Source: Verrucomicrobiota bacterium
Lineage (GTDB): Bacteria > Verrucomicrobiota > Verrucomicrobiia > Limisphaerales > CANJXF01
NCBI GenBank assembly: GCA_038214755.1
Contig: JBBQRQ010000004.1
Location: 40,369-104,368, forward strand
Reading direction: 5' to 3'
DNA: 64,000 nt
The translations under genes were made by a program, and so were the position numbers. How positions within the stretch are numbered: position 1 is the first letter of the stretch; each line of letters starts with the position of its first letter. Shown here piece after piece: positions 1 through 64,000 of the stretch. Under the pieces are notes generated by a model, which was given only the letters and a program-made list of their open reading frames with translations, was not told the DNA's origin and ran no database searches.

Positions 1-881
1 ATCCGCGCTACGTCTGATTCCGGCAGCGCGCAAATGGGCGCGGAAAGTCTGGCCGCTGCAACCTGTCCGATGGAGATCGCTTCTCCATGAAGATATTTGC
101 CGTAACCGGAAATGGCTTCAATGGCGTGCCCGATGGTGTGGCCGAAATTTAAAATGGCGCGGAGGCCGGATTCCGTTTCGTCCTGCGCCACCACCTCAGC
201 CTTGATCTGGCAACAACGCGCGATGATCGACGCCAAAATTTTGGAATCCTGCTGAAGAATTTTTGGCAAATCGCGCTCCAGATTTTTGAACAGCGTCGCG
301 TCGTAGATGATCCCGTATTTGATTACTTCGGCTAGACCGGCGCGAAATTCCCGGTCCGGCAAAGTTTTCAATGCGCCCAAATCGCACAGCACCAGGCGCG
401 GTTGATAAAATGCGCCGACTAAATTTTTTCCCGCCCGCAAATTGACTCCGACCTTTCCGCCCACCGAACTATCGACCTGCGCGAGCAAAGTGGTCGGCGC
501 CTGGACGAAAGGGATTCCGCGCAGATAAGTCGCGGCAACGAACCCGGCCAAGTCGCCAACCACGCCGCCGCCCAGAGCAACGACCAAAGATTTCCGCTCG
601 ATTCGATGGGCGGCGAGTTGGTCGTAACAATCGTGAACGGTTTCCAGATTTTTCGCGGTTTCTCCAGCGGGAATGGTGATGAGAACTGGATCAAAGCCGG
701 CAAGACGCAGGGAACGCATCGCGGTCTTTCCATAAAGGGCGGCAACGTTGCGATCGGAAATGACGGCGCAACGTTTGGCAAATTTGAAACGAACGCAACG
801 TTGACCGAGTTCGGGAAGCAAATTCGTTCCGATCAAAATCGAATACGTTCTTGGCCCGAGATTCACGTTCACGGTCTTCAT
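1..881 (-). CDS. aroB: 3-dehydroquinate synthase (3' end runs off the window)
   Basis: Manual translation: MKTVNVNLGPRTYSILIG...IPAGETAKNLE...ALGGGVVGDLAGFVAATYLRG...DETESGLRAILNFGHTIGHAIE...LHGEAISIG; not in the ORF track because there is no stop codon in the window. Confidence 0.95.
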   Translation of the reverse strand, partial: MKTVNVNLGPRTYSILIGTNLLPELGQRCVRFKFAKRCAVISDRNVAALYGKTAMRSLRLAGFDPVLITIPAGETAKNLETVHDCYDQLAAHRIERKSLVVALGGGVVGDLAGFVAATYLRGIPFVQAPTTLLAQVDSSVGGKVGVNLRAGKNLVGAFYQPRLVLCDLGALKTLPDREFRAGLAEVIKYGIIYDATLFKNLERDLPKILQQDSKILASIIARCCQIKAEVVAQDETESGLRAILNFGHTIGHAIEAISGYGKYLHGEAISIGQVAAARLSAPICALPESDVAR

Positions 882-883
882 AC

Positions 884-915
884 GAAAACGATAGGTCTTG
901 AAAACGATAGGTCTT
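884..915. repeat. 16-bp exact tandem duplication (GAAAACGATAGGTCTT x2) just upstream of aroB
   Basis: 884-899 is identical to 900-915. Confidence 0.9.
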
Positions 916-1006
916 TCGCGGGAGGAGAAAACAAAAAACCGTAGAGGTCACGCGCGAGGTTTTTTTGCGAAGATATTCTTTGAGCGAAAGAAATTAGCCC
1001 GCAGCG

Positions 1007-1141
1007 CGAAATCCGAAATCCGAAAGAAATCCGAAGCTCGAAAGCCGAAAGTGGGTGCGGAACTTTCTTGGGTGGCGAGGCACGGTCCGTGACGCTGGCG
1101 GGAAGTCGTTTCGATATTCGGATTTCGGGGATTCGGATTTC
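1007..1141. repeat. Inverted arms of degenerate AAATCCG heptamer tandem repeats
   Basis: cgaaatccgaaatccgaaagaaatccgaag... (1007-1050) faces ...ttcggatttcggggattcggatttc (1109-1141); same family at 32404-32668. Confidence 0.85.
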
Positions 1142-1146
1142 AAGCC

Positions 1147-1401
1147 TTACGCGACGACCGCTGCTTCCATTTCGCCGTTGTTGCCGATCGCCTCGACCGG
1201 GCAGCCTTCCATCGCTTCTTTGCACTGGGCTTCTTCGTCCGGCGTGGTGGGTTGTTTGAACACGTAGGAGTAACCGCCGTCGTCGTTGCGGGTGAAATTG
1301 CTCGGCGCAGTTTCGCGGCAGAGGTCGCAATCGATGCACTGGTTATCCACGTAATATTTGCCACCCACGTTTTCCGGATATTTATTTGCGATGTCAGCCA
1401 T
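1147..1401 (-). CDS. Single-cluster ferredoxin
   Basis: MADIANKYPENVGGKYYVDNQCIDCDLC...CPVEAIG; CxxCxxC...CP motif; ATG at 1401. Confidence 0.92.
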   Translation of the reverse strand: MADIANKYPENVGGKYYVDNQCIDCDLCRETAPSNFTRNDDGGYSYVFKQPTTPDEEAQCKEAMEGCPVEAIGNNGEMEAAVVA

Positions 1402-1524
1402 AAAAATTTTTGTTGCGTCGGGAATATATGTTTCGCTACAGGCGGGTTTCAAGTGTTGATTTTTTTCCGGCGGCACTTTCTTCCACAAGTTTGAACTTAA
1501 AACTTTGGGCTTCGAACTATTCTC

Positions 1525-2580
1525 TCAAAATCCATTCAGCAAATCGATCAACTGACGCAAACGCCCGTATTGTCTGCGATCAAACCCAAAAGCGATTCGC
1601 TGCAACTCGACCAAATCATTATCCTCCCGTTCCTCCGCTGTCGCCTCGATCACGTGCATTTTTTCTCCGCTGATGATGTCGGCGAAATCCTCATTCAATC
1701 CTTCGAGGGCGGCCTCCGATGGCGCGCGTTTGAGCCGCAGAATAAAAAGGTCTTTGACAAACCGGCTCGAATGATAGTTGCGATAGAAACGCGAAATCCA
1801 TTTCACCGCTTGATCCGCGTCATCGGTGATTTGATAAAGATGCAAATCGTCGGGCGAAATCAGTTGGTCGCGCAATAAATGTTCGCGGACATTTTTGTCC
1901 CACGTTTTCCAATAAGTGCCGCCCGGTTTGTCCATCAAGACCAGCGGCATGAGGCGATGCTTGCCGGTCTGCATCAGCGTGATGGCTTCGTAACCTTCGT
2001 CGAGCGTGCCGAAGCCGCCGGGAAATAAAACAAACGCATCGGAGTGCCGGACAAAAGTCAGTTTGCGTGTGAAAAAATATTTGAAGGTCACCAACTTTTT
2101 ATCTTTGTCGATGATCGGGTTCGCGCCTTGCTCCCAAGGCAGACGAATGTTCGCGCCAAAACTTTTTTCCAGTCCCGCGCCTTCGTGTCCGGCCTGCATG
2201 ATTCCCGGCCCCGCGCCGGTGATAACCATGTAACCGGCCGCGACAATTTTCCGCGCGAAATCCACCGCCTGCATATATTCCTGCTTCGTCGGCAACGTCC
2301 GCGCCGAACCGAAAATCGTCACCTTGCGCGTTTCGTGATAGGGAGCAAACAAACGAAAGGCGTAACGGAGTTCGCGCACCGCCGTGCGGATGACCCGCAC
2401 GTCCCCGCGATCTTTCACATCGGTCAAAAGTTTCAGCGCATTGACGATGATGTCCTCGACGTGATCGGGATTATAACCGCCGCCTTTGAAAGCGATCAGG
2501 TCTTGAATCCGCTTTTTCAATTCGGGATCGACGGGTGTTTTTTCCAACTTTTCGCCCGGTGTTCTTTCTAACTTGTCCAT
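1525..2580 (-). CDS. LOG-family nucleotide phosphoribohydrolase (TIGR00730-like)
   Basis: VTIFGSART, ITGAGPGIM and PGGFGTLDE motifs. Confidence 0.9.
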   Translation of the reverse strand: MDKLERTPGEKLEKTPVDPELKKRIQDLIAFKGGGYNPDHVEDIIVNALKLLTDVKDRGDVRVIRTAVRELRYAFRLFAPYHETRKVTIFGSARTLPTKQEYMQAVDFARKIVAAGYMVITGAGPGIMQAGHEGAGLEKSFGANIRLPWEQGANPIIDKDKKLVTFKYFFTRKLTFVRHSDAFVLFPGGFGTLDEGYEAITLMQTGKHRLMPLVLMDKPGGTYWKTWDKNVREHLLRDQLISPDDLHLYQITDDADQAVKWISRFYRNYHSSRFVKDLFILRLKRAPSEAALEGLNEDFADIISGEKMHVIEATAEEREDNDLVELQRIAFGFDRRQYGRLRQLIDLLNGF

Positions 2581-2664
2581 CGCGGGAGAGTAGCGGGGCA
2601 GGAGGCAAAAGCAACTTCACAGAACTCAGGAGAGATTTCGCCGAAAGAAAATTTCGGGCATTGA

Positions 2665-2761
2665 ACCCATGAACCGTAGCCGCCGACGTGGGGAGGCGGA
2701 CTTGACTTGGCGTGCGAGGTTCCACCTTCTCAGGTCGGCGGCTACCGGCAGGTTCGTGGGT
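2665..2761. repeat. GTAG-type REP doublet (family C, gtagccgccgacgtgaggaggcgga) inside short acccatgaacc/ggttcgtgggt inverted ends
   Basis: Inverted copies at 2676 and ending at 2745; same family at 9304-9416 and 34334-34412. Confidence 0.8.
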
Positions 2762-2881
2762 AGAGTTTGGAGCGCCGAGCATTGCTCAGTAATGGCAGTT
2801 AACGGCAAACTATAATCACTCCGCGTTGAGCCATCGTTGTTGCGCGCGTCGGAAATCTTCTGTTAATTGTCACTCCATTTT

Positions 2882-2965
2882 GCGCGAGTGGTGAAATGGC
2901 AGACACGCCAGACTTAGGATCTGGTCCCGCAAGGGGTGGAGGTTCAAGTCCTCTCTCGCGCACCA
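2882..2965 (+). tRNA. tRNA-Leu (anticodon TAG)
   Basis: GCGCGAG/CTCGCGC acceptor stem, CCAGA-CTTAGGA-TCTGG anticodon arm, long variable arm, GGTTCAAGTCC T-arm, encoded CCA. Confidence 0.97.
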
Positions 2966-2970
2966 AATTG

Positions 2971-3095
2971 CCAACTTCAAACACCAAACTTCAAACACCA
3001 AACACCAAACACCAAACACCAAACACCAAACACCAAACACCAAACACCAAACACCAAACACCAAACACCAAACACCAAACACCAAACACCAAACA
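2971..3095. repeat. Heptamer tandem repeat (CAAACAC)n: about 15 perfect units plus degenerate leading units
   Basis: Uninterrupted caaacac run at 2992-3095. Confidence 0.97.
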
Positions 3096-3099
3096 TCAA

Positions 3100-4113
3100 T
3101 CACCTGTTCGCCCGGGTTTGCGCAGCGATGGTTTCCAAGTCAACGAGCGTGGCACGGCCTTTGGATTTCTTCACTAAATCGCAAATCAATTCAATCGCTT
3201 TGAATTCTGGATCGCTGGGATAAAGCACCGCCGGATGCGCGAGAAAGTCGTAAACCTCTCCGTGCGCAATCGCCCATTCGACCCCGAGGCGAATCGCTTT
3301 CAGAAAATCAGCGAGCTTCCATTTGCCATTTCGAAAAGCGCCGATATCGCTGATCGGACTCATCGGAATATCAATCAAGCCGCTGGGATAAATAAATGGT
3401 TGCGCGTCGTTTTGCGCTCGAATGATATCGTCGAAAACTTTCTTGGTTGGCGCTGAGCCGGGATCGCCATACAAGTGCGCCGGATATTTGCAACTGATCC
3501 ATTTGAAACCCAAATCCAAAAACATCTGTTGCACGTCCGGGGTCGGAGTGAGTCCGTCGGCAAAACCGCCCGGCGTGCGAAAACCGGCTGGCTCAATTCC
3601 CAGCCGCGATTTGATCGCGGCGCTCGCCATCTGAATATTTTCGCGAATGACATCCAGCGGCTTCTTTCCCTCGACCAGCCACGGCGCGCGTTTGAAAATG
3701 TATTGAACTTCATCCAGCGTTTTTGCCCGGACAAAAACGTGATCGTAGGTGTGGTTGCCAATGCGATGGCCCATCGCCAAAATTTCTTTGAGCCAATCGA
3801 CGTTCTCCTGCTCCAGCGCGCGACCAACCAGAAAAAAATGGATGATGCCGCCATGAGCTTTCACGCGTCGCGCTGCTTCAACCGCGTATGTTTTTGTTTC
3901 GTCATTGAGATTTCCCTTTTCATAATCCCAATGCGTGTCGTCCCAGTTCGGAAAATTTCGCGCCATTTCCAAATCAAGAGTGATGGCGATGAGCGCCTTC
4001 TTCGCCGGATTTTTTTTCTGTTCCTGCGCAAACAGTTTTTCGCCGAGAGCAATTCCGCTCGTAGCCAGCGCGGAAGTTTTCAAAAAATCGCGTCGCGAAA
4101 AAACGGGTAGCAT
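3100..4113 (-). CDS. Tat-exported polysaccharide deacetylase (NodB-like) family protein
   Basis: SRRDFLK Tat motif; ITLDLE, GNHTYDH and GFRTPGG motifs. Confidence 0.85.
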   Translation of the reverse strand: MLPVFSRRDFLKTSALATSGIALGEKLFAQEQKKNPAKKALIAITLDLEMARNFPNWDDTHWDYEKGNLNDETKTYAVEAARRVKAHGGIIHFFLVGRALEQENVDWLKEILAMGHRIGNHTYDHVFVRAKTLDEVQYIFKRAPWLVEGKKPLDVIRENIQMASAAIKSRLGIEPAGFRTPGGFADGLTPTPDVQQMFLDLGFKWISCKYPAHLYGDPGSAPTKKVFDDIIRAQNDAQPFIYPSGLIDIPMSPISDIGAFRNGKWKLADFLKAIRLGVEWAIAHGEVYDFLAHPAVLYPSDPEFKAIELICDLVKKSKGRATLVDLETIAAQTRANR

Positions 4114-4208
4114 CTGCCTCCAGCGGGTGCGAAGAGAGGAATTTTTCAAGAGCGCTTTCACAAAATTATTTCGAGTTTTGCAGGCGAGTGGTGGTTTCAA
4201 TCTCCGCT

Positions 4209-4309
4209 AAAGCGCCAGAGGACTGGCGCACTCTAAGACGCTTCGCGCCATTCCAAACGGATTGTCCAGCGCGCGAGCGTCTTGGAGTGCGGTAGTCCTC
4301 TACCGCTTT
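4209..4309. repeat. REP doublet, family A (aaagcg..gcactccaagacgc / gcgtcttggagtgc..cgcttt)
   Basis: Two inverted hairpin units; same family at 15257-15363 and 63916-64000. Confidence 0.85.
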
Positions 4310-4370
4310 TCCCAGCGTTCATCCAACCTTTGCGGACTGTTTCCATGAAATTGATTTTGAAACTCGCCTT

Positions 4371-5453
4371 TTATTTTTGCCCAACACTCGCCCGCGAAAC
4401 CCCGGCGCTACCCTCGAACTTGATCCACGAAATCTGCGTCACCAGTTGATTGAGCGACGCAAAGGAAATGTGCGCGCTCGTCGTGAATCGCGGAGTAGCT
4501 GCGGCAGGAAATGTCGCCAGCGTCGTATCGCCGACGAGAAAGACATTAAAGTCTTTGGAGAGATTTTCATAACCCGCGCAGGTTCGCGCGTAGCACATGT
4601 CCGCCGCATAACCGGTGAGCAGCACGTGACGAATTCCATTTCCCTGAAGAAACTTTTTCAGCGCGGGATAACCTTCGCCGTCATAAATGATCACATCCGC
4701 GGGATCGAGATCGATGTCGGTCGTCACTGGGATCGGCAGTTCCCAAAATCCTTTGGGATCATATTTGTCGCCCGCATCCAAACCGGGAAACTGTTTGAAA
4801 TAATCGATGACCGGTGTCTCGCGCGACAATTTGAGGGAAGCGGGGAGCGGTTCGCCGCGATAAACAAAACCGGTCAGTTTCGCTTTCAACTCTTTTGCGC
4901 CCTCCTTCCGTTCCGTTTCCGGCGGTGATCCTTTGAACGAGCGATACAATTTTTTCCGAATCGGATCCTCATTGCCGGGGAGGCTGAGCAAAACCAACGA
5001 AACTTTTCCGCGCATCGATTTCAGAAAAGGATTGATGACATTATGCGTGTGCTGGGCAGCGAGATGATTTTTTTGCGGCGTGCAAAAATCCGCGACACCC
5101 GCCGGATCCGGGGTGTCCCATCCTTGCCCATCATCAATCCCCCACGGATGAACCATGATGACCGCCGTCTCTTTGGCGCGCAATCGGTTCGGCATTTCGA
5201 TGATGCCGCGAGCGTTGTAGGAAAATCGCCAGGCGCGCACCGACAAATCGGCGTCTGCGTCATCGACGAGAATCGGCGCTTCGAAACGGTTGGTCTCGCG
5301 GATCGGCTCGACCCATTCTGGATCGTCGGCGAGGAGAGGCTGGGGATTTTTAATTGGCGTCAGGGTGTTTTGATAAAGACGCGTTTCATCGGCGGGCGCA
5401 GCCAACCCGCTCGCCAAAAAGCACAGCGCGCAAATTTTTGCGAGTGGCTTCAT
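4371..5453 (-). CDS. Secreted isochorismatase-like hydrolase
   Basis: Signal peptide MKPLAKICALCFLASGLAA; GIRHVLLTGYAADMC...VFLVGDTT isochorismatase-fold motif. Confidence 0.7.
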   Translation of the reverse strand: MKPLAKICALCFLASGLAAPADETRLYQNTLTPIKNPQPLLADDPEWVEPIRETNRFEAPILVDDADADLSVRAWRFSYNARGIIEMPNRLRAKETAVIMVHPWGIDDGQGWDTPDPAGVADFCTPQKNHLAAQHTHNVINPFLKSMRGKVSLVLLSLPGNEDPIRKKLYRSFKGSPPETERKEGAKELKAKLTGFVYRGEPLPASLKLSRETPVIDYFKQFPGLDAGDKYDPKGFWELPIPVTTDIDLDPADVIIYDGEGYPALKKFLQGNGIRHVLLTGYAADMCYARTCAGYENLSKDFNVFLVGDTTLATFPAAATPRFTTSAHISFASLNQLVTQISWIKFEGSAGVSRASVGQK

Positions 5454-5658
5454 CGTTGGCGATTGAAGATCGCCGGCGAACTTTTTTGAATTTGCGGTGG
5501 TGAACATGGAAGAGAGTTACCAATTCGGTGTGACCATCGCGAGACGAATTTGAGTCGGCTCCTCCCTTCGACGAAATCAGGTCGTCCGAAATCAGTCTGT
5601 AATTCTTTGATTCAAAGCTCGCCTCACCCAAAGCGGCGGGATAACGTCTGGACGCTCA

Positions 5659-7404
5659 ATGAAGTTCCCTCTGAAACGTAACGCAATGTTGATTCTCACC
5701 TTGGTCGGTTTCCTTGCCTATGAGGCTCACGCGCAACCGGCCAACGATAATTTCGCGAACCGGGAAACAATTATCGGAACAAATATTTTGGGAACGTTGG
5801 CCGGGTCAACGAGTGAAGCGGGCGAACCGATGTTGCCTGGAATTTCGACCGGACAAACCGCGTGGTGGACTTGGACTGCGCCTTCAAATGGGATCGTGAC
5901 GCTGAATGTCAGCGCGACAAATTTTAATCCGCTGCTCACAGTGTATGCCGGGAGCAATGTCGAACACCTCTCACTGGTCGCGAGTAATAATTTTCTCGCC
6001 TGCTATTCCGGCGGGTGCGGCTGCAACTGGCGAATGCGCAACTCCACGAGCTTTCACGTCGCACGTGGGCAGGCTTATCAAATCGCGATCGATTCTGCTC
6101 TGTTCACGGACAGCCATTTCGTTGTCCCAAGCGTCCCGTATGTCAGATCAACGAATTTCTTTGCACCTGGTTCCGTTCCAACTCTCGATATCTTGGAGCG
6201 TGAAGCCGCCCAGACAACGAACGTATTTGTTCCTGATTCGGGGCAAACAACGAATATCCTTGCTGGGGAAGCCTTGAACGTGAGCTTTCAATTTACGCCC
6301 GCACCTCCCAACGATTATTTCGCCGGCCGCATTCGGATGCGCGGTTCCCGATTTCATTTCAATGCATCTAACTCAGGAGCCGGGAAGGAATCCGGCGAGC
6401 CTGATCATTTCGGAAATCGTGGCGGAAGTTCTGTTTGGTATTCCTGGACTGCACCTGCCTCAGGCCGAGTCACTCTTTCGGTTAATAACATTCCACCCTA
6501 TCTACCGCCAAGCTGGTACGGATGGTCCGGATGGTACGGATACCACGAAATGATAAATCTATTTAGTTTTTGCGGCTATGAAGTGGATCAAAATCCGCCT
6601 CCGCAATTTTTCCCCGTGTTCGCCGTTTACACCGGCACATCCGTCGATTCTTTGGTTTCCGTAAATGCGTTGCCGCTGGCGTTGAGCGATTATCCTCACG
6701 CCATCTCCTTTGATGCGATCAAAGGCCGCGCCTACCAAATCGCTTTCGATGGCAATCAAGGGACAACCGGTGAAACGCCTTTGTATCTCGCGCTCACCAC
6801 TCCGGCGATCAATGACAACTTTGAACGACGCATCCCGGTGCGCGGAATTTATATCGTCGCCACCGGCTACAACGCGGGCGCGACTCGCCAAACCAATGAA
6901 CCTGCGCCGCAAGATGGTTCCGTTGGGAAAAGTGTCTGGTGGTCATGGCGCGCGCCAGTCAGCGGAACGGTTTCCATCGACGCCTCTGCCAGTGAGTCTC
7001 AATTTCCAATCAGCGTTTTCACGGGCGCGCGTCTCTCCACTCTGCACACAGTCGCGCGCTCTACCGACAGCGCTCTGACCTTCGAGGCAGTCGCCGGACA
7101 GACCTATCAAATTTCCGTCGAAGATTTTTCCGGTCTGACTGGCGCGATTAAATTCAAACTGCAAGCGCCGGTGGTTGAAGTGCCATTGTCCCGACGCCTC
7201 GGCTCATCCAGAATTGTGTCGCTGGTTTATCCCGCTCGACCCGGGCAGGTCATCCTTTTGCAACGATCACCCGACGGACAAAACTGGAGCGATATGCAGA
7301 AAGGAACGGCGCATTGGAATCGGGTGGAATTCATTGTGAAGCAGGACGGGATTGCCAATCGGTTTTTTTATCGCGCGATCATCGTGGACAATTTCTTTTT
7401 CTGA
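5659..7404 (+). CDS. Secreted beta-sandwich repeat protein (three PxNDxF/WWxWTAPxxG/YQIAxD units)
   Basis: Signal peptide; three repeated PPC-like domains; C-terminal FFYRA tail typical of verrucomicrobial exported proteins. Confidence 0.75.
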   Translation: MKFPLKRNAMLILTLVGFLAYEAHAQPANDNFANRETIIGTNILGTLAGSTSEAGEPMLPGISTGQTAWWTWTAPSNGIVTLNVSATNFNPLLTVYAGSNVEHLSLVASNNFLACYSGGCGCNWRMRNSTSFHVARGQAYQIAIDSALFTDSHFVVPSVPYVRSTNFFAPGSVPTLDILEREAAQTTNVFVPDSGQTTNILAGEALNVSFQFTPAPPNDYFAGRIRMRGSRFHFNASNSGAGKESGEPDHFGNRGGSSVWYSWTAPASGRVTLSVNNIPPYLPPSWYGWSGWYGYHEMINLFSFCGYEVDQNPPPQFFPVFAVYTGTSVDSLVSVNALPLALSDYPHAISFDAIKGRAYQIAFDGNQGTTGETPLYLALTTPAINDNFERRIPVRGIYIVATGYNAGATRQTNEPAPQDGSVGKSVWWSWRAPVSGTVSIDASASESQFPISVFTGARLSTLHTVARSTDSALTFEAVAGQTYQISVEDFSGLTGAIKFKLQAPVVEVPLSRRLGSSRIVSLVYPARPGQVILLQRSPDGQNWSDMQKGTAHWNRVEFIVKQDGIANRFFYRAIIVDNFFF

Positions 7405-7493
7405 GAGCCGCCCGTCTGGAATCGGCGTTCCAAAGGCCAGGGCGATTTCCGATTTTCCCGACGGAACAAATTTTTCGCCAGAGGTTGCGCTGG

Positions 7494-10400
7494 TCATTCC
7501 AAGGCGCCGGAGCGCAGAGCATTGCTCTGCGTGGAATTCTGCGGAGCGATGTTCCGCGCTCCTTTGATCGGTTTCTCACTCTGCAAATAAGCAAATAAAT
7601 CGCGCCGTTCCTGTGGCGTGAGTCCATGCATCAAACCTTCCGGCATTAGTGAAATTCCCGATTGACGCATCGAAATAATTTTATCGCGATTAATAATGGT
7701 TCGTTCGTTTTTCGCGGCGACGAGCGTAACGCCATTCGCATTTTGCTCCGCGATCAACCCATTCAAAATCCGGCCATCGCTCGTCTCGACATTGTAGTTG
7801 AGAAATTCTTTTCGTATGACCGCGTTGGGATCGACGATACTGGTTAATAAAAAATCTTTGTCCGCTCGATTCGCGTGCGTCAGTTCCGGTCCAACCTTTT
7901 CGCCTTCCCCAAAAAGCTCGTGACATTGAGCGCAGGTCTTCAAAAAAACTTCCCGCCCATTTTTCGCGTCGCCCGGAAATGCGCGCAGGTCGTTGTTGAA
8001 GCGGCGGATGTCCGCAAGTTTTTCTTCGGGGGTGCCGCGGCCAATGTTTCCCCAATGTTTGCGCACCAGCGCGTCGAGTTCGTTGTCGTCCAACGTCGCG
8101 ACTTTTTGCAACTGGTCCAACGGAAGTTCACTGGCGTTGAAACGTCCCGAATCGACTCCTTTTAAAAATGGCGTAGCCCAAAGTCTGCGGCTGAGAAAAA
8201 CATCGCGCGCTTTGCCGCGGACGCGTGGGGTCATTGCCGGATAGTTCAAAAGCAGGCCATCAATTTCCGCGTTGGGAATTTGTTGAATCGCGTCGAGCGC
8301 GGCCAACTGAATCACCTCCGGCTGACTCAGCGCGCCAAGACGGAGAAGGACCTTCAGGGCCGCCGGGTTCGCCGAGTCGCCGATCAGTTGAAGCATCGCC
8401 ACTCTCAATTCGGTCGGGCTTTTCGTATCTTCGGCCAAGGTTAGCGCACGGTTCCAGGCCGGTCCGTCGCCGAGGCGTGAGAGCAATCGCAGCACGGTTT
8501 CATTTTTCGTTGCGTCACTCCATTGCGAGGTGAGTTGTTTTTGCAAAGTGGGCGGAAGTTTCTCAAGGGTTGAAATTCGTTGGGCGTTGGGCTGCTCGCG
8601 AAAACCTTGCTCGAGTGCAACCAACATTAGTTGCCGCACTTTATCCGGCGAAGTTTCAAGCAGCCGCGCGCACGCTGCCAAAGTTTTCTCGCTCGCATCC
8701 GCCGCGTAACGGCGCATCAGCCGAGGCAAAATGATTTCGCGAATCAACGCCGACTGCCACGCCTCGCTCGATGTAAACAAATTGACAGTTTCATCAACCG
8801 CCGCGACGGAATGATTTTCCACCGCCCACCACAGCAGCAATGGAATGTGCGGATCAGTCGCGTCGAGATTTCGGAGCGCGACTTTTTGAGCGAGCACCAG
8901 GCCCATTTTGGCGGGCAGACGTTTGGCGGCGGAAGCGAGTTGGCTCCGCACGCGCACGTCGGTTTCATGCGCCGCAACCTTCAAAAGATTTTCGCAGCTT
9001 GTCGGGGAAATTTTCTCTTCATCGCCGAGAAAGCGGACGGCCCAATAGCGGATTTTCGGGGAGGAATGTTCGAGTGCATCGTTCAGAAAAGATTCGTCCG
9101 CGCCGCCACTGGCGTAGAGCGCCCAAAAACTTTCGAGCGCAAGATGTTCATCCTTCGTTTCAAAAATTTGCGCGCGCAGTTTTGGAAAGGTTGCAGCATC
9201 GCGGCGGTCGGCGAGAACGCGGCGCGCTTTGCGGACAAACCAATCGTTTTTGCTGGAGAGAAGTTCGATGAGTTGCGCGCTGGAAAGTTTGGTTAAATCC
9301 TTCGTAGGAGCCGAGGTGAGGAGGCTCTGATTAGTTTCAGGATTTGAAGTGAGCCTCCTCACGTCGGCTCCTACGATTTCGGTTTTTGAAATCCGCCTCC
9401 TCACGTCGGCGGCTACGCGATAGATGCGTCCGTTGCTCCGGTCCCATTCGGCGTCGGGATCGGGGTGGGCGGTGCGTTTGTCGAACCAGTCGGCGACGTA
9501 AAGCGCGCCGTCCGGGCCCATCGTCAAATCGGTGGGCGCAAACCAGGTGTCATTTGGATTCAACAATTCTCCGCCGTAACTCGCTGTGAAAGTTGAACCA
9601 AATTTTTCCATGTTGTGAACTTGCACGGTGTGGCCGAGCAGATCGTTGGCGATATATTTGCCGCGAAATTTTTCTGGAAACGAATCGCCTTGATAAATAA
9701 TTCCGCCATCGGTCACGTGGCCGCCGGTGAAATTTTTATAGGGAATATGGTCAAAATATCCGTAGGCGTAAGGATTGTGCAGCTCGCCGTGTTTGCCAAA
9801 ACTTTTCCAGTAATAGCCGCCTTGCACGCCGTGCAAGTTTCGATTCGGGCCAAGGTTGGTCGAGTAAATCAAATTTCCATCTTCATCAAAATCGAGTCCC
9901 CAGGAATTTCCGCCGCCTTCGCAAAAAAGCTCAAACCGTTTTGAAAGTGGGTGATAACGCCAGACGCCTTGTTGAAATTCGATGCCGCGAATATTGGCCG
10001 TCACCGTGCTGCCCTGACAACCGTAGAGCCAGCCATCCGGACCCCACGCCAGCGAGTTGGCGACGGAATGCGCGTCTTCCATTCCGAAGCCGGTGAGCAA
10101 AACTTCGGGATCGGAATCAGGAATGTCGTCGTGATTTTTGTCGGGATAAAAAAGTAAATAAGGAACCTGCACAACGAAAACTCCGCCGTGACCGAAGGCG
10201 AGTCCGCTGGCGAGATTCAATCCGCTGATGAAATCTTTTGATTGGTAATGTGCTGCCGAGATCCTCTCGGCAGAGGTTGCGTCAGATTTTGCGCTCTTGC
10301 TCTTGGAAGGATCCTCATTGGCGGCATCGCGTTTTTCTTCCGAGAGGATCTCGGCAGCACTTTCGACTCGTTCCAAAATCGTGATACGATCCGCGCCTTT

Positions 10401-10730
10401 CGGTCCGCGCGGCGGTGGGTCGGGGATTTTGTCGTAAGTTGTCCGAGAGAAACGATCCACTTTCGCGCGATTCAATCCAGCAGGATTGGGATATTGCAAA
10501 TATTGAATGACCCAGAGCCGCCCGCGATCATCGAACTCAATGCCAACCGGTTGCGCGATCATCGGCTCGCTGGCGACGAGTTCGACTTTGAATCCATCGG
10601 CGACGGACATTTTCTGAACCGCTTCAGAAGGTTTGTAGCCCTGGGCGAAGATGGAAAAATTTCCTGCAAGCAAAGTGATTCCAAGGGGAAGAAACCTGAA
10701 ATGTGAAACGAAAAATGCCGATGGGTTCAC
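7494..10730 (-). CDS. PVC-type membrane-bound dehydrogenase-like protein with HEAT repeats and a C-terminal cytochrome c
   Basis: GFKVELVASEPMIAQPV, DRITILE, GPDGALYVADW, CAQCH...GPELT; GTG start at 10730 inferred from the signal peptide, because the longer ORF runs through a MITE. Confidence 0.85.
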   Translation of the reverse strand: MNPSAFFVSHFRFLPLGITLLAGNFSIFAQGYKPSEAVQKMSVADGFKVELVASEPMIAQPVGIEFDDRGRLWVIQYLQYPNPAGLNRAKVDRFSRTTYDKIPDPPPRGPKGADRITILERVESAAEILSEEKRDAANEDPSKSKSAKSDATSAERISAAHYQSKDFISGLNLASGLAFGHGGVFVVQVPYLLFYPDKNHDDIPDSDPEVLLTGFGMEDAHSVANSLAWGPDGWLYGCQGSTVTANIRGIEFQQGVWRYHPLSKRFELFCEGGGNSWGLDFDEDGNLIYSTNLGPNRNLHGVQGGYYWKSFGKHGELHNPYAYGYFDHIPYKNFTGGHVTDGGIIYQGDSFPEKFRGKYIANDLLGHTVQVHNMEKFGSTFTASYGGELLNPNDTWFAPTDLTMGPDGALYVADWFDKRTAHPDPDAEWDRSNGRIYRVAADVRRRISKTEIVGADVRRLTSNPETNQSLLTSAPTKDLTKLSSAQLIELLSSKNDWFVRKARRVLADRRDAATFPKLRAQIFETKDEHLALESFWALYASGGADESFLNDALEHSSPKIRYWAVRFLGDEEKISPTSCENLLKVAAHETDVRVRSQLASAAKRLPAKMGLVLAQKVALRNLDATDPHIPLLLWWAVENHSVAAVDETVNLFTSSEAWQSALIREIILPRLMRRYAADASEKTLAACARLLETSPDKVRQLMLVALEQGFREQPNAQRISTLEKLPPTLQKQLTSQWSDATKNETVLRLLSRLGDGPAWNRALTLAEDTKSPTELRVAMLQLIGDSANPAALKVLLRLGALSQPEVIQLAALDAIQQIPNAEIDGLLLNYPAMTPRVRGKARDVFLSRRLWATPFLKGVDSGRFNASELPLDQLQKVATLDDNELDALVRKHWGNIGRGTPEEKLADIRRFNNDLRAFPGDAKNGREVFLKTCAQCHELFGEGEKVGPELTHANRADKDFLLTSIVDPNAVIRKEFLNYNVETSDGRILNGLIAEQNANGVTLVAAKNERTIINRDKIISMRQSGISLMPEGLMHGLTPQERRDLFAYLQSEKPIKGARNIAPQNSTQSNALRSGALE

Positions 10731-10994
10731 GGCGAGAGTTTCGGCCGAATAATTTTCAGCCGCGAGAAAATTTTTAGGGGAACCTGCCGTCGCCTTTACG
10801 CCGCCAGTAAAAGCGGGAAAATGGCGAAGGAATTTTTGCCGGAGATTAATCGAAAATTCACGGTGGAGGCGCGAGGCAAAGCGGACTGGCCTCGGGCGCG
10901 TCCTAAAAACCTGGCGGAGATCTTGGCGCGCGAACAGGCGCGGGTGGTGGGGCGGGACTGGACGGGGAGAGTGGTTGGAGATTAAGAGTTTTGA

Positions 10995-11197
10995 GGGTGT
11001 GATAAAAAGCGGGTGAGGCGGGATTTGGTTTCCTTGGAGAGCGCCGGCATGACGCCGCTTTTCCAGCACGTTACGCGAATGGAGCCAGCGCTCAAAATGA
11101 ACCTTCCCGGCTTTTCCATCGGGCCGCCAAAGCGGGGACGTGTCCCCGCAGTCCAAAATAAGTTTGGTTCCAACCTCACCCACTTTTAATCACACCC
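10995..11197. mobile_element. MITE, 203 bp, GGGTGTGAT-type TIRs, carrying a REP-like doublet
   Basis: gggtgtgataaaaagcgggtgagg ... cctcacccacttttaatcacaccc; flanks gagttttga / tggttttga (7/9 identical). Confidence 0.7.
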
Positions 11198-11224
11198 TGG
11201 TTTTGATAACTCTCATGTTTTGGA

Positions 11225-11252
11225 TTGAAAACCCATGCCTTCGTTTTACGCT
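11225..11252 (+). promoter_or_regulatory. Putative leaderless sigma70 promoter
   Basis: TTGAAA-N16-TACGCT-N6-ATG(11259). Confidence 0.5.
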
Positions 11253-11258
11253 GGGCGG

Positions 11259-12242
11259 ATGCAACACCTTTTCCGCTGCGGCCTTCTCTGGTTATCTCTC
11301 GCATCACTCGTCCTTCAAGCGGCGGAGAAGACCTACACCATCGCCGTAATCCCAAAGGGCACGACTCACGAATTCTGGAAATCGATCAATGCCGGCGCGT
11401 TCAAAGCGCGAGACGAACTGGCGGAAAAAGGAATCAAAGTTGAGGTCATCTGGAAAGGCCCGTTGCGCGAGGATGACCGCGATCAGCAGATTCAAGTCGT
11501 CGAAAATTTCACCACGCGCCACGTCAGCGGGATCGTTCTCGCCCCGCTGGATTCGCAAGCCTTGGTCCGGCCGGTCAACAACGCGATGCAATCCAAAGTT
11601 CCCGTCGTGATCATGGATTCCGGTTTGAAGTCGGACAAATATGTGAGCTTCGTCGCGACGGATAATTTCAAGGGCGGCCAGTTGGCGGGCCAACAAATGG
11701 GGAAGATTCTCAATGGCAAGGGCAATGTCATTTTGATGCGCTACGCCGTTGGTTCCGCCAGCACGGAAGAACGCGAAGCTGGTTTTCTTGACGCGTTAAA
11801 AAAATTTCCAAACATCAAACTGATCTCTTCCGACCAACATGCTGGGGCCACCCGCGAGTTGGCCTACGCAGCGTCGCAGAATTTGCTCAATCGTTACGGC
11901 CGCGAGGTCGATGGAATTTTTGTTCCGTGCGAGCCGCCGACGATCGCGATGACGAAGGCATTGCGTGACATCGGACGCGCCGGCGGAAAAGTAAAAGTGA
12001 TCGGGTTTGACGCCGGTTCGCAGGAAGTGGCCGATTTGAAAAACGGCGATGTGCAGGCGCTCGTCGTGCAGAATCCGATGAAGATGGGTTACCTCGCCGT
12101 GCAGACAATGGTCAAACATTTGCGCGGCGAAAAAGTAGAAAAGCGAATTGATACCGGCGTTGTCGTCGTCACGAAGGAAAATATGGACACACCGGAAATG
12201 AAAGAACTGCTCTATCCGCCCCTCGACAAATATCTAAAATAA
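11259..12242 (+). CDS. Sugar ABC transporter substrate-binding protein (RbsB-like)
   Basis: IAVIPKGTTHEFW, VATDNFKGG, IGFD, VQNPMKMGY; signal peptide. Confidence 0.92.
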   Translation: MQHLFRCGLLWLSLASLVLQAAEKTYTIAVIPKGTTHEFWKSINAGAFKARDELAEKGIKVEVIWKGPLREDDRDQQIQVVENFTTRHVSGIVLAPLDSQALVRPVNNAMQSKVPVVIMDSGLKSDKYVSFVATDNFKGGQLAGQQMGKILNGKGNVILMRYAVGSASTEEREAGFLDALKKFPNIKLISSDQHAGATRELAYAASQNLLNRYGREVDGIFVPCEPPTIAMTKALRDIGRAGGKVKVIGFDAGSQEVADLKNGDVQALVVQNPMKMGYLAVQTMVKHLRGEKVEKRIDTGVVVVTKENMDTPEMKELLYPPLDKYLK

Positions 12243-12243
12243 A

Positions 12244-13221
12244 ATGGCGCTACGGAAGAAGACCAGACTCTGGGCGCTCTTCAATTTGCTGGGGCCGTTT
12301 CTCGGCTTGCTGCTGGTCATCGGATTATTTTCGCTCAACTCGGAAGTGCGGCCATTTTTTCTGAGCGGGGGGAATTTCAAAATCATTTTGACGCAGACGG
12401 TCATTGTCGCCATCGGCGCGCTCGGTATGACCATGATTATCGTCAGTGGCGGAATTGATCTGAGCGTCGGTTCCGTCGTCGCTCTGACGAGCGTGGTGGG
12501 AGCGACGTTGCTCGTAAAAAATTATTCTCCCATCACGGCGGCGTTGCTGACCATTTTGGCGGGCGGACTAATTGGACTAATCAATGGCGTTTTGATTTCA
12601 GGACTTCGCATGATGCCGTTTATCGTGACGTTGGGCATGATGGGTGTGGCGCGCGGCTCTGCGAAATGGCTTTCCAATAGTCAGACGGTCAATCCCTCGG
12701 AAAATCCGGTCAACAACATCATGGCGTTGTCTGAGCCGACGAATTTATTGCCGTTGCCCAATGGAGTTTGGATCGCAATTGCTCTGGCAATTTTCCTTGC
12801 GCTCATTCTGCGCAAAACTGTTTTTGGCCGATACGTGTTCGCGATGGGTGGAAATGAAATTGCCGCGCGCTATTCCGGCGTTCGTGTTTCGTTGCACAAA
12901 ACTTTTGTCTATGCGTTCGCCGGAATTTTTTTTGGCGTGGCCGGCCTGATGCAATTTTCCCGCCTCACGCAGGGCGATCCGAGCGGCGCCAACGGTTTGG
13001 AACTGGACATCATTGCCGCGGTCGTGATCGGCGGGGCGAGTTTGAGCGGTGGCACCGGCAGCGTTCTCGGTTCGATGATCGGCGCGCTCATCATGGCGGT
13101 GTTGCGCAACGGCTCCAGCCAGATGGGTTGGCCCACTTACATGCAGGAAATTATTATCGGTGGAGTCATCGTGCTCGCCGTCGCCCTGGATAAGTTCCGC
13201 CAAAAACGCGCCGACAAATAG
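12244..13221 (+). CDS. Sugar ABC transporter permease (RbsC-like)
   Basis: GGIDLSVGS, PFIVTLG, ELDIIAAVVIGGASLSGG. Confidence 0.93.
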   Translation: MALRKKTRLWALFNLLGPFLGLLLVIGLFSLNSEVRPFFLSGGNFKIILTQTVIVAIGALGMTMIIVSGGIDLSVGSVVALTSVVGATLLVKNYSPITAALLTILAGGLIGLINGVLISGLRMMPFIVTLGMMGVARGSAKWLSNSQTVNPSENPVNNIMALSEPTNLLPLPNGVWIAIALAIFLALILRKTVFGRYVFAMGGNEIAARYSGVRVSLHKTFVYAFAGIFFGVAGLMQFSRLTQGDPSGANGLELDIIAAVVIGGASLSGGTGSVLGSMIGALIMAVLRNGSSQMGWPTYMQEIIIGGVIVLAVALDKFRQKRADK

Positions 13222-13251
13222 CTTGAGGGTGATTCGAACTGGCGGTCAAAA

Positions 13252-13402
13252 TGTAGCGCAGGATTGCATCCTGCCGTATCGCAGGTTTTCCATTTGCGAG
13301 GGCCGCCAGAACACAAGACTTTTGGAAACCTGAAGACTCTCTCTTTGCGACGGTCAGCCGGTTTCAAACCGGCGATACGGCAGGATGCAATCCTGCGCTA
13401 CA
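13252..13402. repeat. GTAG-type REP doublet, family B (gtagcgcagg..ctg.cgtatcgc), preceded by an orphan MITE end at 13225-13250
   Basis: tgtagcgcaggattgcatcctgccgtatcgc ... gcgatacggcaggatgcaatcctgcgctaca. Confidence 0.88.
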
Positions 13403-13417
13403 TAGCCCGCTCGATTA

Positions 13418-13445
13418 TTGACGAATCGTTTTGACCGGTTAAAAT
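13418..13445 (+). promoter_or_regulatory. Putative leaderless sigma70 promoter of the Uma2 gene
   Basis: TTGACG-N16-TAAAAT-N6-ATG. Confidence 0.65.
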
Positions 13446-13451
13446 TTTTCC

Positions 13452-14015
13452 ATGCAGGCCGCGCCATCAGCACCGTCCGTTTTGTTGACTGCGGATGATT
13501 ATTTTCTGATGCCGGACACCGGACCGCGCTACCAACTCATCGAAGGCGAACTTATTATGGCCCCAGCCCCCAATCGTTTTCATCAGGATATTTCCAGAAA
13601 CCTTGAATTCATCCTGCTGAAATATCTGGAGAAAAATCCAATCGGCACACTCTACGATGCGCCGTTCGATGTCGTTCTCAATGAGATCAACGTTTTTCAA
13701 CCGGACATCCTGTTTGTAGCGAATGAACAAAAATTTATTTTTACGAAGCAAGGAGTTGAAGGGGCACCAAATCTGGTGGTTGAAATTCTTTCGGACAGCA
13801 CCGCGCGCCTCGATAAAATTGCGAAGAAGAAAGTTTATACCGACACCGGAGTTGCCGAACTCTGGATGATCAATCCGGCCACTGAGACGATTGAGATTTA
13901 TTTCCTGCAAAAAGATGCGGAACGTCCGGCTGCGACGCACCAAGCAAAGGATGTTTTTAGTTCCCCAACTTTTCCCGGACTGAAAATTAAAGCTGCCAAA
14001 ATTTTCCAACAATAG
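13452..14015 (+). CDS. Uma2 (DUF820) family PD-(D/E)XK endonuclease
   Basis: [31 protein letters not shown], KKxxY..GVAELW. Confidence 0.92.
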
Positions 14016-14037
14016 CCCGTATTCAAAAAACAAAATT

Positions 14038-14928
14038 ATGTCACACGTCATTTCACCCGTCGAATCCAAGCCGCTCGAAAGCCTCGATCATTGGGAGGAT
14101 TTCATGAAGGAGCGATATCCCGAAAACGCCGCGCTCGTCGGAACCAATCCAAATAAAAAGGAGGAGCAGTTTCGCGACTACGAAAAAACCGCCCGACCGA
14201 CGGTGCGCGAATTTTATCGGCTGAATCATCGCTACCAAACTTTCGACTTTGTTCAGGAGAAGCGCCGTGAGTTTCTTGCCCAAAACCGCCGGGAGATGAG
14301 CATCTGGGAAGCGCTCGAATTTTTAAACACGCTGGTGGACGACAGCGATCCCGACACTGACCTGTCGCAACTCGAGCACCTTCTCCAAACCGCCGAGCAG
14401 ATTCGCAAAGACGGTCATCCGCGCTGGTTTATTTTGACCGGCCTGATTCACGATATTGGAAAAATTTTATGTCTCTTTGGTGAACCGCAGTGGGCGGTGG
14501 TCGGCGATACTTTTCCCGTTGGTTGCGCTTACTCGGACAAAATTGTTTTTCACAAGTTTTTTGCGGATAACCCAGACAGCAAAAATCCGAAATATCAAAC
14601 GCGGCTCGGCATTTACGAGGAGAATAAAGGATTGGACAGCGTGACGATGTCATGGGGCCACGACGAATATCTCTATCATGTGACGAAAGATTATTTGCCC
14701 GAAGAGGCGCTTTACATGATTCGTTATCATTCCTTTTATCCAGCGCATCGTGATGGCGCGTATTCGTATTTGATGAATGAGCAGGACCGCAAAATGTTCG
14801 ATTGGGTGCGGAAATTTAATCCCTACGATCTCTACACCAAGAGCCATACGCGCCCGAATTTGAAGGAGCTTCGCCCGTTCTACGACGATCTCATCAACGA
14901 ATATTTTCCGCCGGTCTTGAAATGGTAA
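14038..14928 (+). CDS. Myo-inositol oxygenase (MIOX family, HD-fold di-iron)
   Basis: [46 protein letters not shown]. Confidence 0.92.
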
Positions 14929-15230
14929 AAGCGAAATTGCAACAAGGTCAGACGTGGAAGCGCGGTCAACAATACCTTCGCATCACCCGGCTTGAACGGC
15001 TCGCCGTCGAATACAAAGTCATCAGCGACCTCGCCACCAGACACGGAGCGCACCACAAAGCCACGAAGAAAGAATTTTGTTGTTTGATAAAAAACGCCGA
15101 GTTGCTTCCAGCAAAACAAGTCATCTCTCTTGAAACATCGCCCGTGGAAACCCAGCGTAGCGCAGCTTTGCAAGCTGCTGTATCGCCGGTTTGCAACCGG
15201 CAGGACGTCGCGACATCGGGTGTGATTTAA
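14922..15230 (+). CDS. Small hypothetical protein; C-terminus read through REP/MITE sequence
   Basis: Overlaps the MIOX stop; [23 protein letters not shown]; the stop codon lies inside the MITE TIR. Confidence 0.6.
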
Positions 15231-15447
15231 ACTGGTGGTCACAACCGGTGCCATGGAAAGCGGCGGAGGGCCGCCGCACTCCAAGACGCTCGCGCGAATT
15301 TCAAGGTCAACTGTGTATGAACGGCGCGAAGCGTCTTGGAGTGCGCCAGTCCTCTGGCGCTTTTGTTTGACCGCCAGTTTAAATCACACCCCGCGACATC
15401 CAGCGGGTTGCAAACCCGCGATACAGCAGGTTAAAAACTGGCGCTAC
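15157..15447. repeat. REP doublet, family B, interrupted by a MITE
   Basis: gtagcgcagctttgcaagctgctgtatcgccggtttgcaaccggcag ... gcgggttgcaaacccgcgatacagcagg..gcgctac. Confidence 0.85.
15218..15391. mobile_element. MITE, 174 bp, 24-bp TIRs, perfect 9-bp TSD, carrying a family A REP doublet
   Basis: CGCGACATC-gggtgtgatttaaactggtggtca ... tgaccgccagtttaaatcacaccc-CGCGACATC; TIRs 23/24 identical. Confidence 0.9.
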
Positions 15448-15518
15448 GACACCGATTTGCGCGGCGCGCGACAAGCGCAAATAGTTTTTTCACGACGAAC
15501 AATTATTTTTTTAAAATC

Positions 15519-16244
15519 ATGAAATTAAAATCCAGTTCCTCCAAACATCTCGCCAGACCCGGCTTTCGTTTCGTTGCGCCTGCGTTCTTTCTCTATCTGT
15601 CACTTGTCGCTCCGCTGCTGGCCGGCGAAAAATATCTTTCGCCCAATCATCCCGACGGCGTGGCGCTGCTCGCGCCTCCGCCCCTCGCCGAATCCTCCGA
15701 GCAAGCGGCTGATCTCGCTTCGGCGCGATCCGTTTTTAAATACCGAACGCCAGCGGAAGAGACGCGGGCGTTTCAAGACGCTAGTCTTTCCATTTTTTCT
15801 TTTGCGCCAGCCATTGGGCCGATTTTTCAGCCGGGCAAACTGCCGAAGGCCGAAGCGTTTTTTGAGAGAGTGAAAACGGAAATCAAAGACGCGGTGAACA
15901 CGCCCAAAGAATATTGGAAACGTCCGCGCCCCTATGAAAAAGATAAAAAATTATCGCTCGGAAAACCGGAAAACAGTTTCAGTTATCCGAGCGGCCACTC
16001 GACTCGGGGGACGGTTCAAGCACTGTTGCTCGCGGAATTATTTCCAGAAAAACGCGAGGCCATTCTCGAAGTCGGCCGCAATATTGGATGGGACCGGGTG
16101 CTGATTGGGAAACATTATCCAACGGACATTTATGCCGGACGAGTTTTGGGAAAAGCCATCGTGCGTGAGTTGATGGCCAATCCAGATTTTCAACACGACC
16201 TCGCGGAAGTGAAAGCGGAAGTGGGGGCGGCGGAAAAACTTTAA
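15519..16244 (+). CDS. Class A non-specific acid phosphatase (PAP2 family), exported
   Basis: KEYWKRPRP, SYPSGH, RVLIGKHYPTD motifs. Confidence 0.9.
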   Translation: MKLKSSSSKHLARPGFRFVAPAFFLYLSLVAPLLAGEKYLSPNHPDGVALLAPPPLAESSEQAADLASARSVFKYRTPAEETRAFQDASLSIFSFAPAIGPIFQPGKLPKAEAFFERVKTEIKDAVNTPKEYWKRPRPYEKDKKLSLGKPENSFSYPSGHSTRGTVQALLLAELFPEKREAILEVGRNIGWDRVLIGKHYPTDIYAGRVLGKAIVRELMANPDFQHDLAEVKAEVGAAEKL

Positions 16245-16260
16245 TGCGCCCGGTCTTCGT

Positions 16261-16351
16261 GGGTAGCATCTGCCTCCGGCGGGTGCGAAATCACCTTTTT
16301 ATTTTTCAGGAAAATAATTCTCCACGCACCCGCCGGAGGCAGATGCTACCC
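16261..16351. repeat. REP doublet, family D (27-bp perfect inverted repeat) between convergent genes
   Basis: gggtagcatctgcctccggcgggtgcg / cgcacccgccggaggcagatgctaccc; single copy at 4105-4131. Confidence 0.9.
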
Positions 16352-16375
16352 GGTGATAATTTTCCGAGCTGAATT

Positions 16376-19045
16376 CTACCGGATTTTTAACAACTCCGCT
16401 TCCGTCCATGCTTCGTTGCGGCCCGTCGTAGCGTCGCGAACTTTTTTGACAGTGGCCGCATCCACCGGTGATGCGCCGTGCTCCCATTCGCGGCGGATGT
16501 AGGTCAGCAGTGACGCGATTTGTTCATCATCAAAAACAGCTAGTGACGGCATTTCCATTTCGTAGCTTTTTCCTTTCACATCGATTTTGCCACGCAATCC
16601 ATGGAGGATGATTCGGGCGATTCGTTCAGACGGACCCAACACCCATTCGGAATCAGCCAGCGGCGGGGCAAGGCCTTCCATGCCTAACCCAGTCAGTTGA
16701 TGGCAAGCGGCGCAACTGGCCGCGTAGAGATCTCGTCCTGCGGTAAATTGTTTTTCCTGTTCCGCAGTGAGCGGGAGAATTTTCGGGGGAGGGATGTAAC
16801 CCGGTTGCCCAGGCCAGGTGACCAGAGTGGAAATTTTTTCCAACCGCTCCGACAATTCCTTGTTTTGAATTTTGCGAAGCGCGGCGAAACCCATTGGCTC
16901 GGAAATAAAATACAATTGTTTTTGCGCGGGCGACGCTTTCTTGCCTTTGGCAACGGGTGTTCCTGTGGAAATAATTCCGTCCAGCAACGCGGCTTGTTGC
17001 CAGGCGGAGGCGGTTGCGGCCCACTCGAACACGCGATTGACCCGGTTGGTTTTGCGTTCGTAAAAAATACATTGCGCCAACCCGCTCAAAAATTCCGCGC
17101 GCCCGGGTTTCTTTTCATTCCAGTTTTTGTCGGCCAATAATTTTTCCAAAAATTCCAGTTCGCGTTTGTAAAGTCCGGTCAGCACCGCATCGCGAACATA
17201 AATATTGGCGGGGGAATTTTTCGCAATTGCCAACATTCCTTGCTCCGCTTTCCAATCGGCAATTTCTCCCAGCGTGAAGGCGAGTTGCAGTTGAACATCG
17301 GGATTTAAATCGGAGCTTGTCATCGCAATGAAAAACTTCAGGAATTTCTGCGCGTCTGCGGACTTGAAAAACGGTTCGGACAAGCGAATGGCCATGGCGC
17401 GAACTTTTGCGTCAGGATTTTCGAAAACTTGGAACAATGTTTTCTCATCCAGTTGCCCTATCCCGTCCAGACTCCAAAGCGCGTGGATTGAGCCGAGGGC
17501 CCTTGTCTGGATCCCCAGCGCGGTTGCGCCAGCTCCACTTCCCACGGTGCCATTAGTCGCCATATTCCTGAGCAGAGGAATTGTTTTGGCCTCGCTCCGT
17601 TCGACGAGCAAACGTTGCGCCGTGTCACGCACCCAGCCGTTCGGATGGGAAAGATTTCCAACCAATTCAGCGGAAGTTATTTTTGCGAGGTTGATTGGCT
17701 TCGGCGATTTGCCATCCGCAATTACGCGATAGATGCGCCCCAAACCAATCGGCGCTTGCAAACCGCGCGACTCGGATTGCGCGCGCAAATACGAGGTGAG
17801 GAAAATGCGATGCTGCAAAATTCCGCGATACAGATCGACGATGTAGAGCGCGCCATCGGGAGCGTTGTTTAAATTTACGGGGCGAAATCGTTCGTCGGTG
17901 GACGCGAGAAATTCGGCGTTGGTGTAAGCCTGACGGCCAGTGACCACTCCATTTTCGTCCTTCAAAATATTTCGCTTGATCAGATTGGCGGACGGTTCGC
18001 AAACGAAAGCGTTGCCTCTAAATTCCGCCGGGAAATTGTCGCCGCGATAAATCAAGGGCGCGCAGGCTGCGGTAAATTTTTCCAGAGTTCCGTCGCGCCG
18101 CAAAATTCCCTCGCGATAACCGCGATTGACTCCGGGCGTGACGCGAATGGGCCACGTCGTCTGATTTTTGATGGGGTCCACATTCAGTCCCGCTGGGTTG
18201 CGGCAATTCGGATTGCGCCGCAAATAATAGGAAGGCACGAGGTCCATGCGGAACTGGTCGCTGTTGGAATTGTAAACGATGCGTCCGTGATCATCCTGCG
18301 AAATTCCCCACTGCCCGCGAAAGGTGGTCGGCTCGCGACGCCATTCGCCATCCTCGTTGCGAAATCGTATCGTGGTGTCAGCGCTATAAATCCAATTGTC
18401 CAGCGCCCACATCAAACCATTCGCGGTGTGCTCGGGACTTTTCGTATCGCCATAATCTTTTGCGACCTCGATTTTTTCGTCCGACTTTCCATCGCCGTTG
18501 GTGTCGCGACAGAACCAGAGGTGCGGCGGCTCGGCGACGAGCAACCCATCGCGGACGAGTGCGAATGCTCGCGGCATAACCAGGCCATCGAGAAAAACGG
18601 TGCGCTTGTCCATTTTTCCATCGTGGTCGGTGTCTTCGAGCACGGCGATTTTTCCGACGGGTTGGTCTTCGCCTTTACCATCGGCGTTGGGCATGTAGCC
18701 GCTCATTTCGACGACCCAAATTTTCCCGTCAGGCGCGAACGTGAGGGCTACTGGATCGTGGACGAGCGGGTCGCTTGCCACAATTTCGATGCGAAACCCG
18801 GGGGCGAGCTTGAATGATTTGAGCGCTTGCTCCGCTGTCAAAACGGGCGCGGGTGGAATTTTCTCCGGCGGGACGGGAGCGATCTGTTGTTCCTTGGAGC
18901 CACTGGGGTCTTTCTTGTCGCCATTTTGGGCGGCCAGATTTAACGCAAAGAAAAGCGCAGCCAGAAAATAAAAAACGGTTGGAGAGATTCTGGCGGCGAA
19001 GTGATGGGTAAAAATTCTGGTGTCAGCAGAGGAAGGTTTCTCCAT
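16376..19045 (-). CDS. PVC-type dehydrogenase-like beta-propeller + HEAT + cytochrome c protein
   Basis: GFRIEIVASDPLVHDPV, LEDTDHDGKMD, DERFRPV, CAACHQ..G.G...LAPPL. Confidence 0.87.
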   Translation of the reverse strand: MEKPSSADTRIFTHHFAARISPTVFYFLAALFFALNLAAQNGDKKDPSGSKEQQIAPVPPEKIPPAPVLTAEQALKSFKLAPGFRIEIVASDPLVHDPVALTFAPDGKIWVVEMSGYMPNADGKGEDQPVGKIAVLEDTDHDGKMDKRTVFLDGLVMPRAFALVRDGLLVAEPPHLWFCRDTNGDGKSDEKIEVAKDYGDTKSPEHTANGLMWALDNWIYSADTTIRFRNEDGEWRREPTTFRGQWGISQDDHGRIVYNSNSDQFRMDLVPSYYLRRNPNCRNPAGLNVDPIKNQTTWPIRVTPGVNRGYREGILRRDGTLEKFTAACAPLIYRGDNFPAEFRGNAFVCEPSANLIKRNILKDENGVVTGRQAYTNAEFLASTDERFRPVNLNNAPDGALYIVDLYRGILQHRIFLTSYLRAQSESRGLQAPIGLGRIYRVIADGKSPKPINLAKITSAELVGNLSHPNGWVRDTAQRLLVERSEAKTIPLLRNMATNGTVGSGAGATALGIQTRALGSIHALWSLDGIGQLDEKTLFQVFENPDAKVRAMAIRLSEPFFKSADAQKFLKFFIAMTSSDLNPDVQLQLAFTLGEIADWKAEQGMLAIAKNSPANIYVRDAVLTGLYKRELEFLEKLLADKNWNEKKPGRAEFLSGLAQCIFYERKTNRVNRVFEWAATASAWQQAALLDGIISTGTPVAKGKKASPAQKQLYFISEPMGFAALRKIQNKELSERLEKISTLVTWPGQPGYIPPPKILPLTAEQEKQFTAGRDLYAASCAACHQLTGLGMEGLAPPLADSEWVLGPSERIARIILHGLRGKIDVKGKSYEMEMPSLAVFDDEQIASLLTYIRREWEHGASPVDAATVKKVRDATTGRNEAWTEAELLKIR

Positions 19046-19316
19046 AAGGAATTAATTCTACTGGTTGTCTGCGTTTTTTTGCGGCGGCGACATTGTTGAA
19101 AGATCGCAGTGCGAATCTATAAAAATAAACAGAGTGAGAAGAGCTTGCCAAGTGTTTCCGCTTGCGGCATCGCCACGATTGGATGCGCTTGATGATCGAA
19201 GCGATCCGGACGCGTGGCCTGCAAATTTTTGCGGCCCTCCAGTAAATGAGCATTTTCGTCTGCATTTAATACATTGGTCTTTTGACGGGGGAATCGAAAA
19301 GAAGCCCGGTTGCCCG

Positions 19317-19332
19317 TGGCAGAGGAGTTGCT
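19317..19332 (+). promoter_or_regulatory. Putative sigma54 -24/-12 promoter
   Basis: TGGCAGAGGAGTTGCT with GG-N10-GC spacing, 49 nt upstream of the first prepilin gene. Confidence 0.6.
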
Positions 19333-19381
19333 GATTAGAAAACAGACTTGAGTTGTTCGCTTCATTCGAACGGTCACAAGC

Positions 19382-19831
19382 ATGAAGATAAAAAACATAA
19401 GTCAAAAACGACTTGGTGAGCTGGAAGGCTTCACCCTCCTGGAGGTCTTGGTTTCATTTCTTATCGCAGGGATAGCTATTGGGGGAATTATCAAGGGCTA
19501 TAGCCTGGCCTCTCGTCGCGCGGAATGGTCGGCCTATTCGTTGGCTGCTCAAGCAATGGCGGTTAAAGGAATGGAGCAGGTGGTCGCCGCACCGTGGGTT
19601 CCTCAATACAATATTGACCAACTGGTTAGCAGCAATTTTCCGCCTCGGGTTGAATACCTTTGCTTGCCCACTCAACAAACCAATCTGGTCAATGGCACCA
19701 ACATTACGGTCATCAGCACCTTCTCTACTTCTCCTTTGATGAAAATGGTGCGGGTGGACTGTGTCTGGACGTTCCTGGACAACCGAATGTTTACCAATAG
19801 TGTAGCGACTATCCGGGCGCCTAATTTATGA
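19382..19831 (+). CDS. Prepilin-type minor pilin (PilV-like)
   Basis: G/FTLLEVLVSFLIAGIAI class III signal. Confidence 0.85.
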   Translation: MKIKNISQKRLGELEGFTLLEVLVSFLIAGIAIGGIIKGYSLASRRAEWSAYSLAAQAMAVKGMEQVVAAPWVPQYNIDQLVSSNFPPRVEYLCLPTQQTNLVNGTNITVISTFSTSPLMKMVRVDCVWTFLDNRMFTNSVATIRAPNL

Positions 19832-20442
19832 GATGCAGCGTCACTTCGAGAGGAATGTTCCCAGGACGACGTGCTTTCACCTTGCTTGAGATCATGGTGG
19901 TAATGACGACGTCGTTACTTCTTATCGGGGCAGTGTTAGGGAGTCATATCTACGGATTGAGAATGTCCGCCAGGATACAGGTTAAGTTAAGCGCGAGTGA
20001 CGATGCGCGAGAGACCTTAAGCAAGCTGTTGCAAGATATTCGTTCGGCCCGGAGCTTGCGGATCGGAAGTGGAAGCTGGAGCAGTTTTACCGATGTGGCG
20101 GCCAACACGAATCAAGTGGGGAACGCGCTCCAGATTTATCCCACTGTAGATACGAACAGTTGGATTCGATACTATTATGATCCATCGGACAACACGCTCA
20201 AGCGGTCAGTCAATGGAGGCAGCGCAACACTGGTGACGGCCAACTCGGTCACTAACGATTATATTATCTTCACGGAACAGGATTTTGCCGGGAGGACTTT
20301 AACCAACCGAACCCCCATTGGAGTCATCGAAGTGAACCTGTCGTTTACGAAATTAAAGGATCCGCAGGTGCAGATTGGGCCGGGCAATTACTTCGATTTC
20401 TATCAGATCCAAACCAGAATTACTCCACGGGTCAAATTATAA
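19828..20442 (+). CDS. Prepilin-type minor pilin (PilW/GspJ-like)
   Basis: A/FTLLEIMVV class III signal; ATGA overlap with the upstream gene. Confidence 0.85.
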   Translation: MRCSVTSRGMFPGRRAFTLLEIMVVMTTSLLLIGAVLGSHIYGLRMSARIQVKLSASDDARETLSKLLQDIRSARSLRIGSGSWSSFTDVAANTNQVGNALQIYPTVDTNSWIRYYYDPSDNTLKRSVNGGSATLVTANSVTNDYIIFTEQDFAGRTLTNRTPIGVIEVNLSFTKLKDPQVQIGPGNYFDFYQIQTRITPRVKL

Positions 20443-20450
20443 GCATCATC

Positions 20451-22778
20451 ATGCATCTCCAACCTCAAGGCAATAAGCGCGGTTACGCCCTTCTGATTAC
20501 AATGTGTCTGGCCTGCGTCGGCGCATTGATTCTGGCGGGGGTGTTGGATTGGGCGTCGCAAAATGCTTTGCTCACCACTAGGAATAACGAGTACTTCACC
20601 ACCTGTTACGCCGCTGAGGCTGCGACGGAGAAGGTCTTCGCCAACCTATCGCGGGACTACCAAAACTACGGGGAAGGCGTGGTCTATTCGAGAATACCTC
20701 AGTACCTGACCAATCCCCCCTCGACCACCGACAGTTCTTACTGGGCTGACTATGAGTTTAACAACGGCGCAGGAGCGGTTAATCGCGTCACCTTGCAAAG
20801 AGTCAACCCGACGAACTCTATTCTCCTGGGCGCGCCTTATGCCGGTCTTCGGTCATTCGGCTCCACTTACCAGACCATTGCCAATGCGAAAAATTCCTCG
20901 ACGCGCCATCATATTCCTGGAGCAGTCGGACAAGAGGTTCACCTCGGAACCATTCCTATTTTTCAGTTTGCCATTTTTTATCAGGGAGACATGGAGATCA
21001 ATCCGGGACCGACTATGAATATTACCGGGCTGGTTCATGGGAACTCAGATATCTATTTGCAACCACAGTCGGCGTTGAGGTTCTACGATGACATCTCTGC
21101 ATCTGGCACAATCATCCCCGGTAAAAAGCCGGGCGACCCGTTGAATCGGACTTCGGGAACCATTACCTATGATGAATACCATTTGAGCGGGGTAAATCCC
21201 CTCAACCTTCCTGTCGGCACAAATACCACCGGTGTGGTGACAAATATCGGTGACAATGTATATGGGATTATAGACCTGCCCGACCTGAGTGAGTTACCCA
21301 ATTCCGCTGTGGGCACCAATCGTCTTTACAACAAAGCAGATTTAATTTTGATTCTTTCAAACAATCTGGTGGTGGTGAAGAGTGGAGTGTCGGTGGACAA
21401 CTCCGCCACTGTTATACCGACCAATCAATGGAAACTTTTCCTGCGGACAAACGATAACTTCACCAACAAGCGCGAAAACATCAACGTCCAGGCCACCACC
21501 ATTGATGTTGAGAAACTGCGGTTATGGAGCGGGACGAACACCGTCTTGCGTCCACTCCTTGGCAACCGCGATGTTTCCTCCATTTATGTGGCGGACCTTC
21601 GTCCTACCAGCAATGCGGTGCTAACCACAAATTTCACGGTCTCTACCAACTACACCTTGATTACCAACACGACGCCGACGACCTCCCGGACCTACCCGGC
21701 AGCCGATTCCTACTTAGGGCCGGTCAACAACACCACTGTATCCACCAATGCGCCCCCGCCCGCACCGGCTGCGCCACCCGCTTTGAACATCACCCCTATT
21801 ACCACTGGTACCACCGATGTTGTTCCACCGGCTCCGGGAACTTACACCGGCACGATTACAACTAATACTGCAGCGACAACGACTTCATCGTATCCGTCCG
21901 CCGGCACTTATACGGATTCCGTGACGACCAATACGGTTGTGACAAGATCCGACACTTATCCGTCACCTGGAACCTATTTTGGTCCAGTGGTGACAAATAG
22001 CACTGGAAAAAGATATACTTACAATCTTATCACCGGCTACAGCTACGCCCGCATCACTGGGTATAGCTATAACCTCATTACTTCCTACACCTACCTGCTT
22101 CCGGCCTACGCTTATAACAGGATAACGAGTGTTGGCACCAATACATCGCGGGCAACCAACCTTTTCTACAACACTAACTTCACCGTATTCGCGCAGTCTG
22201 GCATTGTTTTGACCAATGGCAGGACGCTACCCGCTCTCGGTTTGACGGTAGTGACGCCCGATCCGTTGTATATCACGGGAGACTACAACACATCGCTTGA
22301 TGGCATCTCTTTCTACACCGGTTCGGCGGACACGTCGCATGCCCGACCCGCCGCCATCATGGCCGATGCCATCATGGTGCTGTCCACCGCATGGAATCCT
22401 GTCAATAGCAGCGGGCTTCTTAGCGCTCGAATCGCCGCCAGCACAACTGTCAATGCCGCGTTTCTCTCCGGGATAGTTCCTACTGGCGATGGTTATTACA
22501 GCGGTGGAGTGGAAAATTTCCCGCGCTTTCTGGAGGACTGGTCCAGCCGCACCTTTACCTACAATGGATCAATGGTCGTCATGTTCGATAGCAGGGTTGC
22601 CACTGCGCCCTGGCTCGGAACGGGTAGCACGTATGGAGTCTATAATCCGCCGATTCGTAGCTGGGCCTTTGATACAAACTTTCTCGATCCGCGCAAGCTT
22701 CCGCCACTGACGCCCCAGGTCATCTCCGTAACAAGGGGTCGCTGGTCCTTAATTTCGCCCAACACCACGACTTTCTAA
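20451..22778 (+). CDS. Large PilX-like pseudopilin/adhesin with a Thr-rich repeat insert
   Basis: RG/YALLITM signal lacking E5; IPIFQFAIFY..DMEI.PG; C-terminal YSGGVENFPRFLEDW and YNPPIRSWAFD. Confidence 0.8.
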   Translation: MHLQPQGNKRGYALLITMCLACVGALILAGVLDWASQNALLTTRNNEYFTTCYAAEAATEKVFANLSRDYQNYGEGVVYSRIPQYLTNPPSTTDSSYWADYEFNNGAGAVNRVTLQRVNPTNSILLGAPYAGLRSFGSTYQTIANAKNSSTRHHIPGAVGQEVHLGTIPIFQFAIFYQGDMEINPGPTMNITGLVHGNSDIYLQPQSALRFYDDISASGTIIPGKKPGDPLNRTSGTITYDEYHLSGVNPLNLPVGTNTTGVVTNIGDNVYGIIDLPDLSELPNSAVGTNRLYNKADLILILSNNLVVVKSGVSVDNSATVIPTNQWKLFLRTNDNFTNKRENINVQATTIDVEKLRLWSGTNTVLRPLLGNRDVSSIYVADLRPTSNAVLTTNFTVSTNYTLITNTTPTTSRTYPAADSYLGPVNNTTVSTNAPPPAPAAPPALNITPITTGTTDVVPPAPGTYTGTITTNTAATTTSSYPSAGTYTDSVTTNTVVTRSDTYPSPGTYFGPVVTNSTGKRYTYNLITGYSYARITGYSYNLITSYTYLLPAYAYNRITSVGTNTSRATNLFYNTNFTVFAQSGIVLTNGRTLPALGLTVVTPDPLYITGDYNTSLDGISFYTGSADTSHARPAAIMADAIMVLSTAWNPVNSSGLLSARIAASTTVNAAFLSGIVPTGDGYYSGGVENFPRFLEDWSSRTFTYNGSMVVMFDSRVATAPWLGTGSTYGVYNPPIRSWAFDTNFLDPRKLPPLTPQVISVTRGRWSLISPNTTTF

Positions 22779-22781
22779 CCT

Positions 22782-23534
22782 ATGAAGTATCTCAACCGGC
22801 ACGGTGTAGCTGATGCGGTGGCGTTTATGAACCAAAGCGCAGAATCTGATCCACTGGGACTAGATACGACTTACCATCGCCGCAGACCCCACACAGTGCT
22901 CGGAAACGGACTGAAGTCTGCGCTCCTTCATCTCATCAGCCGCATCGTCAGTTTGTTCACGGATCGAACTGCGTGGTTGCGACTCAGCGTGGGTGTCATC
23001 TATTTGGGAGTGGCGGTTTCTACTCTAGCCGAGGGGCGCTTTGAATTATTCGATAGCATGGTCGAACTCGTTGAGGGAGGAACCATCGAGACTAGCGTGA
23101 TATTAACCGATCACCATCGTATTACCTTTGTTCCGCCGCCGCGGTTCACGGTGAATGCCAATAAACAATTAAAAAAAATCATCCTGACAGGGGATAACAA
23201 AGTCTCCATTGGGATTGAGATAACGACGAATCATTTGGGTGGTTTGCCAACGGAAGAAACATTGAAGAAAATTGTTTTGCAGCATTATACCGGGGCGGCG
23301 GTTATACGTTCTTCCAGTTGCCGTATTGGGGGGAAAACAGGTTGGTCGATTGATGCCAATCGAATACTGGGTCGAGGGGAAATGTGGATGACGCGTCACG
23401 TCTTTGTGCCGTGGCTGGCTGGGACGATAGAATTCACCTTGACCACGGAGGGCCAGAATTTCGAAGCCCAACGGAATATTTTTGGCAACCTTTTAAATTC
23501 TTTCCAAGTTGAACCGCTGAAGCCCAAGAGTTGA
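22782..23534 (+). CDS. Hypothetical exported protein, possibly PsbP/DcrB-like fold; start uncertain
   Basis: Hydrophobic segment; C-terminal EFTLTT...FGNLLNSFQV pattern. Confidence 0.55.
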   Translation: MKYLNRHGVADAVAFMNQSAESDPLGLDTTYHRRRPHTVLGNGLKSALLHLISRIVSLFTDRTAWLRLSVGVIYLGVAVSTLAEGRFELFDSMVELVEGGTIETSVILTDHHRITFVPPPRFTVNANKQLKKIILTGDNKVSIGIEITTNHLGGLPTEETLKKIVLQHYTGAAVIRSSSCRIGGKTGWSIDANRILGRGEMWMTRHVFVPWLAGTIEFTLTTEGQNFEAQRNIFGNLLNSFQVEPLKPKS

Positions 23535-23621
23535 TCGCCTGGCTGTTTCGTATCTTAGCCGCGAAGATAATGGCGCTCCTTTCAGGACACCGGCGTATTG
23601 ACCTTTATCGTTGGCAAAATC

Positions 23622-23696
23622 TGGCGACCCTACCGGGAATCGAACCCGGGCTACCTCCGTGAAAGGGAGGTGTCCTAACCGCTAGACCATAGGGTC
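23622..23696 (-). tRNA. tRNA-Glu (anticodon TTC)
   Basis: Reverse complement GACCCTATGGTCTAGCGGTTAGGACACCTCCCTTTCACGGAGGTAGCCCGGGTTCGATTCCCGGTAGGGTCGCCA. Confidence 0.97.
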
Positions 23697-23797
23697 GTCG
23701 AAGGCTGCGAAATATATTCTCAACCAGTGGCTTGTCACGGACAATTTCACTCCTTATCACCTGCGTAATACCAACGGTTCCAAGCCAGCTTGTTTAA

Positions 23798-25222
23798 TTA
23801 TTTTTCCACGGGGGTTTTCTTCGCGAAGATGTGGGTGGCGTGTCCGTAGAAAGATTCCGCTGCTTCCATAATCGTTTCAGAAAGTGTGGGATGGGGATGG
23901 ACGCACGCCGCCAAATCTTTGGCGTTGGCGCCCATTTCCACTGCAACAACCCCTTCGGCGATCAGTTCGCCCGCGCCATGACCCACGATCCCGACGCCCA
24001 GCACGCGGTCTGTATCCGGCTCCAAAATTAATTTCGTGAGTCCATCTGTCCGATCAAAAGTCAGCGCGCGTCCGGACGCAGCCCAGGGAAATTTCGCGAT
24101 TTTTACCTCGACGCCTTTGGCTTTCGCTTCAGTTTCCGTCAAGCCGCACCACGCCACTTCCGGTTCAGTAAAAACGACCGCCGGAATAATGATGTCCCGA
24201 TTGACGGCTCCCTCGCCGACAATATTTTCCACCGCGATGCGCGCTTCTCTCGACGCTTTGTGCGCCAGCAAAACTCCGCCCGCGATATCGCCAATGGCAA
24301 AAATATTCGGATCGGACGTCTGCTGCGTTTCGCTGACCTTGATGAATTTTTTTTCGTCCTGCTCGACCTTCGTATTTTCCAATCCGAGATTTTCCGCGTT
24401 CGGAACACGCCCGACCGACACTAACACGCGGTCAAAAAGTTCTTCCGTCACCGCGCCATCTTTTTCACTAACGACCATAATTTTTTTTCCTTTGGTCGCC
24501 ATTTTCGTCACTTTGGTTTTGTAACGAATTTCTTTAAAATTCTTTTCAGCGTATTTCACTACGGGTCGAATCAAATCCGCATCGGCTCCGGCGAGAATGG
24601 ATTCCAATGCTTCAATGACCACCACCTTGCTGCCGAGATTGGCATAAGCCGTCCCCAGTTCCATACCGATGTAACCGCCGCCGATGATCAAAAAATCCTC
24701 CGGCACATCCTCGACCTGTAGCGCCTCGGTCGAAGTCATCACGCGGGGATTGCCCAGATCAAACGCTTTGGGTAGCGCCGGTTTTGAGCCGACGGCAATG
24801 ATCGCTTTTTCGTATTCAAGAAATTGCTGGCCGTGTTCCGTTTCCACTCGCAACCGTTGCGAGCCTTCGAAGTAGGCGCGGCCATTGACTACTTGCACGC
24901 CGCGCGACTTCGCCAGTTGGCTGATGCCGCCGGAAAGTTTTTGGATAATCGAATCTTTCCAGGAACGAAGTTTGTCCACATCGATTTTGGGCGGCTCAAA
25001 CGAAATGCCTCGATGCGCCGAGTCCTTCGCTTCTGCAATCATTTTGGTCGCGTGCAACAGTGCCTTGGATGGAATGCAACCGCGGTTCAAACAAACTCCG
25101 CCCAGCCGTTTTTCCTGCTCGACCAGGATAACTTTTTTTCCGAGGTCAGCAGCGTAAAATGCGGCGGCATACCCGCCCGGCCCCGCGCCGACCACAACGA
25201 TTTCGGTTTTCAATGTCTCCAT
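23798..25222 (-). CDS. lpdA: Dihydrolipoamide dehydrogenase (E3)
   Basis: GAGPGGY, GGVCLNRGCIPSK, HPHPTLSE. Confidence 0.97.
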   Translation of the reverse strand: METLKTEIVVVGAGPGGYAAAFYAADLGKKVILVEQEKRLGGVCLNRGCIPSKALLHATKMIAEAKDSAHRGISFEPPKIDVDKLRSWKDSIIQKLSGGISQLAKSRGVQVVNGRAYFEGSQRLRVETEHGQQFLEYEKAIIAVGSKPALPKAFDLGNPRVMTSTEALQVEDVPEDFLIIGGGYIGMELGTAYANLGSKVVVIEALESILAGADADLIRPVVKYAEKNFKEIRYKTKVTKMATKGKKIMVVSEKDGAVTEELFDRVLVSVGRVPNAENLGLENTKVEQDEKKFIKVSETQQTSDPNIFAIGDIAGGVLLAHKASREARIAVENIVGEGAVNRDIIIPAVVFTEPEVAWCGLTETEAKAKGVEVKIAKFPWAASGRALTFDRTDGLTKLILEPDTDRVLGVGIVGHGAGELIAEGVVAVEMGANAKDLAACVHPHPTLSETIMEAAESFYGHATHIFAKKTPVEK

Positions 25223-25338
25223 GGCAAATATTATAGAATCAGATTCTGGCGGAGGATAGCTGGCCGAAAAGCGGCGTCGATATTTTTGTCGGCCGGATTT
25301 CACAAATCGTTCAGCTTATTTTTTTTCAAAAAAAAACC

Positions 25339-25375
25339 TTGACGGTATGGCTGGAGTGCCATACAAAGTATGGCA
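25339..25375 (+). promoter_or_regulatory. vapBC promoter with an overlapping palindromic operator
   Basis: TTGACG-N17-TACAAA-N7-ATG; TGCCATAC-aaa-GTATGGCA at 25357-25375. Confidence 0.7.
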
Positions 25376-25638
25376 TGAAAATGACGATGCATATCGATGA
25401 TGAGTTGTTAGCCAGAGTCATGGACGTCACCGGCGCACACAGCAAGACGAACGCGATCGATTTGGCGTTAAGAGAAATGGACAGAAGAGCCAAATTAACC
25501 GAATTGGCTTCCAAAGGATTGGGGATGACCGCGAGTGAGTTGAGGGAATCCTTTGATCCTGCTTCCTATCTGGAAACCTCTTACGCTTTAGCGGAAAAAC
25601 CCGTGACTTATGGCCGTAAGCCCCGTTCTCGTAGATAG
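25375..25638 (+). CDS. vapB: VapB-family antitoxin (RHH)
   Basis: MKMTMHIDDELL...SKTNAIDLALRE; overlaps the PIN gene. Confidence 0.85.
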   Translation: MKMTMHIDDELLARVMDVTGAHSKTNAIDLALREMDRRAKLTELASKGLGMTASELRESFDPASYLETSYALAEKPVTYGRKPRSRR

Positions 25639-26005
25639 CAGTTTTTACATTCGCGCCGCCCGGGAAGGGCGCGACCCCCTGCGGCTCCTGGCGCCAATTG
25701 CCGCCATGCGAGACGTGGCTGTGTGCGGCGTCATCCGCTGTGAGGTGGGGCGCGGCGTGAAGAACCCAAAAGTGTTGGATCGATACAATGCTTTTTGGGA
25801 CGTAATGATTTACGTGTCCACCGACAATCGGCTTTGGGATAACGTCGAGAAAACGCTTTGGCAACTGGATCGGCAGGGAATTATTCTGCCACTACCTGAC
25901 GTCGTCATTGGTTGTTGCGCCATGCGGATCGGCGCGGTGGTGCTGACCCACGACGATCATTTTTACCAAATTCCCGGAGTGCGAGCCACAGACCGAATCG
26001 ACTGA
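25610..26005 (+). CDS. vapC: VapC PIN-domain toxin
   Basis: VLVDSS, E, LPDVVI, LTHDDHF acidic PIN residues. Confidence 0.88.
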   Translation: MAVSPVLVDSSFYIRAAREGRDPLRLLAPIAAMRDVAVCGVIRCEVGRGVKNPKVLDRYNAFWDVMIYVSTDNRLWDNVEKTLWQLDRQGIILPLPDVVIGCCAMRIGAVVLTHDDHFYQIPGVRATDRID

Positions 26006-26022
26006 GTTGATTTGGGATCTGC

Positions 26023-26071
26023 TGGAGAAATTTCACTCGGTGATTTTCAAGGCAAGACGAGCGAACTGTTC
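26023..26071. repeat. 49-bp imperfect direct repeat, copy 1
   Basis: 41/49 ungapped identity with 26893-26941. Confidence 0.85.
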
Positions 26072-26143
26072 CCAGCGGAATTGTCCGCCAACAAATGATT
26101 TTGCGTCTTTGACTGGGAAACGTAATTCGACTAAAAGTTCCTT

Positions 26144-26413
26144 ATGAATGCCGACAGTGCTGTGACCGAAGTGGAAATATGGGATCGCGCCATCCGTCCG
26201 GAAGCGGGCGATTTTTCCGCAGCAGCATCGCGGGATTTGTTGCGCTTGCGATTGTCGGACACGGACGCCAAACGGGTTCAGGAACTTTCAGCCAAGGCAA
26301 ATGAAGGCGGGTTATCGGAACTCGAAGCCGAAGAACTTGATCACTATCTCAACGTCGGTCGCGCGCTGGAATTCATCAAAGCCAAAGCCCGTCTCTCCCT
26401 GAAGGCTGCTTGA
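26144..26413 (+). CDS. Small helical protein, putative antitoxin partner of the HNH gene
   Basis: RVQELSAKANEGGLSELEAEELDHY; TTGACT-N17-TAAAAG-N6-ATG upstream. Confidence 0.75.
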   Translation: MNADSAVTEVEIWDRAIRPEAGDFSAAASRDLLRLRLSDTDAKRVQELSAKANEGGLSELEAEELDHYLNVGRALEFIKAKARLSLKAA

Positions 26414-26420
26414 CCGCCAA

Positions 26421-26825
26421 ATGAACGCGGCGTTTCGAAAAGCCGTTCGGGATCGGGCGCTGCAACGTTGCGAGTATTGTCGTTTTCCTGAGCAATTCGC
26501 CGAACTTCCGTTTCACTTCGACCATATCATCGCCCAACAACACGGCGGAAAATCGGAATTGGAAAACCTGGCGTTCGCTTGTTGTTATTGTAATCGCTAC
26601 AAAGGTCCAAATCTTTCGGGTCTCGATCCGGATTCAACGAAAGTGGTTCCCCTTTTTCATCCGCGACAGAATTCCTGGGGCGAGCACTTCTCCTGGACCG
26701 GCGCGTTTATCGACGGCAAAACCGCCATTGGCCGCGCAACGATTCAGGCATTGCGATTGAACCGCCCCGACGCAATTGCCGTGCGACAACTTTTGATTCG
26801 GGCAGGAGATTACGGTGTGAGTTAG
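26421..26825 (+). CDS. HNH endonuclease
   Basis: RCEYC...FDHIIA..HGG...NLAFACCYCNRYKG, LFHPR. Confidence 0.92.
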   Translation: MNAAFRKAVRDRALQRCEYCRFPEQFAELPFHFDHIIAQQHGGKSELENLAFACCYCNRYKGPNLSGLDPDSTKVVPLFHPRQNSWGEHFSWTGAFIDGKTAIGRATIQALRLNRPDAIAVRQLLIRAGDYGVS

Positions 26826-26892
26826 CAAAGCCGCGCCGGAATCGTGAACAAGATTATCTCGCGCAGAAACCGCTTCTAAAAAAACTGGATGG

Positions 26893-26941
26893 TGGAGAAA
26901 TTTCACTCGCGGATTTACAAGGCGAGACGAAGGAATTATTC
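26893..26941. repeat. 49-bp imperfect direct repeat, copy 2
   Basis: tggagaaatttcactcg...caaggc.agacga shared with copy 1. Confidence 0.85.
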
Positions 26942-26992
26942 GACGCGCACAAAAATTGCCATTTAAGCAACCCGAGTTTGGCGACTTAAATT

Positions 26993-28309
26993 TTACGCGT
27001 CGAGCTTCACTTCTGCTTCTTCAAAATTCTGAAAGGCTTCAACCAGGTCCACCATGAACCGTGCCGCGCTGCCGCCGTCGATCACCCGGTGGTCATAGGA
27101 TAAAGTAATCGGTAAAATCAAACGCGGTTCGATTTTCTTTTCCTTCGTCACGATTGGTTTGAACGCCCCTTTGCCCATTCCTAAAATTGCCACATCCGGT
27201 TTGTTCACGATCGGCGTGAAGTGTCCGCCGCCAAATGCGCCTTGATTGGAGATCGTGAAACTGCCGCCCTGCATTTCTTCCGTGGAAATTTTTCGGTCGC
27301 GCGCTTTCGCGGCGAGTTCGCTCAACTCTTTGGAAATTTGCGCCAAATCTTTTTTATCCACGTCGCGAATGACGGGAACCATCAAGCCCTGCTCGGTTTC
27401 AACGGCGACGCCGATGTGAAAATATTCTTTGAAAATAATTTCCTGCGAACTTTCATCGAGACTCGTGTTGAAAATGGGATGTTTTTTTAAAGTGTTCACC
27501 ACGGCTTTCACGGCGAAAGAAGTCACCGTGAGTTTGGCCCCTTTTTTCTCGTAGGCATCGGCGTATTTTTTCCGAAGCTCCATGATGTTCGTCAAATCAA
27601 CGTCATCAAACTGCGTGACATGCGGAATCGAATTCCAATTCTCGGTCATGCGTTGCGCAATGACTTTACGCAACTCGGACATCGGTCGTTTGTAAATGGA
27701 ACCGAATCGGGAAAAATCAATTTGCGGCGCGGCTTTGCCCGGAGTTTTTTGCGCGTCGGGCGCGGAAACATTTTTTTGTTTCGCAGCGCGCTGCAAGTTT
27801 TGGATGAACGTTTTTAGATCGGCCAAAATAATTCTGCCGCCGCCTTCGCTGCCGCGAACTTTGCGCAAATCAATTCCCAAATCCTGCGCCAGCCGCCGCA
27901 GGGCAGGGGACGCGGGCGGAGGAAATTTCCCCGTGTATTCGAATTCTTCTTCGGGCGCCTCCTCAACTTCTTCGCCTTCTTCTCCCTTGTTTTTTTCCTG
28001 GCGCTCGGCGGGTTTTTTCGCGGGAGCTTTTCCGGGCGAGGCCTTTTTTGGCGCGGAAGCGGCGGGAGCTTCGGCAACGCCGCCCGCCAACGAAAGAATC
28101 GGTGAACCGACGGAAATTTTCTGTCCCTCTTGAACGATGATTTTGGAAACTTGTCCGGCGGCGCTCGATGAAATCGGGGTCACGGCTTTGCCCGTTTCAA
28201 GTTCGATAATGGTTTGGCCTTTGGTGATTTGATCACCTTCCTTGACGAGAATGGTCACGACCGTTCCCGCGTCGGCGCCTTCACCGAGTGGAGGTAATTT
28301 TACGTCCAT
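26993..28309 (-). CDS. aceF: Dihydrolipoamide acetyltransferase (E2), single lipoyl domain
   Basis: ELETGKA lipoyl motif, ASPALRRLA E3/E1-binding domain, LSYDHRVIDG. Confidence 0.93.
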   Translation of the reverse strand: MDVKLPPLGEGADAGTVVTILVKEGDQITKGQTIIELETGKAVTPISSSAAGQVSKIIVQEGQKISVGSPILSLAGGVAEAPAASAPKKASPGKAPAKKPAERQEKNKGEEGEEVEEAPEEEFEYTGKFPPPASPALRRLAQDLGIDLRKVRGSEGGGRIILADLKTFIQNLQRAAKQKNVSAPDAQKTPGKAAPQIDFSRFGSIYKRPMSELRKVIAQRMTENWNSIPHVTQFDDVDLTNIMELRKKYADAYEKKGAKLTVTSFAVKAVVNTLKKHPIFNTSLDESSQEIIFKEYFHIGVAVETEQGLMVPVIRDVDKKDLAQISKELSELAAKARDRKISTEEMQGGSFTISNQGAFGGGHFTPIVNKPDVAILGMGKGAFKPIVTKEKKIEPRLILPITLSYDHRVIDGGSAARFMVDLVEAFQNFEEAEVKLDA

Positions 28310-28323
28310 ATTTTAATAAGTTT

Positions 28324-28355
28324 TAACCACGGATGAACACGGATGAACACGGATA
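28324..28355. repeat. Left 32-bp arm of (GGATGAACAC)n decamer repeats
   Basis: taaccacggatgaacacggatgaacacggata; reverse complement of 28761-28792 at 31/32. Confidence 0.95.
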
Positions 28356-28362
28356 AAAAAAG

Positions 28363-28773
28363 TCATAAGACGATTCGTTCCCACTGCAGCCTCGCGTGTT
28401 TAAAATTCAGAATCAGACCCACCCGGACCTTCGCAATTCGTAAATAATTCATCATCTGCCCGCGTTCGTGGTCGCTAATTCGTTCGATAACTTTCGCGTC
28501 CACAATAACAGTCTCGTAAGCGATGAGATCAGGAATGAATTTCCCCACCATCCGGCCTTTGTAAGAAACATCGAAGTTGCGTTGCTGGTGGTGCGGAATT
28601 CCTTGTAAAGTAAATTCAACAACCAGAGAATTTTCGTAACATTTTTCACCCAAACCGTGGCCAATTCCATTTAGCACTTCGAAGGCGCATCCCAGAATGG
28701 AATGGGTCTCTTCTTTCAGCAAGAGTTTGGAACTGACGCCATGAAGCAGGTCCACTTGTGTATCCGTGTTCAT
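28363..28773 (-). CDS. GxxExxY protein (PD-(D/E)XK nuclease-like)
   Basis: GHGLGEKCYENSL, FIPDLI, IVDAK, QMMNYL, GLILNF. Confidence 0.92.
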   Translation of the reverse strand: MNTDTQVDLLHGVSSKLLLKEETHSILGCAFEVLNGIGHGLGEKCYENSLVVEFTLQGIPHHQQRNFDVSYKGRMVGKFIPDLIAYETVIVDAKVIERISDHERGQMMNYLRIAKVRVGLILNFKHARLQWERIVL

Positions 28774-28792
28774 CTGTGTTCATCCGTGGTTA
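28761..28792. repeat. Right 32-bp arm; contains the aceE stop and the GxxExxY start codon
   Basis: tatccgtgttcatctgtgttcatccgtggtta. Confidence 0.95.
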
Positions 28793-31363
28793 GCTCACTG
28801 AAAGAATTTCGGGAAAAATCTTTTCGGGATTCACGCCCAAATCTTTAATCGCATGGGCGACAATTTGTTTTTCAATCGCGCCTGACTTTGCCAACGCCCA
28901 TAACGTGGCGATCACTGTCGCCTCGGCATCCACTTCAAAAAATCTTCGCAACGCCTGCCGCGTATCACTGCGACCGAACCCGTCTGTTCCCAAAGTCGTT
29001 AAGCCACCGGGAACCCATTGTTGGACCTGATCGGGCACCATTTTCATGGAATCAGAAACGGCGATGAATGGACCTTTTTCATTGGCAAGCAAATTTTCGA
29101 GGTAAGATTTTTTCTGTGGCTCGATTGGATGAAGCATATTCCATCGCTCGACTTTCAACGCGTCGTTGCGCAACGATTTGTAATTCGTCGCGCTCCAAAC
29201 ATCCGCCGACACGTCGTAACGCTCCGCCAAAATTTCCTGCGCTTTCAAAGCAGAGCGAATGATCACGCCGCTCCCGAAAATTTGCGCCTTGTGTTTTTTG
29301 CCGTCGAGACCCGCCTGAAATTTATACAACCCTTTTAAAATCCCTTCCTCCACGCCTTCCGGCAGGGCGGGCATTTGATAGTCTTCGTTGTAAAGCGTGA
29401 TGTAATAAAAAATTTCCTCACCCTTTTCATACATGCGCTTCAAGCCGTCGTGAACGATGACCGCCGTTTCAAAATCAAAAGCAGGATCGTAGGCCAAAAG
29501 ATTTGGCACCGTGCTCGCCATGAGCAAGCTGTGGCCGTCCTCGTGTTGAAGACCTTCGCCGTTGAGCGTCGTGCGGCCGTACGTTGCGCCCAGTAAAAAT
29601 CCTTTCGTGCGGCTGTCGGCCGCGAGCCAGATTTGATCGCCGACGCGCTGAAAACCGAACATCGAATAAAAAATATAAAACGGAATCATGTTCACGCCGT
29701 GGTTGGCGTAAGAAGTTCCCGCCGCCACGAATGAAGAAATGGAGCCCGCTTCGTTGATCCCTTCTTCGAGAATTTGTCCATCGATCGCCTCTCTGAAATA
29801 GGCCGCCGTGCCTGCATCGACGGGGTCATACAATTGTCCTTTGGACGAATAAATTCCGAACTCGGCGAACATCGTGTCCATGCCGAACGTGCGCGCTTCG
29901 TCGGGAATGATTGGAACAACATTGCGGCCAATATTTTTATCGCGCAGCAACGCAACCAGAGTTTGCGTGAAACCTTTCGTCGTCGAGCCGACCCGCGTCG
30001 GTCCAGAGCCTTTCAGCGCGTAGGAGAAACTGCTCAGCGGCGGGATCATCAACGGCGGCGCTTTGACAACGCGTTTCGGAATTGGGCCGCCCAGTTTTTT
30101 CCGCCGCTCCAAAAGATATTTGATGACGTGCGAATCGGATGAGGGACGATAGAAAGGATACTCCGCGATCTCTTCGTCGCTGATGGGAATATCGAAACGA
30201 GTGCGAAAATCGCGCAACTCTTTCTCGTTCATTTTTTTCTGCTGATGCGAAATGTTGCGCCCTTCGCCCGCTTCGCCGAGGCCGTAGCCCTTGACCGTTT
30301 TGGCGAGGATAACCGTCGGTGAACCTTTGTGTTCCACCGCCGCCTGGTAGGCGGCGAAAACTTTTTGCGGATCGTGGCCGCCGCGCGTGAGCTTGCGCAA
30401 TTCCTCGTCGGTCATGTCATTGACGAGTTCGAGCAGCTCGGGATATTTTCCAAAAAAATGGCGGCGAATATAACTGCCCGGCTCGACGGTGTACTTTTGA
30501 TAATCTCCGTCCACACACTCTTCCATTCGCTTGACGAGGAGGCCGGTCTCATCTTTGGCCAGCAGAGCGTCCCAATTGGATCCCCAAATAACTTTGATGA
30601 CGTTCCAGCCCGCGCCGCGAAACGCGCCTTCGAGTTCTTGAATAATTTTTCCGTTGCCGCGAACCGGGCCGTCGAGACGTTGCAAATTGCAATTCACCAC
30701 CCAAATCAAATTGTCCAACTTCTCACGCGAAGCCAGCGTGATGGCGCCGAGACTTTCCGGTTCATCGCTTTCGCCGTCGCCCATGAACATCCAAATCTTC
30801 GGCTCGTTTTCTTTCACTAAAATGCCGCGCGCCTGGAGGTAACGAATGAAGCGCGCTTGATAGAGTGACATGATCGGGCCGAGACCCATCGAGACCGTGG
30901 GAAACTGCCAAAAGTCCGGCATCAAATACGGATGAGGATAAGACGAAAGCCCGCCGCCCTCGGCCAATTCCTGGCGAAAATGTTGCAAATGTTTTTCCGT
31001 CAAACGGCCTTCGAGAAAGGAGCGCGCATAATTTCCCGGAGTGGCGTGGCCTTGAAAATAAATTAAATCCGCCGGCCGTTCGCCCTCGCTCCCGCGGAAA
31101 AAATGGTTGTAGCCAATTTCGTAAAGCGTCGCGCACGACGCAAAACTGGAAATGTGTCCGCCGAGGCCATGCCCCTTGGACTCGCCGTTGACGACCATCG
31201 CCATCGCGTTCCATCTGATGATGCTTTTGATGCGTCGCTCCGTGTCGCGGTCGCCGGGAAACGTCGGCTCATCTTCCGGCGGAATGGTGTTGAGGTATGG
31301 CGTGCGAATCGGATCGCTGTCCGTGTGCGAGGTGATGTCGATGTCGCGTCTCTTGGGTTTCAC
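28790..31363 (-). CDS. aceE: Pyruvate dehydrogenase E1, homodimeric type
   Basis: TPYLNTI, GGHISSFAS, FPTVSMGLGP, GDGESDEPES, GEGLQHEDG; GTG start at 31363 inferred. Confidence 0.95.
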   Translation of the reverse strand: MKPKRRDIDITSHTDSDPIRTPYLNTIPPEDEPTFPGDRDTERRIKSIIRWNAMAMVVNGESKGHGLGGHISSFASCATLYEIGYNHFFRGSEGERPADLIYFQGHATPGNYARSFLEGRLTEKHLQHFRQELAEGGGLSSYPHPYLMPDFWQFPTVSMGLGPIMSLYQARFIRYLQARGILVKENEPKIWMFMGDGESDEPESLGAITLASREKLDNLIWVVNCNLQRLDGPVRGNGKIIQELEGAFRGAGWNVIKVIWGSNWDALLAKDETGLLVKRMEECVDGDYQKYTVEPGSYIRRHFFGKYPELLELVNDMTDEELRKLTRGGHDPQKVFAAYQAAVEHKGSPTVILAKTVKGYGLGEAGEGRNISHQQKKMNEKELRDFRTRFDIPISDEEIAEYPFYRPSSDSHVIKYLLERRKKLGGPIPKRVVKAPPLMIPPLSSFSYALKGSGPTRVGSTTKGFTQTLVALLRDKNIGRNVVPIIPDEARTFGMDTMFAEFGIYSSKGQLYDPVDAGTAAYFREAIDGQILEEGINEAGSISSFVAAGTSYANHGVNMIPFYIFYSMFGFQRVGDQIWLAADSRTKGFLLGATYGRTTLNGEGLQHEDGHSLLMASTVPNLLAYDPAFDFETAVIVHDGLKRMYEKGEEIFYYITLYNEDYQMPALPEGVEEGILKGLYKFQAGLDGKKHKAQIFGSGVIIRSALKAQEILAERYDVSADVWSATNYKSLRNDALKVERWNMLHPIEPQKKSYLENLLANEKGPFIAVSDSMKMVPDQVQQWVPGGLTTLGTDGFGRSDTRQALRRFFEVDAEATVIATLWALAKSGAIEKQIVAHAIKDLGVNPEKIFPEILSVS

Positions 31364-31534
31364 TGTGAAAATCTGCAATCGCCCGGCAAATTTCGTGGCG
31401 AGCAAGGCAGAGTTGTAAATTGGACAACCGAGTCAGCCAACTTATTTTTTGGGAATTCTTTTTCTTTTCGCTCTTAGTTTTGTTGGGAATGGAAATTACC
31501 ATTGGCAGTACGATAAAAACGAATCAACCACTCA

Positions 31535-32248
31535 ATGAAATTTCTAGACCTGACTTTCCCCACGCCTGCGGAAAATCTCGCCGCGGATGAGGCGCTGCTC
31601 GACTTGAGCGAAGAAACGGGCGCGCCGGAAATTTTGCGTGTTTGGGAACCGACCGAATATTTCGTGGTCGTCGGCTACGCCAACAAAGTGAACAGCGAAG
31701 TGGACACGGCGGCTTGTCGCGCCAAAGGAATTCCAATTTTCCGCCGGTGCAGTGGCGGCGGAGCGGTGGTGCAAGGGCCGGGCTGTTTGAATTACTCCTT
31801 GGTTTTGAATTTTGCAGAAAACCCTTCGCTCCAAACCATCACGCAGACCAACCGTTTCGTCATGCAACGTCATCGCGGATTGTTCGAGTCGCTGTTGCAA
31901 CGACCCGTTACGATAGAGGGTCACACCGACTTGGCGATGGGACACTTAAAATTTTCCGGCAACGCCCAACGTCGCAAGAAAAAATTTCTCCTGTTTCACG
32001 GAACCTTCCTGCTCGATTTTGACATCTCATTAATCGAGGAACTTCTCAAAATGCCATCCCGCCAGCCGGCCTATCGCGAAAGCCGCTCGCACAAAAATTT
32101 TCTGGTAAATCTTGGCCGACCCGCGACGGAGGTGAAACTGGCTTTGCGCCAACTTTGGGGAGCCTCGAAAAGTTTAGGGCAACTTCCTGATTTTTCAGAA
32201 TCGATCACCCGCAAATATCGCAGCCACCAGTGGAACAAAAAATTTTGA
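31535..32248 (+). CDS. Lipoate-protein ligase A family protein
   Basis: NLAADEALL, RRCSGGGAV, KFSGNAQ, HGTFL; divergent from the PDH genes. Confidence 0.9.
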   Translation: MKFLDLTFPTPAENLAADEALLDLSEETGAPEILRVWEPTEYFVVVGYANKVNSEVDTAACRAKGIPIFRRCSGGGAVVQGPGCLNYSLVLNFAENPSLQTITQTNRFVMQRHRGLFESLLQRPVTIEGHTDLAMGHLKFSGNAQRRKKKFLLFHGTFLLDFDISLIEELLKMPSRQPAYRESRSHKNFLVNLGRPATEVKLALRQLWGASKSLGQLPDFSESITRKYRSHQWNKKF

Positions 32249-32403
32249 AAACACGGAGAAAAAAATGACTGCCTCCCAAAGCGCAACCAAACACTTCAAG
32301 AGGCAGCCAGGTTTTTCCCCCAAACAGGATTGATCTTCTGTGGCAAAAATTTTTCTGCCATCAGGGTGTCTCCGTTTTTTTCTTCCGGCAGACACCGGGG
32401 TTT

Positions 32404-32668
32404 AAATCCGAATTCCGAAATCCGAGACCCGAAAGAAATCCGAAGACCGAAAGTGCCGCGGCATACGGTGGGTGGCAAAGTACTTTTCTGACTGGCGGCT
32501 GGAAGCCGCCGCAATCCCGCGCGCGGGACTGGAAGCGTGCGCTACAGTTCGTAGCGCAAGCACCCTTGCCTGCAAGTTACTGAGGCTGCCAGCTTCGTGC
32601 CGGAAAGTTATTTTTCGTATTCGGATTTCGGACTTCTTTCGGATTTCGGGTATTCGGATTTCGGATTT
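32404..32668. repeat. Inverted AAATCCG heptamer arms enclosing degenerate GTAG-type REP units
   Basis: Arms at 32404-32451 and 32612-32668; inner gcgctac-agttc-gtagcgc. Confidence 0.85.
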
Positions 32669-32755
32669 CAGCTTAATGACCGAACACGCCCCGACATTTT
32701 CCCCGCGGCATTGAAGTTAGTTGAATTCCCCGACGCCCTTCGCCATTGTCGTTTC

Positions 32756-34318
32756 ATGGATCAACTCGATCAATTGGATGAACTGCTCACCTGCCGTTTG
32801 GATTTCGGGCGCAAAACGGTCGAGCCATGTTCAATTGTAATTTTTGGCGCGAGCGGCGATCTGACGGCGCGAAAACTCATCCCTGCGCTCTATCATCTCT
32901 TCTGCGAAAAACAATTGCCCAATCCCGTTCGCATCATTGGTTTTGCCCGGCGTGAGAAATCCGACGCCAGTTTTCGCGACGAGTTGAAAGCCGATTTGGA
33001 AAAATATTCGCGCACAAAAAAAGTTGATCCGGCGCAGTGGGAATCTTTCGCGGCCAATGTGTTTTATTGCCAGGGAGAGTTTTCCGACATCGAGGCTTAT
33101 CACAAATTGGAACAGCAACTAACCGGTTTCGGAAATGAGTTGTTGCGGCGGAACCTGCTTTTTTATCTCTCCACTTCGCCCAGCCAATTCGCCGAAGTGG
33201 CTGAGCATTTGCACAAGTCCGGTCTGCTGCATCGCGAGGAAAATAAAAAAAACTGGCAGCGCGTGGTCGTCGAGAAACCGTTTGGCCACGACCTCGCTTC
33301 CGCCCAGCAACTCAACGCCGAGTTGACCCGCTTTGCTTTTGAAAAACAAATTTTTCGCATCGACCACTATCTCGGCAAAGAGACGGTGCAAAATATTTTG
33401 ATGTTCCGTTTTTCCAACGCGATTTTTGAGCAGCTCTGGAATCGGCAGGCAGTCGAACAAGTGCAAATCACCGTCGGAGAAAAATTGGGCGTCGGCGGGC
33501 GCGGCGGTTATTACGAAGAGGCCGGCGCGTTGCGCGACATGGTGCAAAATCATTTGTTGCAAGTGCTCGCTCTTGTGGCCATGGAGCCGCCGGTCTCGCT
33601 GGAAGCCGAATCCGTCCGCGATGAAAAAGTAAAATTGCTGAAATCAATTCGTCCGCTCCATCCCAGCCAGGTCGCCGGCAACGTCGTTCGCGGGCAATAC
33701 ACCGCCGGAGAAATCGAAGGGCAAAAGCGCATCGCCTACCGCAGCGAAGTAAAAGTGAAACCCGATTCCAACACCGAAACTTTCGTCGCAATGCGGACGT
33801 TGATCGACAACTGGCGTTGGTCGGGCGTGCCGTTTTATTTGCGCACTGGAAAAAGTCTGCCGATGAGCGCGAGTGAAGTGCGGATTCAATTTCGACCGAC
33901 TCCGAATGTGTTGTTCGCCGCGCAATGCGGAACGCGACTCGATTCCAACGCGATCACTTTGCGCTTGCAGCCCAACGAAGGAATTTTTCTTCGCTTCAAC
34001 GGAAAAGTTCCCGGCACGAGTCAGGAGATTCGTCCGGTGCGAATGCACTTCGATTACGATTCCGAATTCGGCGCCTACACGCCGGAAGCCTACGAACGCT
34101 TGCTGCTCGAAGTGCTGGCCGGCGACGCCACGCTTTTCATCCGACGCGACGAAGTTGAAACCGCGTGGGGCATCGTCGATCCGATTCGTGAGTCGTGGAA
34201 AAATCTCCCGCTGACCGAGCGCGAATTTTATCCCGCGGGAACGTGGGGACCTGTCGCCGCCGACGAACTCCTCGCGCAACGCGGCCACAAATGGCGCAAG
34301 CCGCATCCCGTCACGTGA
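32756..34318 (+). CDS. zwf: Glucose-6-phosphate 1-dehydrogenase
   Basis: [38 protein letters not shown]. Confidence 0.97.
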
Positions 34319-34333
34319 TTTTTTTTACAACTC

Positions 34334-34412
34334 GTAGCCGCCGACGTGAGAAGGTGGATCGGTTTTCAAACAAGTTAAAATAATTCGTCCGCCTCCTCAC
34401 GTCGGCGGCTAC
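34334..34412. repeat. REP doublet, family C
   Basis: gtagccgccgacgtgagaaggtgga ... tccgcctcctcacgtcggcggctac. Confidence 0.9.
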
Positions 34413-34427
34413 TCCGTTCGCAATGCA

Positions 34428-35138
34428 ATGAGTCACTTCGAACTAAAAAATTTTGGAAATAGCGGCAAACTGGCTCAAGCAGTAGCGGAAGCATGGCTGG
34501 AGATTGTTGAACAGTCCCATCGGCAAAGCATTGCGCACACCGTTGCTCTTTCCGGCGGACGAATCGCTGCGGAGTTGTTTGTCCAAACTGCCGCCCAAAG
34601 TAGGGCCAAAGAAATTTCGCTCGGGCATGTTGATTTTTTTTGGTCGGACGAACGCTGCGTTTCTCCCGACGATCCGGTAAGCAATTTTGCGTTGGCCAAT
34701 CATGTGTTGGCTTTGCAAAAAATCCCTTCCGAGAAAATCCATCGGCTTCGTGGCGAACTCGATCCCGCCATCGCAGTGGCCGAAGCCAATGCCGAAATTT
34801 TCAAAACTATTTCACGAACAAAAAATGGATTGCCCGTGTTGGATATTGTTTTTCTTGGCGTCGGCCCGGATGGGCACGTCGCCTCGTTGTTTCCCAACGC
34901 CTCAGTCGATGTCATGGGTTGTCAGTCGCCATTTCTTTTCATCGACAATTCGCCCAAGCCACCGCCCCGCCGCATCACGTTGAGTTACGCCGCCATCGCC
35001 GTCGCCAAAGAAGTTTGGATTCTCGTTTCGGGCGAGGGAAAGGAGCGCGTCTTAACCGAGGCACTGACCGAGCGTGGCCAAACGCCGCTCGCCCGCGTTC
35101 TTCAATCCCGGACGGACACAAAAATTTTCACCGACTGA
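34428..35138 (+). CDS. pgl: 6-phosphogluconolactonase
   Basis: ALSGG, WSDERCV, LGVGPDGHVASLFP, SPKPPPRRIT; follows zwf. Confidence 0.93.
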   Translation: MSHFELKNFGNSGKLAQAVAEAWLEIVEQSHRQSIAHTVALSGGRIAAELFVQTAAQSRAKEISLGHVDFFWSDERCVSPDDPVSNFALANHVLALQKIPSEKIHRLRGELDPAIAVAEANAEIFKTISRTKNGLPVLDIVFLGVGPDGHVASLFPNASVDVMGCQSPFLFIDNSPKPPPRRITLSYAAIAVAKEVWILVSGEGKERVLTEALTERGQTPLARVLQSRTDTKIFTD

Positions 35139-35157
35139 AAATCAACGTGGAAAATCA

Positions 35158-36189
35158 ATGACGCTGCTCGCCTTTGAAACCTCCTGTGACGAGACGAGCG
35201 TCGCCGTCATTCGTGACGGAACGGTTTTGGCAAATTTGGTTTCGTCACAAATCGCTCTCCATTCTGAATACGGCGGCGTTGTTCCCGAACTCGCCACACG
35301 CGAACACCTCCGGAATTTATTGCCTCTCTCCCGCACCGCATTGCAGGAGGTAAATCTTTCTTCCTCGCAGCTCGACGCCGTCGCCGCGACGCGCGGCCCG
35401 GGTTTGCCCAGCGCGTTGATGATCGGTTTGAAAGCAGCGCAAGCATTGGCATTCGCACTGCGAAAACCGTTTATCGGAATCCATCATCACGAAGCACATC
35501 TTTATTCGCCGTGGATTTCTGGAACCCCACCACATGCAAATTTTGAAAATCTGGAGCCGAACGTTTCTCTGATCGTCAGCGGCGGACACACGATGTTGGT
35601 TCACGTCAAAAGCGAATTAGATCACCAACTTCTCGGCGAAACGGTCGATGACGCGGCGGGCGAATGCTTCGATAAAGTTGGCAAGCTAATCGGATTGCCG
35701 TATCCCGGCGGCCCGGAAATCGACCGTTTCGCCGAGCATGGAAATCCAAAAGCGCACGATTTTCCTCGTCCAATGATTCACGAGACCCATCACGATTTTA
35801 GTTTTTCCGGATTGAAAACATCCGTGCGTTATTTCCTGGAAAAAAATCCTGCCCTGCTCAATCACCGGCAGAAAATTTGTAATCTCTGTGCCAGCGTTCA
35901 AGCCGCGATTGTCGATGTGCTTGTCGTGAAAACAATTCGTGCCGCGATAAAATTGGGCGTGAAATGTGTGACGGCATCCGGCGGCGTCACCTGCAACGGC
36001 GCTCTACGGAGAGAGCTTTCTCTCGCCTGCGAAAAAAATGGTTTCACGCTGCGGCTCGCCGAAAGAAATCTTTGCACCGACAACGCCGCCATGATCGGGA
36101 TTCTCGCCGAAAGAAAATTATTAAATGGAGTCGAACCCACTTCGCTCGATGCAGAAATTCAAACCAATTGGGCTTGGTCCGTCGCGTAG
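35158..36189 (+). CDS. tsaD: tRNA threonylcarbamoyladenosine biosynthesis protein TsaD
   Basis: ETSCDET, GGVVPELA, HHHEAH, VSGGHT, DDAAGECFDK, TDNAAMI. Confidence 0.96.
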   Translation: MTLLAFETSCDETSVAVIRDGTVLANLVSSQIALHSEYGGVVPELATREHLRNLLPLSRTALQEVNLSSSQLDAVAATRGPGLPSALMIGLKAAQALAFALRKPFIGIHHHEAHLYSPWISGTPPHANFENLEPNVSLIVSGGHTMLVHVKSELDHQLLGETVDDAAGECFDKVGKLIGLPYPGGPEIDRFAEHGNPKAHDFPRPMIHETHHDFSFSGLKTSVRYFLEKNPALLNHRQKICNLCASVQAAIVDVLVVKTIRAAIKLGVKCVTASGGVTCNGALRRELSLACEKNGFTLRLAERNLCTDNAAMIGILAERKLLNGVEPTSLDAEIQTNWAWSVA

Positions 36190-36227
36190 GATGTTCTGTT
36201 TACTCCCTTGGGTCAAATGAGGTTCGT

Positions 36228-37391
36228 TTACAAATCGAGTCTCGTCCATTTCGCGTTGGCTTTGGACGACTTGACCACCGCTTCGATGAACGCCATGCCG
36301 CGAACGCCATCCTCGATTTTTGGAAAATCATTGGCCGCGTCCTCTTTCGCGAGCTTCCGGTTTTCTTCACGCGCGCGAATAGCGTTGGCAAAATTTTTGT
36401 AAATATTGGCGAACGCTTCGAGGTAACCTTCCGGATGCGCCGGCGGGGTGCGGCTGGCTGCTTTCGCCGCGTCGCCCAGATAACCTTGGGCGGCGCGATA
36501 AATTTGCATCGGTTGGTCTGGCCATTTTAGGAGCATGGAGTTGGGTTCTTTCTGATGCCACTCGAGGCTTCCTTTTTCGCCGTAAATGCGAATGTTCAAA
36601 TTGTTTTCTTCGCCGATGCTGATTTGCGATGCGTGCAAAATCCCTTTCGCGCCTCCTTCAAAACGGAGCAACACATTGACATCATCATCGAGTTTTCTTC
36701 CACCGACAAAAGTGGTGATGTCGGCCGCGAGTTCTTTAATTTTTAGCCCGGTCATGTACTCGGCCAGATTTTCCGCGTGCGTGCCGATGTCGCCCACGCA
36801 ACCGCCCGCGCCGCTTTTTTTTGGGTCGGTGCGCCAGCCCGCTTGTTTTTGGCCGGAACCTTCGAGACGCGTCGCGAGCCAGCCTTGCGGATATTCCGCG
36901 ATCACTTTGCGCACCTTGCCGAGCGTGCCGGTACGAATCATTTCACGCGCTTGTTTGACGAGAGGATAGCCTGTGTAGTTGTGCGTCAAGCCGTAGAGCA
37001 GACCGGTCGCCTTGACCAGTTGCGCAATTTTTTTTGCTTCAGCGAGATTGAACGTCGCCGGCTTATCGCTCAAAACGTGAAAGCCATTTTCCAGCGCCAT
37101 TTTCGCCGGAGAAAAGTGCATGTGATTGGGCGTGACGATGGAAACAAAATCCATTCGTTGTTCGCGGGGCAATTTTGTTTCGGCTCTGATCATTTCCTGA
37201 AACGTGCCGTAGCAACGTTCGGGCGGGAGAAATAAATCCGCGCCGCTGGCTTGGCTGCGCTCAGGTTCGGAACTGAACGCGCCGCACACCAGTTCGATCT
37301 GTTGATCCATCGCCGCCGCGATCCGATGCACCGCGCCGATGAACGCGCCGCGCCCGCCGCCGACCATGCCGTAACGAATTTTTCTGCTCAT
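36228..37391 (-). CDS. Gfo/Idh/MocA family oxidoreductase
   Basis: GMVGGGRGAFIG, VTPNHMH, DKP, DIGTH. Confidence 0.92.
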   Translation of the reverse strand: MSRKIRYGMVGGGRGAFIGAVHRIAAAMDQQIELVCGAFSSEPERSQASGADLFLPPERCYGTFQEMIRAETKLPREQRMDFVSIVTPNHMHFSPAKMALENGFHVLSDKPATFNLAEAKKIAQLVKATGLLYGLTHNYTGYPLVKQAREMIRTGTLGKVRKVIAEYPQGWLATRLEGSGQKQAGWRTDPKKSGAGGCVGDIGTHAENLAEYMTGLKIKELAADITTFVGGRKLDDDVNVLLRFEGGAKGILHASQISIGEENNLNIRIYGEKGSLEWHQKEPNSMLLKWPDQPMQIYRAAQGYLGDAAKAASRTPPAHPEGYLEAFANIYKNFANAIRAREENRKLAKEDAANDFPKIEDGVRGMAFIEAVVKSSKANAKWTRLDL

Positions 37392-37474
37392 AGTTTCCAA
37401 AGTAAAAGTTGAATTGTCTGCGACGCGGACTTTATCTTGCGCCCGTTTTTCAAGTCAACGAGTCTTGTTCCGAT

Positions 37475-38512
37475 ATGTTTACCGCCGCCGATCTTGCCAG
37501 CGAATTGAAGGGAGAAGTGATCGGAGACAGTTGCGTTAAAATCTGTGGATTCGCTCCGGCCGCTTTCGCGAAACCCGGTGATTTGACTTTCGCGGAGAAT
37601 GAAAAATTTTTTCTGGCAGCAGAACAAAGCGCGGCCTCGGCCATCCTGATCGACGGTGATTTTCACTCGACCGAAAAAGTTTTAATTCGAGTGAAAAATG
37701 CGCGGATCGCCTTTGCCAAAGTTCTGCCGCTATTTTTTCCAGAACAAAAGTTTGAGGCGGGGATTCATTCGAGCGCGGTCATTCATCCTTCCGCGCAAAT
37801 TGATCCCAGCGTCCATCTTGGCGCGCAGTGCGTCGTGGGTGCGAAAGTAAAAATTGGCGCGCGAACGATTCTCGAAGGAGGAACTCACGTCTCAGCGGAA
37901 TCGACGATTGGCGACGACGTCCGCATTTTTCCAAACGTCACGATGTATCGTCGGACACAAATTGGAAACCGCGTGAGGATTCATTCTGGAACGGTGATCG
38001 GCTCCGACGGGTTCGGATATGTTTTTGATTCCGGCTTTCACCGGAAAATTCCGCAGACGGGAAATGTGGTGATTGCCGATGATGTTGAAATTGGCGCCAA
38101 CGTGACGATTGATCGCGGCGCGCTCGGCCCGACCACGATTGGGAAAGGCACGAAAATTGATAACCTCGTTCAAATCGGACACAACGTGACCATTGGGGAA
38201 CATTGTTTGATTATCGCGCAAACGGGAATTTCTGGAAGCACCCAACTCGGTGACTATGTGACGGTCGCCGGGCAAGCCGGAATTGCCGGCCATTTGAAAA
38301 TTGGCAATCGCGCGACCATTGCCGGAAAATCCGGGATCATGTTTGACATCGCGGATGGAGAAAAATGGTTTGGCAGTCCTATCGCCGCCAAGGACCGCGA
38401 GATGAAACGGCAACTGCTGGCGGCACAACAATTGCCGGAATTACTCAAACGAGTGAGGGCGTTAGAAAAAAAATTAGAGAGCGCTTCAACCGGATTCGCA
38501 TCGGACCGTTAA
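37475..38512 (+). CDS. lpxD: UDP-3-O-acylglucosamine N-acyltransferase
   Basis: Hexapeptide repeats, [23 protein letters not shown]. Confidence 0.93.
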
Positions 38513-38538
38513 ATCTGCGATTACTTCGCCCCGATTTT

Positions 38539-39921
38539 ATGCCTTTGGCCGAAAATATTATTTCTGAACTCCGTCGTGTCGTCGGAAGCGAAAATGTTTT
38601 GACGTTGCAGGAGGATTTAATCCCTTACTCCATCGACGGCACCGCAGCGCTGCAACAGATGCCCGGCTGCGTCGCTTTCCCAAAAACTGCGGCGGAGATT
38701 TCGGCGATTCTCAAACTGGCCAACGAAAAAACTTTTGCCGTCGTCACGCGGGGTTCGGGCACCGGACTGAGCGGCGGAAGTCTGCCCAGCCGCGATTGCG
38801 TCGTTCTCTGCACGGTCAAGATGGATAAAATTCTGGAAGTGGATCGCGCGAATTTGACGATGCTGGTTGAACCGGGCGTCACGACCTTGACCATCGCGGA
38901 TGCGGCAAGCGCCGTCGGATTATTTTATCCGCCCGATCCCGGCTCGATGAAAATTTCCACCATCGGCGGAAACGTGGCGGAGAATTCCGGCGGCTTGCGC
39001 GGGTTGAAATATGGCATCACCCGCAATTACGTGATGGGCCTTGAAGTCGTTTTGCCGAATGGCGAAATCATGATGATGGGCAATAAATGCGTCAAAGATG
39101 TCGCTGGTTATTCGCTCAAAGATATTTTCATCGGCTCGGAAGGAACCTTGGGCGTTATCACGAAAGTTTTGCTGCGACTGATTCCAAAACCCGCCGCGAA
39201 AAAAACCATGGTCGCGACTTTCTCGCAAATGGATCACGCGGCCGACGCGGTTTCCGCGATTATCGCCGCCCAAATTATTCCATGCACCTTGGAATTTCTC
39301 GACCGCATGACAATTCATTGCGTCGAAGATTATGCGAAAATCGGTTTGCCGCTCGATTGCGAAGCGCTGTTGCTCATCGAAAGCGATGGTCATCCTGCCG
39401 CCGTCGCTGATGAAGCCGCGCAAATGGAAAAAATTTGTCGTGAACGAGGTTGCCTCGAAGTGCGCGTGGCCAAAGACGATGTTGAAGCGACGAAATTAGC
39501 CAGCGCGCGACGTTCCGCTTTTTCTGCGCTGGCTCGCGTTGCGCCAACCACGATTCTCGAGGACGCGACCGTTCCGCGAAGCGAACTCGCCAAAATGATT
39601 CGGTTCGTCGAAGCCATCGCGAAAAAATACAAATTAAAAATCGGCACGTTCGGCCACATGGGCGACGGAAATTTGCATCCGACATTTTTGACGGACGAAC
39701 GCAACCACGAGGAAATGCACCGCGTCGAAGAAGCCTTCAAAGAAATTTTCGACGAAGCGATTCGTCTCGGCGGAACGATTACCGGCGAGCATGGTGTTGG
39801 TCTGGCGAAGAAATCTTTTCTGCCAAAATTTCTTGGCGACGCGCAGATGCGAATCACCCGCGAATTCCGCAAAGTGCTCGATCCAAATGGAATCTTGAAT
39901 CCGGGAAAGATGTTTGACTAA
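38539..39921 (+). CDS. FAD-linked oxidase, glycolate oxidase GlcD-like
   Basis: RGSGTGLSGG, YPPDPGS, GSEGTLG, GDGNLHP, TGEHGVG, LNPGK. Confidence 0.9.
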   Translation: MPLAENIISELRRVVGSENVLTLQEDLIPYSIDGTAALQQMPGCVAFPKTAAEISAILKLANEKTFAVVTRGSGTGLSGGSLPSRDCVVLCTVKMDKILEVDRANLTMLVEPGVTTLTIADAASAVGLFYPPDPGSMKISTIGGNVAENSGGLRGLKYGITRNYVMGLEVVLPNGEIMMMGNKCVKDVAGYSLKDIFIGSEGTLGVITKVLLRLIPKPAAKKTMVATFSQMDHAADAVSAIIAAQIIPCTLEFLDRMTIHCVEDYAKIGLPLDCEALLLIESDGHPAAVADEAAQMEKICRERGCLEVRVAKDDVEATKLASARRSAFSALARVAPTTILEDATVPRSELAKMIRFVEAIAKKYKLKIGTFGHMGDGNLHPTFLTDERNHEEMHRVEEAFKEIFDEAIRLGGTITGEHGVGLAKKSFLPKFLGDAQMRITREFRKVLDPNGILNPGKMFD

Positions 39922-39982
39922 AGCCGGGAGGATTCAATTGAAAGATGGCTCGCCCTCGCCATGAACTTCAAGGTAGGGCACC

Positions 39983-40115
39983 GTAGCGCAGGATTTCATC
40001 CTGCTGTATCGCCGGTTTGCAACCGGCAGAACGCTGGCAGATTCAACGCGCTCGAAAAATCCAGACGCCCGCAGGTTGCAAACCTGCGATACAGCAGCTT
40101 AAAAAGCTGCGCTAC
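39983..40115. repeat. REP doublet, family B
   Basis: gtagcgcaggatttcatcctgctgtatcgc ... gcgatacagcagcttaaaaagctgcgctac. Confidence 0.88.
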
Positions 40116-40152
40116 GAAATTCTCCCATTCCAAAAATGTCCCCGTAACTTCC

Positions 40153-40193
40153 TGTAACAAGCTATCTCGTCAGCGCGTCATTTGGTTTGTCCG
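40153..40193 (+). promoter_or_regulatory. Putative ECF sigma promoter, copy 1
   Basis: TGTAAC-N17-CGTCATTTgGTTTGTCCG. Confidence 0.6.
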
Positions 40194-40259
40194 ACGGCTT
40201 TAAAAATTGTAAGCTCTGGATAATTCAAATGCTCAATTCAAAATCCACTTCTCCTCTGT

Positions 40260-41672
40260 ATGTTTGAAACTTGTGATAACTGTGACTATCGCCCGATCTT
40301 TTCGCGCCGCGATTTTTTGAGTCGGTTGGGAATGGGCTTTGGCGCGCTCGGTCTGGGCGCGTTGTTGAACGAAGAACTTCTTTGCTCCGCCAACGCAGCC
40401 GATGCCAGCCTCTCGCCGCTCTCTCCGAGAAATCCGCATTTCCCTGTCAAAGCAAAACGGGTCATTCACATTTTCGCCAATGGCGCGCCGTCGCAGGTCG
40501 ATACCTGGGACCCGAAACCTTCTCTCGCAAAATATTCCGGCAAATCGATCGGCGATGGAAAGGGCGTCGCCATGGCGTCGCCCTTCAAATTTCAGAAGTA
40601 TGGAAAATCCGGAATCGAGGTCAGCGAAGTTTTTCCGAACCTCGCTCAACACGTTGACGAAATGGCGATCATCCGCTCAATGAAAACGGATATTCCCGCC
40701 CACGAAATTGCGACGGTGATGATGAACACCGGGTCGCGCCAACTCGCCAAGCCGTGTCTCGGTTCGTGGTCGGTGTATGGACTGGGCACAGAAAATCAAA
40801 ACATGCCGGGATTTATTTCGTTGCGAAATGGCGGCGGGCTCCCGAATGGCGGCACGCAAAATTGGGGCGCGGCATTTTTGCCGGGAGTTTATCAAGGCAC
40901 GAGCGTCAACACGCAAGCGGCGTCCGTCGAGGAGATGATTCAAAATATAAAAAATCCTTACGTCTCGACAGAGGAGCAGCGCCGCCAACTCGATCTCATT
41001 CATCAGCTCAACGAATTGCACGCGCAAAATGCGCAGAAGGAAGCCCAACTCGAAGCGCGCATTGAGGCTTACGAAATCGCTTTCAAAATGCAGGCTGCGG
41101 CAAGCGACGCTTTTGATTATCGCAAAGAGCCGGAAAATATTCGCGAGCTTTACGGCAACACCGGGCAGGGCCGCCAACTGCTCATCGCGCGACGCTTGCT
41201 CGAACGCGGCGTTCGTTTTGTTCAAGTCTGGGCCGGCGGCTGGGACCATCACCAGGACATCGAAACGAAGTTGCCCGAACGCGCGAAGGAAATCGACAAA
41301 CCGCTCGCCGCATTTTTGACCGACATGAAACAACGCGGTTTGCTCGACAGCACGCTCGTCATTTGGGGTGGAGAATTTGGCCGTCAACCGACCCGCGACC
41401 GCAATGGCAATGACAATCCCGGACGCGACCACAATGCAAAAGCATTTTCAGTTTGGATGGCGGGCGGCGGAGTGAAAGGCGGAACCATTTATGGTGCGAC
41501 CGATGAATTCGGCGCGAAGTCAGTCGAAAATCCGGTGCACGTCCACGATTTGCACGCGACGATTTTGGCGTTGCTCGGCTTCGATCACAAAAAATTAACG
41601 TACCGATACAACGGGAGAGATTTTCGTTTGACGGATGTGAGTGGGGAAGTGGTTAAAGGAGTGATTGCGTGA
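40260..41672 (+). CDS. DUF1501 (sulfatase-like) Tat-exported protein
   Basis: SRRDFL, AKRVIHIF.NGAPSQVDTWDPKP, ARRLLERGVRFVQ, GEFGR, GRDHN. Confidence 0.9.
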   Translation: MFETCDNCDYRPIFSRRDFLSRLGMGFGALGLGALLNEELLCSANAADASLSPLSPRNPHFPVKAKRVIHIFANGAPSQVDTWDPKPSLAKYSGKSIGDGKGVAMASPFKFQKYGKSGIEVSEVFPNLAQHVDEMAIIRSMKTDIPAHEIATVMMNTGSRQLAKPCLGSWSVYGLGTENQNMPGFISLRNGGGLPNGGTQNWGAAFLPGVYQGTSVNTQAASVEEMIQNIKNPYVSTEEQRRQLDLIHQLNELHAQNAQKEAQLEARIEAYEIAFKMQAAASDAFDYRKEPENIRELYGNTGQGRQLLIARRLLERGVRFVQVWAGGWDHHQDIETKLPERAKEIDKPLAAFLTDMKQRGLLDSTLVIWGGEFGRQPTRDRNGNDNPGRDHNAKAFSVWMAGGGVKGGTIYGATDEFGAKSVENPVHVHDLHATILALLGFDHKKLTYRYNGRDFRLTDVSGEVVKGVIA

Positions 41673-41711
41673 GGAAATGAAATGTCTCGAAAAGAAAGAG
41701 TTTTATGAGGC

Positions 41712-42464
41712 TCAGAAAAATGGGTCGCGGTCATAATAAACCAGTTTTCCGTCAGCACGAAAAACCAGATCGATCTTGCTGGATAATCCGTTATTCGGAT
41801 CAGCCCCCGTCGGAAGCATGTCTACCGAAGCGCCGCCCGCAAGCCCTCCGGCGGCACCGGTTGGTTTGATGATGCATTCATTCCGTTTGAACTCTACCCC
41901 CGAGTCGGCCTTCACCATAGATATAACTTCCTCTTTGGTGATCGGAACAGTAATGTCGGGCTTAGAATCATCCGCTCGCAATGAGTTTAGAGACTGCAGT
42001 GCATTTCCGTCAGCCATATAGAACACCTTTGCAGGGCCTTGTTTCGGTTCTTGGATGGTTAAGGTAATCCCGCTAATAACAAAGGTGTAGAGGTTTGGTT
42101 TCATTAAGCTATGGAATTTTTCCAATGTCACTTCCTTTGGATCGAACAAAACGCGTCCATCGTAGGCTTCGCACCACTTGTTTATCGCGGGCCGAAATTT
42201 ATCTCTAAACTTTTTAGCAAACTCGGCTCGTTCGGCATCCGTAAACGCAACTGCGCTAATAGAGTTACCACTCCTACTCCAAGCCGTTGAATTTGTTTTT
42301 GGGGGAGAAATGTGTTCCGGCTCGGGTAGAACAATAGATGCTTTTGAGGAAACAGGCCATTCCGGGACCGTCCGACTTTCTCGAAATCGGACGATCCAAA
42401 AAACTAGCGATGAGACGCCCAAAAGACACACCACCCCGACCAGAAGCCGTTTTAGTTTCATCAC
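41712..42464 (-). CDS. Hypothetical membrane-anchored protein, partner of the upstream secreted protein
   Basis: N-terminal TM helix; starts 3 nt after the upstream stop. Confidence 0.7.
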   Translation of the reverse strand: MMKLKRLLVGVVCLLGVSSLVFWIVRFRESRTVPEWPVSSKASIVLPEPEHISPPKTNSTAWSRSGNSISAVAFTDAERAEFAKKFRDKFRPAINKWCEAYDGRVLFDPKEVTLEKFHSLMKPNLYTFVISGITLTIQEPKQGPAKVFYMADGNALQSLNSLRADDSKPDITVPITKEEVISMVKADSGVEFKRNECIIKPTGAAGGLAGGASVDMLPTGADPNNGLSSKIDLVFRADGKLVYYDRDPFF

Positions 42465-42467
42465 ATT

Positions 42468-44717
42468 CTACGGCCGTTTAACGTGGGTTGTGTTGAGGTT
42501 TCTCAACTCATCATCATAGATGCTACTGTAAACACATTTCTTGAAGCCTATCAGCACCGGAATGCCATTGGTTAGTTCGACGTATCGGTTGATAGTTGAC
42601 TGCACTGCGTATCGAAAAGAGTAAGTTGGATCACATCCCCCCGGATATTGGTTCAGTCCGCAAACCCAAGTTTGATCCATTACAGCCGCGACTTCGCAGG
42701 TTACTTTATTCTCGCTGTTAGCACGTCCAAAACCTCCTTGAGGAAGCTTACCGGCAAAAAACAGACCGCAATTCTTATACATCAAACCGTTATCTTGTTG
42801 AGCATTGGGCAGCATTCCACACGCTTCAAACCAGTTTATATATTGGCCGCCGGCAGTTGCGCCATAGGAAAGATCGCCACTGTAGCATGTCCACAACGCC
42901 GCTTTTCTAAGTCTCCATTTCTGATGATCGGGATACCCTCGAACATAGTATAATAAGTCCGCAGGATCGAACTTGTCTGGAAGATAATCGCCTCCTCCGA
43001 TGGTCGCGCCGCTGCCATGCGCTTGCGCAATCGTGAATTCCGAGAAATAAACGTTTGTTAGGGTGTTAATGATGTTAGATCGCCAAAAGATCGATTGTGA
43101 GTAATACGGATAACACGCCGCCAAATTACGATTAGTTCCCACCACCGTGGGACTGTACCATGTCAATGAATAGGCCCGATAAATGTCTTGATATAGCGTT
43201 TTCAAATCTCCATTGATACTGTAGTCGGCCCTGCTGTTAAGATACGAACCCGTAGTGTTAGCAGGATCTTCCCACTGATAGGTTAAGAGGCAACCTGCTC
43301 CGGGCCTAACTCCACCCCGGACTACCCTATTCGTGATTGTCAGGGTCGCCGAATTCGATGCCGTGAAGGTCACCTTATAGGTATCATTCGTGTATGCCGT
43401 CACCCCATTTGTCCCAGTGAAATTCCAAGAGAGCGACACCGTTGCCGCATACGGCACGTTGCCTGCGAAACTCTTTATTGTTTGCCCGTTGGAAGGATCG
43501 GAGATGGTCGCCGTAATGTATCGCGCTTGATCAATGCTGAAGTAAATGTAATTCGTACCGACATCGGGCGAACAATTATCGCTTGCGAAAAGAAGGTAAG
43601 TCTCGTTATCGAAATCCAAAGGAATGGAGGCCGACCCGCTGAAAAAAAGTTTAGCCTTATCCGGTGGGTTTGTCGGGTTGTAAACGCGAGCGCTATTTTC
43701 AAATGCAGTGATATAGACGTTGCCCACATCGTTTGGGTTATATCGCGTATCAATAGTGATTACGTTGCTTGCTCCCAGAGTATAGCGAGCCAGAGGTCCA
43801 TCCACGTTCACATTGAACTGGACATTTGTCACACCGCTCAAATCTAGAACCGTCGCAGTTAATGTCATCGTATTGCTCACCACGTCATACGGTTGAGCCC
43901 CCGTTATTTCAATGACTGGACCGCTGTAGGGAATCGCTTTGAAAAAGGCGGTATAATCGGGCGCGACATTTGTAATCAGAAAAAACATCGTGTCTGTGAC
44001 CTCCCAATTAGGAACCGTGCCTTGAACCAGCCAACCGTCCTCACTATCCGACGCGCCCAGGAAGTCGATACTTTTCCAAGTAGGCCTATCGACGGTGTCG
44101 GAAATCAGGAGCGCAAAATCTCGTGACTCCGCCGAGTAATCGAAATGGTTGGCTTTGACTATGACGGCATTGGTTCCGTACGACGCAATTTGAAGATTCG
44201 CTGCGGTGTTTGTATTGTCGGGAAATGATACGCAAGCGTTGTAAAGGTTAGAGTCGGTCAACGCGATGGCATTTGTATCCAGCAACAAGAATGAGTGATT
44301 CATAAACTTCTCATAATTCCTGCGAGTGTCAGGAATAGGATCAAGAGCCGGATCGCCTTCCTCATCGCCCGAACTGGGAACATTTAGCGATGCGTTCGAC
44401 CCTTTTTCTTTTCTCAAACTTACATAATCAAAATTAGAATCATCGATCAGGAATTGTCCATTTCCCAAGTCGTAAGTTGGCAGGGTAAGATTGGATGGCG
44501 GGCAAGGAAATGGAGGCATCGGTTGACCACTCGGGCCGACGGCCAACCAGAACGTACCGGACTTCGGCACTTCTTCGGTTGGAATTAATTTCAGTTCGGT
44601 TCTTTGAGCTTGCTCATAGGCAGTCCCAAAAGGTTGAGCGGAGGTCGATTGATCAAATGAGACGGCAATCAATGCGAGGCCGATCCGCGACCACATAATT
44701 TTATTCCGGATTTTCAT
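42468..44717 (-). CDS. Large secreted protein with Ig/FlgD-like domains and a possible clan-CD peptidase-like C-terminus
   Basis: Signal peptide from ATG 44717; GTFW..PPFP..YDLGNGQFLIDD region; AHGSG...ALWTCYSG. Confidence 0.7.
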   Translation of the reverse strand: MKIRNKIMWSRIGLALIAVSFDQSTSAQPFGTAYEQAQRTELKLIPTEEVPKSGTFWLAVGPSGQPMPPFPCPPSNLTLPTYDLGNGQFLIDDSNFDYVSLRKEKGSNASLNVPSSGDEEGDPALDPIPDTRRNYEKFMNHSFLLLDTNAIALTDSNLYNACVSFPDNTNTAANLQIASYGTNAVIVKANHFDYSAESRDFALLISDTVDRPTWKSIDFLGASDSEDGWLVQGTVPNWEVTDTMFFLITNVAPDYTAFFKAIPYSGPVIEITGAQPYDVVSNTMTLTATVLDLSGVTNVQFNVNVDGPLARYTLGASNVITIDTRYNPNDVGNVYITAFENSARVYNPTNPPDKAKLFFSGSASIPLDFDNETYLLFASDNCSPDVGTNYIYFSIDQARYITATISDPSNGQTIKSFAGNVPYAATVSLSWNFTGTNGVTAYTNDTYKVTFTASNSATLTITNRVVRGGVRPGAGCLLTYQWEDPANTTGSYLNSRADYSINGDLKTLYQDIYRAYSLTWYSPTVVGTNRNLAACYPYYSQSIFWRSNIINTLTNVYFSEFTIAQAHGSGATIGGGDYLPDKFDPADLLYYVRGYPDHQKWRLRKAALWTCYSGDLSYGATAGGQYINWFEACGMLPNAQQDNGLMYKNCGLFFAGKLPQGGFGRANSENKVTCEVAAVMDQTWVCGLNQYPGGCDPTYSFRYAVQSTINRYVELTNGIPVLIGFKKCVYSSIYDDELRNLNTTHVKRP

Positions 44718-44804
44718 AGGTTTTATTTTGCTTTCTCCGAGCGTTGTGCCCGGACGCGGATTTCTTGGAAGGATTGTGGAAGAAGGAAACGCGCCTAGCG
44801 CATT

Positions 44805-44935
44805 TTCCTTCGACCAGGGACCGCGACCAAGCGAACCCTTCCTCAGAAAAGTACACCAGGACGCGCGATGGAACGCACGTCGAGGTGGACTTCTGAGGAA
44901 AAAAGGATTGGTCGCGGTTTTTTCGGTCAAAGGAA
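44805..44935 (-). other. Long imperfect hairpin upstream of the secreted-protein gene
   Basis: Five nested stems; two plus-strand mismatches become G-U pairs on the minus strand. Confidence 0.65.
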
Positions 44936-45143
44936 TCCGAGTCCTCGCACTGCAAAGACTCACGCCGGAAAGATAAAAAACTTCCGGCTATGAAAAAGAA
45001 CTGCTGCTTTACTAAAACAAGCGGCTCACAACTACAAGCATTGATTCAATTTTTGATTTTATTTTTTCGCAGCGCTGGCTGGCGGCGACGCTGGTGAAGG
45101 ATTTGGCCGCAGAATGAAAACCGTTTCACTCCGCCGAGGTTTT

Positions 45144-45184
45144 TGTAACGAGCGTTCTCCCCAGCCCGTCATTTAGTTTGTCCG
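45144..45184 (+). promoter_or_regulatory. Putative ECF sigma promoter, copy 2
   Basis: TGTAAC-N17-CGTCATTTaGTTTGTCCG. Confidence 0.6.
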
Positions 45185-45219
45185 CCGTCTTTCGATGTTG
45201 TAGGCTCCGGGCAATTCAA

Positions 45220-47691
45220 ATGTTCAACCTGAAATTCATCTCCTTCGCCGCCTTCGTGTCCGTCGCGAGACTCCATGCCGCCGCACTGACGCCCGATCAA
45301 TTAAATTTTTTCGAAAGTAAAATCCGTCCCATCTTCGTGGACAATTGTTACAAGTGTCACAGTCACGAAGCCGAGAAACTCAAAGGCGGTCTCTCACTCG
45401 AATATCGCGAAAGTATTTTGAAGGGCGGCGAAAATGGTCCGGCCATTGTCCCCGGCGATCCGGGAAAAAGTCTCTTGATAAAAGCCGTCCGCTATCTAGA
45501 CGCCGATTTGCAGATGCCGCCGAAAGACAAAAAACTTTCTGACACACAAATCAATGACCTCGTGGCGTGGGTGAAAATGGGCGCGCCCGATCCGCGCGTT
45601 GCAGGCGCGACCGTGGCGAGCAAAGGTTGGGGAAAAATGGCGAAGGAACATTGGGCTTTCAAGCCGGTTAAAAGAGTAGCGGTGCCGGATTTGAGCAATT
45701 TGGGAAAAGGAGAAAAGGAGAAAGGGGGTAAGGGAGAAAGCCCCTCTGCTCCTTCTCCCCTTTTCACCTCTTCAAACCCAATCGACGCCTTTATAATCGT
45801 CAAGCTGCGCGAGAATGGGATGACGATGTCGCAGGCCGCCGACAAACGAACGCTCATTCGCCGCGCGACATTTGATTTGGTTGGCCTGCCGCCTTCGCCC
45901 GAGGAAGTAAAAGCGTTTGTCGATGATACCTCGACCAATGCGTTCGCCAAAATCGTGGATCGTCTCCTTGCCTCGCCGCATTACGGAGAACGTTGGGGAA
46001 GATATTGGTTGGACACCGCGCGTTATTCCGACACGAAAGGCGACGTGAAAAAAAATCAGGAGTCGCCGCTCTATCCCTTTGCCTGGACGTATCGCGATTA
46101 CGTTATTCGCTCTTTCAATGAGGACAAGCCATTTAACCGTTTTCTCATGGAGCAGATCGCGGCTGACAAAATGCCGATGGATAAAGACCGCAGTTCGCTC
46201 GCGGCGTTGGGATTTTTAACTTTGGGCGATCATTTCAACGGAAATCAAAATGACATCATCAACGACCGCATCGACGTGGTTTGCAAAGGGACGATGGGAC
46301 TGACGGTGAGTTGTGCGCGCTGCCACGATCACAAGTTCGATCCGATTCCGACGAAAGATTATTATTCGTTGCGCGGGATTTTCGCCAGCTCCGTGGAACC
46401 AGGGGAGGAACCGATTTTGGGCAGCGTACAAATGACGGCGGATTATAAAGATTATGCGACGAAAGCCAATGCGTTGAACCAAAAAGTAGCCTCACTGGAA
46501 GTGGAGCGGCGGGCGTTGCGCAAGAGCGGCGGAAAAAAACCGCGCAAGGAATTGCAGAAGGAGGAAATCGAAATCCGCCGGGACATTGCGCGATTGGAAA
46601 TGACTCATGCCGGCGCGCCTGCTCGTGCGATGGCGTTGCTCGATTCGACCAAGCCAAAAGATTCAGTGGTCTTCATTCGCGGCGAAGCGGAAAACAAAGG
46701 CGAAGTTGCCCCGAGACGTTTTCTGGAAATTTTGTCCGGGCCAAATCGCGCTCCGTTTCAAAATGGGAGCGGTCGCCTGGAACTCGCTCAGGCCATCGTC
46801 AATCCCTACAATCCCTTGACGGCACGGGTGGCGGTGAATCGCGTTTGGATGCATCACTTCGGCGAAGGATTTGTCACAACGCCGGACGATTTTGGAAATC
46901 AATCCGAGCCGCCGAGTCATCCCGAACTGCTGGATTATCTGACGGCGAAATTTATTCAGGAAGGTTGGTCGCTCAAAAAATTGCATCGCGAGATTATGCT
47001 TTCGAGGACGTATCAACAGAGCAGCGAGGGCAATCCGCGTTACGCGCAAACGGATCCGCAAAATCGCTTGCTTTGGCGCGCGAACATTCAGCGATTGGAA
47101 TTTGAAGCGGTGCGCGATTCCATTCTCGCGATTGGCGGCGACATCGATCTCAAGATGGGCGGGCGTCCAGTGAACCTCGGCGAAAAAGGTTACTCACTTC
47201 GTCGCACCATTTACGGTTACATCGACCGCCGGAATTTGCCGGAAGTTTACAATCAATTTGATTTTGCCAACCCCGACATCACGAGCGGCAAGCGTTACGA
47301 AACGACCGTGCCGCAACAGGCGTTGTTTATGATGAACAGTCCGCTGGTGGTGGAGCAGGCGAGAAATCTGGTTGAGCAATCGGAGTTTGTTTCTTTGCGG
47401 GATGAAGAGAAGCGAATCCGTTTTCTTTACGAACGAATTTTCCAGCGCGAACCGAGTTCAATTGAGACGAAACTTGCGTTGGGTTTCATCAACGATTCGC
47501 CGCCGCCAGAAAAAATTACGACCGAAGCGCGCGAACAATTTCGCCGTGAAAAAGGAAAACAAGGCGGAAAAAAATACGGCCCAGCCATGAGTCTCGCCAA
47601 TATTCCCGCTTCAGAACTTCGACGCTTGGGCGCGTGGGAGAAATTCGCCCACGCCCTGCTCCAAACCAACGAGGCACTCTTCGTGAACTAA
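45220..47691 (+). CDS. Planctomycete cytochrome c + DUF1549/DUF1553 protein
   Basis: FFESKIRPIFVDNCYKCH, HWAF, YGERWGRYWLD, CARCHDHKFDPIPT, PSHPELLDYL. Confidence 0.92.
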   Translation: MFNLKFISFAAFVSVARLHAAALTPDQLNFFESKIRPIFVDNCYKCHSHEAEKLKGGLSLEYRESILKGGENGPAIVPGDPGKSLLIKAVRYLDADLQMPPKDKKLSDTQINDLVAWVKMGAPDPRVAGATVASKGWGKMAKEHWAFKPVKRVAVPDLSNLGKGEKEKGGKGESPSAPSPLFTSSNPIDAFIIVKLRENGMTMSQAADKRTLIRRATFDLVGLPPSPEEVKAFVDDTSTNAFAKIVDRLLASPHYGERWGRYWLDTARYSDTKGDVKKNQESPLYPFAWTYRDYVIRSFNEDKPFNRFLMEQIAADKMPMDKDRSSLAALGFLTLGDHFNGNQNDIINDRIDVVCKGTMGLTVSCARCHDHKFDPIPTKDYYSLRGIFASSVEPGEEPILGSVQMTADYKDYATKANALNQKVASLEVERRALRKSGGKKPRKELQKEEIEIRRDIARLEMTHAGAPARAMALLDSTKPKDSVVFIRGEAENKGEVAPRRFLEILSGPNRAPFQNGSGRLELAQAIVNPYNPLTARVAVNRVWMHHFGEGFVTTPDDFGNQSEPPSHPELLDYLTAKFIQEGWSLKKLHREIMLSRTYQQSSEGNPRYAQTDPQNRLLWRANIQRLEFEAVRDSILAIGGDIDLKMGGRPVNLGEKGYSLRRTIYGYIDRRNLPEVYNQFDFANPDITSGKRYETTVPQQALFMMNSPLVVEQARNLVEQSEFVSLRDEEKRIRFLYERIFQREPSSIETKLALGFINDSPPPEKITTEAREQFRREKGKQGGKKYGPAMSLANIPASELRRLGAWEKFAHALLQTNEALFVN

Positions 47692-47742
47692 CCTCGACCA
47701 TTGTGGGCGACGACCACCGGCGCGCGGATTTCTTGCAAGATT

Positions 47743-47821
47743 AACGGAACGTCGATCTCCTGATCGGCTCGCGGAAATGAAAGCAGCGTTCCGATGCCGA
47801 TCAGGAGATCGGCGTTCCGTT
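47743..47821. repeat. REP-like doublet, family H (ggaacgccgatctcctgatcggc)
   Basis: aacggaacgtcgatctcctgatcggc / gccgatcaggagatcggcgttccgtt. Confidence 0.85.
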
Positions 47822-47978
47822 CTCACCTCTTTCCGATGATTTGAAACCTGCCATTTAGTGAGATGCGCCCCTTTCCGAAAAAGGAACTTGCTACCAGCCG
47901 ATAGGCAGAGAACTGTTGCCGATGACCTCTCCGTCATCGGCGGAATATTAAAAAGCAAATTCCTCTCAAATCAATGCC

Positions 47979-49958
47979 ATGAAAATTATCTCGTTTCGGA
48001 AAATATTTTGCGCCGCTCTTCTCGGCATTCTCGGCGTGAGTGCAAGCCCTCCATCAGTCCTCGCTGCCACCCTCACCGTCCTCAACACCAACGACAGCGG
48101 CGCAGGCTCGCTGCGTCAGGCGCTCATCAACGCCGCCGCGACGAACGATGTCATCGTCTTCGCTCCCGACGTCACGGGCACGATCACGCTCACGAGCGGC
48201 GAGTTGTTCTTCACCAAAAGCCTCACCATCATCGGGCCGGGCGCGACGAATCTGACCATCAGTGGCAACAACGCCAGTCGCGTGTTCAGTGTCAGCAGCG
48301 GTTTGATCAGCATCTCCGGTTTGCGCATCGCCAACGGCTTCGTCACTGGCAATCCCAATGCCCTTAATGGCGGCGGCGGAATTTTTAACAACAGCGCCAG
48401 ACTGACCGTGCGAAACTGCGAGATCGTCAACAATGTCCAATCGGGCGGCCTGAACACCGGCCAAGGCGGCGGGGTGTGGCATGTCAGTGGCACTTTTAGC
48501 GGTGATCCGACTGGCGGCGGTCGGTTGCTCCTGCAAAACTGCCTTTTCAGCGGCAACAGGGCCCTCGGGGGGAGCGGAGTGGACGGCGCTCTCCCGAATG
48601 GCGCTGGCGCTGATGCTGCCCCTGCGCAAGGCGGCGGACTCTTCATTTTTCCGAGCAGTGCAAACTCAGTGACGATTCAGGATTGCACTTTCATGAATAA
48701 CTCCGCCATCGGCGGCACGGGTGGCAATGGCGTAGGCACCGGAGCGCGCGGTCGGGGTGGACGCGGCCAGGGCGGCGCGATTTTTGTCGGCGAAAATACT
48801 TTGCTCGTGGCGGATCGTTCTACATTCAAAAGGAATGAAGCCAATGGCGGCGCACGCGGCGCGGGCAGCAATACTCCCGTCGGAGGCAACGAGGCCCAAG
48901 GTCAGGGCGGCGGGATTTACGTCGTCGGATTCGCTGTCCTCAACGATTGCACATTGGACGATAACGAGGCCACGGGCGGTTCGGGCATCGATGGCACCTC
49001 GCTCATCGGCGCGCAGGGCCAGGGAGGCGGTTTATACTTTCAGTTTGGCGTCGTTTACCTAACCCGATGCGCCGTTATCAACAACGTGGCTGAAGGGGGC
49101 GCAGGTGGGAACGGCGGCGCAAGCGGTGCTGGCGAAGGCGGCGGTCTTTTCGTCAGATTCAATGGCAACCTGCTCCCGCTGCGTTTGATCAATAGCACAG
49201 TCGCCCTCAACATTGCCCGCGCGGCCAACCCCTCTGCGGCCGCCAGCGGAGGCGGCATCTGGACCGATGACGTGTTAAATGTGACCAACAGCACCATCGC
49301 TTTCAACGTCGTTCTCAGTGATGCCAGTGCCAGCGGCGGCGGTCTCCGGGTGAACAGCGGGACCACTACACTACGCAATACTCTCATCGGCAAAAACATT
49401 GCGAATGCGCTTCCGTCCGATGCGAGCGGCGCGGTCGCCTCGACCAGCGGCTACAATTTGATTGGAGTGGGTTCGGGGTTCGGCACGACGGTCACGGGCA
49501 TTAGCCACGGCGTGAACAATAATCAAATCGGCACGAGCGGCGCGCCGATTGACCCCAAGATGCACGGGCCCGCGCTCAACGGCGGCCTGACCAAAACCTG
49601 TTCGCTTGATAGTGACAGCCCCGCCATTAATACAGGTGATGATGCGACCGCGCCAATCACAGATCAGCGCGGCGATACGCGCTTTAATGCGAGCGACATT
49701 GGCTCTTATGAATTTGGAGGCATCGCAGTATCGGGCTTACAGATACTGTCCATCACCCGTAACGGAACCGGGACGACAACGTTGCAGGGTCTCGGCGTCC
49801 CAAACGGCGTGCATAGAATTCAGGCGTCGTCCGATTTGAGTCCCGGCAGTTTCTTCGATCTGCCACCCACCGCGACCGCCGATGGGGCGGGTCTTTTGCA
49901 ATATCAGGACGCAGCGACAAACGTCACGCAACGATTTTACCGACTCGCTTTTCCGTAA
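47979..49958 (+). CDS. Secreted Gly-rich beta-helix protein, choice-of-anchor Q type
   Basis: TNDSGAGSLRQA, repeated GGG(I/L)x and FxxN motifs, NGGLTKT..L...SPAI..G, DQRG, DIGSYE, RFYRL tail. Confidence 0.85.
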   Translation: MKIISFRKIFCAALLGILGVSASPPSVLAATLTVLNTNDSGAGSLRQALINAAATNDVIVFAPDVTGTITLTSGELFFTKSLTIIGPGATNLTISGNNASRVFSVSSGLISISGLRIANGFVTGNPNALNGGGGIFNNSARLTVRNCEIVNNVQSGGLNTGQGGGVWHVSGTFSGDPTGGGRLLLQNCLFSGNRALGGSGVDGALPNGAGADAAPAQGGGLFIFPSSANSVTIQDCTFMNNSAIGGTGGNGVGTGARGRGGRGQGGAIFVGENTLLVADRSTFKRNEANGGARGAGSNTPVGGNEAQGQGGGIYVVGFAVLNDCTLDDNEATGGSGIDGTSLIGAQGQGGGLYFQFGVVYLTRCAVINNVAEGGAGGNGGASGAGEGGGLFVRFNGNLLPLRLINSTVALNIARAANPSAAASGGGIWTDDVLNVTNSTIAFNVVLSDASASGGGLRVNSGTTTLRNTLIGKNIANALPSDASGAVASTSGYNLIGVGSGFGTTVTGISHGVNNNQIGTSGAPIDPKMHGPALNGGLTKTCSLDSDSPAINTGDDATAPITDQRGDTRFNASDIGSYEFGGIAVSGLQILSITRNGTGTTTLQGLGVPNGVHRIQASSDLSPGSFFDLPPTATADGAGLLQYQDAATNVTQRFYRLAFP

Positions 49959-50027
49959 AGCGGAAGAATGTTCTGGCGATTATCTTCAGCGGCACTCGAA
50001 GGAACTGCAAAATTTTGGAAACCAGAG

Positions 50028-50056
50028 TTGACACTTGGAGAGGCTTTTGGTTTTAT
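50028..50056 (+). promoter_or_regulatory. Putative sigma70 promoter of rplU-rpmA
   Basis: TTGACA-N17-TTTTAT. Confidence 0.55.
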
Positions 50057-50081
50057 CACCGCCCCTTTGCGGGAAAAATTT

Positions 50082-50399
50082 ATGTACGCTGTATTAGAAA
50101 CTGGTGGAAAACAATATCGTGTCAAAGCCGGAGACACCTTGGAAATCGAACGCTTGCCCGTGGAAGCGGGTGAAGGAAAAACTTTCACCTTCGATCGCGT
50201 GTTGATGATTGGCAACGATGGCAAATTCTCGTTTGGCGGCCCGACCATTGCGGGCGCAGGCGTAGTGGCCGATGTCGTCGCGCATAAACGCGGCGAAAAG
50301 AAAATCGCGTTTAAAATGAAGCGGCGAAAAGGCTACCATCGCACGGTGGGTCATCGTCAGGAATTGACGGTGGTGAAAATTACGGAAATCAACGTCTGA
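50082..50399 (+). CDS. rplU: 50S ribosomal protein L21
   Basis: MYAVLETGGKQYRV...RRKGYHRTVGHRQ. Confidence 0.98.
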   Translation: MYAVLETGGKQYRVKAGDTLEIERLPVEAGEGKTFTFDRVLMIGNDGKFSFGGPTIAGAGVVADVVAHKRGEKKIAFKMKRRKGYHRTVGHRQELTVVKITEINV

Positions 50400-50403
50400 T
50401 TGA

Positions 50404-50424
50404 CTCAACTCTCAACTCTCAACT
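50404..50424. repeat. (CTCAACT)3 heptamer in the rplU-rpmA spacer
   Basis: ctcaactctcaactctcaact. Confidence 0.8.
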
Positions 50425-50429
50425 AATTT

Positions 50430-50693
50430 ATGGCACACAAGAAAGGTCAAGGCAGTGTTCGTAATGGTCGTGACAGCGTCAGCAAACGGCTTGGCGTAAA
50501 AGAATTTGGCGGCCATGTCGTCTCGGCGGGCAGCATTATTGTCCGCCAACGCGGCTCGAAATTTGTCGCCGGCCAAAACGTCGGCACTGGTCGCGACTGG
50601 ACGTTATTTGCTCTGGTAAATGGCAAAGTTGCTTTCGACAAAGGCAGTCGCCGCGTGAATGTCCTGCCACAGGAAGTCGCGTCGAAAAATTAA
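50430..50693 (+). CDS. rpmA: 50S ribosomal protein L27
   Basis: [24 protein letters not shown]. Confidence 0.98.
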
Positions 50694-50714
50694 TCGCGCG
50701 CAAAAAGTTTTTGG

Positions 50715-50742
50715 GGCGAGGTCGAAAGCCTCGCCTTTTTTT
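50715..50742 (+). terminator. Intrinsic terminator after rpmA
   Basis: GGCGAGG-tcgaaag-CCTCGCC followed by T7. Confidence 0.8.
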
Positions 50743-50840
50743 GCAAAACGTTTTTCTTTCCCGTCATTGGTTGGCAAAGAATTTTTTCCTGAGTACTCCC
50801 CGGATTTGACCAGACGAAAATTTTTCAATAGATTTGTGAC

Positions 50841-51077
50841 ATGACAGTAACATTGCCGGAGAATATTTCTGCGTTGCAAAAGATGAGCGAGAGCGAGGTA
50901 AAATTAGAATTGGCTCTTTCACTTTATGCCGCTCGCAAAATGACGCTCGTGCAAGCGGCTGATCTGGCGGCGATGAACCTGTTTGACTTTCAGGCTGCAC
51001 TGCGCGATCGCCATCTCCCTCAACACTACGACGAGCGGGATTTGGAGAAAGACCTCGCGGCTCTTCGGGAACTTTAA
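50841..51077 (+). CDS. UPF0175 family antitoxin-like protein
   Basis: ELALSLY...MTLVQAADLA....DF...L...Y...DLEKD; TTGACC-N17-TAGATT-N6-ATG upstream. Confidence 0.87.
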   Translation: MTVTLPENISALQKMSESEVKLELALSLYAARKMTLVQAADLAAMNLFDFQAALRDRHLPQHYDERDLEKDLAALREL

Positions 51078-51081
51078 TGCG

Positions 51082-51573
51082 ATGATCGTCGTTGCCGATA
51101 CTTCGGTCATCTTGAATCTTTGTCGCGTCCAACACGAACGTTTGCTCCCACAATTGTTCCAGCGGGTTTTGATTCCTACGACAGTGGCGGCGGAATTCGT
51201 CCGCCTGTCGCAGACGGCTGGCCGCTTCACCGCACTAACATTGCCCGATTGGGTTGAAATTTTGCCTTCCCCTGAATCGTTTCCCCCTGAAGTTATCCAA
51301 GCCAGTCTGGACGCGGGCGAATCTGCCGCCATTGCCCTCTGCTTGAAAGAGAAAGCAAATGCGTTACTCATCGACGAATCGTTGGGCAGAGAGGTCGCGG
51401 CTCAACTTGGAATTCGGACCATCGGCATTCTGGGTATTTTGGTCGAGTCTCGCCGCCGTGGGTTTGTATTGAATGTGAAAAACATTTTGGAACGCTTGGA
51501 ATCGGATGCCGGTTTCTGGATCAGCCGAACCTTGCGAAAAAGGGTTCTCGAGTTAGCTGGCGAAAAGGAATGA
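51082..51573 (+). CDS. DUF3368 PIN-domain toxin-like protein
   Basis: MIVVADTS, LDAGESAAI, LLIDE..GR, GILGIL, GFWIS. Confidence 0.9.
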   Translation: MIVVADTSVILNLCRVQHERLLPQLFQRVLIPTTVAAEFVRLSQTAGRFTALTLPDWVEILPSPESFPPEVIQASLDAGESAAIALCLKEKANALLIDESLGREVAAQLGIRTIGILGILVESRRRGFVLNVKNILERLESDAGFWISRTLRKRVLELAGEKE

Positions 51574-51577
51574 CCTA

Positions 51578-52753
51578 ATGTTCGTCGATCAAATAAAAGT
51601 TTATGCGCGGGCCGGACACGGCGGCAAAGGCGCGGTCGCTTTTCATCGCGAGGCCTACATACCCAAAGGCGGTCCGAGCGGCGGCAATGGAGGTCGCGGC
51701 GGCAATGTCATTCTCCAGGCCGACCATGATTTGAACAATCTTATCGGTCAGTTTTTCAAACCACGTTTGATTGCCGAAGACGGCGACGGCGGCGGTGGCA
51801 AAGGAATGGATGGACTCGCTGGAAAAGATTTAATCGTGAAAGTCCCGTGCGGAACGTTGGTTTGGAAATTACCTTCTGCGCCCCCCGCGCCCGAAAAAAG
51901 CGAGGAGGAAGAGGCAGAGCCCAAAACCATGTTGATGGCGAGTTCCAACAAACGTTCTCTCATTCGTCGATCCGGAACAGAGTTTGCCGTGGAACTAAAT
52001 TTAGAAGATGACGGCTCGGATAAGTCGAATGATCCCATCAGTGGCGAAGCGGAACTCGTCGCCGATCTGACACAAGATGGCCAACAATTCATTTTGTGCA
52101 AAGCGGGGCGCGGAGGATTGGGCAACCGGAATTTTGCGACTTCGACGCGACAGACTCCTCGCTTCGCCCAACCCGGCGAGCCAGGCGAGGAAGGTGAATA
52201 TCGTTTGGAACTCCGCACGGTGGCGGACGTCGGAATAGTTGGTTATCCGAATGCGGGTAAATCCACCTTGCTCACTGCGATTTCCAAGGCGCGTCCCAAA
52301 GTTGCAGCGTATCCGTTTACCACGCTTCATCCGCAAATCGGGATTGTTGAGTATCCCGATTTTTTCCGCCTCACCGTTTGTGATGTGCCGGGATTGATCG
52401 AAGGCGCGCACCGAAATGTCGGGTTGGGTCACGGTTTTTTGCGCCACATCAAACGTTGCAAATTCCTCGTCGTCCTGCTCGACATGGCGGGAACCGACGG
52501 ACGCAATCCGTGGGATGATTACAAAATGTTGCTGCGTGAATTGGAACTTTACGATCCAACGATGTTGGAAAAGCCGCGCCTCGTTGTGGCGAATAAAATG
52601 GACGAGGCCGTTGCCGAAGAAAATTTAAAAAAGTTCAAACGCAAAGTTCCAAAGACGCCGGTGCTGCCGATTTCCGCCGCTTTCGATCAGGGCGTGGAAA
52701 AATTTAGAAAGATTATTCGCGAAGCAGTCGAGGCGCAAAACAAGGAGTTTTGA
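51578..52753 (+). CDS. obgE: GTPase ObgE/CgtA
   Basis: GGPSGGNGGRGG, GYPNAGKST, YPFTT, DVPG, NKMD. Confidence 0.96.
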   Translation: MFVDQIKVYARAGHGGKGAVAFHREAYIPKGGPSGGNGGRGGNVILQADHDLNNLIGQFFKPRLIAEDGDGGGGKGMDGLAGKDLIVKVPCGTLVWKLPSAPPAPEKSEEEEAEPKTMLMASSNKRSLIRRSGTEFAVELNLEDDGSDKSNDPISGEAELVADLTQDGQQFILCKAGRGGLGNRNFATSTRQTPRFAQPGEPGEEGEYRLELRTVADVGIVGYPNAGKSTLLTAISKARPKVAAYPFTTLHPQIGIVEYPDFFRLTVCDVPGLIEGAHRNVGLGHGFLRHIKRCKFLVVLLDMAGTDGRNPWDDYKMLLRELELYDPTMLEKPRLVVANKMDEAVAEENLKKFKRKVPKTPVLPISAAFDQGVEKFRKIIREAVEAQNKEF

Positions 52754-52784
52754 CGTAAAACATCCGCTGTGCTACACAACCCGC

Positions 52785-53015
52785 GTGAAAACAATTGCCA
52801 TCTCAGAAATAGCTTACGACCGGCTGGCGGGCTGGAAAACCAGTAAGCAAGATACATTTTCCAACGTGATTGAGCGTCTGGTTCCGCGCAAAGTTACGTT
52901 TGAAGTGGCGTTGGAAGCGGCCCAACAATTACCGGAACTTTCCTCTGCACAGGAAAAAGAGTTGTTAAAATTCTACAAAAAAAATCGACAGCCCATGGGA
53001 TCGCCGTGGAAGTAA
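52785..53015 (+). CDS. vapB: VapB-type antitoxin (DUF217-like)
   Basis: MKTIAISEIAYDRL...TFSNVIERL; TTGACG-N17-TACACA-N6-GTG upstream. Confidence 0.82.
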   Translation: MKTIAISEIAYDRLAGWKTSKQDTFSNVIERLVPRKVTFEVALEAAQQLPELSSAQEKELLKFYKKNRQPMGSPWK

Positions 53016-53419
53016 TTGCAGATACCACGGTCTTGATTGATTTGTGGCGCCATCGCAACCGAAGTTTTCGCCTGCAAAGTTTGAACCGCCAATTGGGAGA
53101 CCGCGCCATCCTGTTACCCTGGATCACACGCGGCGAATTTCTGCGCGGAGTCTTTCACCAAAATTTGCCGGAAGAAGCGGTGAGGCCATTCCTGGAAACC
53201 TTTGTGACGGTTTGGCCGACGACTCAAACCATAAGTCTTTATGCAAAGAATTGGGCAGCGCTCGCCCGCTCGGGCAAATTAATTGATTATCCTGACTTGT
53301 GGATTGCGGCCGGTGCGCTCGAACGCGGGATTCCGCTGGTAACCCGCAACCCCAAACACTTCGAACACCTTCCGGAGTTGCAATTGGAATCCTATTTTTT
53401 GGACGAACAAACAAAATAA
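53006..53419 (+). CDS. vapC: VapC PIN-domain toxin
   Basis: IADTTVLID, GE, DLWIAA, LVTRNPKHF. Confidence 0.9.
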   Translation: MEVIADTTVLIDLWRHRNRSFRLQSLNRQLGDRAILLPWITRGEFLRGVFHQNLPEEAVRPFLETFVTVWPTTQTISLYAKNWAALARSGKLIDYPDLWIAAGALERGIPLVTRNPKHFEHLPELQLESYFLDEQTK

Positions 53420-53422
53420 CTT

Positions 53423-54526
53423 ATGCTCAAAGCTGGAATCGTCGGACTGCCCAACGTTGGAAAATCAACCTTGTTCAACGCCGTCACGCGCACGCGAAAA
53501 GCGGAAGCGGCCAATTATCCTTTTTGCACGATTGATCCCAACATTGGCATCGTCACGGTGCCCGATTCGCGTTTGGACGTTTTGAAAAACATCGCGAAAA
53601 CTTCCGTTGTGATTCCGGCCGCAGTTGAATTTGTGGACATCGCGGGCCTCGTCAAAGGCGCGTCGGCGGGAGAAGGTTTGGGAAATAAATTTCTCACCCA
53701 CATCCGCGAAGTCGATGCCATCGTGCAAGTGGTGCGCTGTTTTGAAGACCCGGACATTCATCACGTCGCGGGAACCATTGATCCCATTCGCGACATCGAA
53801 ACAGTCACGACTGAATTGGTTTTGTCGGATTTGGAAGCGGTCAAGAAACGTCTCCATAGCGTGGCCAAAGATGCCAAGCGCGGCGAGAAAGTTGCCGTAG
53901 CCGAAGAAAACGTTTTGAAAAAACTTGAACCACATTTGAACGAAGGCAAACCGGCGTTGCTCGCCGAACTCACGCCGGAAGAAAAAATTATTTCACGCGG
54001 TTTTTTTTTGCTGACGGACAAGCCGACGATTTTTGCAACGAACGTCAAGGAAACCGATTTGGCCACAGCGGATTCTAATTCCTTTGTCACGAAAGTTCGC
54101 GAATATGCCCGCACGCATCACTCCTGCGAAACGGTCGTGATCAGCGCGCAAATTGAAAGCGATTTAATTGATCTTTCGCCGGAAGAAGCGAAAGAATTTT
54201 TGACGGAACTCGGCGTGAACGAGTCCGGCGTGGGGTCTCTCATTCGCGCGACCTATCATTTGTTGGGACTGCGAACTTATTTTACGGCGGGCGAAAAAGA
54301 AGTTCGCGCCTGGACGATTCACGCCGGTGACACTGCGCCGAAAGCGGCGGGTGTGATCCACAGCGATTTCGAACGCGGATTCATTAAGGCGGAAACCGTC
54401 GCTTACGCTGCGTTGGTCAATTGCGGTTCCGTCGCCGCCGCTCGCGAAAAAGGTCTCTATCGCATGGAAGGAAAAGAATACGTCGTGAAAGATGGCGACG
54501 TGATGCTGTTCAAATTCAACGTCTGA
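53423..54526 (+). CDS. ychF: Ribosome-binding ATPase YchF
   Basis: [39 protein letters not shown]. Confidence 0.97.
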
Positions 54527-54527
54527 A

Positions 54528-55039
54528 CTAAGGCGGTAATTATTCCGTGGAGAAGATTGCTCGCCCTCACCCTAACCCTCCCCCCCCAAGGAGAGGGAAT
54601 AGCTCGCGCGTCTCTCGAACGTGCGGAAGTTTAGTCTGTCATTCCCCTCTTCTGTCATTCGCAAAAGAAAGCGGATAATAATCCGGCCGCTCCAGTTTAC
54701 CAAAACGCAGCAATGATTCTCCCTCTCCTCGGAGGAGAGGGCCGGGGTGAGGACGAGCGTTTCTCTTCACTGAAAATAGTTCGTTAATTACAGTTCCAGT
54801 TAGAGGTTGTTCGCCCTCACCCTAACCCTCTCCCCCGAGGAGAGGGAATAGTATCGGCGTCTCTGGAAAGTTCGGAGGCTCATTGTGGCATTCCCGCCTT
54901 CGGGTCATTCGTAAAAGAACGCGCATCACAACCCAGCGCGTTTGCATTACCAAAATGCGGGTGAACCATTCTCCCTCTCCTCGGAGGAGAGGGCCGGGTG
55001 AGGTCGAACGTTTCTTTTCACTCAATGATTCCGGCTTAG
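54528..55039. repeat. Two tandem ~210-bp elements of the CCCTCACCCTAACCCTC/GAGAGGGCCGGGGTGAGG palindrome family within weak outer inverted ends
   Basis: Copies at about 54561-54771 and 54811-55022 with similar interiors; ctaaggcggtaattatt ... aatgattccggcttag ends. Confidence 0.85.
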
Positions 55040-55044
55040 GGCGT

Positions 55045-57972
55045 TTAGGGCGAGGCGAGGTTCAGCAAAGTAATCAGCGCGCTCTCCTTCTCTGAGCCTT
55101 TGATAAAATCGAACGCGCGAAAATAACGGTCGCGTTCTTTGTCCGGTGTCTTTGGATCTGCAATTATTCTCGCGAGATACGCCGGAGCTTTTTGTGAACG
55201 GGAACGCCAGATGATGTCGCGTCCCGCGGGCGTGTTCCAATTTCCGCTCACGAAATTCAGCCACGCCTGAAAAAATTTATCTTCCTGTTTGTCCGCACCG
55301 ATGCCGAGCGCTTCCAAATACCAACGATCTTTTCCGTCATGTTGCGCGGCGAGTGTGGCCCAGAGTTGCGCCGCTTCCGGCGAAGAATTGTGACGCAACG
55401 CAATCGCGCACTCTCGGCGGACCTGCGGCGAAAAATCGTTCACCAACATTTTCAGAATAGGAATCAAATCCATTTTCAGTTCGCGCGCGACGCGCAAACC
55501 GGCGATGCGTAAATCCGGATTTTCATCACGCAACGCCTGTTCAACATATTTTTTTTCTTTTCCTTTGATGCGCGACAACAGGTGCAAAGCGCGGGCGCGC
55601 ATTCGTTGATCATCGCCTTTCCAAAGTTTGACTAATTCTTTTTCGGCTTTGTCGCCGAGCGCGTGAAGTTCGTCCCACGCCAAATAACGTGTCGCCAGGT
55701 TGGGCGATTGAAGGGCGCGCACGCTCCCGGCAATCGTGGTGAAATAAAGTCGCGGCACGACTGGCTTATGTCCTGTCGGGGCGATGCGATAAATTCGTCC
55801 CGTCATCGTTTTTAATTCATGATCGGCCATGTTGTGCCCGCCCACGCCGGCATCGTTCCAATCCGAAATATAAATTGAGCCATCGGGCGCGACGCAAACA
55901 TCGGATGGACGAAACCTGGTATCGCTGCTGGAAAAAATATCGTTCACCTCCGCTTTGTAACCCGCGCCCTCAGCGGTCACAGAATAACTTCGCACCACGC
56001 GCGGCCCGGCGTCGCAGTGAATCATTTGGTTGCGAAATTTTTCCGGCAATAATTTCCCCTCGTAAATCGCGAGACCGGTGGGCGCGCCCGCGCCGGTGGC
56101 GAGCAGATTTGGAATCACCCCGGGATCATTCTGGTGCCAGTGGCGCTGCGCAATTTCGTCTTCGAGGTTCGTCCGTTTCTCTTTCCATGACGCGCCCGTC
56201 ATTTCATCGGTGTAACCAAAAGTTCCCCGCTCCATCACGTAATTGATCCGCACACTGCGATTGCCGTCATCGTCGTTGTCGGCTTGCCAAATCGTTCCGA
56301 ATGAATCCACCGCCACTTCATATGGATTGCGAAAATTATTCCCTAGAACTTCGACCGCGCTGCCATCGAGATTGCAGCGGAAGATCATTCCTTGTCGAAA
56401 GGCAGAATCTTTTTCGGAAATTTTGTTCCCCTCCAAATCGACGACCAGGTTTCCATTTTTGTCTTTGAGCTGGCTGCCGGCGTTTCCAAAATTGAAATAC
56501 AATTTTCCGTCCGGCCCAAACGTCATCGCGTGAACGCCGTGATCGTGATCCACGCCGCCGATGCCGCTAAACAAAATTTCTTTCTTGTCCGCTCTGTCAT
56601 CGCCGTCGGTGTCAGTGAAAATAAAAACATTCGGCGAACACGAAACAAAAACTTTTTTGCCCAAAACACAAATGCCCAGCGCAGAATTAATTTCAGGACC
56701 TTGATAAAATGTTTTGGCCGAGTCCGCCACGCCGTCGCCATCGGTGTCTTCGAGAATGACGATGCGGTCGCCCTCCGGTTGCAAAGTTCCCCACGGCTTA
56801 AAACTGCTGCGATAATTGACGCCTTCGCAAACCCACACGCGTCCGCGCGCATCGATGTCGATGTCCGTCGGATTTCGCAACATGGGTTCGGCCGCGAAAA
56901 CGGTGGCTTCCAACCCATCGGCAATGGTGGCCGTTTTTAAAAATTCTTTGGCCGCTGCGAAACCGTATCCACGCTCGATGGATTCTTTAGCAGGAAGCAG
57001 GAACGCCGAACTCCCGTTCGGCAATTTGTGTGGATTCAACAAGCCGATCGGGAGATCGGCGTTCCGGTCGTTTGGCTGCGGCTGCTCAACTACTTTTTTT
57101 TTAGGCCCTTTGTCGTCGAGATTTTTTTTCAAATCTTTCTCGGTGATTTTGCATTCGACGCCGTTTTTCGGAACATCCGCTTTGGCAATCCACAAAATCG
57201 CGTTGAGCACAATCTTGCGAAAATTTTCGTCACCCCAATTGGTATGGACATGCGCGCCGGTTAAACCAAAACCGCGCCCGCCATCCGCGCGCTCGCAGGC
57301 CCAGGCGACGTGCTGTGGTTCGCCGTCTCTCACCAACTCGCGCACGACCTCATTTCCTTCGTGCTCTCCATTTTTTCGCGACGTGGTGTCCGGCGTGGGA
57401 ATAGCCGTGAGGATCGGCGTCACCCCTTTCATACCATCGCGGAAACGCATGTTGAAATACCATTCATCGTTTATTTTAAACGGCTTCACTCCGCGCGTGA
57501 TGGGATGTTTCGGCAACGTTTTGAAATCGGCGTCCCAATGCGGATTGACCGACCAATTGATTTCGAAGGCACCGCCAATCCAATCGAGAAATTCTTTTTC
57601 GCCCTTTTCCATTGTCGGCTCGACCGCGTAATGCAGACACGCCAGACCGACCCCTTTTTTCATCAGCGCACCGAGTTGTTGCAAGTGATCCTCCTGAAGT
57701 GCCGGATGGGCCGGGCCGCCGTCCATGTAAAGCACGATGGCGTCGGCGCCGTCAAAAAACTTTTTATCGTCAGGCCATCCGTTCAAATGGATTTCCGTTT
57801 TGATACCCGGCACGCCATCCAAACATTTTTTCAAAAGTTGAACGCCGGCGTTGTGCTCGTGCGCGCCGGGGCCGTGACTGGGCTTGCCGGCGACGAGGAC
57901 GATTTTTTTGTCAGCGGCGGAAAGGGATAAGGTGATGACCATCAAGCAAAGGAAAAACGGATTTTGTTTCAT
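55045..57972 (-). CDS. ThuA-like domain fused to a PVC-type dehydrogenase-like domain and HEAT repeats; no CxxCH
   Basis: AGKPSHGPGAHEH, HPITRGV, DEWY; FAAEPMLRNP, DRIVILEDTDGDG, FRPSDV. Confidence 0.87.
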   Translation of the reverse strand: MKQNPFFLCLMVITLSLSAADKKIVLVAGKPSHGPGAHEHNAGVQLLKKCLDGVPGIKTEIHLNGWPDDKKFFDGADAIVLYMDGGPAHPALQEDHLQQLGALMKKGVGLACLHYAVEPTMEKGEKEFLDWIGGAFEINWSVNPHWDADFKTLPKHPITRGVKPFKINDEWYFNMRFRDGMKGVTPILTAIPTPDTTSRKNGEHEGNEVVRELVRDGEPQHVAWACERADGGRGFGLTGAHVHTNWGDENFRKIVLNAILWIAKADVPKNGVECKITEKDLKKNLDDKGPKKKVVEQPQPNDRNADLPIGLLNPHKLPNGSSAFLLPAKESIERGYGFAAAKEFLKTATIADGLEATVFAAEPMLRNPTDIDIDARGRVWVCEGVNYRSSFKPWGTLQPEGDRIVILEDTDGDGVADSAKTFYQGPEINSALGICVLGKKVFVSCSPNVFIFTDTDGDDRADKKEILFSGIGGVDHDHGVHAMTFGPDGKLYFNFGNAGSQLKDKNGNLVVDLEGNKISEKDSAFRQGMIFRCNLDGSAVEVLGNNFRNPYEVAVDSFGTIWQADNDDDGNRSVRINYVMERGTFGYTDEMTGASWKEKRTNLEDEIAQRHWHQNDPGVIPNLLATGAGAPTGLAIYEGKLLPEKFRNQMIHCDAGPRVVRSYSVTAEGAGYKAEVNDIFSSSDTRFRPSDVCVAPDGSIYISDWNDAGVGGHNMADHELKTMTGRIYRIAPTGHKPVVPRLYFTTIAGSVRALQSPNLATRYLAWDELHALGDKAEKELVKLWKGDDQRMRARALHLLSRIKGKEKKYVEQALRDENPDLRIAGLRVARELKMDLIPILKMLVNDFSPQVRRECAIALRHNSSPEAAQLWATLAAQHDGKDRWYLEALGIGADKQEDKFFQAWLNFVSGNWNTPAGRDIIWRSRSQKAPAYLARIIADPKTPDKERDRYFRAFDFIKGSEKESALITLLNLASP

Positions 57973-58382
57973 ATTGTTGGTCGGTATGCAATGCCCCAAA
58001 TGCGTAGAAGTTCCCGATAGCCGGTGTCAACTCCCTCATCAAACTTTATCATTTGATATTGAGCAAGCGTCCAGGATAGCTGCCCGTAATCACAAGGGGA
58101 CAAAAGCAGCGGAAGGATTTCGTATTGCTTTTGCTGCAACGCAAAAACCAATTCCCGTTTGACCCAAATAGAATTTACGGAATTCGGAGAAAGAATTGGT
58201 AAGAACCAGTCGCACCGCTTCAACGCTGCTCCAATTTCATCATGCCATTTTTCTGAGCCAACAATGTCGGTTTGGCTGAACCAAATTGGAATTCGATGTG
58301 CGCGCAAAACCTCCACCAAACGAGTGGCAAAAAGATCGTCAGCGGAGGAATGCGACAAAAAAACTTCTTTTGGAAACAGCAT
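57969..58382 (-). CDS. Standalone TIR-domain protein (TIR_2-like)
   Basis: VFLSHSSAD, W...DI..S..W..EI, LSPNSVNSIWVKREL. Confidence 0.88.
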   Translation of the reverse strand: MLFPKEVFLSHSSADDLFATRLVEVLRAHRIPIWFSQTDIVGSEKWHDEIGAALKRCDWFLPILSPNSVNSIWVKRELVFALQQKQYEILPLLLSPCDYGQLSWTLAQYQMIKFDEGVDTGYRELLRIWGIAYRPTI

Positions 58383-58396
58383 CGGGATGAAAGGAC

Positions 58397-58804
58397 TTAC
58401 GCCGGCACGAGAAGGGCGTGAGAGATTTTTGTGATGGCGTCTTCAATTGCGTCATCTACCACACGAATGGTTTTGAACCGGCGCAGGCTTTGAGGAATGG
58501 CTTCAAGTGGAATTTGATTGGCCGACCCAACCAAAACGGGAATGACTCGGTCGCGATAACTCTGCCTGCCCAAAGCGAACCCGACCTCTTGCAAGACCCA
58601 GCCTGCTTCCAAAGCATCCGGCGTCAACAGGGCGATCATCGCTTGAGATTCGTTGAGGGCGTTGGAAACTTTTTCGGCCCAGTTATCCCCTGGCAAAACT
58701 TCGATTTCCGCCAACCAGGCGTGCAAACCTTCTTTGCGCAATCCCTTGGCGAACTTCCGCGCTAAATCTGCGCCTTGTTGAGTGTGGCTGATGAAAACTT
58801 TCAT
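58397..58804 (-). CDS. Standalone TIR-domain protein (TIR_2-like)
   Basis: MKVFISHT, PGDNW, LLTPDA..AGWVLQEV, RVIPV; TTTACG-N16-TATATT-N6-ATG upstream. Confidence 0.88.
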   Translation of the reverse strand: MKVFISHTQQGADLARKFAKGLRKEGLHAWLAEIEVLPGDNWAEKVSNALNESQAMIALLTPDALEAGWVLQEVGFALGRQSYRDRVIPVLVGSANQIPLEAIPQSLRRFKTIRVVDDAIEDAITKISHALLVPA

Positions 58805-58888
58805 GGGAGAAATATATAGATTGGCGGCGCTCCGTAAAATCATTTAACCATCACAACTTTCAGAAATCTCTCCGCCACGAGAACCATC

Positions 58889-59644
58889 TCACTTCAAAGT
58901 TTTGATTCGAATATTTTTGAACTCCACCGTCATCGGCGGGCCCGCGTGAAGTTGCAACGCGAGCACGCCAGACTTCGCCGCTTTTGCGTCCTGTTCATCC
59001 GTCACGTCCACGGTTTGTTTGCCATTGATGAAGTGCTGCAAATGATTTCCTTTCGCGATGACGACGTAATCATTCCAATCTTCTTTTTTTATCGCGTTCT
59101 GAATTTCGTCGGAGTCGCCCACGGAACCCGCCACTTCAACTTTTGTTTTTCCGTCGTCTTCTTTAATCACGGTTTTTTGTCCGCGTTGCGCGAGGATGCC
59201 GCGACCTTTTTCCTCGTAAAGAATGCCGGAATACGTTGTGCCGGCTTCGAAGTCGGCTTGATAACCAGCGACGACCCAATATTCCGGCTTCACAATTTTG
59301 CTGCGATATTGAATGCCCGAGTTGGCGAAACCTTTGTCGTTGTTCGGCGAAATTTTATACGAGCAACGCAACTCGAAATCGCCGACGGTGCCGTTTGTCC
59401 AAACCAAAAAAGTATTTTCTTTGGCCGGATTTTCCGCAGTGGTTTGGCCGACAATTGCGCCGTCTTTGACTGACCAGAATTGTTTGTTGCCGTCCCAGCC
59501 GGAAAGGTCCTTGCCGTTGGATAAATTTTTAAATCCCTTTTCGAGGGGACGAGTGTCGAGTAAAGAAACATTTCGCTCGCTGGCTTGAGCAAACGCATTC
59601 AAACCAGCCGCTCCGAGGACGCCTAATAATAAGAATATTTTCAT
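58889..59644 (-). CDS. DUF1080 (3-keto-disaccharide hydrolase-like) exported protein
   Basis: NGKDLSGW, DFELR, NSGIQYRS, GYQAD, WNDY, LALQLH, FKNIRIK. Confidence 0.9.
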   Translation of the reverse strand: MKIFLLLGVLGAAGLNAFAQASERNVSLLDTRPLEKGFKNLSNGKDLSGWDGNKQFWSVKDGAIVGQTTAENPAKENTFLVWTNGTVGDFELRCSYKISPNNDKGFANSGIQYRSKIVKPEYWVVAGYQADFEAGTTYSGILYEEKGRGILAQRGQKTVIKEDDGKTKVEVAGSVGDSDEIQNAIKKEDWNDYVVIAKGNHLQHFINGKQTVDVTDEQDAKAAKSGVLALQLHAGPPMTVEFKNIRIKTLK

Positions 59645-59663
59645 AAAAAAATTACTGCGAAAA

Positions 59664-59912
59664 TTATCTCTGCAACGCTGGTTCAGAAGGAGTGGTGAGA
59701 GCGCGCTGAATTTTAGCCGGCAACTCTAGCGCCTCAAAATAAGTCGCGGGATAAAGATAATCCTCGCCCGAGTCATCGATGATTCGCAGCAAGCCATCAG
59801 CAGCCGCCGCGTCATCTCGCCGCACTTGATAAATCTTGCGCGGAATGAGATCGCACTCCGCCTCGTTCTGCACACAAACGACGAACTGATCCGATAGGTT
59901 TTTTTGTTTCAT
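59664..59912 (-). CDS. Small acidic protein (IDDSGEDYLYP type), putative antitoxin/immunity protein
   Basis: RKIYQV..D......LLRIIDDSGEDYLYPATYF. Confidence 0.75.
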   Translation of the reverse strand: MKQKNLSDQFVVCVQNEAECDLIPRKIYQVRRDDAAAADGLLRIIDDSGEDYLYPATYFEALELPAKIQRALTTPSEPALQR

Positions 59913-59915
59913 GCT

Positions 59916-60149
59916 TCAATTGAGATAACGTTTTATTTTCATCTGCCGCCGGCCAATGCCGTGCGCTTCATACCAGTGCAACTCGACGCGACGGGTGACT
60001 CCAATATTCAGACGAACAATAGCCACGCCTTTTAATTTTCGCCATCGTCCCACCCCGTAGCGACGGCGCAATCGTGCCAAATCCCGAATCCCATGTCCGG
60101 TCGCAATGATTTCAATTTCGGTGATTGAACCAACGACTTCAAAAAACAT
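59916..60149 (-). CDS. Small basic protein (WRKLKG/ELHWYEAHGIG type), putative toxin
   Basis: IATGHGIRDLARLRRRYG.GRWRKLKG...ELHWYEAHGIG...KIK; ATG at 60149. Confidence 0.75.
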   Translation of the reverse strand: MFFEVVGSITEIEIIATGHGIRDLARLRRRYGVGRWRKLKGVAIVRLNIGVTRRVELHWYEAHGIGRRQMKIKRYLN

Positions 60150-60163
60150 TGTTCTAAAAAATT

Positions 60164-61060
60164 TTAGTAAATTGTGGGCGGATACATCGACGGATCCCAG
60201 GCGTAGAGTTGTTTCGTCGGCAATGTTTTGCGCAAAAACTTCAAACCTTTCACCGCGATTTCCTGCGTGGTCGGTTCCATGCGCCGCCAAATGGCCGCCG
60301 CGCGCGCGATGACTTTCACATCCGTCGTGAACGACTCGATCACCACGTCGCCTTGATAATTGATGTCGCGCAACGCCTTCACAATCGCCTTCCAGTCGAT
60401 GTGGTCGTTGCCCGGCGTGCCGCGGTCACTGCCGCACGCGTGAAAATGTCCGAGCAATCTTCCCGCTTTGCGAATCGCTTTGGCCTGATCCTTTTCTTCG
60501 ATGTTCATGTGGAAGGTGTCGAGGTGCAATTTGAGGGCGGGACTGTTCACGGCCTTGATCATTTTCAAACCTTGATCGCAGGTATTGATGAAATCGGTTT
60601 CAAAACGGTTGAGCGGTTCGAGGCAAATTTGTTTTCTATTTTTCTCGGCATATTTCGCCAAAGTTTTCAAATGCTTCACCACCGTTTTCCATTGGCGTTG
60701 ATATTCTTTTTCCGGGACGGCATCGGCGCGACCCACTTCTGAATAAACCGGGCCGATGAGCGAAGGACAATCGAGCACGTCCATTTGATCGATCAGCTTC
60801 ATCATGTAGGTCAGCGCGTTTTTCTGGTGCGCTGGCGTTCCGCGCAAATCGCGTCCGCTGCCCATGCACGCGCAGACTGAGCCGCAGACCAAATCGTTTT
60901 TGACCAACTCGCGTTTCACGTGCGCGGGGTCGATGTGCGACGGGTCTTCGATAGGAATTTCCACCGTGTCGAATCCCCATTTTTTGAAGCGCGGAAAAAG
61001 TTTCGTGCTGTCGTTGGTGAACGGTGAGGTGAACAAAAAAGTGTTGATGCCGATTCGCAT
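60164..61060 (-). CDS. Sugar phosphate isomerase/epimerase (ketose 3-epimerase-like, AP_endonuc_2)
   Basis: EPLNRFET, LDTFHMNIEE, HFH, DRGTPG, IESF. Confidence 0.9.
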   Translation of the reverse strand: MRIGINTFLFTSPFTNDSTKLFPRFKKWGFDTVEIPIEDPSHIDPAHVKRELVKNDLVCGSVCACMGSGRDLRGTPAHQKNALTYMMKLIDQMDVLDCPSLIGPVYSEVGRADAVPEKEYQRQWKTVVKHLKTLAKYAEKNRKQICLEPLNRFETDFINTCDQGLKMIKAVNSPALKLHLDTFHMNIEEKDQAKAIRKAGRLLGHFHACGSDRGTPGNDHIDWKAIVKALRDINYQGDVVIESFTTDVKVIARAAAIWRRMEPTTQEIAVKGLKFLRKTLPTKQLYAWDPSMYPPTIY

Positions 61061-61161
61061 AGAAGTTTGATAGAGGCTAATTAAACAGGATGCGCTGTCA
61101 AAGAAGTTTTCCGAAACGAATCCTGCTTGGAGGCATCGGAAAATGGAGATATAGATTTCAC

Positions 61162-61407
61162 ATGGTCATCAAATCGATTCGCGAATTTAATCACGCAGTT
61201 CCGTTCAAGCCGTACGAAATCCGAATGGCGAGCGGTGAGCAATATGTTGTTCCTCATCCGGATTTCGTCACAGTCTCGCCGAAAGGTTCATTCGTCATCG
61301 TTTTTGGCGAGGACGAGGATCCTCATCACCTAAGCTCGATTCTGATTGAAAGCGCTTCCCCGCTAAACGGAACTCGAGGGCGTAAGGGTGCGAAGCCCTC
61401 GCGTTAA
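61162..61407 (+). CDS. Small hypothetical protein (PFxPxxIxMxSG..VPHPD type)
   Basis: AVPFKPYEIRMASGEQYVVPHPDF; TTGGAG-N17-TATAGA-N6-ATG upstream. Confidence 0.75.
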   Translation: MVIKSIREFNHAVPFKPYEIRMASGEQYVVPHPDFVTVSPKGSFVIVFGEDEDPHHLSSILIESASPLNGTRGRKGAKPSR

Positions 61408-63245
61408 CGAGCGTCAGCAACTCGTTCAGCGGAAATTTTTCCTGGCTCATACCATTCCCCCCGCAGCCAATTCACGAGCAAGTCGATGGATGGTGCATCG
61501 AGAATTTTCGATTCGCCGAAAGCCGGCATTCGGTCATTCCGTTTGCCGTAGAATTTTTCGTGCGCCGGATTGGAGATCATTTCCGTCAACCACTGGCGCG
61601 AGCCGTAGCCGGTCAAATCGGGAGCGGTCGCGTCTTCATCTTTTTTGTGGAACTGATGACACTCGGTGCAACGCATGGCCTCGCTGGACATCAACGCGCG
61701 CCCTTCCGCAATCAACGTCTCGTCGCGTTTGTCGATTTCGCGTTGCGACTGCAACTGCGCTTCCGCCGACAGCGCGACAATAACTTTTTTCAATTGCTCC
61801 CTTTGTGCTGCGGAAAAATTCGCCACATCCTTTTTCACAAACTTCGCCATCTTTCCGTCCTTGAATTTTGTGCCGCCAAAATAATCCGGCCCGCTGATTT
61901 TGTCGGGATCAAGAAGTCCGGCAATCCATTCGCGACTGCCGAAATTTTTTAAATCGGGCGCTTCGGCAGCGTTGGTCGAAACAAGACCCATTCCGTCTCG
62001 TCCGTCGAATCGATGGCAACTGGCACATTGTTTGGAAAAAAGTTTTGGCCCTTGTGTAAACGGGTCGTTGCGCAAAAGCGTCACCGCCCCGGTCGCTGGA
62101 ATTCCCAAAGGAGATTCGGCGAGTTGCTTAACACGCTCGGCATTTCGATCCGCTTCTTGGACCGAGAGAATATATTCGACGTTGCGGCGGTCTTCGGCGA
62201 TGGCCAGATAAGTCAACAGCGCGACACCCGCCAGCAAAGCCCAGAGCAAACCGAGATTGAAACGATGGCCGAGTTTCCACTTCCCCAAAAATGGCATTAG
62301 AAAAATAATCCCGATGAGAACCGTTGGGATAATGATCGCACCGATCAGCTCCGTGCCGCCGGGGAAATATTTCAGGAATTGAAAAAGAAAAAGAAAATAC
62401 CATTCCGGTCGCGCGGCGGAAAATGGCTCGGACGGATCGGCGGGCGCGCCCAAGTCGGCCCCGTGATTTCGCACGATCAGAAACAAAACGGCGGCGAGCA
62501 CCGCGAGACAAGCCACGGCGTCTTTCAGAACCTGGTCCGGCCAAAAAGTGGAATCAGTTTTTTTGAACGGCTCTTTGCCCGTGATGCCGTGCCGCCGAAA
62601 AAGATAAATATGCGCAACCACCAGAAGGATCATCGCGCCGGGCAAAACTCCCGCGTGCAGCGCAAAAAACCGGCTCAACGTGTGATGCCCATAATCCGTT
62701 CCGCCGATAATCACTTTCTGCAAACCCGGCCCGATCAGCGGAGTGATGGCGGCAATATTCGTCGCCACTTTCGTCGCCCAGAAACCTTTTTGATCCCACG
62801 GCAAGAGATAGCCGGTGAGAGAAAGCGCCAGTGTGAGAAGCAACAAAATAACGCCGAAGAAAAAATTAATTTCGCGCGGAGCTTTGTAAGCGCCGTCGAT
62901 CACCACCTGCATCAAATGGAGCACGAGCAAAATGTTCATCGCTTGCGCGGTGAAATGGTGCAGCCCGCGCAAAAACCATCCGCCCCACATTTGATTTTGA
63001 ATGTAGTAAACGCTTTCCCACGCCGTCTGCGAACTGGGGTTGTAGGCCATCCACAGGGCGAGGCCGGTGATGATTTGCACGACGAGCGTGAAAGTCAGCG
63101 TGCTGCCCCAGACGTAGCGCCAACGCGAGCCGCCCGGAATATTTTCGAAGAGCGCTTCGCGCGCGAGATCGCGATAACCGCTGCGATGATCCAGCCAATC
63201 GAAAACTTTTTGACCGCCTTTTTTTCGAGTCGGCTTGCCGTTCAT
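61404..63245 (-). CDS. Cytochrome b (bc complex) fused to a di-heme cytochrome c
   Basis: TGYLLPWDQ, RFFALH, RPEWYF; CASCH and CTECH. Confidence 0.92.
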   Translation of the reverse strand: MNGKPTRKKGGQKVFDWLDHRSGYRDLAREALFENIPGGSRWRYVWGSTLTFTLVVQIITGLALWMAYNPSSQTAWESVYYIQNQMWGGWFLRGLHHFTAQAMNILLVLHLMQVVIDGAYKAPREINFFFGVILLLLTLALSLTGYLLPWDQKGFWATKVATNIAAITPLIGPGLQKVIIGGTDYGHHTLSRFFALHAGVLPGAMILLVVAHIYLFRRHGITGKEPFKKTDSTFWPDQVLKDAVACLAVLAAVLFLIVRNHGADLGAPADPSEPFSAARPEWYFLFLFQFLKYFPGGTELIGAIIIPTVLIGIIFLMPFLGKWKLGHRFNLGLLWALLAGVALLTYLAIAEDRRNVEYILSVQEADRNAERVKQLAESPLGIPATGAVTLLRNDPFTQGPKLFSKQCASCHRFDGRDGMGLVSTNAAEAPDLKNFGSREWIAGLLDPDKISGPDYFGGTKFKDGKMAKFVKKDVANFSAAQREQLKKVIVALSAEAQLQSQREIDKRDETLIAEGRALMSSEAMRCTECHQFHKKDEDATAPDLTGYGSRQWLTEMISNPAHEKFYGKRNDRMPAFGESKILDAPSIDLLVNWLRGEWYEPGKISAERVADAR

Positions 63246-63264
63246 AAACTTCGGAAGGGCTGGC

Positions 63265-63819
63265 TCATGCCGGGATTTTTTTTTCTATGCCGGAGCGAAA
63301 ATTTTGGAAGCTCACAAAAATCTCTTCCCCGCGAATTTCCACCGGCAGCGAATCGAGCGCGCGCGGGCTGGGACTTTTTTTGTCGCGAATTTTTCCATCG
63401 AGCGTGAAGGTGCTGTTGTGGCATGGACAGAGATAACAGATTTTCGCCGGGACAAAATCGACGAAACATCCGGCGTGCGGACAAACGACGTTGAGCGCCT
63501 GGACTGTTTTCTCTCCGGTGCGCCGCAAATAAACCGCGCCGATGGGAACTTCGGGAAATTTGTTCCAGGCGTCGATCCGGCTGGAAATCACAGAAAATTT
63601 ATGCGGCTGACCATCGTCGGGCACCGCGCTGAGGGAGGCGACGCGGATGGAATCGCCCACGTTCGTATTTTTTTTCCGCAACGGATCCAGAAAAACCAAA
63701 AGGCTGGCCAAGGCTGGAATGATTCCAACCACTCCACCGATGAGAATGGCAAAAGCGCGAGCGAAAAAATCGCGGCGCGGCAGGGTCTCAGGATTTTGGG
63801 TGGCCGGTTCGTTGGACAT
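63265..63819 (-). CDS. Rieske 2Fe-2S protein of the bc complex
   Basis: PRRDFF Tat motif, CPHAGC, CPCHNS, PSPRALD. Confidence 0.92.
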   Translation of the reverse strand: MSNEPATQNPETLPRRDFFARAFAILIGGVVGIIPALASLLVFLDPLRKKNTNVGDSIRVASLSAVPDDGQPHKFSVISSRIDAWNKFPEVPIGAVYLRRTGEKTVQALNVVCPHAGCFVDFVPAKICYLCPCHNSTFTLDGKIRDKKSPSPRALDSLPVEIRGEEIFVSFQNFRSGIEKKIPA

Positions 63820-63915
63820 TGGTCGCCGAAATAAAACGGGATTTTTCTCAAAAGGCAAAACAAAGAAAGGAGGTTCTTCGACATTTTCACTGGAATAGAA
63901 GCCGGTTGTTCCCAA

Positions 63916-64000
63916 AAAGCGGTGGAGGGCCACCGCAGTCCAAGACGCTCGCGCGAATTGCGATGGCGCATGAATCGCGCGAGAGCGTCTTGGACTGCGG
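63916..64000. repeat. REP doublet, family A (cut by the window end)
   Basis: aaagcggtggagggccaccgcagtccaagacgc ... gcgtcttggactgcgg. Confidence 0.85.

Follow-up and report, generated by a model that had tools for sequence, protein, structure and literature searches.

A GxxExxY gene between inverted arms of phased 7-base motifs at an aceE-aceF junction: a candidate gene-carrying member of a hairpin-ended DNA repeat family

A GxxExxY cassette of 480 bp that lies between aceE and aceF is an insertion, and most relatives from the same genus carry the empty junction. We give even chances to the reading that this insert belongs to a family of hairpin-ended DNA repeats as its gene-carrying member, in a system similar to REPIN/RAYT but relying on a different enzyme. 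The argument draws on the history of the junction, the grammar of the repeat arms at related genes, the many arm pairs that stand without a gene, and the modelled fold of the encoded protein.

Layout and history of the aceE-aceF insertion

In the window, by which we mean the whole stretch of 64,000 nucleotides that was analysed, aceE, the GxxExxY gene and aceF share the minus strand. The upstream host gene, aceE (pyruvate dehydrogenase E1; 28790..31405, with a putative start from the longest ORF), ends at 28790; the 136-aa GxxExxY gene occupies 28363..28773 on the minus strand and matches TIGR04256 and PF13366; and the downstream host gene, an aceF-type dihydrolipoyllysine acetyltransferase E2 (26993..28309), starts at 28309 and has as its best match TIGR01348, below the cut-off of that model. 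Arm 1, upstream (28761..28792, minus), has the aceE stop codon TAA as its initial three bases, overlapping an AAC, followed by three 7-base motifs at 28788-28782, 28778-28772 and 28768-28762 (minus), and within it lie the in-frame GxxExxY ATG at 28773 and a second, out-of-frame ATG. Arm 2, downstream (28324..28355, minus), is an inverted copy identical to arm 1 at 31 of 32 positions, and is separated from the aceF ATG by an A/T-rich spacer of 14 nt (28310..28323, minus). The original prediction had described exactly this arrangement, with a 31/32 arm match, the aceE stop and the GxxExxY start inside the upstream arm and arm 2 ending 14 nt before aceF, and both direct comparison and the coordinates agree with it. 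Its account of each arm as about three GGATGAACAC units captured the three repeats at a 10-bp period; the unit is better written as AAC plus three CRCRRAT motifs separated by 3-nt linkers.

The sole mismatch between the arms reads as A.C in the mRNA; the opposite strand has G.U there. A repeat search extended the arms to 37 nt at 92% identity with 395 nt between them, and their local alignment scored 59, compared with at most 17 in 20 shuffles; as a control for arm pairing, a score of 30 was reached by 1 of 400 random genomic windows. The GxxExxY gene has a GC content of 46%, versus 52-53% in its neighbours. An Rfam search of the locus returned no above-threshold match, and promoter and terminator scans stayed close to chance level.

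Other repeats and small genes populate the surroundings. At 32400-32670 an inverted 7-mer-repeat pair encloses GTAG-type hairpins, and the pair lies just 5' of, or overlaps, the start of an ORF that we take to be glucose-6-phosphate dehydrogenase-like. In the interval separating aceF from lpd, the opposite strand carries, at 25339-26825, a VapC-like gene (match below cut-off) together with its probable antitoxin, an ORF of 89 aa and another small one that is HNH-like. Over its full length (1-64000) the window contains 18 inverted-repeat pairs, mostly REP doublets of the GTAG/GGAG type, and 999 inverted pairs of at least 22 nt were listed for the whole genome.

Among 30 aceF loci that we fetched, aceE was adjacent in 16 and the cassette was present in two (G000 and G005); G008 was added afterwards, and none of our conclusions draws on the unpublished genome G009. 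Five of eight same-genus junctions are empty, with a spacer of 4 nt in G001, G003, G004 and G008 and of 7 nt in G007, so that the insertion with an empty allele that had been foreseen was recovered by aligning the junctions of relatives. G002 carries an unlike insert of 69 nt at this junction, and a search of G006 found no aceF match. The final 4 nt of the 14-nt spacer are the entire spacer of the empty allele, whereas the remaining 10 nt arrived with the cassette, and G005 has a similar 10 nt. No clear target-site duplication was seen at the compared junctions, which lie in A/T runs and come from distant species (dS 0.8-1.7). Another site yielded a second clean empty/filled pair, and G001 also has a cassette with an internal deletion.

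The same cassette sits at the same junction in G005, a species that is not the sister of G000. Trees of aceE plus aceF, from DNA and from protein, group G005 with the empty G001 as its sister at bootstrap values of 99 and 98, with weak support for the deeper branches, implying either repeated clean losses or entry at the same site, twice or by recombination. Between G000 and G005, dS is 0.92 for the cassette gene versus 1.38 for aceF and 1.47 for aceE, a lower value that rests on 136 codons and leans toward transfer. The dN of the cassette gene in the same comparison is 0.085, which shows purifying selection, and its dN/dS near 0.09 is a poor fit with a permanently hidden start codon, as had been proposed for the cargo.

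Arm grammar at related genes and pairing in the mRNA

We collected 82 loci of the close clade and scored 79, leaving out three as broken or partial; an arm was called when at least 23 of the 26 positions of the pattern agreed, and shuffles reached no more than 19. Both arms are present at 65 of these 79 genes, from several phyla, in line with the expectation that collected GxxExxY loci would have flanking inverted repeats, and an in-frame ATG lies within arm 1 at 52 of the 65. The AAC and the 7-mers are almost invariant while the linkers differ freely between arms, which is the pattern expected for binding sites along one face of a helix. Other GxxExxY clades have other periodic arms, found at both other GxxExxY genes of G000 and at 20 of 30 further loci (two pairs of which overlap). 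On a quick protein tree the arm labels cluster (43 changes versus 73.9 in shuffles); as kin share labels, this reflects linkage rather than co-evolution.

Grouped by downstream neighbour, the 65 armed loci resolve into 35 distinct sites, and this diversity of neighbours rules out a fixed partner gene. Recurrent sites lie before thrS (15 loci), a class I aminoacyl-tRNA synthetase gene (6), argG (5) and alaS (4), and further ones adjoin purA, pgi and restriction-modification genes. The longest-lasting cassette sites are directly 5' of aminoacyl-tRNA synthetase genes (the 15 loci within L062-L091, and the L061 and L093 groups). At 20 of 21 sites (one against) the gene runs parallel to co-directional neighbours, as called from long ORFs, an orientation that indicates expression by read-through. 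Spacing is also tight: in counts over non-independent loci, the upstream stop codon lies no more than 11 nt from arm 1 in 24 of 46 loci, and the downstream start follows arm 2 by 11-24 nt in 29 of 49.

Some features of individual loci stand apart from this pattern. In L113, an HEARO RNA (RF02033, 146 bits; 2381-2592) lies directly 3' of a GxxExxY gene that has arm 1 and lacks arm 2, and G144, G110, G074 and G162 have ORFs (260-300 aa) in which two weak GxxExxY-like domains occur, those examined being armless. The upstream out-of-frame ATG of arm 1 seemed at first to be lost (15/29 versus 77/94, P 0.003), but the difference shrank to 4/7 versus 7/7 at independent sites and was set aside.

Persistence at fixed sites (15 loci at thrS, six at the class I synthetase gene, five at argG and four at alaS), purifying selection on the gene and phased motifs would all suit a domesticated DNA-binding system, in which the arms serve as operator or chromosome-organising sites for an autoregulating protein with a host function and the insertions are old and passive. 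We consider this improbable, as the cassette is patchy within one genus, its sites differ between species, decayed copies are frequent and 113 of 151 genomes of the order are without a close match.

The original prediction centred on a helix formed by the arms in the mRNA. A 581-nt mRNA segment is indeed predicted to fold with its arms paired (z = -4.73; 0 of 100 shuffles were as stable), with a 30-nt arm duplex at -50.8 kcal/mol (mean over loci, -43 kcal/mol), and the helix probably forms. What did not hold up is selection for pairing. Linker complementarity is no better than in swaps, whether counted over all loci (69/130 versus 73.2 and 61/130 versus 58.5 for the two linkers) or per site (39/70 versus 40.4 and 27/70 versus 26.9), and an arm's own partner beats a swapped one in only 38 of 65 loci. 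For 47 gene-less pairs, linker 1 is above expectation (63/94 versus 51.9) and linker 2 below it (36 versus 44.6). Mismatches on the mRNA strand over all loci comprise 57 G.U and 90 A.C; counted per site (35 sites), G.U wobbles number 26 on the mRNA strand versus 49 on the other, and the antisense duplex is the stabler of the two in 41 loci, the mRNA-sense duplex in 18. The wobble bias is flat (17 versus 14) in 11 gene-less pairs of known direction, and motif variants are weakly mirrored in register (9 versus 4 out of register, permutation P 0.04). Judged from these substitution patterns, the arm sequence appears to resemble an array of recognition sites more than a selected RNA stem. The proposal of a polarity-neutral element fares similarly: placement mostly between co-directional genes, with the stop tight on arm 1 and the start 11-24 nt off, is upheld, but arms selected for pairing are not.

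These data bear most directly on an mRNA intervening sequence, in which RNase III or the encoded protein would excise the loop of ~430 nt and preserve aceE-aceF expression. Such excision would make sense of the predicted helix, of the close stop and start spacing and of the weak in-register mirroring; the genome encodes an RNase III; and the size and stem resemble those of a 428-nt intervening sequence with a 28-bp stem in 23S rRNA, as far as PMC4990558 describes it. We nevertheless judge it unlikely, given linkers that pair no better than swaps, the excess of stabler antisense duplexes and the many arms with no partner nearby. Moreover, in the rRNA cases covered by that description (PMC4990558), RNase III cutting leaves the RNA fragmented, without re-joining, so that a cut here would split aceE from aceF.

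Gene-less arms, the predicted nuclease and a proposed mechanism

The original prediction counted arms that occur independently of GxxExxY genes as evidence against it, and such arms do occur: G000 has 42 arms at no more than one mismatch versus one GxxExxY gene of the same clade, so most stand without a gene. Of its 21 listed arm pairs, several have loops containing other, nested hairpin elements. Three gene-less pairs on different contigs, with unalike flanks, have loops that are 77-88% alike, a similarity that fades ~10-20 nt beyond the arms; gene-less pairs are thus copied as whole units. We rejected the idea that they are deletion products of the aceE-aceF GxxExxY gene, to which their loops show no homology. 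One gene-less pair occupies a junction at which, in five relatives, the stop and start codons abut or overlap, and G001 and G008 retain solo arms at a further cassette site. At the intercistronic site G000:C22:39100-39705 and the orthologous junctions L496-L500, six same-genus genomes have five different fillers: besides a GxxExxY cassette, these are a pair of 8-mer arms without a gene, GTAG hairpins of two kinds and a small ORF unrelated to the others.

Starting from arms rather than genes gave a similar picture. Among 80 of at least 123 metagenome loci, one arm pair encloses the gene, 32 are gene-less pairs, 32 arms are unpaired and 15 loci are too short; among 80 of at least 144 viral loci, the corresponding numbers are 0, 15, 64 and 1. 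Decayed partners are visible by eye for some unpaired arms. Several viral contigs (L175-L178 with L219, all one contig; L180-L182 with L203; L184-L186) carry several unpaired arms on one strand only, often near gene starts and with GxxExxY absent within 800 nt; these same-strand arms are possibly regulatory or protein-binding sites. Arms can also be translated in frame, as one near 801-830 of L357 lies inside an open frame that, from its motif, is presumably a radical-SAM MoaA-type gene.

Across the order, 38 of 151 genomes have a close gene (a match at E <= 1e-40), and arms number a median of 33 in these carriers (n=38) versus 3 in the genomes without it (n=113). At least five extra arms occur in 33 of 38 carriers versus 51 of 113 non-carriers, and carriers have more arms in 17 of 23 within-family contrasts (P 0.035). 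Part of this link is general repeat load, because an unrelated control 7-mer repeat is also gene-associated (11/38 carriers versus 13/113 non-carriers; odds ratio 3.1, versus 8.0 for arms). Genomes with at most one arm have a close gene in 0 of 54 cases, a figure that is partly circular since the gene itself brings two arms. Twenty-four of 50 arm-rich genomes lack a close gene, and 15 of 16 of those tested have some other GxxExxY.

Genes of other families in G000 are likewise armed. Inverted arms stand at five of the 10 Y1 transposase hits examined and at eight of nine genes for four-helix-bundle proteins (TIGR02436; L426-L434, on contigs C148, C5, C43, C55, C157, C49, C2 and C64), all outside rRNA and mostly with arms of 7-8-bp periodicity; the four-helix-bundle proteins, a family that occurs in 23S rRNA intervening sequences, are not known to be nucleases. 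Passive carriage of the GxxExxY gene is conceivable because these four-helix-bundle genes have similar arms. It would mean that the hairpin repeats are independent, spread by host recombination, replication slippage or another enzyme acting in trans, and that GxxExxY is cargo in a self-closing hairpin that is harmless within operons. The armed four-helix-bundle and Y1 genes agree with this, as do the gene's presence in 1 of 80 metagenome and 0 of 80 viral arm-first loci (among the matches listed), the single intergenic site with five fillers and the missing close gene in nearly half of the arm-rich genomes. We hold cargo status to be rather unlikely all the same: arm type follows protein clade, both arms are kept at 65 of 79 genes across phyla, and no 10-bp-phased arm was found within 500 nt of the 10 Y1 or nine four-helix-bundle hits (best 20 of 26 positions).

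The protein itself offers a candidate enzyme. It matches TIGR04256 at 121 bits (cut-off 35) and PF13366 at 113 bits (cut-off 22), and these matches and its modelled fold agree with the GxxExxY identity and PD-(D/E)XK-like nature assigned to it at the outset. Relatives number 5,583 at E <= 1e-10 and 7,925 cluster representatives at E <= 0.001; protein-atlas matches are PF13366 clusters only, plasmid matches amount to six distant records, and searches of annotated phages and, at the sequence level, of the PDB found none. We discarded a model from a shallow alignment (pLDDT 44) and used a deeper one of 121 sequences (pLDDT 89.5). Its structural matches (Foldseek, VIA-align) are nearly all PD-(D/E)XK enzymes, including lambda-type exonucleases, the best being Cas4 SSO0001 (Z 8.4, rmsd 3.1, 98 aligned), followed by 3ijm (Z 7.8) and Hjc (Z 7.0); such scores speak to the fold rather than to the closest function. 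E43, E47, D82, D/E92, K94, Q106 and Y110 are conserved in the 121 sequences, with the catalytic-type positions D82 in 113, D/E92 in 119 and K94 in 112, and we take D82, D92-x-K94 and Q106-x3-Y110 to be the PD-(D/E)XK nuclease motif residues. The 136-aa protein is thus a predicted PD-(D/E)XK nuclease with a Cas4-like fold. PF13366 is tabulated as a family of unknown function in the portion of PMC3424549 that lists it, and a passing remark in the literature has a GxxExxY gene adjoining a reverse transcriptase.

For the hairpin-ended repeat family that we prefer, these elements suggest the following mechanism. The predicted nuclease likely binds each arm as DNA, at its three turn-spaced 7-base motifs, and likely cuts there, spreading gene-less arm pairs in trans in the manner proposed for RAYT enzymes and REPINs. 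The gene would have no promoter of its own and be read from the host transcript, its expression probably low because the arms would pair once arm 2 is transcribed. The gene-bearing copy would move rarely and persist long beside housekeeping genes, with gene-less pairs turning over fast, and the mRNA helix would be a tolerated by-product that keeps the downstream start free rather than the purpose of the arms. Mobilisation by the encoded nuclease is what we infer from this, and both its activity and its part in the spread are predictions. We put forward only tentatively that GxxExxY proteins at large serve as the enzymes for a class of mobile DNA that has gone unrecognised, each being a minimal Cas4/Hjc-like nuclease that reads three phased 7-base sites at either end and places copies of hairpin-ended units in the gaps between cistrons.

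Relation to known systems

We found no description of an armed GxxExxY repeat family in the open-licence PMC or bioRxiv literature, and the family is apparently undescribed. The arms give, for each clade, a concrete candidate substrate for the PF13366 family, so that its function becomes directly testable, and the aceE-aceF locus contributes a clean empty/filled comparison with a species tree. If the protein spreads gene-less pairs, it would be a second, chemically different solution of the REPIN/RAYT type and would supply very small sequence-specific nucleases; if a mobile-DNA class exists, it would provide a role for a large nuclease family of unknown function and explain a common bacterial and phage repeat; and if the transcript were cut at the arms, the cassette would be the mRNA counterpart of rRNA intervening sequences.

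The protein shares its core fold with Cas4, RecB-like, lambda-exonuclease and Hjc PD-(D/E)XK enzymes (PDB 4ic1, 3ijm, 6m9k and 1gef), from which it differs as a minimal 136-aa domain at ~12-20% identity. MITEs and IS elements pair a gene-bearing element with short gene-less ones that have the same terminal inverted repeats. The present family likewise accompanies its gene-bearing element with short gene-less elements sharing its ends; unlike them, it has no DDE transposase and no clear target-site duplication, its gene-less loops are unrelated to the gene, and there are one or two gene copies per genome.

With the 23S rRNA intervening sequences that encode an S23p/four-helix-bundle ORF, as characterised in the relevant part of PMC4990558, the cassette has in common a length of ~430-480 nt, a small ORF in the loop, a stem of ~30 bp (here predicted) and a patchy distribution. 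It differs in sitting between protein-coding genes (no rRNA match in the 20 related loci scanned, of 80), in encoding another protein and in having a stem built of repeats with many gene-less copies. TIRtrons and their TIRYT genes, in the outline given by Di Nocera et al. (2013, PMC3733652), similarly place a gene directly between long terminal inverted repeats, some of which form families; TIRYT is a tyrosine transposase, whereas here PF13366 is combined with periodic repeats.

The closest organisational likeness is to REPIN-RAYT, or the REPtron, to the extent set out in Bertels and Rainey (2011, PMC3116915): a low-copy, repeat-flanked gene with many gene-less extragenic inverted doublets, some of them nested, several types of repeat that each adjoin a gene of their own, and mostly vertical inheritance of the gene. 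Two differences from that description (PMC3116915) concern the arms and the enzyme. Each arm here is a phased tandem array of 7-mers that lacks both an internal palindrome and a GTAG foot, and single arms, folding at 0 to -0.2 kcal/mol (z 0.6 to 1.2), have no stem-loop of their own; the enzyme is a predicted PD-(D/E)XK protein that matches PF13366 only, rather than an HUH/Y1 tyrosine transposase.
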